Shown: one piece after another, positions 1 to 28,740 of the stretch
Layout: the number at the start of each line of letters is the position of its first letter
Position numbering within the stretch: position 1 is the stretch's first letter
Assembly: GCA_050184295.1 (NCBI GenBank)
Contig: JBFXAM010000055.1
Location: 1 to 28,740, forward strand
Direction of reading: 5' to 3'
DNA from: Phycisphaerae bacterium
Lineage (GTDB): Bacteria; Planctomycetota; Phycisphaerae; UBA1845; Fen-1342
Length of the DNA: 28,740 nucleotides
The notes under the pieces: model-generated
What the model saw: only the letters and a program-made list of their open reading frames with translations
The model's database searches: none
Told to the model about the DNA's origin: nothing
Made by a program: the position numbers and the translations under genes

Positions 1-56
1 CAGGATGTTCGCGTGAAAGATCCATGCGGCGCGATTCTACCCTCGGTCCGGCGCGC

Positions 57-158
57 CGGACCGGTGGCGCGGACCCGCCGCTTGACACCGCGGACCGGTG
101 GCGCGGAACAACCGCCCCTCGCGCCGGACCGGTGGCGCAGACCCGGCCCTTGGCGCGG
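57..158. repeat. Three tandem 34-bp direct repeats (units 57-90, 91-124, 125-158) sharing a 17-bp core CGGACCGGTGGCGCRGA; a degenerate partial core recurs at 171-184
   Basis: Read directly from the sequence: cggaccggtggcgc(g/a)ga recurs with an exact 34-bp period. The 17-bp variable tails are related to one another (CCCGCCGCTTGACACCG / ACAACCGCCCCTCGCGC / CCCGGCCCTTGGCGCGG). The core contains the palindrome ACCGGT. The repeats sit in the 275-bp non-coding stretch 3' of the minus-strand gene 276..1106. Confidence 0.75.
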
Positions 159-275
159 CGGGTGCTGATGCGGACCGCTCGCACGGGGCGCCGGCGGCTT
201 CGATCGGAGCCCGGTGCGCCACGCACGGGGCCCGATCCGGTGCGTGCCATGCGGCGTCGCCATCGACCGCAAAGC

Positions 276-1106
276 TCAATCGACGGGCAACGGCGGCCGG
301 CGGGCGCCGAAGAGCCGCCCGACGCGCTCGTTCACCCAGCTCCAGGCGTTCAGAAAGTCGAACACCGTCCAGCCGCCGCCCGCGGTGCCGATGCGGATGC
401 CGTTGTTTGTCGGCGCCATCAGCGCGGCGAGCACCTGCTCGGCGTTCTCGGGCGTGGTCTTCATGCCGTTCACAACCGGCCAGCCGCCCGGCCGCGGCGT
501 GGCGTTTCCGGTGCAGCGGACGACGATGCGATTGCCGAAGTCGACGGCGAAGCTGCGGGTGCGATGCCGACAGGCCCGCGGCGTCGCCGACCCAGCGCGC
601 GAACGCGCATCGGGCGGTAGTGTGGGAGCCGCAGCGACCGCGCCGGACTTTCCCGGCGCTGCAACGCCCCCGACGGAACCGCGGCCGGGCGTGTCCGACG
701 CGGCAACGACTCCGACTGAACCGCTGCCGAGCGCGGATGTCGCGGCCGGGGGCGCGCTGGTCGAGTTCGCGAAGCGGAGCGCTGGATAGCGTGCGGCGAT
801 CCAGCGCGGCGGCTTGAGCTCCCAGCGCTCGAAGCCGCGCACTTCGCTGCACTCCGCACAGGTGAATGTCATTTTCCCGCGATAGATGCCGCGCGGGGCG
901 AATGCGAAGGCCAGGCCGCCGATGGCCGCCAGCGCGCTGAGCAGCAGGACGATCCGCCCATAGCGCCGGCGGCCGCGAAGCTGATACGTGGTCGCGTCGG
1001 CGGGATCGAACTTTCGTCCGCACTCCGGACAGATCGGCGCCGCGAGCCCGCGCAGCAGATAGCCGCAGCCGCGGCAGCGTGCATGTTCGGGGAGTAATGT
1101 CGACAT
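276..1106 (-). CDS. Hypothetical membrane-anchored protein with an N-terminal zinc-ribbon (276 aa)
   Basis: ORF 276..1190(-) trimmed to the internal ATG at 1106 (MSTLLPEH...). That ATG overlaps the thiE stop codon by 1 nt (TGATG), which suggests translational coupling. The N-terminus carries C-x2-C ... C-x2-C (CRGCGYLLRGLAAPICPECG). One hydrophobic TM segment is present (IVLLLSALAAIGGLAFAFA), followed by a second CxxC (CAEC). An Ala/Gly/Ser/Pro-rich linker leads to a W-rich C-terminal ~80 aa (GGGWTVFDFLNAWSWVNE). I recognise no named family. Confidence 0.6.
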   Translation of the reverse strand: MSTLLPEHARCRGCGYLLRGLAAPICPECGRKFDPADATTYQLRGRRRYGRIVLLLSALAAIGGLAFAFAPRGIYRGKMTFTCAECSEVRGFERWELKPPRWIAARYPALRFANSTSAPPAATSALGSGSVGVVAASDTPGRGSVGGVAAPGKSGAVAAAPTLPPDARSRAGSATPRACRHRTRSFAVDFGNRIVVRCTGNATPRPGGWPVVNGMKTTPENAEQVLAALMAPTNNGIRIGTAGGGWTVFDFLNAWSWVNERVGRLFGARRPPLPVD

Positions 1107-2170
1107 CACGTTCTTCCTTCGGTCACGAACTGCTCGCAGAGCCCACGCGCCGCCGCCGCCGGATCGGCCGCCGCGATCACGGCGGCGCACACGCAGATGG
1201 CGCTCGCACCAGCGTCCTTGAGCGCGCCGGCGGTCGCGGCCGTGATGCCGCCGATCGCGACCACGGGGGCCGCGGTTCGACCTGCGGCGTAGCGCAGCGT
1301 CGCTTCGCCGGCGATGTGCTCCTGGGGCTTTGTCGCGGTGGGGAACATCGGTCCGACGGCGAGGTAATCGGGCGGGTCGGCGAGCGCCGCGTCAATCTGC
1401 TCGCGCGTGTGCGTGCTGCGCCCGATCAGCATTCGCGGGCCCGCGATCGACCGCGCCTGCGCGACCGACACGTCATCCTGTCCGACGTGCACGCCGTCGG
1501 CGCCCGCCAGCCGGGCGAGATCGGGGCGGTCGTTCAGAATCAGCAGCGCGCCGTGCTGGTCGGACACGGCGCGGAGCAGTGCCGCGCGGCGGAGCAGCTC
1601 GGCGTCGGAGAGCCGCTTTTCGCGCAGCTGAATGCACGTTGCACCGCCGACCAGCGCGGCTTCGGCGGTTTCGATCCACGGTCGGCGGCAGAGCGACTCG
1701 GTCACGATCACGTAAAGGCGCACGGCGCGAAACCGCGCGCGGGGCGCGCCTCGCAGCCGCAAGCGCTGCTCGAGCTCATACACGCGGTAGCGGATGTTCT
1801 CCGCGGCGCGGCTGGCGTCGGCGGCGTGCGGCGCTCCGCTGTTGTCGAGCTTCGCATATTCGCTGATCGAGCGCGCGGCCTCGGCGGCGCGCCCGAGTGC
1901 CGCGTGCAGGACGGCATCCGCGTCGGCGCGTGCCAGTTCCCCGACGTGCTTCTCATCGCGTCCGACGTCGGCGAGGATGTCGCGCGCTGCGAGCAGCGCC
2001 GCGGGCCCGATTCGCGCGGCGATCCCGGCGATCTCGTGGCGCAGCGACTTGGCCGTCGCGGCGGCGTCGCGATCGTCGAGCGCGAAGCGTGCGTGGTCTT
2101 CCACGACGCGCAGCGCCTCGCGCGCCCGGTTGAGATTGACGTCGACGATGCGCAACACCGCGGGGTCCAT
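1106..2170 (-). CDS. thiE: Thiamine-phosphate synthase (ThiE, TMP-TENI family) with an unusual N-terminal extension of about 130 aa
   Basis: ORF 1106..2443(-) trimmed to ATG 2170 (MDPAVLRIVDVNL...). The C-terminal ~215 aa carry ThiE/TIM-barrel hallmarks: ALVGGATCIQLREK, LLILNDRPDLARLAGADGVHVGQDD, DYLAVGPMFPTATK and VVAIGGI. The N-terminal ~130 aa are a helical region with no family I can name. Confidence 0.8.
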   Translation of the reverse strand: MDPAVLRIVDVNLNRAREALRVVEDHARFALDDRDAAATAKSLRHEIAGIAARIGPAALLAARDILADVGRDEKHVGELARADADAVLHAALGRAAEAARSISEYAKLDNSGAPHAADASRAAENIRYRVYELEQRLRLRGAPRARFRAVRLYVIVTESLCRRPWIETAEAALVGGATCIQLREKRLSDAELLRRAALLRAVSDQHGALLILNDRPDLARLAGADGVHVGQDDVSVAQARSIAGPRMLIGRSTHTREQIDAALADPPDYLAVGPMFPTATKPQEHIAGEATLRYAAGRTAAPVVAIGGITAATAGALKDAGASAICVCAAVIAAADPAAAARGLCEQFVTEGRT

Positions 2171-2444
2171 CGATGCTCCCGGGGGACGGTGGCTGCTCGA
2201 AAGCGCGCGGCCCGGATCGAGAATCGGGTAGGGGGTCGGTTTGATCCGGGGGGCACGGGCGGCTCGCCCGTGTCGTCCGCATGAACGGGCGAGACGCCCG
2301 GACCACCCTCTCAGATTCACGTTTTCACGAAACTGACCCACTACCAAGAATCGCGCGACGGCGGCGTCATCGCCGCAGCGAGCGCCGCGATTCGCCGCCG
2401 GAGCCGGCACCCCATGCGGCGCCCGCGCCCGCTTGCGGTTCACA

Positions 2445-2867
2445 CTACCACGCGAACTTTTCAGCCAGCAATTGGGCGAGCGCGACGACGACCGGCATCG
2501 CGGTCAGCGCGACGCACCACTCGGCGAGCTGGCGCCCGGTCGCGGCGCGCCGCCGGCCGACCACTTCGCAGAGCCCGATCACGAATAGCGTGACGCCGAA
2601 CTTGAACGCGGACGTGCCGGGCAGCCCGCCGTGCTCGATGATCCACTCGGCGAGCGGGTTTTCCTCGCGCCCGTCGAGGTGCAGGATCATCCACGTGCAC
2701 ATGAGATCGAGCGACGCGAGGAACACGAACCACACGTACACGTCGGGATACAGCACCGCGCGACGCCACCAGGGTCGCATGTCCGCCGCGCGCGGCGCGG
2801 CCTGCGCCACGGCGGCGGCCACCGGCGGTTCACGAATCTCGGAAGCGGGAGGCGTCGTTGCACTCAT
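2445..2867 (-). CDS. Small integral membrane protein, DUF5658-like (140 aa)
   Basis: ORF 2445..3104(-) trimmed to ATG 2867 (MSATTPPASE...). It has a WWRR motif, then hydrophobic helices with LD..CT...LHLDGREENPL...G...FKFGVTLFVIGL. This matches the LDxxT...ExNP pattern I associate with DUF5658 membrane proteins common in Planctomycetota. The gene lies upstream of thiE on the same strand. Confidence 0.55.
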   Translation of the reverse strand: MSATTPPASEIREPPVAAAVAQAAPRAADMRPWWRRAVLYPDVYVWFVFLASLDLMCTWMILHLDGREENPLAEWIIEHGGLPGTSAFKFGVTLFVIGLCEVVGRRRAATGRQLAEWCVALTAMPVVVALAQLLAEKFAW

Positions 2868-3087
2868 GAACGTTCGGCCCTCGGCAACCCACCGATTGTA
2901 AGCAATCCGCTGGAAAACAGGACGGCCGCGGGCCTCGGGGAGAGCCCATTGCGTCCGGCGCGCAAGCGTGGCGGCAAGCCTGTCAGCGGCGTGCGACCGC
3001 GGCCGGGCACGTTCCCCCGGCCGCGCGCGCCGGATTCGGACCCCGGTCGCGTCGCGCGGCGCGCCGATCGGCCGGCATAATGGCGAA

Positions 3088-3591
3088 ATGGTCATCCGGC
3101 TCAAACGCCTGGAGAACGGCGTCGTGCTGACGCTCCTGCGCGACGCGGCGGCGCCCGCGGTGCAGCGCAGCGGTCACGGCGGGTTCTTCGCCTTCCACGA
3201 CCTGCTGCACTACGCGGTCGAAACGACGCTCGGACTGCAACAGGCGTTTTACGGTCTCATGGCCGCGGGCAGGGATTTCGAGACGTTCGGCGACCGAAGC
3301 GACCCGCGCTATCGGGCGATGCCCGCGGAAGCGCTCTTCGCCGAGCAGCTCGTGGACGTGCTCGCTCGGCGGCTGGGAGACCCCGCTCGCCGCGACGCCG
3401 ACCTGTGGGAGCTTTGGGTGGGCGAAGTGAACGACGAGTCGGCGACAGTGCTGGCGGGCACGGAGTTCGCGGATCGCCGGCTCGAGCGCGATGAGCTGGC
3501 GGAGATCGCGCGACGCTTCGACGTGCTCGCGCAGCGCTGGGCGGAGACGCCGCTCGGCGGACATCTCGAGCTGCTGTGGCCGGGCGTATGA
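3088..3591 (+). CDS. Hypothetical protein (167 aa)
   Basis: ORF 2968..3591(+) trimmed to ATG 3088 (MVIRLKRLENGVV...). The Arg-rich upstream part looks like non-coding GC noise. The composition is coding-like and there is no TM segment or signal peptide. I recognise no family. Confidence 0.5.
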   Translation: MVIRLKRLENGVVLTLLRDAAAPAVQRSGHGGFFAFHDLLHYAVETTLGLQQAFYGLMAAGRDFETFGDRSDPRYRAMPAEALFAEQLVDVLARRLGDPARRDADLWELWVGEVNDESATVLAGTEFADRRLERDELAEIARRFDVLAQRWAETPLGGHLELLWPGV

Positions 3592-3772
3592 GCGGGTCAC
3601 GCGCCGGACGTGGGACGGACGCGTGACTACAACTCGCGCACGCGGTACGCAAGGCGCCGGGCTGCTGCGCGCGTCGATCAGAACTCCGTGAGCGGGTGTG
3701 GAGCCGCTTGGCCAACCCCTCACGTCGTGGGTTCCGTGGGGCGCGCGCAGCGCGCCGTGACGACGCCGGGCG

Positions 3773-4198
3773 TCAAGGGGCTGGCAGCACGGAGATATTC
3801 GATCCGCACTGATTCCAGCCGCCCGGCTCGCGGCGGTAGATGTCGACCGATCGCAGCGGCAGCTCCTGTTCCGCGCCGCTGTCATCGGTGTACCAGAAGC
3901 GTGCGACGTAGAACACCACCGCGAGGTCGCCGTGGACCGCAATGTCGTGGTCCGTCAGTTCGTAGCGCGTTCCGCGGAAGTGTCTCAGCGCGTCATCGGC
4001 GGCCTGCATGTAGGCGTCGAGACCGCGCACCATGGCCGTGCTCCGCACCTGAAAGCCGCGCCAGTCGGTCGTGTGGCCGCGGCGGATCGTCTCGCGGTCC
4101 TTGTCGACGAACGCGCGAAACAAACGATGGATGTGCGCCAGAATCTGCTCGGCGTCGGTCGGCGTCGCGGCCGTTGAAGCCGCAGAACTGTCGGTCAC
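3773..4198 (-). CDS. SnoaL-like / NTF2-fold protein (DUF4440 / ketosteroid-isomerase-like), 141 aa
   Basis: ORF 3773..4303(-). Start assigned to GTG 4198, which is preceded by AAGGAG with a 7-nt spacer (minus strand aaggagcgagctcGTGaccgac). The protein has NTF2-like motifs: ILAHIHRLFRAFVDKDRETI, DIAVHGDLAVVFYVARFWYTDDSG and LRSVDIYRREPGGW. Confidence 0.7.
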   Translation of the reverse strand: MTDSSAASTAATPTDAEQILAHIHRLFRAFVDKDRETIRRGHTTDWRGFQVRSTAMVRGLDAYMQAADDALRHFRGTRYELTDHDIAVHGDLAVVFYVARFWYTDDSGAEQELPLRSVDIYRREPGGWNQCGSNISVLPAP

Positions 4199-4313
4199 GA
4201 GCTCGCTCCTTGAAGATTGCCCGGACGCGCAGCGCCGGTGCGCTGGCGCGGTCCGCACTCGGCCGCCAGCACCTGGGTCGCCGCGCGGCGACGGGCTGCA
4301 CAAAAACCAACGG

Positions 4314-4475
4314 TCACCGGCCGGCCGGCGGCGGCGCCGGCTTCGCCTTGAGCTTCGCGGCGCATTCTTCGCAGCAGACGGCGACTTCGCGCCCGGCGAT
4401 GCGCACCCTCACCACAGCGTCGGTGAGTTCCCAATCGCAGACGGGGCAGCGCGGCTTCGGGTCTTTCGCGGTCAT
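4314..4475 (-). CDS. Small YHS/TRASH-like metal-binding protein (53 aa)
   Basis: ORF 4314..4532(-) trimmed to ATG 4475 (MTAKDPKPRCPVCDWELTDAVVRVRIAGREVAVCCEECAAKLKAKPAPPPAGR). The pattern DP..C.VC....A...IAGREV..CCEEC..K....P fits the YHS-domain consensus (DPVCGM...Y.G..YYFCS..C..KF...P). GGAG lies 7 nt upstream. It sits between the AraC regulator and the SnoaL-like gene on the same strand. Confidence 0.6.
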   Translation of the reverse strand: MTAKDPKPRCPVCDWELTDAVVRVRIAGREVAVCCEECAAKLKAKPAPPPAGR

Positions 4476-4559
4476 GATGGGGCTCCGGTGTGGAGGAATC
4501 CTCGGGGTCGCGCCGCAATTGCGCGACCGCACAACCCGAGTATGCCGCGCTTGCGCCGC

Positions 4560-5456
4560 TCAGGCTTTCGAAATCGTGCTCGTTTCCCGGCACAATCCGG
4601 CGGCGATTCGGCCGCGCGCAGCGGACGGCGTGACGTCGAAGTGCTGTTGGAACGCCGTCGTGAAGTGGCTGTGGCTGGCGAAACCCACCCGAAGCGCGAC
4701 GCGCGCCAGGTCCGGCGCGCCGTCGGCGAGTGCCGGCAGCGTTGCCGCCAGTCGCAGGCGCGTGCGATACGCGTGCAGCGACCGGCCGGTCTGGCGGCGA
4801 AACACGCGCGCCAGATGAAACGGCGACGCCGCGACGATCTCCGCCAGCTCCGCCAGCGTGAGCGGCTCGGCAAAGCGCGTCGCGAGCAGCACCTGCGTGT
4901 CGTTTGCCAGCCGGCGATGCTCGTCGGCGGTGTTCGCGCGCCGCGGGAGCCGCACGCCGCGTACGCGCTGGGCCGCACCAACGACCGCCGCCACGAGCGC
5001 GCCGGCGACTTCTTCGGCGGCGAGCACGTCGCGCGACGGCTGCGCCAGGTGGCGCCGCAGCGCTTCGATCCGCAGCAGCCAGCGCGGCTCGGCGGGCGCG
5101 TGGGTGTAACCAAACCGCAGGTCGGACCGATCGGCGGCGCCGGGATCCAGCGCGGCGAGCACGTCGCGCAGCAGCGCCTCGCGGAGGCGCAGCACCGTGC
5201 AGTCGTCGCCGCCGTCGACGGGGTGGCTCACGCGATAAGGCTCGTCGCGGTTGAAGAACACGACCACGTTGCTGTCGGCCACGAGCGTCGTCGGCCCGAC
5301 GTGCTTGACGAAGACGCCGCGCCGCGGAAACGCCAGCGTGCAGGCGCGCGAGAACTCCTCGGGCGCCGCGGGCGACCGCGGGGCGGCGCAGCAGACGTCG
5401 GCGAGCGCGAGCGCGGGTCCGCGATAGAGCGGCGCGTGGGTGAGCTTCGCGGACAT
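4560..5456 (-). CDS. AraC-family transcriptional regulator (cupin-like N-terminal domain plus C-terminal HTH), 298 aa
   Basis: ORF 4560..5519(-) trimmed to ATG 5456 (MSAKLTHAPLY...). The C-terminus has the typical AraC HTH pair (LTLAELAEIVAASPFHLARVFRRQTGRSLHAYRTRLRL ... VALRVGFASHSHFTTAFQQHFDVTPSAAR). Confidence 0.85.
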   Translation of the reverse strand: MSAKLTHAPLYRGPALALADVCCAAPRSPAAPEEFSRACTLAFPRRGVFVKHVGPTTLVADSNVVVFFNRDEPYRVSHPVDGGDDCTVLRLREALLRDVLAALDPGAADRSDLRFGYTHAPAEPRWLLRIEALRRHLAQPSRDVLAAEEVAGALVAAVVGAAQRVRGVRLPRRANTADEHRRLANDTQVLLATRFAEPLTLAELAEIVAASPFHLARVFRRQTGRSLHAYRTRLRLAATLPALADGAPDLARVALRVGFASHSHFTTAFQQHFDVTPSAARGRIAAGLCRETSTISKA

Positions 5457-5566
5457 GCCGACATTCTGGCGAGTCGACGCGCCGCGAGTCAACGCGTTTC
5501 GCTGCGGACCGGGTTGCACGGCGGAGACCGCGACCCCGCGCGGCCGCCAACGCCGACCCGGTCCGA

Positions 5567-5595
5567 GATTCCGCTCCCGCGCGGCGCGACTATAC
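5567..5595 (+). promoter_or_regulatory. Possible sigma70-type promoter for the PPIase gene (-10 TATACT at 5590-5595; weak -35 around 5567-5572)
   Basis: TATACT lies 22 nt upstream of ATG 5618 and GGAG at 5605-5608. The -35 match is poor. This sits in the divergent intergenic region between the AraC gene and the PPIase gene. Confidence 0.25.
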
Positions 5596-5617
5596 TGTTC
5601 CGCTCGGAGACCCAGCC

Positions 5618-6592
5618 ATGAATGTGCGTGTGTTCAACCATCGTTTGCTCGTCGCCGCGGGGACTCTGATCGCGCTGGCCGCGGCGCCCGCCGTTCGCGC
5701 CGGCGACGGCGACGCGCTCGCGATCGTCAACGGCGAATCGATCTCTCGGCAGCAGGTGATCGACGTGTTGCTGGACGCGCACGGCATCGAGATCCTCCAG
5801 CAGGTGCTGCTGGTGGAGCTGTGCAAGCAGGAGTCGAAGCGGCTTGGGCTCGCGGTGACGCGCAGCGACGTGCAACGCGAGTTTGACAACTCGGTCGAGA
5901 AGATCGCCGCCGCCACCGCCGGCCGCGGCGGCGACGCCCCGACGGAGGAGAACAAGCGCCGGGCGTTGCAGGCGATTCTGGAGCAGAAGGGGCTGTCGCA
6001 CGCCGAGTTCATGCTCGGCATGGAGCGCAACGCGCATCTGCGCAAGATCATCGAGAAGGACTTGCAGATCACCGAGGAGACGCTGCGCGAGCAGTTTCGA
6101 CGGACGTATGGCGAGCAGGTGCAGGTGCGGCAGATCGTCGTATCCGAGTCCGCCGAGATCGCCGCCGTGCTCGAACAGCTCAACAAGGGCGTCGAATTCG
6201 CCGACGTGGCGCGGCGTCAGAGCCTGCACCGCGCGTCGGGCGACCAGGGCGGGTTGCTGCCGGCGTTCTCCTTCGACGACGCCAACGTGTCGCCGGCGCT
6301 GCGCGAGCTGGCGTTTCAGATGAAGCCCGGCGAGGTGTCCGCGCCGATTCGCATCGACAACCTGTATCACCTCATCAAGCTGGAGCAGCGCATCGCGCCG
6401 GCGAGCGTCACGTTCGAGGAAAAGCGCGCCGAAGTGGAGCAGCGCCTCCGCGACCGGGTCACGGCGCAGGAGATGAGCCGGCTCGCGAACGACCTGTTTC
6501 AAAGGGCGAAGATCCGCGTGCTGGAGCCGCGGCTGAAGGACAAGTTCGAGGATCTCCGCCGCAGCGTCGCCGCCGAAGCCGCGAAGCCCTGA
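5618..6592 (+). CDS. Periplasmic peptidyl-prolyl cis-trans isomerase of the parvulin type (SurA/PpiD-like chaperone), 324 aa
   Basis: There is a signal peptide (MNVRVFNHRLLVAAGTLIALAAAPAVRAG). The N-terminal SurA-like helical chaperone region is followed by a parvulin rotamase domain (VQVRQIVVSE...GGLLPAFSFDD...FQMKPGEVSAPIRIDNLYHLIKLE). Confidence 0.85.
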   Translation: MNVRVFNHRLLVAAGTLIALAAAPAVRAGDGDALAIVNGESISRQQVIDVLLDAHGIEILQQVLLVELCKQESKRLGLAVTRSDVQREFDNSVEKIAAATAGRGGDAPTEENKRRALQAILEQKGLSHAEFMLGMERNAHLRKIIEKDLQITEETLREQFRRTYGEQVQVRQIVVSESAEIAAVLEQLNKGVEFADVARRQSLHRASGDQGGLLPAFSFDDANVSPALRELAFQMKPGEVSAPIRIDNLYHLIKLEQRIAPASVTFEEKRAEVEQRLRDRVTAQEMSRLANDLFQRAKIRVLEPRLKDKFEDLRRSVAAEAAKP

Positions 6593-6712
6593 GCGGACGC
6601 TCGGCGGTGCCGGGGGTCGTAGGCGGCGGCGCACGACCGGCGCGCCCGGCCGCGGGCGCGTCCCGCTCCGCCTCGCAACGGCGCGGCCGCGCGAACGCAG
6701 CGTATCGGTGCG

Positions 6713-9700
6713 CTATGGCCCGCCGCCCGCCGCCCGCCGCAATCCTCGGCGCAGCTCCTCCCAGACAACCGGATCGGTGTTTCCGGGGAACTCCACGACC
6801 GGCAGAAAGCTCACGGGCCGCGCCGGGCGTGCGCCGGCCCGCTGCGCGAGTTCCGTCCCGACCACCGCCATGAAGTAGCCCTCCGCGTGGCCGGACTTCG
6901 CCGCCGCTTCGCGCGCCAACTCCAACCACCCCATGTCCTGCTGAAGCCGCCGAACCAGCTTCAGCCGCACCGACGCCAGCGGCCGCAGCGGAGCGCCGTC
7001 GGCGCGCGGCGGATAGAGCAGCGCGCCGGTGTCGGCCTTCTCCCACGCGGTCGGCTTGCCGAGCGACTCCGTGAACTGCACGCCGCGCGCTCCCGCGAGG
7101 CGCGACGCCCAGCCCCACTTGAGCAGCGCGGCGAAGCCCAGCTCGGGCTCGACCGCGCCGCCGTAGGTCCACACTTCGCCGAAGCGCTGCGGGTTGGCGG
7201 TGATGGTGTAGCTCTTTTGAAAGAACGCGCTGTTGAGCAGCGAGAGCTGCACGAGCCCGTCGAGCGTGTCGCGCTGCAGCTCGGGCGCCGCGAGGTCGGC
7301 GCGGACTCGCAGCGGCGCGTCGGACCCCGCGAGCGCCTCGCGATAGGCGCCGAGCCAATACGCGAGCGCCTGGAAATCGTCATACACCTCCGGCTGGCCG
7401 AGCATCCACCAGGTGCTGCGCTCGCCGGCCGCGGCCCGGTTCACCAGGAGCATCTGGAAATCGGTGCGCCGCCAGTTCCGCTCGCGGATGTGGGCGGCGA
7501 AGTCGCGCACCGTCTGCTGGATCGCGGCGCGGTACTCGGGCGCGAGCGCGTCCTCGATCGGCCAGACCATGTACGAATCCATCGTCGGGTTGGCCGGGCC
7601 GGGCGTGCGGACCTCGGTGCGCGTCGCGCGATAGTGATACTTCCGCGCCAGCGGCGCGTTCGCAGCGGCGCGGTGGTACCGCAGCAGCGCCGGCCAGTTC
7701 TCGTGGATGGGCAGATAGAACTGCGCCAGCGGCACAGCCTCGCGCGGCAGGTCGCGAAACGCGTCGCCGTTGAAGTAGCGCGCGAAGCGCTCGTCCCACG
7801 CGCTCCAGTCGAAACGCGGCGCGCCGTCGACGATGGTCATGTCCGGCGCGAAGCCGTCATAGATCGTGCCATCGGAGCGATAGGGGACCACCGCCAGCGT
7901 CGCGCGGTGCTGCTGCGTCAGTCGATAGCACGCGTCGAGCAGCTCCCACGAATCCGGCGAACCGTCCTCGAAGCCCCACCGCGGACCCGGCGGCGCATAG
8001 GCCGTCAACGTCGCCGCGAATGGCGTCTCATTGGGCAGCGTCGCCGGCGTCACCGTCAGTTCGACCGGCAGGTCCAGCTCCGCAGCCCCGTCGCGCGTCA
8101 CGATCAGCCGACAACGCCACACGCCCCGTTCCGCGCTTGCGGGTACCGTGATTTCCGTCCAGATCGCCTGCACGACGCCGCGCGGTGCGGGCTGCGTCGC
8201 GGCCGGCGCTGTGGCGGCCGGGTCGTCGGGCGCGGCTGCCTCGTCGGGCGGGCCGGCGATCGGCTGCGTCGCGGTGAGCGGAAGCAGGTCGAGCACGAGC
8301 GGCGCGCCGGATTCGATCGGCGTCAGCCCGTCGGGTGCGTACTTGTCGCGTCCCAGGCGGCTCTGCGAATAGTGCTGACGATAGAACTGCACGCGCGGCT
8401 GCGGGGCGGCGGCGCCCGGCGACTGCCACTCGGCGAACATGACGCGATACGCGCCCGGACCGCCGGAGAGCACGACCTGGAAACTCACGACTTCCTTGCG
8501 GGCGGCCTCCAGGGTGATCGGTCCGCGCGTCGGATGCCACCAGCACTTCCGAGCCGTGCGAATCCAGCGCCCGTCGAGACTCAATGACGCCGAGTCGTCC
8601 ATGGTGAACGAACTCGTCCACGTCTGCGGCAGATCGAAACGCTCCAGCGTGGGGAAGTCGATCTTCGGGTTCGACGTCACTGGCGGCGGCAGTTCGACGC
8701 ACACGGGCACGGACCACACGCCGCCGCTCTCGATCGCGCGCGCCGCGACAAACCGATGCCGTGCGGTGCGGTGCATCGTCAGCACCGCCGCGGACGCGTC
8801 GCCGCGACGCACGGGGGGCGACGGCAGCGCCCAGATCGGCAGCTTCGTCGCGCTCGCGAGGTCGGCGGCGCCGCGGATTTCGCGCTCGCTCAGAAACACC
8901 TCGACGCCCAGCGCACCCGGCGCACGCCAACGAACCCATTCGAGCCCGAGCGTGTCGCGCGACGCTGACACCTCGGTCGGCGCGGCGGAAGCGTGAGCCG
9001 CGGCGCGCCGCGCTTCCACCACCAGCTCCGGCGGATCGTCGGACTCGCGCGAGAACACCGCCGGCTGCGTCTGCCCGCGGCCGAAGTCGTCCGCGAGCGC
9101 CAGCCCGCCGAGCTGTACGCGCTGCACCAGCGCCTGCACCAGCGCCGGCGGAACGTCGATCTCGTACCAGAGCGACTTCGCGTCGAAGCGCGGCACGACC
9201 GCGGCCCAGTGCGAGCCGCCGTTGCCGAACACCGCGTCGGTCACGTCGCTGCCGACGTACGCCCACGCCCGAGCCTTGTCCGGCTCGGGTGCGTATGCGG
9301 CGTAGCTGAAGCACGCGCTGCCGGGCTGCGGCTTGCGCTCGGCGCCGGTTCCTTCGACCCATTCCGTGGCGATCGTGCTCACGCCGACGCGCACGAGCAG
9401 CTCGTTCGAGCGCCGCACGCGGAGCACGGCGCGGGTGACTTCCCATTCGGGCGCGGCGTCGGAGTCTCCCGCGCGGCGCAGCGCGCTGAGATCGAACTGA
9501 AAGAGTCCGAAGCTGGCGCCGCCGAGAACGTCGATTCGGTCGCCCCCGCCGTTGTTCACGTCGCGGCCGTTGGGCAGGGCGCTGAACACGGCGGTGTCGG
9601 CCGTCACGGGACAGGTGAACAGCTCGTGACCGGGCTGTGTCGCGGTCAGGCTCGGTGGCGGGCGTGTGGAGCCTGGAAAGTCCGCGCCCGGCGGTGTGCC

Positions 9701-9955
9701 GGACGGTCGGTCGGGGAGGATCGCGGGGCGCGTGGCAGGGCCGCGGCGCACCGGCTCGTCGAGCGTCGGCTGCGCATGGCTGCGTGCTGCGGCGCCCACG
9801 ACGAAGATCGCCGCGACGCACGCCGCGAAACGCGCGGACGGGCGCACGACGAGAGTCACGCCCGGACGCGCGGCGCCGCCGCTTCCGGCGGCATCCGGGA
9901 ACACGTCACGCCACGATTTCGCCCGCGCCGCTCCACCGTCGCCCGACTGGATCAT
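6713..9955 (-). CDS. Large secreted protein (about 1080 aa) with a DNRLRE-like module; possible carbohydrate-active enzyme
   Basis: ORF 6713..10108(-). The first ATG is 9955 (MIQSGDGG...). In-frame GTGs at 9859 and 9847 would give a classical signal peptide (V/M-RPSARFAACVAAIFVVGAAARSHA). The motif FGLFQFDLSAL...VTRAVLRVRR resembles the DNRLRE carbohydrate-binding-like module. The long Trp/Tyr-rich remainder has no family I can name. The composition is coding-like throughout. Confidence 0.7.
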   Translation of the reverse strand: MIQSGDGGAARAKSWRDVFPDAAGSGGAARPGVTLVVRPSARFAACVAAIFVVGAAARSHAQPTLDEPVRRGPATRPAILPDRPSGTPPGADFPGSTRPPPSLTATQPGHELFTCPVTADTAVFSALPNGRDVNNGGGDRIDVLGGASFGLFQFDLSALRRAGDSDAAPEWEVTRAVLRVRRSNELLVRVGVSTIATEWVEGTGAERKPQPGSACFSYAAYAPEPDKARAWAYVGSDVTDAVFGNGGSHWAAVVPRFDAKSLWYEIDVPPALVQALVQRVQLGGLALADDFGRGQTQPAVFSRESDDPPELVVEARRAAAHASAAPTEVSASRDTLGLEWVRWRAPGALGVEVFLSEREIRGAADLASATKLPIWALPSPPVRRGDASAAVLTMHRTARHRFVAARAIESGGVWSVPVCVELPPPVTSNPKIDFPTLERFDLPQTWTSSFTMDDSASLSLDGRWIRTARKCWWHPTRGPITLEAARKEVVSFQVVLSGGPGAYRVMFAEWQSPGAAAPQPRVQFYRQHYSQSRLGRDKYAPDGLTPIESGAPLVLDLLPLTATQPIAGPPDEAAAPDDPAATAPAATQPAPRGVVQAIWTEITVPASAERGVWRCRLIVTRDGAAELDLPVELTVTPATLPNETPFAATLTAYAPPGPRWGFEDGSPDSWELLDACYRLTQQHRATLAVVPYRSDGTIYDGFAPDMTIVDGAPRFDWSAWDERFARYFNGDAFRDLPREAVPLAQFYLPIHENWPALLRYHRAAANAPLARKYHYRATRTEVRTPGPANPTMDSYMVWPIEDALAPEYRAAIQQTVRDFAAHIRERNWRRTDFQMLLVNRAAAGERSTWWMLGQPEVYDDFQALAYWLGAYREALAGSDAPLRVRADLAAPELQRDTLDGLVQLSLLNSAFFQKSYTITANPQRFGEVWTYGGAVEPELGFAALLKWGWASRLAGARGVQFTESLGKPTAWEKADTGALLYPPRADGAPLRPLASVRLKLVRRLQQDMGWLELAREAAAKSGHAEGYFMAVVGTELAQRAGARPARPVSFLPVVEFPGNTDPVVWEELRRGLRRAAGGGP

Positions 9956-10311
9956 CGTTCTCACTCGCTTCGCCGCTCCAGGCCTGGACCCGCGAGCAAG
10001 TGTACGCGTGGCGGTCCAGTGCAACCAAGTGTGCGGCGCCGCGCGTGCGATCCATGCCGTCTGTGGAAGCGCGGAGCGCCGCCGAGTCGGGGCGCCTCTC
10101 CGACGCACGTCGTGGACAGCGCGTCGCGCTCGCGCTGGGGGCTGGGATCGGTCGGGGGCGCGGTGTAGCCGGGCGGAAACGGCGGCGGCGGCCCGACGGT
10201 CGTCGCTTCGCGCGTGAGGGGTCCGCGCTTCGCACGATCGCCGCGGCCGCCGGCCGCCTTGCTGGGTTCTTCCGCTGCGAGCGCGCGTGGGTCAGTCAGG
10301 CACGCGCGTCG

Positions 10312-11442
10312 TCAGCAGTTCTGTTGCACCTCCTTTCGAATCAGGCTGCCAAACTGACCCATCAGGTCGCCGGGGCCAAGGACGAAAGTCGCCTTGGCGT
10401 TTCCGAGCACGTCCTGAATCACCTCAAGCTCCTTCAGCCGCGCGAGCGCCGGGTTCTCCGCCAGCAGCCGGGCGGTGTTCGCCTGGTTGCGGATGGCGGC
10501 GGTCTCCTCGCGCCGCTTGATCAGGTTCGCCTGGGCCTGCTTCTCGGCCGCGATGACCTGGTTGAAGAGCTCCTTCATGTCGCCCGGCAGAATGACGTCG
10601 CGCAGTCCGATGCTGCGGAGCGCGACGCCGAACTCCGCCGCCCGCCGCGCGAGCCCGTCGCGCAGCTCGCGTCCGACGCTGTCCTTGTCGGCGAGCAGCG
10701 CGTCGAGCGTCCGCACACCAATTACGCCGCGCAGCACGAGCTGCGCCTCGCGATAGACGGCCTGTCCGACGTCGCCGACGGCGTTGACCGCAGTCAGCGC
10801 GTCGGCGATCTGCCAGCCGACGAGCAGGTTGATGCGCAGCGTGACCTTGTCGCTGGTCATCACGTCCTGGCCGTTGATGTCGCAGAGCTGCTCGCGCCGG
10901 TCGAGCTTGCGATGCGACAGCTTGCTGCCGGTCTTCCAGTAGACATACCGGCCTTCGCGCAGCACCTCGACGAGCACGCCGTCGCGGTAGACCAGGGCTT
11001 CCTCGTTCGCGCCGACGTCGATCATCTCGAAATACGGCGCGACGCCGGGCAGGGTCAGCAGCGCGTCGCGCTGCGGATGCTCGAAGCGGCCCGCGCCCGC
11101 GACGAACTTCTCGACGTGCAGCCGATGCGCGGTCCGCCAGAACGCGTGGCGGCCCGGTCCGAGCACGCACGCGAGCCGGTCGTCCTTCCAGACCAGCGCC
11201 CGCTCGCCGTCGCCGAGCGCGACGACGAGCAATGCGCGCTCGGCGTCGGCGTGTGCGACGATCACGTCGAGCAGCGGGTGGATGAGGCGCGGCTCCAGCG
11301 TGCTCATGACCTCGACCTGGTCGCGCTTGCTGAACAGCCGGGTCCAGAAGCGGTACTTGCCGGGCGCGAGGATGCGCCGGAAGTCCCCGTGACGGAACCA
11401 CAGGCCGCGCTCATGAAGCTTGATTCGAACCGTGATCGACAT
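10312..11442 (-). CDS. SPFH/band-7 (slipin-like) domain protein with an N-terminal duplicated ~60-aa repeat, 376 aa
   Basis: ORF 10312..11493(-) trimmed to ATG 11442, preceded by GGAGG with a 6-nt spacer. The C-terminal ~210 aa form an SPFH domain (VTLRINLLVGWQIAD...GVRTLDALLADKDSVGRELRDGL...LRDVILPGDMKELFNQVIAAEKQAQANLIKRREETAA...ATFVLG). The N-terminus has two copies of a G(x)YxFW/ALV(W/Y)(K/R)D(D/G) repeat. No TM helix is present. Confidence 0.8.
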   Translation of the reverse strand: MSITVRIKLHERGLWFRHGDFRRILAPGKYRFWTRLFSKRDQVEVMSTLEPRLIHPLLDVIVAHADAERALLVVALGDGERALVWKDDRLACVLGPGRHAFWRTAHRLHVEKFVAGAGRFEHPQRDALLTLPGVAPYFEMIDVGANEEALVYRDGVLVEVLREGRYVYWKTGSKLSHRKLDRREQLCDINGQDVMTSDKVTLRINLLVGWQIADALTAVNAVGDVGQAVYREAQLVLRGVIGVRTLDALLADKDSVGRELRDGLARRAAEFGVALRSIGLRDVILPGDMKELFNQVIAAEKQAQANLIKRREETAAIRNQANTARLLAENPALARLKELEVIQDVLGNAKATFVLGPGDLMGQFGSLIRKEVQQNC

Positions 11443-11521
11443 CGTTTTCCTCCGTACTTCCAGTACGGCGCGGCCGGGCCGCACTGGGCACATTCATGTT
11501 CTCGGAGCTTCGCTCCGAACC
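11443..11521 (-). promoter_or_regulatory. Structured 5' leader of the SPFH gene: two hairpins, the second pairing with part of the Shine-Dalgarno sequence
   Basis: Minus-strand RNA: GUUCGGAGCGAAGCUCCGAGAAC forms a long hairpin. CCGUACUGGAAGUACGG forms a 7-bp stem with a 3-nt loop. It is immediately followed by AGGAAAACG-AUG, so GGAGG overlaps the 3' arm of that stem. Confidence 0.35.
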
Positions 11522-11818
11522 CAACACAACAGTTAGACAACACCGACGCGACCGGGCGCCGCGGCGAGTCGTTCCGGCAATAAACGCCGGGGAGAGGATG
11601 ACGCCCGCGAGATCGGCTGCGACAGATCCGCAGCGGGAGCGTTGCGGAACCCTGCGCTGGAGCGGTACTCGGGGGTCCGCCCGCGCCCCCCCGCGCGGCG
11701 CGGACCCGTTTCCCGTCACATTGCGTATCGTTCACGCTGAGCTCACAGGGCCGCGGCCCGTCGCCGACGCGTCGAAACCCATTCCTGCGGATCGTGCTTC
11801 GACCGCCGGGCGCCGCCT

Positions 11819-11931
11819 CGCAAAGCTCATCCTCTCCTTCCGGCTCGAACTGGCATCCAACCAGGTGCCCTAATGGGGGGCATGGGGAATCGAACCCCGG
11901 AGTTCCCTTGATGGGGGAACGGCGGCTTTGC
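11819..11931. other. Cluster of four adjacent hairpins with 7-nt loops, enclosed by the inverted repeat GCAAAGC/GCTTTGC; one hairpin is tRNA T-arm-like
   Basis: Plus-strand coordinates: CTGG-CATCCAA-CCAG (11850-11864); TGCCC-TAATGGG-GGGCA (11866-11882); GGGG-AATCGAA-CCCC (11884-11898), whose reverse complement GGGGUUCGAUUCCCC looks like a tRNA T-arm; and GTTCCC-TTGATGG-GGGAAC (11902-11920). The flanking inverted repeat is cgcaaagc (11819-11826) and gctttgc (11925-11931). The element lies inside a 1.15-kb non-coding region. No complete cloverleaf can be drawn. Confidence 0.4.
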
Positions 11932-12154
11932 CGGCCGGTTACACGCTGTGGCCGGAACACACGTCGACAAGTCGCGTGGACGTCGAGTGCGCCGCCAGCA
12001 CGGCGTCGGTAAAACCCAAGTCCATTCACGCGCGATCGACGCGAGGTCGACTCGCGCTCGCCACAGGCGCGGCCCTCGCAATCCGCCACGCCAGTGGTCG
12101 GGCGCGGTGCGCGCACCGGTTGCACCGGAGCGGCAGCAATCGCTCGCGAGTCCA

Positions 12155-12186
12155 ACAAAAAACCCCGCGGGGGGTGACCCGCGGGG
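12155..12186 (-). terminator. Rho-independent terminator on the minus strand
   Basis: A 9-bp perfect GC stem (CCCCGCGGG / CCCGCGGGG, 12163-12171 and 12178-12186) with a 6-nt loop. On the minus strand it is followed by UUUUUUGUUGG (plus-strand A-run 12157-12162). It lies about 450 nt downstream of the uvrC stop. Confidence 0.65.
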
Positions 12187-12633
12187 CTTCGAAGTTTCAT
12201 CGAAGTCCGACGATCACCCGGGAGGTGCGTTGGAATTACCGATGGACGCGGCCGTCAACGACGGCAGTATGAACGGGCATACAACGCGCCCGTACACACT
12301 TTGCCATCGGACGTGCCGATCGCATAGTTCCATGTGTTTCGTCGGTTTTGCGAACACGATGTTTGATTCCTTAATCCGCCGACACGCGCGGAGGCGCTCG
12401 GCATACGACGCAGAAACGACCGCTCGGCCGTCTGTGGTGAGAAGTATACAACAGGATGCAGCCGAGTCAAGAAATTCGCGGAATATCGCGTCGCCCGGCG
12501 GGCACAACCACGCCGCGGCGCCGGCGAAATCATGCCCCAATCGCCGGCGCGCGGGTTGGGGCCCGGCCCGTGCGGCTCCTGTCGAAGGCGCGCGCCAAAT
12601 TCCGGGGGGCGCACGCACCCTTCGCGAACGCGC

Positions 12634-14139
12634 CTACTCCTCCAACTCGACGTCGGGAAGCTGCGACGCGTCCGCATCCGAAATCGGCGGCGCGTCCTCG
12701 GCGGGATCGGAGCCCGCAGCGCCGGTGGTCCTCCCGCGCCGCCGCGCCGGCGGCCGTTTGCCGGTGCGGACTTCCTCCTCGAACGTTCGTTTGCGGCGCA
12801 GAATCTTGTGATAGTGCTGGCCGAAGCGGTGGGCCTCGTCGCGAATCTGCTGTAACAGGCGCAGCGCCTCGTTGTGTCGCGCCAATCTCAGCGGTGCCGA
12901 CTTCGCCTGCGCATAGATGATCTCCTCGCGCTTCGCGAGCGAGACGACCATCGGCGGCGTGACGGCGCGCCCGCCGTCCGCCTCGATGCCGCGCCGCATG
13001 CGCTCGAATGCGTCGAGCGCGGCGTGGAGCTGCCCGAGGCCGCCGTCGATCAGAATGACGTCGGGGTAGAGCTCCTCCGCAACCGCGGCGTGCCTGTAAC
13101 GCCGGGCGATCACCTCGCGGATCATCGCGTAGTCGTCGACGCCCGCGACGGTCTTGATCCGAAACCGCCGATAGCCGCCCTTGAACGGCTTGCCGTCAAT
13201 GAAGCAGACGAGCGACCCGACCGAGTCGTCGCCGTGCAGCGTGGCGATGTCGATGCCTTCGAGAATTCGCGGCGGGGCAGGCAGCTCGAGCAGCTTCTGG
13301 AGCTTTTCGAGCCCGGCCCGCGGATCGATGAAGAACACCTCGGGCTGGACGTCCTCGGCCACGTCGCCGCTCAGCGACAAGGACTGAATCGCCTGGATGC
13401 GGTCGCGGAGGACGGCGGCGTCCTCGAAGCGCCGTTCGCGGGCCGCGGTCTCCATCTCGTGCGTCATTTGTCGCAGCAGCGTGCTGCGCTTGCTGTGAAG
13501 CAGCTTGATCAGGCGCTGGATGTCCTCGAGGTATTTCTCGCGCGGGATCAGGTCGGCGCAGGGCGCCGTGCACTGGTTGATCGCGTGCAACAGGCACGGA
13601 CGGAAGAACCGCCGCTGCGGATCGTCGGCGCGAATCTCGAGCTCGCACGTGCGATACTTGAACACGCGCTGCAAGGCGTTGACCGCGTCGCGCACGCCGG
13701 CCGGGTTGGTAAACGGCCCGAACAGCTTGCTGCCGCGGACGCGCGGCGCGCGAGTGACGTACACGCCGGGAAAGTCGTCGCCGGTCGTGATCTCCAGATA
13801 CGGAAAGCTCTTGTCGTCCTTGAGCCGATCGTTGAAGGGCGGCTGGATGTCCTTGATGAGCCGGTTTTCGGTCAGTAACGCGTCGACCTCGGTCTCGCAA
13901 TCAAGAAAGTCGATGTCCGCGGCGAGGCTCGCCATGTGCGCGATTTCGGGGCCGCGGGTCGTGAGCAGGTCGGCCGAGTCCTGGAAGTAGCTCGCCACGC
14001 GCGGGCGCAGCTCGCGCGCTTTGCCCACGTAAAGCACGCGCCCGTCCGCGTCCTTCAAGAGGTAAACGCCCGGCGAGCGCGGCAGGAGCGCGATCTTGTC
14101 GCGGAGCTTCTCGATTCGCTCGTCGGGCGTGCTCGCCAT
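12634..14139 (-). CDS. uvrC: Excinuclease ABC subunit C (UvrC) lacking the C-terminal (HhH)2 domain, 501 aa
   Basis: A GIY-YIG nuclease domain is present (GVYLLKDADGRVLYVGKARELRPRVASYF). So are a UVR domain (RRFEDAAVLRDRIQAIQSL) and a UvrC RNaseH-like endonuclease domain (ILEGIDIATLHGDDSVGSLVCFIDGKPFKGGYRRFRIK; YPDVILIDGGLGQL). The protein ends in a charged low-complexity tail (KILRRKRTFEEEVRTGKRPPARRRGRTTGAAGSDPAEDAPPISDADASQLPDVELEE) where helix-hairpin-helix motifs would normally sit. Confidence 0.85.
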   Translation of the reverse strand: MASTPDERIEKLRDKIALLPRSPGVYLLKDADGRVLYVGKARELRPRVASYFQDSADLLTTRGPEIAHMASLAADIDFLDCETEVDALLTENRLIKDIQPPFNDRLKDDKSFPYLEITTGDDFPGVYVTRAPRVRGSKLFGPFTNPAGVRDAVNALQRVFKYRTCELEIRADDPQRRFFRPCLLHAINQCTAPCADLIPREKYLEDIQRLIKLLHSKRSTLLRQMTHEMETAARERRFEDAAVLRDRIQAIQSLSLSGDVAEDVQPEVFFIDPRAGLEKLQKLLELPAPPRILEGIDIATLHGDDSVGSLVCFIDGKPFKGGYRRFRIKTVAGVDDYAMIREVIARRYRHAAVAEELYPDVILIDGGLGQLHAALDAFERMRRGIEADGGRAVTPPMVVSLAKREEIIYAQAKSAPLRLARHNEALRLLQQIRDEAHRFGQHYHKILRRKRTFEEEVRTGKRPPARRRGRTTGAAGSDPAEDAPPISDADASQLPDVELEE

Positions 14140-14147
14140 GGCGGGCG

Positions 14148-14153
14148 ATTATA
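14148..14153 (-). promoter_or_regulatory. Perfect TATAAT hexamer 8 nt upstream of the uvrC ATG with no Shine-Dalgarno sequence; possible leaderless or near-leaderless transcript
   Basis: The minus strand reads cgcgcTATAATcgcccgccATGGCGAGC. No convincing -35 lies at 17-bp spacing (TTCAAA is 20 nt upstream). Confidence 0.3.
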
Positions 14154-14208
14154 GCGCGCCGACGTGCGCTCGCTTTGAATGGCGGATCGCCGAGTTTGGA
14201 ACGCGGAA

Positions 14209-15141
14209 CTACTCCTCCGCGCCCACGATCTTGCCCGGCGCGCCCACGACCTCCGTCGTCGCCATCACATCGAGGATGCCGTTGATCTCCGCGCGGAAGA
14301 ACCACAGGCACGGGATGTTCGGAATCCGCATGACTTCCTTGCGATCCTGGTCGATCACCACGAGGTGCCCGGCCCCGAACAGCGCGATCATCTCGAGCAG
14401 GTCGGGCCAGTCGAGCCGCACCCGGTTGGAGTAGAGCGGCAGGTTCTCGCTGGCGCGCAGCATCCGGCGGTGCGTCACTTCGCGCGAGCTGATCTCGTGC
14501 CGTCCGTCGAAGAGCGAGTGCACGACGACGACCGCCAGCAGGATCAGCAGCAGTTCACAGAGGGCGCGCACGGTCCCGCCGTCGATCGCCACGCCCAGCG
14601 AGCTGAAATGACCGTACAGCCAGCCCAGGACGGGAAGCTGGAACCGCGCGTTGAGCAGGGCCCCGAGCGTCAGGATCAGGGCCGCGACCAGAATCCACAC
14701 CAGCCCCGTGTCGCGGCTGATGTCCGAGCCCATCACGATCAGCACAAACACGATCGTGAACAACCAGATCCACCCCAGCACCCCGGGATCCCCCCAGCCC
14801 AGCCAATGGAGCCCCAAGAGGAAGTACCCCACGACGACGATCGGCCACACGTAGATCAGGCTCGAAAAACTCGTGAAAGTCACTACCTGTGAGCCTTGCT
14901 TTACGCCCACCCGCACGACCATCAGCCGCGCCAGCCACAGCAGCGGCATCAGCGGATAGCGCAGCAGGTTGCCGATTGCCGCGAGCGCACCGCCGCCCGC
15001 CGGCGCGGCGGCGCGGCGCGCTCCGGACGACCAAGGCGCGCCCGGCTGCGGCGCACTGGACGCCGGCGCCGCCGGAGGGCCGCCGCCCGCATCGGCCGTC
15101 GGTTTCTCGAAATCAGCACGCTCGGGCGAAGTGCCTGACAT
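14209..15141 (-). CDS. Integral membrane protein (4 predicted TM helices) with a C-terminal soluble domain of ~100 aa, possibly bacterial PH-like; 310 aa
   Basis: ORF 14209..15432(-) trimmed to ATG 15141, preceded by AAAGGA with a 5-nt spacer. The TM helices are LIYVWPIVVVGYFLLGLHWLGWG, VLGWIWLFTIVFVLIVMGSDI, LVWILVAALILTLGALLNARF and LLLILLAVVVVHSLF. The C-terminal domain includes LFGAGHLVVIDQDRKEVMRIPNIPCLWFFRAEINGILDV. The N-terminus is an Ala/Pro/Gly-rich cytoplasmic segment. Confidence 0.65.
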   Translation of the reverse strand: MSGTSPERADFEKPTADAGGGPPAAPASSAPQPGAPWSSGARRAAAPAGGGALAAIGNLLRYPLMPLLWLARLMVVRVGVKQGSQVVTFTSFSSLIYVWPIVVVGYFLLGLHWLGWGDPGVLGWIWLFTIVFVLIVMGSDISRDTGLVWILVAALILTLGALLNARFQLPVLGWLYGHFSSLGVAIDGGTVRALCELLLILLAVVVVHSLFDGRHEISSREVTHRRMLRASENLPLYSNRVRLDWPDLLEMIALFGAGHLVVIDQDRKEVMRIPNIPCLWFFRAEINGILDVMATTEVVGAPGKIVGAEE

Positions 15142-15473
15142 GGCGGTCCTTTCATGTGCACAACCCGGTGCAGCACGCATGTCGCGCGGCCACGACCCGC
15201 CCGCGGCGTACCGGCCCCGGTCGAACAGCGTCTGCGCACTATGCAATCCCGCTCCAGCGTCGGCGATGATAACTCGCCGCCGACTTTTGAACAGCCACGG
15301 GCCGCTGGCCCGCTGCACACCCGACGCCGCTGGCCGTACGCGGGCGGGCGCTTCGGGCGTGAAGAAAACCGCAGGCCGACGGGTTCGCCGCCGGCCTGCG
15401 CGAGAGTTCCGAACTTCGACGATCGCAAACACGCCACGGGCGAATCACCCGCGACGCTTCGGACCGATCATCC

Positions 15474-17912
15474 CTACGGACAGCCGTTGTTGACGACGCA
15501 CGCGACGAACGAATCGATGTCGAAGTTATTGGCCAGACCGTCGCCATTGGTGTCGCAACGGCAGACTCGGCACGCCGGATCGCCGCCGCAGAACGTGTTG
15601 ACGTACGCCGTTTCGTCGGTGAGCGCGAGCACGAACGCATCGATGTCGAAGTTGTTGACCACGCCGTCGCCATTCGCGTCGCCGACGACGTGACCGGCGC
15701 ACGGATCGGCCGAGCCCAGCGCGACGTCCATCCCGTTGAAACTGGAGCTGATGCCCGGGTTCAACGAGAAGTAGTCGGTGCTGCTGTTGTCGGCCAGCGC
15801 CGCGATGTCGGCGGCGTCGACGTCGCCGTCGTTGTCGGTGTCGAGGTCGAGCACGTCGACGTAAACGCGCGGGAGCGGGGCGGTGCTGCCCGCGAACTGG
15901 CCGAGGTACAGGTTGCGGTCGGTGCAGAGCGCCATCTCACGGCTGGTCTGAAGCGACATGCTCAGGTCGATCGAGCGGACAAAGTTCGGTCCCTGAATGT
16001 CGATAACCGACAGCAGCGACTGGCTCGTGCTCGTGCCCGAATCGAAGGCCGATTGGAGCACGAACAGATAGGGTGCGATGGTCGGGTTGTACTCAACCTC
16101 GACAAAGCGCGAGCCGGTGGCCGCGGTCGCGGGGATGTTGATCAGCACGCTGATCACGCCGCTGGGCACGTCGAGCGTCTGGACATCCAGCGTATTGCCG
16201 ACGCCGTAGACCGCCCCGACGACCGTGTCGTCGTCGAGCCACGCGGTGCCCTGCGTGATGCCGGTGTTGCCCCAGAAGTTGAACTCGGCCGCGCCGGTGA
16301 TCGACGCGCCCGTGCCCGTGCCGGGCGTTGCGCCGGCGTTGTAGTCGAGCACATAGAGCGAGCCGGTGTCCTGGCCCCAGACCGCGATGCGCGAGTTATT
16401 CGGGCTGACGCTGAGGCCGCCGGTGCGCGTGCAATCGATGCCGCCGAGCAACGTGTTGAAGCGGTAAATCAGTTCGAGCGTGTCGGAGCCGTCGGTCGAC
16501 AGATTCCAAAGCCCGCCGCCTTCCTGCGGACGGAGCGGATCGACACACGAGGGCGAGCTGCCCGGTGTTCCGCCGGCGGCGCCGAAGTTCAGCGCGAGCA
16601 GGTTGCCGTTCGGACTGTGTGCGAACGGTCCCGTGCGGTTGTCGAACTCGACCGACTGGAGGAAATCCGCACCCGTCCAGGCGCCAACGAACGCGCCGCC
16701 GCGCGCCAGGTGGACGGCGCCCGGTCCGGCCGACGAATAGCCGACCGCAACGTCGCAGCCTTGAACCGCCGGCGCCGGAATCGGGCAGGGATTCGTCGGG
16801 CCGCAAGCGACATTGTCGCCGACGTAGAAGCCGCCGCCCGCAACGCAGTCGGCCCGCGTCTGAGTCGTGCACATGCCCGCGTTGCAACACGCGCCGGTCG
16901 GCTGCGGACAATTCGCCTGGGCACAGGTCACGTTGTCGCCGGCGTAGGTTCCGCCCTGCGCATCGCAGTCGCCCGGCGACTGGCCTTCCATGCACGAGCC
17001 GTTCGGGAAGCAGCACGCGCCAAAGCGGTTCGACGGGCAGTCGCCGAGGTTGCAGATCGTGTTGTCCCCACCGTAGGTGCCGCTCTGCGTCGCGCAGTCG
17101 GCGGCGGTGGTGACCACGCAGAAGCCGTCCGCGAGGCAGCAGCGACCGCTGCAACCCACCTGGTAGTTCGCGTTGCCGGGATCGAGCGTGAGCGCGCTGG
17201 GGTCGCCGATGCCAATGCCAGCCCAGCCAAAATTGCTGGTCGGGCTCCAGTTGTACGGACCCGGGCTCGCGCCCGTGACCTGCCCGCCGGCCCATGAGCC
17301 GCTCGCGATCGGGCGACCGGTGTTGCAGTCGATCAGACGGTAGAGCGCATGCGGCGTGTGCCCGACGAAGCCGAGCGCCGTGCCGCCGAGATCGTCCGCA
17401 TACTCAAACTCGTCCACGCCCGCGGTCTCGGCGAAGCTGACCGCATCGACGACCGTGAAGCCGGCGAGCGGTCCGTCCAGCGCGCCGTCGTTATTGGCGT
17501 CGAGGTCCGTGGCCACCGCCGGGGGCGTACCAAAGCCCAGCACGTATGTGTTGGTGCCGTTCTCAATGTCCGGGCTGAAGTCAAGAACCTGCACGTTCGT
17601 CGCGGGCGCCGGCGCGGGGCTTAGAACCGTCGCCGCATCCCGGCGGAGAAACAAGCCGTTGGTGCCGAGCGACTGTCCGCTGAGATCCAGAACCTGGTCG
17701 ACGACGCCGCCGCCCGTGCCGTCCCCCTCAATCACGAGCACGTAATAACCGGTGAGGCCGAAACCGGCCGGTCCACCAAGCTCGATGTACTCCTGCCCCC
17801 CGTCGGTGCCGGGCGGATTGAAGAAAACCTCGCTCAGGAACGGCTGCGTGCCGGCGAGGGCCGCACCGACGAACAGCGATGTGCAACATAACACCGCAAG
17901 CATCTTTCGCAT
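15474..17912 (-). CDS. Secreted multidomain surface protein (812 aa): signal peptide, lamin-tail domain (LTD), three tandem 6-Cys modules, a beta-rich region, and C-terminal dockerin-like Ca-binding repeats
   Basis: ATG 17912 is preceded by AGGAGG (aggaggaaactgtttATG). The signal peptide is MRKMLAVLCCTSLFVGAALAGTQP. The LTD motif is FLSEVFFNPPGTDGGQEYIELGG. The Cys modules are G(R/A)CC...C...DC...GG(T/F)Y.GDN..C....CP, repeated three times (nt 16779-17147). The C-terminus carries DTDNDGDVDAADIAAL, DANGDGVVNNFDIDAFV and DTNGDGLANNFDIDSFV (dockerin type-I-like). Confidence 0.85.
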   Translation of the reverse strand: MRKMLAVLCCTSLFVGAALAGTQPFLSEVFFNPPGTDGGQEYIELGGPAGFGLTGYYVLVIEGDGTGGGVVDQVLDLSGQSLGTNGLFLRRDAATVLSPAPAPATNVQVLDFSPDIENGTNTYVLGFGTPPAVATDLDANNDGALDGPLAGFTVVDAVSFAETAGVDEFEYADDLGGTALGFVGHTPHALYRLIDCNTGRPIASGSWAGGQVTGASPGPYNWSPTSNFGWAGIGIGDPSALTLDPGNANYQVGCSGRCCLADGFCVVTTAADCATQSGTYGGDNTICNLGDCPSNRFGACCFPNGSCMEGQSPGDCDAQGGTYAGDNVTCAQANCPQPTGACCNAGMCTTQTRADCVAGGGFYVGDNVACGPTNPCPIPAPAVQGCDVAVGYSSAGPGAVHLARGGAFVGAWTGADFLQSVEFDNRTGPFAHSPNGNLLALNFGAAGGTPGSSPSCVDPLRPQEGGGLWNLSTDGSDTLELIYRFNTLLGGIDCTRTGGLSVSPNNSRIAVWGQDTGSLYVLDYNAGATPGTGTGASITGAAEFNFWGNTGITQGTAWLDDDTVVGAVYGVGNTLDVQTLDVPSGVISVLINIPATAATGSRFVEVEYNPTIAPYLFVLQSAFDSGTSTSQSLLSVIDIQGPNFVRSIDLSMSLQTSREMALCTDRNLYLGQFAGSTAPLPRVYVDVLDLDTDNDGDVDAADIAALADNSSTDYFSLNPGISSSFNGMDVALGSADPCAGHVVGDANGDGVVNNFDIDAFVLALTDETAYVNTFCGGDPACRVCRCDTNGDGLANNFDIDSFVACVVNNGCP

Positions 17913-18076
17913 AAACAGTTTCCTCCTAGATGGTTACTAGTTCTTCCCACCTCCGGGCTTCTGCTCCCGCACTCAGAGACGAACAAAGATAATACCCGAG
18001 AATTACCGAACCGTTAAGACGGGCTCGGGAATGCGCGCGGGACCGTCGGCGCGCTCCCGACGCGGTACGCCTATCC

Positions 18077-18784
18077 TCATGAAGTGAAAGAGGATATCGA
18101 GCTCCTCGCCAACTCGACGCTAATCAGGTATTCATCGACGGGCGCACCGCCGAGCCGCGCCAGCGTCCACGCGTCCGCCGCGCGAAACGGCCCGATGGCC
18201 GTCCGCGCCAGCGCCGTCAGGCATCCCCCCGCTCCCAGCCGCGCTCCCAGATCCCGCGCCACCGCGCGGACGTATGTTCCGCGACCACACGTCATCGTGA
18301 ACGCGACGCGCGGCCACTCGTACGCCGTCAGCGTGATCGACTCAATCCGCACACGCCGCGGCTTCAACTCGACCGTCTTGCCGCGCCGCGCCAGCTTGTA
18401 CGCCGGCTGCCCTCCGATCTTCAGCGCGCTCACCATCGGCGGCGTCTGCTCGGTCTCTCCGACGAACCCTTTCAGCGCTTCTTCCACGTCGCCGCGCGTC
18501 GGAACGCGCTCCACTGGCACCGGAATCAGCGGTCGATCGCTGTCAAAACTCTCGCTGGTCACGTCCAACCGCGCTTCCGCAACGTATGTCTTCGGAAGTC
18601 CCATCAGCAACTCGACGAGCTTTGTCGCCTTGCCCAGACAGAGAAGGAGCACGCCCTCGGCGGCCGGGTCGAGCGTGCCGGCATGCCCGCTCTTGCGCTG
18701 GCCGACGACCTTGCGCACCGCGTAGAGCGCCTTGGCACTCGTAATGCCGGTCGGTTTGTAGAAGTTGATTAATCCGTCGAGCAG
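18077..18784 (-). CDS. truB: tRNA pseudouridine(55) synthase TruB (catalytic domain only, no PUA domain); start codon uncertain (putative CTG at 18784)
   Basis: It has the conserved TruB N-terminal KP motif (LDGLINFYKPTGITSAKAL) and the catalytic Asp motif (SGHAGTLDPAAEGVLLLCLG). An in-frame TGA lies at 18815-18817. No ATG, GTG or TTG occurs between that stop and the KP motif; the track's start (GTG 18718) would cut the conserved N-terminus. Only a CTG (18784) is available upstream of the motif. Confidence 0.75.
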   Translation of the reverse strand: MLDGLINFYKPTGITSAKALYAVRKVVGQRKSGHAGTLDPAAEGVLLLCLGKATKLVELLMGLPKTYVAEARLDVTSESFDSDRPLIPVPVERVPTRGDVEEALKGFVGETEQTPPMVSALKIGGQPAYKLARRGKTVELKPRRVRIESITLTAYEWPRVAFTMTCGRGTYVRAVARDLGARLGAGGCLTALARTAIGPFRAADAWTLARLGGAPVDEYLISVELARSSISSFTS

Positions 18785-18881
18785 CGGTGCACCTCGGTTG
18801 AGCGCGGCGCACGGTCAGAGCTCTAGCCGCGCGGCGCGCTGCAAGTCTACTCCACGGCGCACCTTCGCGGGCGCCGGCCTC

Positions 18882-20987
18882 TCATGCGGAATGTTGTTCG
18901 GTCGCCGCGATCGCCGTAACATCCTCGGGCGTCATCCGGCACGGCGGCGTGAAGTGCCGCACGAGCACACGGCTGCGGCAGGCCGCGGCCCGGCGTGTGG
19001 AACCGGCGAACGACGACGTTTCTCCCGGAATGCAGCGAATCGCGTGAAGACCGCCGACACCCTGTCGCCGTTCGATCTCTATCGCCCCGCGCCGGGGGTG
19101 CCGCGGCGGCGATGGCTCCAGGCGGCGGCGCGCGTCGCGGAGCGCGTGCTCGGTCTGACCGAGTTGACGCGCGTACACCGGCGGATCGGCGCACTGGCCG
19201 AGCCTCCGTCGTTCGCCGAGCGCGCCCTGCGCGTGCTCAACATCCGCTGGCGGTTCGACGAGGGCGCCTGGGCCCACGTCCCGCGGACAGGACCGCTCGT
19301 CGTGATCGCGAATCACCCCTACGGCGGCCTCGACGGGTTACTTTTGATGGCGCTGATGCAGCGCCTTCGCCCGGACGTGCGCACCATCTCCAACTACATG
19401 CTCGCCCGAATCCCCGAAATGCACGAGCTGGCGTTCTTTGTCGACCCCTTCGGCTGGGAGAATTCGCGCCGCCGGAACCGTCCCTCGATGCGCGTCCTGC
19501 TCACCTGGTTGCGAAGCGGCAAAGCGCTGGCGGTCTTTCCCGCCGGCGGCGTTTCCTACTTCACATTCAAGGAGCGCTGCATCACGGATCCGCCGTGGCC
19601 CGACACGATCGCCCGCATCGTGCGGCGGTCCGCCGTGCCGGTCGTGCCCGTGTACTTTGAGGGTCACAACAGCCTAATCTTTCAGGCGGCCGGCTATGTC
19701 CACACACTGCTGCGCACCGTGCTGCTGCCGCGCGAGGTCGTCAACAAGCGCGGTGCGACGATGAGCGTCCGAGTCGGCAGCGTGATCCCGGCGGAGCGCG
19801 TGGTCCGCTTCACCAGCGACGCGGCGCTGAGCGAGTATCTTCGCCTGCGCGTGTACGTGCTGCGTGGGCGCTGTGCGGCCGATCACGAACACGTCGCTTC
19901 GTCCGACTTAGCACCCGACGCGAACGCGCTTCCGTCCGCAAAGCCGGCCGAACCACCGCGGTTGATATCCGCTGCGCAGCAGCCCGTCGCTGCGCCGTCG
20001 GCAGTCGCCGCGCCGCGCGGGATTTCGGCATCCGCGCCCGCTGCGGCGCTCGCCGAGCGCGAGGCCGCCGAGATCGGCGCCTTGCCGGCGGATCAGTGCT
20101 TGCTGACGAGCGGTCCGCTGGTCGTGCTCTGCGCCCGGGCGGCGCAGATTCCGAACAGTTTGCAGACGATCGGGCGCTTGCGCGAAGCAACGTTTCGCCT
20201 CGTCGGCGAAGGCACCGGCCGCGACGTCGACCTCGACCGCTTCGACGAGCACTACTGGCAGTTGTTCCTCTGGAACCGCGACGAGCGGCGCATTGTCGGC
20301 GGCTATCGCCTCGGCGCGAGCGACGAGATTCTGCCGCGCTTCGGCGTGGAGGGCTTCTATACGCGCACGCTCTTTCAGTTTGGGCGCGAGCTGATCGAGC
20401 AGATCGGCCCGACGCTCGAAATGGGCCGCTCGTTCGTCGTTCCGGAGTATCAGCGCAGTTACTCCTCGCTATTGCTGTTGTGGAAGGGCATTGCGCGCTT
20501 CATTGTCGCCCATCCGCGCTATCGCACGTTCTTCGGCGCAGTCAGTATCAGCAACGAATACCAGTCGATGACGAAGCAGTTGTTGATGGCCTTCCTGCAA
20601 GCGAACCGGCTCAAGCACGAGCTCGCTCCGCTGCTGCGCCCTTTGAATCCGCCGCGGCTGGCGCCGCTGCGGCCTGACGAGCGCCGGCTCGTCTCGCGGG
20701 TCGTGCGCGACATCGACGACGTCGACGAGCTCGTCCACGAAATCGAATCGCGGCACAAACACGTGCCGGTACTGCTTCGTCAATACCTGCGCCTCAACGC
20801 GCGGCTGCTGGGATTCAACGTCGATCCCGAGTTCGGCAACGTGCTCGACGGACTCGTGCTGGTCGATCTGCTGCAAATCGATCCGGTCGTGTTCGAGCGC
20901 TACTGCACGCCTGAGGGCGCCGCCCGCTACCGCGCGCATCACGCCGCTACTTCGAATCGCGAGTCGTTGGCCGCGCAACACGACTGA
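18882..20987 (+). CDS. olsF: Bifunctional acyltransferase, OlsF-like: N-terminal PlsC-type acyltransferase (HX4D) fused to a C-terminal OlsB-like GNAT N-acyltransferase. Putative ornithine-lipid synthase
   Basis: ORF 18765(TTG)..20987. The first ATG is 18882; an alternative GTG is at 19044. The N-terminal domain has the glycerolipid-acyltransferase motif VIANHPYGGLDG plus FPAGGVS. The C-terminal domain has the Acetyltransf_5/OlsB-like signature LREATFRLVGEGTGRDVDLDRFDEHYWQLFLWNRDERRIVGGYRLG. The two domains are joined by an Ala/Pro-rich low-complexity linker (roughly nt 19880-20095). The symbol olsF is tentative. Confidence 0.7.
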   Translation, partial: SCGMLFGRRDRRNILGRHPARRREVPHEHTAAAGRGPACGTGERRRFSRNAANRVKTADTLSPFDLYRPAPGVPRRRWLQAAARVAERVLGLTELTRVHRRIGALAEPPSFAERALRVLNIRWRFDEGAWAHVPRTGPLVVIANHPYGGLDGLLLMALMQRLRPDVRTISNYMLARIPEMHELAFFVDPFGWENSRRRNRPSMRVLLTWLRSGKALAVFPAGGVSYFTFKERCITDPPWPDTIARIVRRSAVPVVPVYFEGHNSLIFQAAGYVHTLLRTVLLPREVVNKRGATMSVRVGSVIPAERVVRFTSDAALSEYLRLRVYVLRGRCAADHEHVASSDLAPDANALPSAKPAEPPRLISAAQQPVAAPSAVAAPRGISASAPAAALAEREAAEIGALPADQCLLTSGPLVVLCARAAQIPNSLQTIGRLREATFRLVGEGTGRDVDLDRFDEHYWQLFLWNRDERRIVGGYRLGASDEILPRFGVEGFYTRTLFQFGRELIEQIGPTLEMGRSFVVPEYQRSYSSLLLLWKGIARFIVAHPRYRTFFGAVSISNEYQSMTKQLLMAFLQANRLKHELAPLLRPLNPPRLAPLRPDERRLVSRVVRDIDDVDELVHEIESRHKHVPVLLRQYLRLNARLLGFNVDPEFGNVLDGLVLVDLLQIDPVVFERYCTPEGAARYRAHHAATSNRESLAAQHD

Positions 20988-21104
20988 GCACGGTTCGCCG
21001 GTCGGGAAGCGCGCCGGCCGCTCGCGATCATGCCGGGGCGCCTTCACAAACAGCGCCACTCGGCGTCGCCTGACGCATAACCGTCCACCTCGCGCTGCTT
21101 TAGC

Positions 21105-21123
21105 CTGGAGGGTCCAGTTTTTT
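21105..21123 (+). terminator. Putative intrinsic terminator downstream of the olsF-like gene
   Basis: CTGGA-GGG-TCCAG forms a 5-bp stem with a 3-nt loop (21105-21117), followed by TTTTTTGTTGCGTTTTC. The stem is short, so confidence is modest. Confidence 0.35.
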
Positions 21124-21880
21124 GTTGCGTTTTCAATGGAATGCGGCGGTCGCGTCTTGGCAAAACCAGGTCGGCCTCACCAAATGGACTCCGCGCCGCG
21201 CGGACTCAACACGCTCCGAATTTGCAGCGGGCCTACGTATTCCGACAAGGCTCGTCTCTCAGACAATCGCGCATCGGTGGAAGGCGTTGTTGGAGCCCTA
21301 AAGCCACGTGAGCTCGGGCGGCTGGTAATACTGTAAGTGCTTTGGTAGCAACGTCGAGTCATTCGCCCCGGCGTGCGGCGCGTGACCTGGTACTCGAATC
21401 GAGTCCGCCCGCGCGCGCCTCGCGTTCAATCGGAATTCCGGCCGCAACTTGCTCGACGCCGCCCACTACACCGACACTTCTACTCTCGATTGCGGTTTCA
21501 CAGACTGTCGCTGGTCAAGCGCCAGCAGGTTTGTCGCCTGATCACTTTCAAAGGTCGAGTGAATCGTTTCGCACCCGCAATTAGTTCCCGCTACCAAGGC
21601 GGTTGGTGCGAGCGCGCGCGAGTCCAATGGAGATCCAGAGATGACCCATCGCTCCCGGCTGTATTTATCGGTCAGCAGATCCGTCACGCGTACCGGCCCC
21701 ACATTCCTCCCCGTTCGGCCACTCCAGCTTCCTTGTTCCCAAGCACTTACGTCCGAGGCGCTACATCTCGGGCGGTTGCCCCGGCGCCACCCGAGCGCGG
21801 CATGCGCATTCGCCACGCGCGACCGTCAAATCCCACGCCGATTCAAGTCTCCATTGCACGCCGAACGCCGCAGGTCTACG

Positions 21881-23218
21881 ATGGGCTGGTTGTGGACTGG
21901 GTTGCTGGCCGCCCACATCGGGAGCCTGGCGGCGATTGCGCAGCAGCCCCCGTGTCCGATGCATCCCCGTTTCAAGGCGCCGCTCGTGTTCTGTTCGATC
22001 GGCGGGAACGTCTGCAACACGGAAGACTGCACCATCAGTCGGCCCGGCGGGCTTGCGCTGGCACGGCTCGTCGGCGACGACGCGCTGCCCGACGTCGCGG
22101 TCTGCAACACCGACAACCTGCCGTCGATCAGCGTCTTTCGCAATACCGGGATTTGGACCGTGCCGCAGGGTTCTCAATGTGCCCTTGAGCATGTGTCGGG
22201 GTCGCCGTTCGAGATCGACGGTTTGCCGAACGAAGTCGAAGCGGTCGACATCGACGCCGACAATGACGTTGACCTCGTCGTTGCCGTCACGCGCTTTGGC
22301 CCCGACAGCGGCTGGCTCGCCATTCTCCGCAACACCGGCACCGGCACGTTCTTGCCCGCCGAGTATGTCGCGCTCGAGTCGCGCAATGCCGACGACCTGG
22401 TCGCGGCGGATTTTGACGCGAACGGCCGCGTCGACGTCGTCGTCGCCGGCACGCATGTCGCGGGCGGCCTCAAGTACCCCCAGGCCGAACTCGTGCGCCA
22501 GAGCGCGCCCAATGTCTTCACCAAGACGGTGTTTTCGATGTCCACGGCCGGCTACCAGGGCCGGGGCACAGCGGTGGACAAGGGGCGCCTGCGCCGTCCG
22601 GGGATCGCCGGCCGCCTCGATGTCGTGATGGGCATCGACAACACGACCGCCCCGCCGAGGATGCTCGTGCTGCTGAACGATCCCGACGCCGGCGCGAATA
22701 TATTTCAAAAGCAAGAGACCAACGGCACCACTACGCGCTGGATCGCCGTAGGCGAGATCGTCCTGGATTCGAACAGTGTCATCGCATCGAACACGGACGG
22801 GCAACTCGTCGATGTCTGGCACGCGGACCAGGACGGCGCTTTTCCGCCAGAATTCAGCAGTCGGTATGAGATCGCCTTGACGATCGGTCGTGCACCGTCC
22901 GGTATCGCAATCGGCCCGCTGTCGCCGGACACCGTCCCCGACTTCGTGGTCGCGCTCTTTTCTGACACCGCGTGTTCCAGCCACGGCGCCGCGCTGACGT
23001 TCACAGGCCTGGGAAAGGTCGATGACCCCTACGCATATCGATTCTGCCAACCACCACTGGTGCATTGCGTCGACCCGCTCGGCAGCCCGAAGCCCCAACA
23101 CCTCGAGCTGGCGGACCTGAACCAGGACGGCCTGCTCGACGTAGTCACTTCTCACTCCGAGTCCAACCGATTCAGCGTTCTACTCAATGACTTGCCCATC
23201 ATTCCGGGCGGGAACTAA
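21881..23218 (+). CDS. Secreted FG-GAP/VCBS repeat protein (integrin-alpha-like beta-propeller), 445 aa
   Basis: ORF 21641..23218(+) trimmed to ATG 21881, which begins a signal peptide (MGWLWTGLLAAHIGSLAAIAQQ). FG-GAP-like Ca-binding repeats are present: DIDADNDVDLVVAV, ADFDANGRVDVVVAG and ADLNQDGLLDVVTS. Confidence 0.75.
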   Translation: MGWLWTGLLAAHIGSLAAIAQQPPCPMHPRFKAPLVFCSIGGNVCNTEDCTISRPGGLALARLVGDDALPDVAVCNTDNLPSISVFRNTGIWTVPQGSQCALEHVSGSPFEIDGLPNEVEAVDIDADNDVDLVVAVTRFGPDSGWLAILRNTGTGTFLPAEYVALESRNADDLVAADFDANGRVDVVVAGTHVAGGLKYPQAELVRQSAPNVFTKTVFSMSTAGYQGRGTAVDKGRLRRPGIAGRLDVVMGIDNTTAPPRMLVLLNDPDAGANIFQKQETNGTTTRWIAVGEIVLDSNSVIASNTDGQLVDVWHADQDGAFPPEFSSRYEIALTIGRAPSGIAIGPLSPDTVPDFVVALFSDTACSSHGAALTFTGLGKVDDPYAYRFCQPPLVHCVDPLGSPKPQHLELADLNQDGLLDVVTSHSESNRFSVLLNDLPIIPGGN

Positions 23219-23292
23219 GACACCATGGCAGCACAAGGGCCGATCCACAACCATCCAACGGCCGGCCCGGCTAACCAGGGGACAAGACTCGC

Positions 23293-24561
23293 ATGTCACC
23301 AACCAGATCTGGCGTACGCGCCGACGTCTTGGCCATGCTGTCGCTGGTCGTGGCGACCGCAACGGCGCAGCCTCGATACCACATCACGCCGCTCCATAAC
23401 GCGGAGATCCTCTTCGGCCCGACCGCCGATCTCAACGAGCGGAACCAGGTCGTGGGCTGGGGTTCATTACGATCTACGCCCAGTACACAAGGCCTTCGTG
23501 CAACGCCGGGCGCGGGCATCGATCTGATCCCGAGTGTCATCCCCGGTTTCGCCGCGGCATCGCCGAAGGCCATCAATGACCTCGGCGAAGTCGCCGGCCA
23601 GGCACAAAACGGATTTGGCAGCGTCGCGTTCTACTGGAGCGAAGCCACCAGCACCGTTCAACTCGAATACCCTCCCGCCGAAAGCCTTAGCAGCAGCGCC
23701 CAGGACATCAACAACCTCGGACAAATCGTCGGCGCTGCCACCTCGACCGACGAACTCGGCACTTTCGCTCAGGCGATGCTCTGGAACCCCCCGTACAGCC
23801 AGCCCTTCGGACTCGGCGACCTGCCCGGCGGCGATCGCTTCAGCCACGCGAACGCCATCAACAACCATGGCGTCGTCGTGGGTCAGAGCACCACGTTCCG
23901 CGGCGGCGAGGCGTTTGTCTGGTCAAAGGACGACGGCATGCAGGCTCTGCCCGATGCGCCCGACGGCCTCTGGGCCGCCAGCGCTCACGATATCAATGAC
24001 CTCGGGCAGATCGTCGGCCAGACCACCGGCGGACTCCCGTTTTTCTACGACCCGGAGGAAGGTTTTCACATCCTGCCGCCGATCAAGGACATCACCGACT
24101 ATGGCCTGTACGCGATCAACAGCCGCGGACAGGCCGTCGGCGAAGGCTGGTACCTCTCGCGTTTTCAGCCCCCACCGAGCCACGCCGTCATCTGGGACTG
24201 GGAATTCGGCGCCCGCGACCTGAATGACTTCCTCTCCCCCGTCACGCCGCTGCCGCCTGGCAGCCACGGCAACTACCTCGCGATCGCCTGGAGCATCAAT
24301 GATCAAGGCCGCATCGCCGCCGTCGACCGCGGCGCCAACGGCTACCTGCTCACACCCTATTCCCCGTGCGATGTGAACTGCGACGGCGTGGTGGATGTGT
24401 TCGACATCGACGCGTTCGTCGAAGTGCTCTCCGCGCCGGCTTCCGTCATCGACTCGCAATGGCGGTGCCCGAGCACGTCCGCCGCCGACGCGAACATGGA
24501 TGGTGTCGTGGACAATCGCGACATCGATCCGTTCCTGCGCGCCGTGCTGCGCGGCGGATAG
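23293..24561 (+). CDS. Secreted HAF-family repeat protein with a C-terminal tandem dockerin-like module, 422 aa
   Basis: The signal peptide is MSPTRSGVRADVLAMLSLVVATATAQP. Six HAF-type repeats are present: INDLGEVAGQA, INNLGQIVGAA, INNHGVVVGQSTTFRGGEAFVW, INDLGQIVGQT, INSRGQAVGEG and INDQGRIAAVD. The C-terminus has CDVNCDGVVDVFDIDAFVEVL ... DANMDGVVDNRDIDPFLRAVL (nt 24367-24558). There is no PEP-CTERM sorting signal, which HAF proteins usually carry. Confidence 0.8.
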   Translation: MSPTRSGVRADVLAMLSLVVATATAQPRYHITPLHNAEILFGPTADLNERNQVVGWGSLRSTPSTQGLRATPGAGIDLIPSVIPGFAAASPKAINDLGEVAGQAQNGFGSVAFYWSEATSTVQLEYPPAESLSSSAQDINNLGQIVGAATSTDELGTFAQAMLWNPPYSQPFGLGDLPGGDRFSHANAINNHGVVVGQSTTFRGGEAFVWSKDDGMQALPDAPDGLWAASAHDINDLGQIVGQTTGGLPFFYDPEEGFHILPPIKDITDYGLYAINSRGQAVGEGWYLSRFQPPPSHAVIWDWEFGARDLNDFLSPVTPLPPGSHGNYLAIAWSINDQGRIAAVDRGANGYLLTPYSPCDVNCDGVVDVFDIDAFVEVLSAPASVIDSQWRCPSTSAADANMDGVVDNRDIDPFLRAVLRGG

Positions 24562-24742
24562 CGCACCGCGGGCAACCGCGGCGATCATCGGCGCGATCGG
24601 TGGATCGACCCGTTCCCCGCCGCGGCGCGCACAACAATTGCCGCGCGGTCGGCGCCGGTGGTGTTTCGCGTGCGAACCCACGAAGACGGCGATCCGCCCG
24701 GTCGCATTGTGGCGGCTCGCGTCGCCTCGATCCGCGGCGGCG

Positions 24743-25543
24743 TCAATTCCCCCAGAACGTCCGGCGTCGCCGAAGCGACATCGCGAACGCCCCGATCAGC
24801 AACACCGCGCCGGCCGGCTCCGGCACGACGAACGCGTCGGGTAGCTGATTCCCCGGGACCGGCCCCGGAAAGCAATCGTCGTCCGCGCCAAACCGCAGGC
24901 AGTCGCTCGGCGAGCCGTCCTGGCGCGAGATCCCCGCGGCGCCGACTTGGAACCGCACATCGCTCACGCCCCCGTTCGCCGCGAAATCGAGGTACCCCAA
25001 TAGCACCCACGCCGAGCCATCGTCGAAGCCATCCCGCGCGGCCGGCAGTTGGAGCCCGCGACGTGTCACTGCGACCAGGTTGAATGTCGGCGACGTCAGG
25101 TCCGAGCCCGTCTCCCAGCGCCGAAATTCCGTCGGCGAGGTCACATTCAACATCCCCCCACCCACGATCGTCGCGGCGCCGTTGATTACCACATTCACCG
25201 CGATGCCGTTCCAGACGTTCGGCGTCGTGTCGCCGGGCGTGCCGCCGCCCCAAACCCACAGCCGCCCACCCGGAATCGTCGGATTCGTCACCGGCGGCGT
25301 GTTCAATCCGCTTCCCGGAACCGCGGCCACGTCCCCCGGCAACGCCGGCGCGGTCCGCCCCGTGCCTGCGAACGGATCTTCGGCGGAGAACACGAGGTGA
25401 AGTTCGGCTGCCTGTGCGGCGCCCGCGACCGCAAGCGCGCCGACCGCCGCGAAGAGACGCCGCAGCCGCGGTGCGGTCCGTTGCGCGCGCGGCGGCGCAT
25501 TGGAACGAGGGTCGCCCAACCCGTAGTAAGTGAGTGTGCGCAT
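24743..25543 (-). CDS. PEP-CTERM sorting-domain protein (exosortase substrate), 266 aa
   Basis: ORF 24743..25591(-) trimmed to ATG 25543 (GGGAGAG lies 8 nt upstream). The signal peptide is MRTLTYYGLGDPRSNAPPRAQRTAPRLRRLFAAVGALAVAGAAQA. The C-terminus is VPEPAGAVLLIGAFAMSLRRRR, which is the canonical PEP motif followed by a TM helix and an Arg cluster. Confidence 0.8.
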   Translation of the reverse strand: MRTLTYYGLGDPRSNAPPRAQRTAPRLRRLFAAVGALAVAGAAQAAELHLVFSAEDPFAGTGRTAPALPGDVAAVPGSGLNTPPVTNPTIPGGRLWVWGGGTPGDTTPNVWNGIAVNVVINGAATIVGGGMLNVTSPTEFRRWETGSDLTSPTFNLVAVTRRGLQLPAARDGFDDGSAWVLLGYLDFAANGGVSDVRFQVGAAGISRQDGSPSDCLRFGADDDCFPGPVPGNQLPDAFVVPEPAGAVLLIGAFAMSLRRRRTFWGN

Positions 25544-25750
25544 GGCGAGCACTCTCCCTGATTTGAACCAACGAACCTGGGACCAGTGCAATAGGCATGG
25601 TCGTCTGGCGCGCGCAGCAAGTCAATCGAATTCCGCCGCGCAGGCCCGCGATTCGCCGGCCGGCGGCTCGGTCGCACTCCGGGGTGTCCCGGCGCTCCGT
25701 TCCGAAGGCACAATCCACCGCAACCGATGGCCGAGGCGGCGTGCGGCGAC

Positions 25751-25787
25751 GCAACGCCCCGGCGCCCGGCGGCGCGCGGGGCGTTGC
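25751..25787 (-). terminator. Very stable GC-rich stem-loop (11-bp perfect arms gcaacgccccg / cggggcgttgc with a structured 15-nt loop) between the beta-lactamase-family gene and the PEP-CTERM gene; no U-tract
   Basis: The inverted repeat at 25751-25761 and 25777-25787 was read directly. The loop GCGCCCGGCGGCGCG can add 5 more bp. It lies 56 nt downstream of the stop of the 25843..27246 gene, on the minus strand. Confidence 0.35.
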
Positions 25788-25842
25788 CCGAGTTCAACGG
25801 CCGCCCGCTCCGCGACGGCGCCGTTCAGCGCCCGCGGCGGCG

Positions 25843-27246
25843 CTATCCGCCGATCACGACCGACCCGAGCGGCGCTTTGAGCAGCAACTTCGTCGACAGC
25901 GTGCCCGTCCAGCTCGACGTGCCGGGGTGGAAGTTGACGCGCGAGCCGTCCGCGAGGAACCACAGTGCGTTGTCCACGTCGCCGAACGGGATGTCGTAGC
26001 TGCCATATTGCGTCCACGACCACACGACTTCCGGGTCAACCCAGAATCCGCCCACGTCGGTCGTCGGCCAGTCGCCGGCGGCCATCCCGTCGAAAATCGC
26101 CTTCAGCGTGCCGTTGTAGAAATCGATCGCGCCGGCGCCGGTGTTCTGCTCGTTGAAGAACACAAACGCATTCACGCCGTCGCTGCGCTGAACCGTGTAG
26201 CTGGTGCAACCGGACATGTTGCCGCTCTTGCCGCCGTTCGGGCGATAGCCCGTGGGCTTCGGCTCGCCGAACGGCAACTCGTACCGCTCGGCGAGCTCGA
26301 GCATGGTGGCGGCGCTGGCAATGATGCCGCCCGACCCGAAGTACGTCGCCATGTCCCAGCCGCCGTAGCAACTCGGAACCTCGTGATCCGGATCACAGGC
26401 GTCGAAGCCGTCGCGGGCGTACACGCAGGGTGTGGTGCTGTGATGCTCATACCACGGCTCGCGCACCTGCTTGTCTTCGAAGAACGACTCGCCGAGCAGC
26501 AGATCGGTCGCCGGCACCCACATGTCGGGCGTCAATACGCGGCTGCGGTGGTAGGTGACGATATCCCGCCCGCTCACCACCTCGACCACGCGTCCCAGCA
26601 CCATGTAGCTCGAGTTCGAATACGCATAGCCCGCGTTCGGCGTAAATTGCAGCGGCCGACCGATCAGCCACGCGATCGACTCGTCCACCGCGGGCGGACT
26701 GTCCACGCCCATCTCCGCGGAGATCTCGCAGTTCAGAAAGACGGCGTCCTCGACCGTGTAGTCCCAACCGGCCCGATGTTGGATGCACATTTCGACCGTA
26801 ATATCGCCGTGCCGCGAATCGTAATTCGCCGGCGTCGTCAAAAACGGCTCGACGTCGATGATGCCCGCGCCATCGCCACGAAAGCTGCTGAACACATAGT
26901 CGCTGGGCGAAAGCAACCCGTCGGCCTCCAGCGTACGCGCCGCCGCCGCCGTAATGGCCTTGGTTCCGCTGGCCAACCGCACCACCGCGTTGTCCTGCAT
27001 CTCCAGCGTCTGCGCTTCGTTCATCCAGCCGAAGCCGCGCTGATACACGATCACGCCATTGCGCATGATGCCAACCAGTCCGCACTGAATGTCGTGGTCC
27101 GCCATGAACTCCTGTACCGCGTCATCCACGTCGCGCAGCGCCGGCACGTCGTGCCCGGTCACCGGCAGGTCCGCACCGGCGGGCGAAGCGAACCGCACCG
27201 CCAGCAGCGCGACGAGACCTCGAAACAACCGATGTTCGATTCGCAT
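25843..27246 (-). CDS. Secreted serine hydrolase of the beta-lactamase / penicillin-binding-protein family (class C-like) with a C-terminal extension of ~100 aa, 467 aa
   Basis: ORF 25843..27300(-) trimmed to ATG 27246 (GGGGAGG lies 7 nt upstream). The signal peptide is MRIEHRLFRGLVALLAVRFASPAGA. The S-x-x-K active-site motif is ASGTKAITAAA, and a YSNSSY motif is present. The C-terminal extension runs DWPTTDVGGFWVDPEVVWSWTQYG... Confidence 0.8.
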   Translation of the reverse strand: MRIEHRLFRGLVALLAVRFASPAGADLPVTGHDVPALRDVDDAVQEFMADHDIQCGLVGIMRNGVIVYQRGFGWMNEAQTLEMQDNAVVRLASGTKAITAAAARTLEADGLLSPSDYVFSSFRGDGAGIIDVEPFLTTPANYDSRHGDITVEMCIQHRAGWDYTVEDAVFLNCEISAEMGVDSPPAVDESIAWLIGRPLQFTPNAGYAYSNSSYMVLGRVVEVVSGRDIVTYHRSRVLTPDMWVPATDLLLGESFFEDKQVREPWYEHHSTTPCVYARDGFDACDPDHEVPSCYGGWDMATYFGSGGIIASAATMLELAERYELPFGEPKPTGYRPNGGKSGNMSGCTSYTVQRSDGVNAFVFFNEQNTGAGAIDFYNGTLKAIFDGMAAGDWPTTDVGGFWVDPEVVWSWTQYGSYDIPFGDVDNALWFLADGSRVNFHPGTSSWTGTLSTKLLLKAPLGSVVIGG

Positions 27247-27312
27247 GGTGAGGCCTCCCCAGCGCGGCGTCCGGGTCGCCCGGACGCCGCGCGGTTGCAA
27301 TGATGAGAACGT

Positions 27313-28362
27313 CTACTGAAGGTTGACCAGGACGAGCACTAACCCGCGCTCTCCGTGCGTCAGGCCGGTCATGGCCTTTCCGATCACGGCGCCGTGCGAA
27401 CGGTCGCGGTCCGCCGCCTTCATCGCGTGCCCCGGCGTGTCCGAAGTGGTCAGCAGATCGCCGGGCTCAATCGCCCGGTCGCCCGCGTCGCAATGAACCC
27501 AAACACGCCCGGACAGAGCGATCGGCGGCGCGTCTTCGGAACCCGCCATATTTCCCAGAATCGCGCCGGCTTTCAGATCGCCCGCCCCGCTCACGACTCC
27601 GGCCACACGCCGGTTGTAGGCGCCACGTGCGATGCGCAGCTTGCCGGCGTGATCCGGGTCGATCTCGGCGACCATGCCCGGTTCCGGCGCGTCGCTGAAG
27701 GGAAATTTTTCCGCCAGGTCCGCTCCCGTGATCTCAACTTCCTTCGCCGTGATGCGACCGGTCACATTGACGCGCCCCTGAAACCAGCCGGCATACGCGC
27801 TGGCACTGCTGCCGCTCTCGGCGTAGACCGCGTAGTTCGTGCCGCTCGACGCCAGACACTTGGCAAACACGGCGCGCCCGCTCGTGCTCGCATTCTGGAA
27901 GTAGCCGCCGCTGGTCGTGCCCGTTTGCGCTGAGGCGATTCCAAGGACACCGATGCCCGACGTGCTCGTGCTCGTGCCGCTCACGCCCTTCGTCGATCCG
28001 GTCGCGCCGCTCGCGAAGCCGAACACGCCCGTTCCCGAACTGCTCATGCTCTGGAAGTACCCGCCAAACGTGTTGCCTGTCGCACCGCTCGCGCGCCCCA
28101 TCACACCCGCACTCGCCCCCGCTGCGGCCGTACTCGCGGTCTCGAACCAACCGCCGTAGCATGCCTGTCCGGTCGAGCTCGCGAGGCCCTCGATCGCCCG
28201 TCCGTTCGCACTCGTATTGGTCACGCGAAACGCCGCGCCCACCGCGGCGACGGTCCCGCTGTCCGGCAGCACGATCACGGCCTTCGCGCCGCTGGAGCCG
28301 TGATGCAAGAAAGCTGCGGATGCGACGACGGTCGCCGCGAGATGTCTGAAACCACGTTTCAT
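27313..28362 (-). CDS. Secreted Gly/Ser/Thr-rich repeat protein with a conserved C-terminal beta-rich domain of ~140 aa, 349 aa
   Basis: ORF 27313..28737(-) trimmed to ATG 28362 (GGGAGG with a 7-nt spacer). The signal peptide is MKRGFRHLAATVVASAAFLHHGSSGA. The repeats have the form GG(Y/W)F(Q/E)xxSxxGxG, four times, in ASGATG/ASAQTG contexts. The C-terminal domain reads VAGVVSGAGDLKAGAILG...ALSGRVWVHCDAGDRAIEPGDLLTTSDTPGHAMKA...GERGLVLVLVNLQ. I recognise no family. Confidence 0.7.
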   Translation of the reverse strand: MKRGFRHLAATVVASAAFLHHGSSGAKAVIVLPDSGTVAAVGAAFRVTNTSANGRAIEGLASSTGQACYGGWFETASTAAAGASAGVMGRASGATGNTFGGYFQSMSSSGTGVFGFASGATGSTKGVSGTSTSTSGIGVLGIASAQTGTTSGGYFQNASTSGRAVFAKCLASSGTNYAVYAESGSSASAYAGWFQGRVNVTGRITAKEVEITGADLAEKFPFSDAPEPGMVAEIDPDHAGKLRIARGAYNRRVAGVVSGAGDLKAGAILGNMAGSEDAPPIALSGRVWVHCDAGDRAIEPGDLLTTSDTPGHAMKAADRDRSHGAVIGKAMTGLTHGERGLVLVLVNLQ

Positions 28363-28484
28363 CGCCAATCCTCCCGGTAGTGCGCCGCGAACCCGGCGAG
28401 CCCACAACGAGCCACGCCTGCCGAGAATTGGCGCGCGGGACCAGGGTCTTTCAGCAATGAAGGGAAAATAGTAGGACCGACTGC

Positions 28485-28519
28485 GCAACCGCGTGTGCCG
28501 GCACAACCGCGCGTGCCGG
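28485..28519. repeat. Tandem 18-bp direct repeat (gCAACCGCGtGTGCCGG / aCAACCGCGcGTGCCGG) containing the perfect palindrome GTGCCGGCAC, 125-160 nt upstream of the start of the 27313..28362 gene
   Basis: Read directly from the sequence: 28485-28501 and 28503-28519. The palindrome spans 28494-28503. It sits in a promoter-proximal position for the minus-strand gene starting at 28362. Confidence 0.5.
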
Positions 28520-28725
28520 TGCAGCCGGCGGCGGCGCGCCGACAGGCGCGTACGGGCTGCGACCACGCCGCAGCGCTGCTCCTCCACCGATCGTTCCGCG
28601 GCCGGCCGCCTACACGCCGCGCTCCGCGTGCGCCCGCGCGCCGGCCTCCGGCACCGCTTCGCCGAAGGTCGCGCGTTTGGCTGCGGATTCAGGCGGAGTC
28701 GGCGGCGCGGCGCGCAAATTGCACG

Positions 28726-28735
28726 CCCCCCCCCC
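28726..28735. repeat. C10 homopolymer tract (G10 on the minus strand)
   Basis: gcacgCCCCCCCCCCaacct near the right window edge, about 370 nt upstream of the minus-strand gene starting at 28362. This is the longest homopolymer in the window. Confidence 0.6.
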
Positions 28736-28740
28736 AACCT

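Follow-up and report, generated by a model that had tools for sequence, protein, structure and literature searches.

The closest described counterpart of the locus analysed here is the b7a-tRNA/Band-7/RtcB system, a comparative-genomics prediction that is linked to RNA repair by RtcA and RtcB (bioRxiv 10.1101/312249). By the account of that preprint, the module of a Band-7 gene and a tRNA-like RNA was predicted in 2016 and had no experimental validation at least as of 2018. The rtc locus of Pseudomonas aeruginosa includes an SPFH gene (PMC13086221). In an Anabaena trcR mutant, the slipin alr0740 was derepressed along with rtcB and a tRNA array; the slipin was also reported to be up-regulated under chloramphenicol stress (PMC10272220). 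Our literature search found no report that connects slipin or SPFH proteins to any leader peptide or RNA motif.

Leader-peptide attenuators include the trp, his, and pheL leaders as well as translational-stress sensors such as the mycobacterial whiB7 uORF leader, bmrB-bmrCD of Bacillus subtilis, and PA5471.1-armZ of P. aeruginosa. Peptides that arrest the ribosome or slow its termination include TnaC (Pro-stop), SecM (..RAGP), and the RAPP-type ApdA and ApdP. There are also the EF-P-dependent PPG and PPD motifs and the Pro-codon leaders mgtL and mgtP.

We analysed a stretch of 28,740 nucleotides from a Phycisphaerae bacterium (GCA_050184295.1, JBFXAM010000055.1:1-28740), which we call the window. 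It contains a 1.19 kb spacer (11443-12633) between uvrC and a slipin gene. We put the probability at about 75% that this spacer is a composite 5' leader of the slipin gene with a ribosome-dependent attenuator, and that it represents a local version of the Band-7/b7a-tRNA module. As in the described module, a tRNA-like RNA lies upstream of the slipin/Band-7 gene in the same orientation: the window's element sits in the conserved slot a few hundred nucleotides before the Band-7 start, a slot that holds a clear tRNA-like gene in relatives of this locus. In contrast to that module, the window copy lacks the 5' strand of the acceptor stem and the D arm, fails the tRNA models, and has no RtcA or RtcB nearby (no RTC or RtcB domain was found among the 19 window ORFs scanned). 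RtcA is encoded just downstream of slipin in three other loci (L120, L122, and L180/L181). Judging from the citing preprint, the structured motif R1 and the unit of upstream ORF (uORF) and terminator appear to lie outside the published description. The features are, in order along the minus strand (L084 is the nearest relative):

12443..12470, minus strand: sigma70-type promoter TTGACT-N16-TATACT, from a consensus scan, with a predicted transcription start near 12436
12214..12372, minus strand: leader uORF of 47 codons, with a GTG start at 12357 and AAGGA at 12372-12368
12187..12205, minus strand: small hairpin CUUCGA-UGAAACU-UCGAAG between the uORF stop and the terminator
12152..12186, minus strand: intrinsic terminator with a 9-bp GC stem, a 6-nt loop, and U6, then a conserved GUUGG
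11932..12006, minus strand: R1, a structured RNA motif of ~75 nt with nested helices, from a covariance model
11813-11826 and 11925-11938: bracketing repeat, 79% complementary
11866..11920, minus strand: truncated tRNA-like element, in the slot immediately following R1
11920-11902, minus strand: hairpin 1, anticodon-arm-like, GUUCCC/CCAUCAA/GGGAAC
11898-11884, minus strand: hairpin 2, T arm, GGGG/UUCGAUU/CCCC
11882-11866, minus strand: hairpin 3, UGCCC/CCCAUUA/GGGCA
11864-11850, minus strand: hairpin 4, CUGG/UUGGAUG/CCAG, with a shifted helix in L084
11655..11725, minus strand: leader block C, with a GC-rich hairpin GGGUCCGC...GCGGACCC and ~90% identity to L084
11585..11614, minus strand: leader block D (UCCUCUCCCCGGCG), a local peak of identity to L084
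10312..11442, minus strand: slipin/Band-7 (SPFH) gene, 376 aa (PF01145, E = 5e-25), which the leader would serve

Comparison of gene neighbourhoods indicates that the spacer belongs to the slipin gene and not to uvrC. A gene-free leader of 0.9-1.2 kb with one layout is kept in 9 of 9 lineages whose slipins are 59-100% identical (the window, L084, L090, L091, L093, L174, L176, L178, and L180), and no relative among them has an ordinary protein-coding gene at this place. L084 has a slipin that is 89% identical, is collinear with the window, and retains the spacer. In L090, L091, L093, L174, L176, L178, and L180, the slipin is 59-64% identical and the upstream genes are unrelated, yet the same leader lies by the slipin. 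We also searched 80 uvrC loci of other Phycisphaerae, which share no synteny with the window, and neither blastn, nhmmer, nor the R1 model found a match to the leader. The promoter, the end of the uORF, the terminator, and block B of the leader are 90-100% identical between the window and L084, without gaps; the four-fold degenerate sites of the flanking genes diverge by 21-35% between the same genomes. Block C resembles, by eye, a GAUACCGAC-type motif in L090, L174, and L176. A third motif in the distal leader, CCGGUUCCGCC, was found in 11 of 77 loci with a regular expression that is too insensitive to rely on, and an exact DNA pattern for block B had 0 matches in JGI metagenomes. The slipin gene itself has GGAGGA 5 nt upstream of its ATG, and several of its 5408 homologues with E <= 1e-30 carry the NCBI name "slipin family protein."

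The first-pass annotation of this DNA saw a structured non-coding kilobase here, with no credible protein, and this description holds: there is no coding signal, the layout is conserved, and there is a covarying RNA motif. From 11450 to 12630, GC content is equal across the three codon positions, while the flanking genes are periodic (0.9/0.4/0.7). The long ORFs of 11443-12633 had no match in Pfam, and in a search of 5.8 billion proteins, the sole homologue of a 287-aa ORF on the plus strand was the equivalent spurious ORF in the sister genome. All of the functional content of 11443-12633 is on the minus strand. The GC dip that had been described is present at 12200-12500, with a measured GC content of 0.57-0.59 (0.68-0.75 in the flanks), which is slightly above the 50-55% first given. 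The view of the region as functional, structured non-coding RNA stands, but the accompanying proposals of an RNase P RNA or tmRNA variant, an integration scar, and a terminator that ends the uvrC transcript do not, as described below.

The promoter matches the consensus at 10 of 12 positions (shuffled sequences are expected to give 0.1 sites). Both hexamers are 100% identical in L084, and the spacer between them varies; TTGAC[AT]-N16-17-TATA[CT]T is found upstream of the uORF in 9 of 9 lineages. The uORF ends with CCU-CCC-GGG-UGA, or Pro-Pro-Gly-stop (12225-12214). We rejected the 47-codon ORF as a normal gene, as its substitutions relative to L084 are distributed 13/14/17 across codon positions. 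We reread it as a leader peptide because the constraint is confined to its C-terminus: the last 8 codons have 3 synonymous and 0 non-synonymous differences from L084, and the body has 5 synonymous and 20 non-synonymous differences. (This small ORF had been overlooked in the first pass.)

Across 9 of 9 lineages, PP[G/D]-stop lies 50-60 nt ahead of the U-run. It is encoded by varied synonymous Pro and Gly codons, and all three stop codons are used among the lineages. By shuffling, such an ending would arise by chance with a probability of 3e-4 to 9e-4 per lineage. These codon choices indicate that the C-terminus of the putative peptide is under selection at the peptide level. The PPG codons also resemble the 3' arm of the terminator, so their conservation could partly be at the RNA level. 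The relative Humisphaera borealis has the same layout, with a uORF that ends with ...PPR-stop. In more distant slipin loci, the last uORF residue is Pro in 37% of cases versus 11% of controls (n = 19), which is only suggestive.

The terminator (CCCCGCGGG-UCACCC-CCCGCGGGG and U6, at 12186-12157 on the minus strand) was correctly recognised in the first pass as a 9-bp GC stem with U6, and it is common to 9 of 9 lineages. The earlier idea that it merely ends a uvrC transcript is not supported: its own promoter, which is fully conserved, lies ~165 nt past the uvrC stop, and in genomes where uvrC lies elsewhere, the terminator stays with slipin. The small hairpin that precedes it falls in a stretch that is 97% identical to L084, and an equivalent hairpin is predicted in most lineages. 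When the 3' arm of the terminator is withheld, its 5' arm and loop have a predicted pairing partner at the uORF end: in the window this is the Gly and stop codons (positions -3..+9), and in six further lineages it is the PP[G/D] codons. Minimum-free-energy folding, the only method used for this, predicts an antiterminator in 8 of 9 lineages (all but L093). The predicted antiterminator is weaker in the window and L084, where it is shifted onto the Gly-stop and the terminator loop.

The anatomy of an attenuator is present in the window: a promoter, a short uORF with a start codon and a ribosome-binding site, and an intrinsic terminator before the genes. This layout is conserved in 9 of 9 lineages. 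These parts are shared with leader-peptide attenuators; the alternative pairing predicted by folding, which overlaps the end of the uORF, may be a further likeness. Unlike those leaders, the uORF has a C-terminal Pro-Pro-Gly/Asp (Arg in H. borealis)-stop instead of a run of regulatory codons for a single amino acid, and the cargo begins with structured RNAs instead of a protein gene. The putative peptide is like the arrest peptides in being short and in that its sole conserved part is a Pro-rich stretch at the C-terminus, at or beside the stop codon, but its putative arrest motif is G-x-x-P-P-[G/D]-stop and not RAPP, RAGP, or W..P.

The most likely mechanism is trp-like attenuation, in which the position of the ribosome on the uORF end would decide whether transcription continues to R1, the tRNA-like element, and slipin. 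Transcription would start at the sigma70-type promoter (12470-12443), and the first ~280 nt would act as a ribosome-dependent attenuator. We infer that the uORF is translated; its Pro-Pro-Gly-UGA ending should be slow to translate and slow to terminate, with a strong terminator 27 nt on. Alternatively, the last codons of the uORF could base-pair with the terminator's 5' arm and loop, forming the antiterminator. If a ribosome kept abreast of RNA polymerase and was parked on the PPG-stop, then this strand would be hidden, the terminator would form, and transcription would stop. If translation lagged, or stalled earlier, then the antiterminator would form and transcription would probably continue into R1, the truncated tRNA-like element, the remaining leader, and slipin. 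R1 and the tRNA-like element may then be processed to yield a stable RNA partner of the system. A point against this scheme is that R1 and slipin could have a promoter of their own, and the unit from the promoter to the terminator (block A) would then be a separate gene.

Alternatively, block A (12436-12152) might be a free-standing, trans-acting sRNA of ~280 nt with CCUCCC as an anti-Shine-Dalgarno sequence, in which case the uORF would be incidental and the proximity to slipin would be due to chance. We consider this unlikely. Block A does have its own promoter and terminator, a fold that is more stable than those of shuffled sequences (z = -3.7), and seven compensated pairs relative to L084. 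It also has a sub-threshold likeness to sRNAs with the CCUCC motif (27.7 bits for anti-hemB and 26.8 bits for ar14), but these scores are driven by the terminator and are far below the Rfam gathering scores (49.5 and 58.8, respectively; a third such sRNA, sX13, scored 13.9 versus 50). Furthermore, the body of the RNA varies across lineages in both sequence and length (174-326 nt). What is conserved is a frame with a fixed peptide ending, synonymous variation, and three different stops, which is a signal at the level of translation, and CCUCCC corresponds exactly to the Pro-Pro codons.

Returning to the leader with its attenuator, the first element past the terminator is R1, with a full covariance-model match at 11922-12031 (89.6 bits, E = 1e-25). 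In the seed alignment of 12 lineages, 90% of cells are paired; slid controls give 30-47%, and none of 500 shuffles came up to the observed figure. The covariation that had been proposed as a check on homologous intergenic regions was found, in 23 of 24 R1 pairs across 69 sequences. The model has exactly one same-strand match per locus in 68 slipin loci, and it has no match in 0.9 Mb of control loci. The distance from the end of R1 to the slipin start is 480 nt in the window (the family median is 493). Rfam 15, compared to the window and four relatives at gathering score and to the R1 stretch in a relaxed scan, gave no match to R1. By these comparisons, R1 is a previously uncatalogued folded RNA motif that is absent from Rfam 15. 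(The motif at 11932-12006 is just upstream of the hairpins that were flagged in the first pass, where it was overlooked.) We also considered, by eye, whether block B contains a promoter of the sigma54 or ECF type and rejected this: the candidate hexamers show no conservation and fall within helices that covary at the RNA level.

Might R1 and the tRNA-like element instead form an independent non-coding RNA, a Y-RNA-like or tRNA-mimic molecule with its own unrecognised promoter, which the uORF and terminator insulate from uvrC read-through? These two parts are the most widely conserved (68 loci), and in loci with tRNA arrays, R1 directly follows the array, and we noted no unit of uORF and terminator there. 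Y-RNA-like mimics of tRNA are known to occur next to RtcB (bioRxiv 10.1101/312249), and like YrlA and other bacterial Y RNAs, the elements here combine a T-arm tRNA mimic with an extra structured stem domain in an RNA-repair neighbourhood. Unlike those RNAs, they have no match to the Y-RNA or YrlA families of Rfam, no Rsr gene was seen, and the helices and conserved bases of R1 do not resemble the Ro-binding stem. An independent RNA also seems improbable given that neither a scan nor inspection by eye found a sigma70-like promoter between the terminator and R1. In 9 Phycisphaerae-type lineages and in at least 18 other loci, a strong terminator is at most 150 nt upstream of R1, and an ORF stop is found at a constant spacing; such an arrangement speaks for a functional unit and not an insulator.

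In the slot directly after R1, ARAGORN calls a tRNA-like gene in 42 of 67 loci. The T-arm hairpin is present in 26 of 26 R1-positive loci that lack a call, and a T arm follows R1 in all 68. A same-strand tRNA-like gene ends 200-900 nt (mostly 300-500) upstream of slipin in 46 of 66 loci. Most of these slipin-linked genes share one backbone, with unconstrained anticodons and mismatched terminal acceptor pairs; two relatives score 53 bits (L091) and 50 bits (L093) with the tRNA model. In the window, ARAGORN found no tRNA or tmRNA, and RF00005 had no match even at E <= 10. The T arm begins 23 nt after R1, as compared to 39-59 nt in most other ARAGORN-negative loci, so the window's element is ~25 nt shorter. 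It has no D arm and no acceptor 5' strand: when compared to a canonical tRNA, only the T arm fits, the acceptor stem and D arm are missing, and position 33, which is U in tRNA, is C in both 7-nt loops. A nhmmer profile of 43 proximal tRNA-likes did not match the cluster, which is a weak test because the profile is short (50 states). As the element fails both the tRNA models and the profile, its homology to b7a-tRNA rests on its position and its T arm.

All four hairpins with 7-nt loops that had been noted in this cluster are present on the minus strand, and the suggestion that one of them, the T-arm hairpin, derives from a tRNA is supported. The T arm is invariant in six lineages. The truncated element is conserved in the window, L084, L090, L176, L093, and L178, with compensatory changes in the stems of hairpins 1 and 3. 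As a bracketed structured cluster, the region has two weak points: shuffled sequences fold just as stably (z = -0.28), and neither the bracketing repeat nor the fourth hairpin is well conserved in the nearest relative. By this comparison of lineages, it is conservation and not fold stability that lifts the cluster above chance.

It is very improbable that the cluster is a functionless decayed tRNA gene or an attL/attR scar of an integrative element. Decay would account for a near-perfect T arm beside an anticodon-arm-like hairpin with the 5' half missing, but not for an invariant T arm and compensatory stems in six lineages whose slipins are ~60% identical. The window also lacks a full tRNA and flanking direct repeats, its ORFs in the Pfam scan show no integrase-like domain, and its collinearity with L084 is unbroken. 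The same observations, together with the presence of the leader by slipin in unrelated contexts, speak against the attB/attL remnant proposed in the first pass. We give still less credence to a divergent RNase P RNA, tmRNA, or 6S RNA, or to a small protein or pseudogene: the region is long, structured, and non-coding, and the 47-codon ORF is open in both close genomes, but ARAGORN found no tmRNA, a scan of the window found no Rfam family at gathering score, relaxed scans of the window gave terminator- or T-arm-driven noise only and none of these RNA families above chance in the spacer (the best match in the tmRNA, RNase P, and 6S tests was to a clan, with 8.5 bits, on the T arm alone), and the ORF has evenly spread substitutions and no protein homologues.

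A more speculative extension of the attenuator reading, which we hold only tentatively, is that the slipin leader combines, in two tiers, a sensor and an effector for translation damage, with R1 as a new RNA family. In the first tier, the PPx-stop uORF would report the speed of peptide-bond formation and termination, so that damaged ribosomes or tRNAs would release transcription. In the second tier, the read-through product would be processed to a new stable RNA, with an R1 domain fused to a tRNA mimic. Together with a soluble slipin assembly (and RtcA/RtcB where present), this RNA would act as a bait, scaffold, or guide in the surveillance of tRNA or rRNA damage, and R1 would have a dedicated protein or ligand partner.

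The locus offers three testable handles on the Band-7 module and on the role of slipins in the bacterial cytoplasm. The first is R1, which is supported by covariation and occurs once per slipin locus. The second is the conserved leader peptide, predicted to be of the stalling type, with its terminator, which suggests that impaired translation turns the module on, in keeping with the reported up-regulation of the Anabaena slipin in the trcR mutant (with rtcB and the tRNA array) and under chloramphenicol. The third is a "tRNA" that stays conserved even when reduced to an anticodon-arm-like hairpin and a T arm, which points to the T arm, and not decoding, as the functional core. Humisphaera borealis is cultured and carries the full arrangement, so direct testing is possible.

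The spacer on the minus strand between the slipin gene (a member of the Band-7/SPFH family) and uvrC, at 11443-12633, is the composite leader of the slipin gene. The first-pass annotation had described it as a structured non-coding kilobase, and this stretch is real and functional. GC content is flat across codon positions from 11450 to 12630, and the spacer contains conserved blocks. The drop in GC that it reported is present at 12200-12500, at a level of 0.57-0.59 rather than 50-55%. An intrinsic terminator (a GC hairpin followed by U6) was confirmed, and so were the positions of four hairpins with 7-nt loops (hairpins 1 to 4), which include a T arm, GGGG-UUCGAUU-CCCC. The folding stability of this hairpin cluster is similar to that of shuffled sequence (z = -0.28). 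The window is a complete 28.7-kb contig from the metagenome-assembled genome of an uncultured member of the Phycisphaerae (Planctomycetota), and identical Logan contigs are found in SRR27751815 and SRR27751816.

Features of the slipin locus
10312-11442, minus strand: slipin/Band-7 gene (PF01145)
11614-11585, spacer: block D, conserved in the nearest relative
11725-11655, spacer: block C, conserved in the nearest relative
12025-11825, spacer: block B, conserved in the nearest relative
12490-12150, spacer: block A, conserved in the nearest relative
12186-12157, minus strand: intrinsic terminator (GC hairpin and U6)
12634-14139, minus strand: uvrC, the other flank of the spacer

In the nearest relative (L084; slipin 89% and UvrC 88% identical), the locus is collinear and the spacer is 1.1 kb. 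Four-fold degenerate sites of the flanking genes differ at 21-35%, and the spacer has four gap-free blocks (A to D) at 90-100% identity. Seven more slipin homologues (59-64% identical; L090, L091, L093, L174, L176, L178, and L180) lie among unrelated neighbors, and all seven are preceded by a gene-free region of 0.9-1.2 kb with the same order of elements as in the window. None of the conserved blocks, and no synteny with the window, was found at 80 uvrC loci from other Phycisphaerae. The spacer is under selection and is part of the slipin locus. The leader in its entirety is linked to slipin, and every part of it is conserved with the anatomy described here. The earlier suggestion that the spacer might be an integration scar does not hold, because L084 is collinear and the same leader lies beside slipin among unrelated genes. 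Nor is it an RNase P or tmRNA, as had also been proposed: ARAGORN and Rfam identified no known RNA in the window.

Block A carries a predicted promoter, TTGACT-N16-TATACT, whose hexamers are fully conserved between the window and L084, while the nucleotides between them vary; in each of the nine lineages, the same promoter box lies upstream of the element. Neither the sequence nor the length of the transcript body is conserved (172-326 nt across lineages). All nine lineages have an open reading frame (uORF) whose in-frame start codon follows the predicted start of transcription and which ends in Pro-Pro-Asp-stop in L176 and in Pro-Pro-Gly-stop in all of the others. The stop codon lies 50-60 nt ahead of the U-run of the terminator in every lineage.

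C-terminus of the uORF in each lineage (the final * is the stop codon)
Window and L084: NSNAPPG*
L090: APGPPG*
L091: GGHPPG*
L093: GELPPG*
L174: GVGPPG*
L176: GAGPPD*
L178: DTGPPG*
L180: IGRPPG*

Across lineages, Pro and Gly are encoded by different synonymous codons, and UGA, UAA, and UAG are all used as stops. In dinucleotide shuffles, such a motif arose at that position by chance in just 0.03-0.09% of cases per lineage, and 3 of the 4 lineages that were fetched after the pattern was set match it exactly. When the window is compared with L084, the final eight codons of the uORF have 3 synonymous and no non-synonymous changes, and codons 4-40 have 5 synonymous and 20 non-synonymous changes. 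This distribution accounts for the lack of codon periodicity over the full uORF. The end of the uORF is constrained at the peptide level. In most lineages, a conserved GUUGG comes after the U-run of the terminator (UUUUUUGUUGG; 12152-12162 on the minus strand of the window, and also in L084, L090, L174, L176, and L178), although a terminator tail would not require this degree of conservation.

When the 3' arm of the terminator was withheld, minimum-free-energy folding of 8 of the 9 lineages paired the PP[G/D]/stop codons with the 5' arm. In the window and in L084, the partners of GGGUGAUCG are the loop UCACCC and the distal half of the 5' arm. The parts are arranged as in a trp-type attenuator, and we predict from its sequence that block A is a leader-peptide attenuator. 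Transcription would start near 12436, and the uORF would be translated, with ribosomes pausing at PPG-stop. A ribosome parked at the end of the uORF would hide the antiterminator strand. Termination would then be conditional, and the direction we favor is that normal coupling would lead to termination and lagging translation to read-through. R1 (a structured RNA motif) and the tRNA-like element would be processed.

More distant slipin loci also have strong terminators just upstream of R1, with ORF stops clustered 50-64 nt before the U-run. Many of these ORFs terminate in Pro or PPx (x, any residue; PPR*, APP*, AP*, SP*, RP*, VP*), and Pro is the final residue in 37%, versus 11% of controls (n = 19), which is suggestive only. 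The cultured relative Humisphaera borealis (CP063458.1, about 4.784 Mb) has the same arrangement: ...QPPR-UGA, a hairpin, and a terminator.

R1 (about 75 nt; 11932-12006, minus strand) is the 5' part of block B. We aligned 12 lineages as a seed, folded it with RNAalifold, and built a covariance model. Thirteen of the 24 pairs in the seed show compensatory changes; 90.3% of cells are paired, versus 30-47% with slid partners; and the covariation score is 0.41, versus at most 0.12 in controls. None of 500 shuffles reached the observed values. The model has exactly one same-strand match per slipin locus across 68 loci (E = 1e-25 to 8e-3, which are approximate due to a shortened calibration). The window scores 89.6 bits (11922-12031), and H. 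borealis is matched as well (48.8 bits); in 0.9 Mb of Phycisphaerae DNA searched as a control, nothing scored above 15.9 bits. In the alignment of 69 sequences, 23 of the 24 pairs show double changes and 90.3% of cells are paired, versus 31-43% in slid controls; these counts lean toward the structure because the alignment was fitted to the model, although the gap to the controls is very large. The median distance from the end of R1 to the slipin start is 493 nt (480 nt in the window). R1 covaries, no family in Rfam 15 matches it, and as a structured RNA motif it is new.

R1 is followed by a tRNA-like slot. Among 66 metagenomic slipin loci with sufficient upstream sequence (from a JGI sample capped at 600 candidate stretches), 46 have a same-strand ARAGORN tRNA call whose 3' end is 200-900 nt (mostly 300-500 nt) upstream of slipin. 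Most of these tRNA-likes share one sequence backbone regardless of anticodon. Their anticodons include aag, aat, att, atg, agg, and agt; such A34 anticodons are abnormal for bacteria. There are also "Ser" and "Leu" calls that lack the long variable arm, "anticodons" of 2 or 4 nt, and mismatched terminal acceptor pairs; in L091 and L093, Rfam aligns just model positions 3-68. The tRNA-likes upstream of slipin match the "band 7-associated tRNA" that Burroughs and Aravind predicted in 2016, according to its description in bioRxiv 10.1101/312249.

A tRNA-like gene begins at an offset of about 0 after R1 in 42 of 67 R1 hits. The remaining 26 R1 loci all have a T-arm hairpin (4 bp, TTCRANN), usually 39-59 nt after R1. 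All loci with R1 thus have a T arm in this slot. The distance from R1 is 21-25 nt in the window, L084, and L090, and the element is therefore about 25 nt shorter, without the acceptor 5' strand and the D arm. Six lineages have this truncated form, in which an invariant GGGGUUCGAnUCCCC lies between hairpins 1 and 3 and the stems of these two hairpins differ in compensating ways; a full-length tRNA-like copy precedes it in L093 and L178. The hairpin cluster is thus a putative truncated band-7-associated tRNA-like element, whose membership in the class is positional and partial; the cloverleaf of the class was not found in the window.

Between the tRNA-like element and slipin, the motifs (G)GCAGAUACCGACG and CUCAAgCCCGGUUCCGCCG-N-CGGGG recur, and a third structured element may be made up of them.

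Locations of the distal motifs
Window: 11655-11725, minus strand
L090: 2880-2900 and 2975-3005
L093: 5785-5815
L174: 2770-2790 and 2885-2915
L176: 2800-2820 and 2900-2925

L180 has two tandem copies of a repeat of about 65 nt (GCGUAUGAGGGUGGUACCnGGCUAA...GGAAAGGGCAG) at 2790-2925, just upstream of the slipin start, which the other lineages lack. In H. borealis (L182), an ORF of 165 amino acids with no Pfam hit (3383-3880) lies between the tRNA-like element and slipin. It recalls the hypothetical gene alr0739, which precedes the slipin alr0740 in Anabaena.

At about 20 slipin loci, R1 is preceded by an array of tRNA genes on the same strand, with as many as 19 genes. In L117, L119, L131-L134, L136, L139, L142-L144, L156-L158, and L167, same-strand arrays of 5-19 tRNA genes immediately precede R1, the band-7-associated tRNA, and slipin; the order ...His Trp Thr Arg Arg Arg Cys recurs. 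They look like the horizontally spread "L-arrays" known from cyanobacteria, in this case physically joined to a slipin module. The RNA repair gene RtcA lies downstream of slipin in L120, L122, and L180/L181; a Pfam scan of the ORFs in the window found neither RtcA nor RtcB. An SPFH gene lies within the rtc locus of Pseudomonas aeruginosa (PMC13086221). In Anabaena, the TrcR regulon includes the slipin alr0740, rtcB, and the trn array of tRNA genes, and alr0740 is also reported to be up-regulated under chloramphenicol stress (PMC10272220). The slipin module may have a role in the response to RNA damage. We found no earlier description in the literature of the putative PPx-stop attenuator or of R1, which this locus adds to a known but unvalidated Band-7/tRNA system.

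As for the flanking genes, UvrC has just 501 amino acids. The last of its Pfam matches is the RNase H-like endonuclease domain, which ends at residue 439, with no C-terminal helix-hairpin-helix domain reported; the Arg-rich tail of the protein turns acidic toward its end. Three large ORFs (1131, 407, and 812 amino acids) with no significant Pfam domain flank the locus, at 6713-10108 and 14209-17912 on the minus strand. The ORF of 1131 amino acids is kept directly downstream of slipin in L084.

Follow-up and report, generated by a model that had tools for sequence, protein, structure and literature searches.

Two secreted proteins encoded in one stretch of Phycisphaerae DNA, a HAF-repeat protein and an 812-residue protein with Cys-rich repeats, end in tails that look alike, and the locus raises the question of what kind of element these tails are and to what they might attach their proteins. 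The whole stretch that was analyzed, 28,740 nucleotides of contig JBFXAM010000055.1, is called the window here, and the features concerned are the following.

15474 to 17912, minus strand: 812-aa secreted protein (signal peptide, N-terminal domain earlier labelled LTD, three repeats rich in Cys, beta-rich region) that ends in a dockerin-like module
15477 to 15695, minus strand: the dockerin-like module that makes up the final ~73 residues of ORF 15474-17912
15795 to 15842, minus strand: extra EF-hand-like loop DTDNDGDVDAADIAAL of the 812-aa protein, found by regular expression 38 residues upstream of the module
21881 to 23218, plus strand: FG-GAP beta-propeller protein (Pfam FG-GAP_3, 57.3 bits), directly upstream of the HAF gene
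23293 to 24561, plus strand: secreted HAF-repeat protein AB7Q17_11095, 422 aa, in which a signal peptide and HAF/DUF3466 repeats precede the C-terminal dockerin-like module
24367 to 24558, plus strand: the dockerin-like module that forms the final 64 residues of the HAF protein (ORF 23293-24561, 422 aa), as the initial annotation had correctly placed it
24743 to 25543, minus strand: convergent neighbor AB7Q17_11100, 266 aa, with a signal peptide, a predicted ~190-aa beta-sandwich and a PEP-CTERM anchor
about 24761 to 24826, minus strand: PEP-CTERM anchor of AB7Q17_11100 (VPEP, a TM segment and RRRR)

Homology of the two tails

The HAF tail (CDVNCDGVVDVFDIDAFV...DANMDGVVDNRDIDPFLRAVLRGG, translated from 24367-24558) and the C terminus of the 812-aa ORF (GDANGDGVVNNFDIDAFV...CDTNGDGLANNFDIDSFVACVVNNGCP, also by translation) each carry two copies of a D-x-N-x-D-G...D-I-D-x-F unit. 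A six-frame regular expression search of the window found such units at 24370-24417, 24487-24534, 15633-15680 and 15507-15554 only, together with one looser single loop, the extra loop at 15795-15842, which was not significant on a profile HMM of the module family (0.9 bits). The pairwise similarity, named earlier as the point on which the idea of a common build could fall, proved significant: 27 of 68 positions are identical across the whole module (BLASTP E=6e-11), and the Smith-Waterman score of 104 lies 14 standard deviations above 5000 shuffles (28.3 +/- 5.3, maximum 55; z=14). The remainders of the two proteins are unrelated (alignment score 39). On the family HMM, which was built from 115 other members with both window tails left out, the tail of the 812-aa protein scored 78.6 bits (E=5.5e-24) and the HAF tail 66.3 bits (E=3.9e-20), and no further module appeared among the window ORFs in six frames (next best E=2.8).

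Both tails are biased in composition and the 812-aa tail falls below the Pfam Dockerin_1 threshold, as a chance resemblance of two Asp/Asn/Gly-rich tails would allow; however, BLASTP, the composition-preserving shuffles and the independent HMM refute chance, which we regard as a negligible explanation. At the DNA level, identity reaches only about half of the alignment columns and no long stretch is shared unchanged, so the tails are neither recent duplicates of each other nor products of gene conversion. Judged by their sequences, the two tails are homologous twin Ca-loop/helix modules.

A dockerin subfamily of Planctomycetota

In the HAF module, the loops DVNCDGVVDVFD (from 24370) and DANMDGVVDNRD (from 24487) are 12 residues each and are followed by a helix; in the 812-aa protein, DANGDGVVNNFD and DTNGDGLANNFD form the loops, with a Cys-rich linker between them. 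All four are canonical for the EF-hand-like pattern D-x-[DN]-x-[DN]-G-x-[VIL]-[DN]-x-x-D. The AF2 model of the HAF tail (pLDDT 86.6) places a helix immediately behind each loop (residues 15-26 and 54-65), and the top 22 Foldseek matches of this model in the PDB are all dockerins, among them 8x39, 4fl4, 6kgf, 4dh2, 2vn6 and 1ohz (query-normalised TM-score ~0.5-0.71, probability up to 1.0), with E-values that are weak (0.06-1) because the modelled domain has only 68 residues. The best matches of the family profile among PDB sequences are type I dockerins (4fl4_A, E=1.5e-5), and by model and sequence alike the PDB matches are cellulosomal dockerins only. Pfam Dockerin_1, with a gathering score of 22.9, gives 25.1 bits for the HAF tail alone, 22.1 bits, just under that score, for the full-length HAF protein, and 12.0 bits, far under it, for the 812-aa tail; it matches 20 of 73 family carriers at E<=1e-4. 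Both tails are genuine dockerin-type modules, that is, a duplicated 12-residue EF-hand-like Ca2+ loop plus helix, and the dockerin assignment of the initial annotation stands. Two Ca2+ are most likely bound by each module.

Type I dockerins (PF00404; C. thermocellum Xyn10B 1OHZ_B, Cel9 4FL4) are likewise built of two tandem F-hand units. Common to both are the 12-residue loop with D1, N3, D5, G6 and D12 followed by a helix, a length of 60-70 residues, the C-terminal position on many different enzymes and the strong symmetry of the halves. The present module differs in a longer linker that contains a short helix and in a Cys pair formed by loop-1 position 4 and a 'YPxC' motif of the linker (C9/C38 of the 68-aa HAF tail), sometimes joined by a second pair at the end of the module (C....GCP). 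The first pair is conserved in the subfamily and probably forms a disulfide that ties loop 1 to the linker. The 812-aa module ends in ...C....GCP, the motif of a family subset, and its ...GGCP ending is common to P0122, P0124, P0142, P0144 and others. At loop positions 10-11, the HAF tail has V-F and N-R, the 812-aa tail has N-F and N-F, and the family consensus is x-Phe; the Ser-Thr recognition pair of the C. thermocellum type I class is absent from both tails.

The consensus of the subfamily reads GDLNCDGxVNxFDIDPFVLALTDPAxYAAAYPxCDxxxADxNGDGxVNxFDIDPFVxLLTGG, and the FDIDPFV helix residues are strongly conserved in both halves over thousands of sequences. The family is matched by 14,856 cluster representatives at E<=1e-3, and tblastn confirmed at least 419 copies in GTDB genomes; the 80 best of these all come from Planctomycetota MAGs, with many copies per genome. 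Both window modules belong to this one large dockerin subfamily, so far found only in Planctomycetota. Planctomycetota and other non-cellulolytic microbes are rich in dockerin-like modules, and the module itself is a known kind of element. No NCBIfam model matches the family at its cutoff. NF041540 ('GC-type dockerin domain-anchored protein'), itself a non-cellulosomal dockerin variant that serves as a C-terminal anchor, is the best NCBIfam match of the HAF tail and of 22 of 117 family members (best E=1.4e-4), and it does not match the 812-aa tail; all matches stay under its cutoff (best 22.2 versus 29 bits), and the module family is a distinct subfamily. Our literature search found no paper that mentions the term 'GC-type dockerin'.

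Among the sampled loci, the module lies within 15 residues of the stop codon in 123 of 133 copies (92%). It is also N-terminal, internal or tandem in some proteins, and a few carry 5 to 10 tandem copies (10 Dockerin_1 stretches in P0266, 9 in P0243), which is unusual for a docking tag. The cargo domains include M12B, M14, C25, M28 and M10 peptidases, FG-GAP, PD40, GEVED, TSP3 and HAF repeats and others. Peptidases and beta-propellers predominate among the family carriers, which agrees with the earlier view of a host that is not obviously cellulolytic; in contrast to type I dockerins, the module sits in a diderm, non-cellulolytic planctomycete on peptidases, propellers and repeat proteins for the most part. 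At least four carriers (P0197, P0235 and the two window proteins) occur in the MAG of this window. Module genes occur in clusters of up to 8 per 20 kb, and in the sampled neighborhoods they are dispersed among housekeeping genes, outside scaffoldin operons.

Cohesin is the usual partner of dockerin. Pfam cohesin was found neither in the window genes nor in 10 carriers whose modules are N-terminal, internal or multiple, and the sampled neighborhoods of module genes contain no sequence-detectable cohesin, a further difference from type I systems. The closest precedent is the 'planctosome', a cohesin/dockerin assembly hypothesis for freshwater Phycisphaerae (Nemodlikiaceae) in which Pfam-detectable cohesins lie on large scaffolds and LTD serves as a membrane tether (Andrei et al. 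2019, ISME J; PMC6461901). Planctosome and present family share the class Phycisphaerae, a non-cellulolytic setting and dockerins on M12B reprolysin and M14 peptidases (PMC6461901). The planctosome model includes a lamin-tail-domain protein (PMC6461901), whereas here the protein that had been labelled LTD itself bears the dockerin module. This label was not confirmed: residues 21-230 of the 812-aa protein have no Pfam LTD match (PF00932) at E<=10, the N terminus has no relevant match among PDB sequences, and the lamin-tail identity was reproduced by neither search.

Anchors of HAF cargo and the PEP-CTERM neighbor

AB7Q17_11095, identical to the Phycisphaerae MAG protein P0001, is a HAF protein by NCBIfam HAF_rpt (TIGR02913; 54.8 bits over 4 stretches, cutoff 22.65) and by Pfam DUF3466 (37.3 bits). 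That HAF proteins commonly end in PEP-CTERM, as previously stated, was confirmed among 120 homologues, of which 45 (~38%) have a PEP-CTERM-like or TM-plus-basic end and ~12 a dockerin-like one; in P0045, a dockerin-like unit precedes a PEP-CTERM end. Exosortase processes PEP-CTERM, a short sorting signal that spans the membrane. The PEP-CTERM/exosortase system (TIGR02913 and TIGR02595) shares with the module the HAF cargo and the C-terminal anchor position, whereas the module is a folded, predicted Ca2+-binding domain that contains no membrane segment. The anchor swapping proposed by the initial annotation holds on an evolutionary scale, since relatives of the HAF protein have PEP-CTERM, the module or both. 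It does not hold as a local or recent event, because the nearest HAF relatives (P0002, P0003, P0004, P0006, P0010 and P0036) all carry the same module already. Nor is the PEP-CTERM of the convergent neighbor supported as the swapped anchor: the neighbor family is unrelated and has its own PEP-CTERM, matched by Pfam in 8 of 17 members (PF07589, best E=3e-5).

The FG-GAP protein, once suggested as another possible bearer, has no dockerin module by the family HMM. The order of an FG-GAP gene followed by a HAF-dockerin gene recurs in L080 (50% identity, E=3e-134) and L020, and the FG-GAP gene is a conserved upstream partner of the HAF gene.

The neighbor AB7Q17_11100 is convergent with the HAF gene, whose module-encoding end lies 181 bp away, and the intergenic region held nothing informative as to a terminator or promoter. 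The C-terminal PEP-CTERM motif VVPEPAGAVLLIGAFAMSLRRRR is present, with 14.5 bits on TIGR02595 (cutoff 16). The ectodomain is predicted to have a cohesin-like fold by one medium-confidence model (pLDDT 70, 9-sequence alignment), for which Foldseek ranks generic sandwiches first and cohesins below the top; the invariant RRWETGSD motif of the family lies in a loop that the model cannot place. Given this predicted fold, the proposed receptor may be the very gene first used only as a contrast to the HAF protein. Members of its family adjoin module genes in the window and at L067/L100 and L104, and in L041 the neighbor-family domain is fused to a dockerin module. Module and PEP-CTERM interchange both on HAF cargo and, by the L041 fusion, on the domain of the neighbor. 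We therefore name AB7Q17_11100 as the best receptor candidate for the module, tentatively, and that its family members would be exosortase-anchored cohesin-fold receptors for Cys-stapled dockerins is possible but rather doubtful.

Cohesins (PF00963), which fold as nine-stranded jelly-roll beta-sandwiches, include non-cellulosomal ones from A. fulgidus (2XDH) and C. perfringens (2VO8/2W1N). AB7Q17_11100 differs from them in having no detectable sequence similarity to cohesins, in a PEP-CTERM anchor instead of SLH or sortase, and in a family that forms arrays of single-domain paralogues instead of multi-cohesin scaffoldins; this MAG holds four paralogues, with genes in tandem arrays. Attempts to link neighbor and cohesin by sequence yielded nothing: Pfam PF00963 gave no match at E<=10 in 17 family members, the family profile found no cohesin among PDB sequences, and hhalign against three CipA cohesins gave a probability of 0.1. 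Compared with the planctosome (PMC6461901), the sole receptor candidate here is small, PEP-CTERM-anchored and cohesin-like by predicted fold only.

It seems rather probable that the neighbor is ordinary surface cargo with a generic beta-sandwich, that its adjacency to module genes comes from the clustering of surface genes and that L041 is such cargo plus its anchor. This is favored by the missing sequence similarity, by the medium confidence of the model with its generic first matches, and by family sizes, as the neighbor family looks rare (9 database proteins and 2 metagenome loci) beside the huge module family. The clustering of module genes also makes a chance adjacency more likely, and at the P0369 locus no module lies within 13 kb. 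In addition, the orthologous FG-GAP/HAF locus L020 has no neighbor-family member after the HAF gene. Such ordinary cargo bears on the receptor lead only and leaves the identity of the module untouched.

Proposed function of the module

According to the above-described analysis, the module represents a dockerin-type subfamily and is likely to act as a portable tag that docks exported cargo to a surface protein receptor. Sec-exported proteins with unrelated cargo would carry it, nearly always at the C terminus; after export it would fold round two Ca2+ ions, and the folded module would dock its cargo non-covalently onto a protein receptor at the cell surface. Docking of this kind would be an alternative to the covalent or membrane route through PEP-CTERM and exosortase that other HAF proteins take.

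Part of the evidence would also suit an orphan Ca2+-binding element, derived from dockerins and acting with no protein receptor, which either stabilises its cargo or, depending on Ca2+, binds a surface component other than protein (polysaccharide, peptidoglycan or a holdfast-like matrix). Cohesins were not detected by sequence anywhere sampled, the proteins with 5 to 10 tandem copies resemble Ca2+-binding structural arrays, and the module genes lie among housekeeping genes and not in scaffoldin operons. However, 92% of the copies sit at the extreme C terminus, on unrelated cargo, and the FDIDPFV residues are conserved in both halves beyond the Ca2+ ligands, which argues for a common interaction surface; a candidate of predicted cohesin fold is also genomically associated with the module genes. 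We consider the orphan element unlikely, with some weight left to it. A sorting signal that dedicated export or attachment machinery recognises and removes, as with PEP-CTERM/exosortase or the T9SS C-terminal domain, would account for the extreme C-terminal position, the dozens of copies per genome and the interchange with PEP-CTERM on the same cargo, yet it is quite improbable for a folded 65- to 70-residue dockerin-type domain with canonical Ca2+ loops that also occurs in N-terminal, internal and tandem positions. Moreover, P0045 has both ends, so the module and PEP-CTERM are not simply equivalent signals.

For the docking tag, the analysis defines a coherent and very large subfamily of ~15,000 cluster representatives, marked by a diagnostic Cys pair, which alternates with PEP-CTERM on the same cargo. 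It also names a candidate pair that can be cloned, made up of the HAF tail and the ectodomain encoded by the PEP-CTERM gene next to it. A PEP-CTERM-anchored cohesin-like receptor, if the candidate is one, would be a new variant; we found no paper that joins cohesin, dockerin and PEP-CTERM. If the receptor idea is false, the module remains an ordinary dockerin-type tag that can already be annotated. If it is true, dozens of secreted proteins would be displayed on the outer surface of planctomycetes of this group by a cohesin-dockerin scaffold attached through the PEP-CTERM pathway, peptidases and hydrolases among them as well as HAF-repeat proteins and the 812-aa Cys-repeat protein. The L041 protein, with a cohesin-like domain and a module, would extend this assembly as an adaptor. 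Exosortase/PEP-CTERM and cohesin-dockerin display, so far treated separately, would then become linked, and this would account for the way in which diderm planctomycetes arrange extracellular peptidases and adhesin-like proteins.

Related tails on two secreted proteins

The window is a complete contig from the MAG of a Phycisphaerae bacterium, with a GC content of 68%, a length of 28,740 bp and locus tags AB7Q17_. The genes flanking those of interest are housekeeping ones, coding for ThiD2/ThiE, a PPIase, a Band-7 protein, UvrC, TruB, an OlsF-like lipid synthase and a beta-lactamase-family protein, and the genes of interest do not sit in a dedicated operon.

Genes of interest in the window
15474-17912, minus strand: secreted protein of 812 aa, ending in a tail similar to that of the HAF protein
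21881-23218, plus strand: FG-GAP beta-propeller protein, upstream of the HAF gene
23293-24561, plus strand: HAF-repeat protein of 422 aa (AB7Q17_11095) with a signal peptide, HAF repeats (TIGR02913, 54.8 bits) and a 64-aa tail at 24367-24558
24743-25543, minus strand: neighbour protein of 266 aa (AB7Q17_11100) with a signal peptide, a beta-rich domain of ~190 aa and a PEP-CTERM end

Each tail contains two canonical 12-residue loops (D1, N3, D5, G6, D12), each followed by a DIDxF segment, and a six-frame scan of the window revealed no further such units except one looser single loop at 15795-15842. The two tails align from end to end with 40% identity (BLASTP E=6e-11), the alignment score lies 14 SD above 5000 composition-preserving shuffles, and outside the tails the two proteins show no relationship in the same pairwise comparison. 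These data verified the initial annotation, which had proposed tails of the same build on two otherwise unrelated secreted proteins, and refuted a chance similarity. Recent copying was ruled out as well, because the DNA of the two tails is only about half identical.

The N-terminal domain of the 812-aa protein had been taken for an LTD, an assignment that our searches did not reproduce: it has no Pfam LTD match and no PDB sequence match. Residues ~255-375 of this protein (window ~16790-17150, minus strand) form three tandem Cys-rich repeats of ~40 aa each (CC..G.C.......C...GG.Y.GDN..C.....CP) with no Pfam match. Elsewhere in the window, a two-domain acyltransferase (18765-20987, plus strand) resembles the bifunctional ornithine-lipid synthase OlsF, scoring 364.6 bits in NCBIfam, below the equivalog cutoff of 620. 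A secreted protein extending to the contig end (27313-28737, minus strand) resembles a fibre or adhesin; it contains repeats rich in Gly, Ser and Thr (GxxGGYFQ), its C-terminal domain looks conserved, and it has no Pfam match. The long ORF at 25597-27303 (plus strand) is probably spurious. On the minus strand, the overlapping ORF 25843-27300 encodes a Beta-lactamase family domain (109.6 bits), and in a related contig (L096) it is this ORF that is annotated as the gene.

Identity and distribution of the module

Against Pfam Dockerin_1, the HAF tail alone passes the threshold (25.1 versus 22.9 bits), whereas the 812-aa tail fails with 12 bits; the nearest curated NCBIfam model is the "GC-type dockerin", with a score below its cutoff. 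Modelled by AF2 (pLDDT 86.6), the HAF tail is a loop-helix, short linker helix, loop-helix arrangement. A Foldseek search of the PDB with this model gives cellulosomal dockerins in each of the first 22 ranks (query-normalised TM-score ~0.5-0.71), and the best PDB sequence matches of the family profile are type I dockerins. The dockerin-type signature read in both tails is thus supported, and we concluded from sequence and predicted fold that the module is a dockerin-type domain of a distinct subfamily, so far found only in Planctomycetota. Its consensus is GDLNCDGxVNxFDIDPFVLALTDPAxYAAAYPxCDxxxADxNGDGxVNxFDIDPFVxLLTGG, in which the Cys at loop-1 position 4 is nearly invariant and the linker Cys invariant; a subset of the family, including the 812-aa protein, ends in C....GCP. 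The module is homologous to type I dockerins and probably works in a like manner, but it differs from them in its Cys staple, longer linker, x-Phe instead of Ser-Thr at loop positions 10-11, host and cargo.

Searching with a profile of seven tails brought up 574 proteins, of which all the named ones belong to Phycisphaerae or Planctomycetes; a further two are from the window's own MAG. A family HMM from which both window tails had been left out scored them at 78.6 bits (812-aa protein) and 66.3 bits (HAF protein), so both are ordinary family members. Among 1.84 billion cluster representatives, searched exhaustively, 14,856 proteins match at E<=1e-3, and 7,464 of them do so at E<=1e-10. At least 419 copies were confirmed in GTDB genomes, the best 80 of them all in Planctomycetota MAGs, with up to at least 18 from one genome. 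The initial observation is correct for a domain that is itself common and annotatable, and its interpretation was mostly reasonable without being specific to this locus.

Of 133 copies in 1.07 Mb of these GTDB loci, 123 have their end at most 15 residues from the stop codon, and in a few proteins the module is N-terminal, internal or in 5-10 tandem copies. The cargo is very diverse, comprising M12B, M14, C25, M28 and M10 peptidases, FG-GAP, PD40 and other propellers, GEVED, TSP3, fn3 and DUF7901. A cleaved sorting signal is a very improbable reading of the module. Three proteins, P0266 (1541 aa; Dockerin_1 310 bits), P0243 (646 aa) and P0248 (431 aa), consist largely of tandem dockerin modules, with 10, 9 and 5 matched stretches, an architecture rare in cellulosomes. 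Very small secreted proteins, in which a ~55-aa domain ending in GGFWxG is directly followed by the module, are also widespread (L067 230-784, plus strand; L100 11068-11505, minus strand; many fragments, including P0131, P0166, P0190, P0194 and P0201).

HAF proteins and their FG-GAP partner

C-terminal ends of the 120 best HAF homologues
PEP-CTERM-like: 31
Hydrophobic helix plus basic residues: 14
Strong module match: 7 (the window protein P0001 and its closest relatives P0002, P0003, P0004, P0006, P0010 and P0036)
Other dockerin-like units: about 5
Dockerin-like unit, then PEP-CTERM: 1 (P0045)

According to these counts, module and PEP-CTERM alternate on HAF cargo over evolutionary time. The proposed anchor swapping holds in this sense, but not as a local event: the closest HAF relatives already have the module, the HAF-module architecture is an established lineage, and the neighbour's PEP-CTERM has no relation to the history of the HAF gene. 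The FG-GAP protein, suggested as a possible further member of a surface assembly, lacks the module in the window and in both other loci, from more distant genomes, where the FG-GAP to HAF-dockerin order is kept, L080 (883-3468; identities of 50% for FG-GAP and 36%) and L020 (2978-5772; FG-GAP more distant). The same order in three distinct Phycisphaerae genomes points to a functional unit of two genes, and the two proteins are probably functionally linked.

A candidate receptor and the proposed mechanism

No sequence-detectable cohesin was found in the window, the unusual module carriers or the sampled neighbourhoods, and an orphan Ca2+-binding or glycan-binding element is an unlikely reading of the module, though less so than the sorting signal. 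The neighbour, which is convergent with the HAF gene, the two stop codons being 181 bp apart, is a possible cohesin-fold receptor, and we propose it only tentatively. Its beta-rich domain has no Pfam match and no sequence-level link to cohesins at all; the AF2 model, from only nine sequences, is a beta-sandwich (pLDDT 70.3, pTM 0.66). RRWETGSD (residues 141-148), invariant in the nine members, sits in the sole low-confidence loop (residues 131-160) and may be a functional site. The family is small (nine database proteins, four of them paralogues in the window's MAG), is usually arranged in tandem arrays of 2-4 genes, and is apparently far rarer than the module in searches relying on shared words or exact motifs.

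Loci joining the neighbour family and the module
Window: member convergent with the HAF-dockerin gene
L067 and L100 (orthologous): four-gene PEP-CTERM array convergent with a small GGFW-module gene
L104 (35% identity): member one gene away from a 1047-aa alpha/beta-hydrolase with an N-terminal module
L041 (CAZYGM010000061.1), 4528-5487, plus strand: neighbour-type domain fused to the module in place of PEP-CTERM

The L041 protein combines a signal peptide, a homologue of the neighbour's beta-sandwich domain (E=3.4e-18) and a C-terminal module (100 bits), lacks PEP-CTERM, and represents either an adaptor-scaffoldin-like fusion or a second case of PEP-CTERM/dockerin exchange. The one other informative locus, that of P0369, has no module within 13 kb, the remaining contigs being too short; since module genes cluster, some of the adjacency could be chance.

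On the demonstrated dockerin-type sequence and predicted fold, position, portability and PEP-CTERM alternation of the module, a receptor-binding mechanism may be built. Following established dockerin behaviour, cargo would be exported by Sec, each loop would then bind one Ca2+, the oxidising conditions of the periplasm or exterior would let the Cys pair close into a disulfide, and a partner-binding face would be offered by two helices, which are symmetric (FDIDPFV in each half). The hypothetical partner would be a cohesin-fold protein kept at the surface via PEP-CTERM/exosortase. The general idea is not new, because a "planctosome" built from cohesins and dockerins, in which M12B and M14 peptidases bear the dockerins and an LTD protein takes part, was proposed earlier for Phycisphaerae of fresh water (PMC6461901); our literature search found no paper combining cohesin, dockerin and PEP-CTERM. 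What is added here is the neighbour as a candidate cohesin-fold partner with a PEP-CTERM end, and with it a direct way of testing the receptor question.
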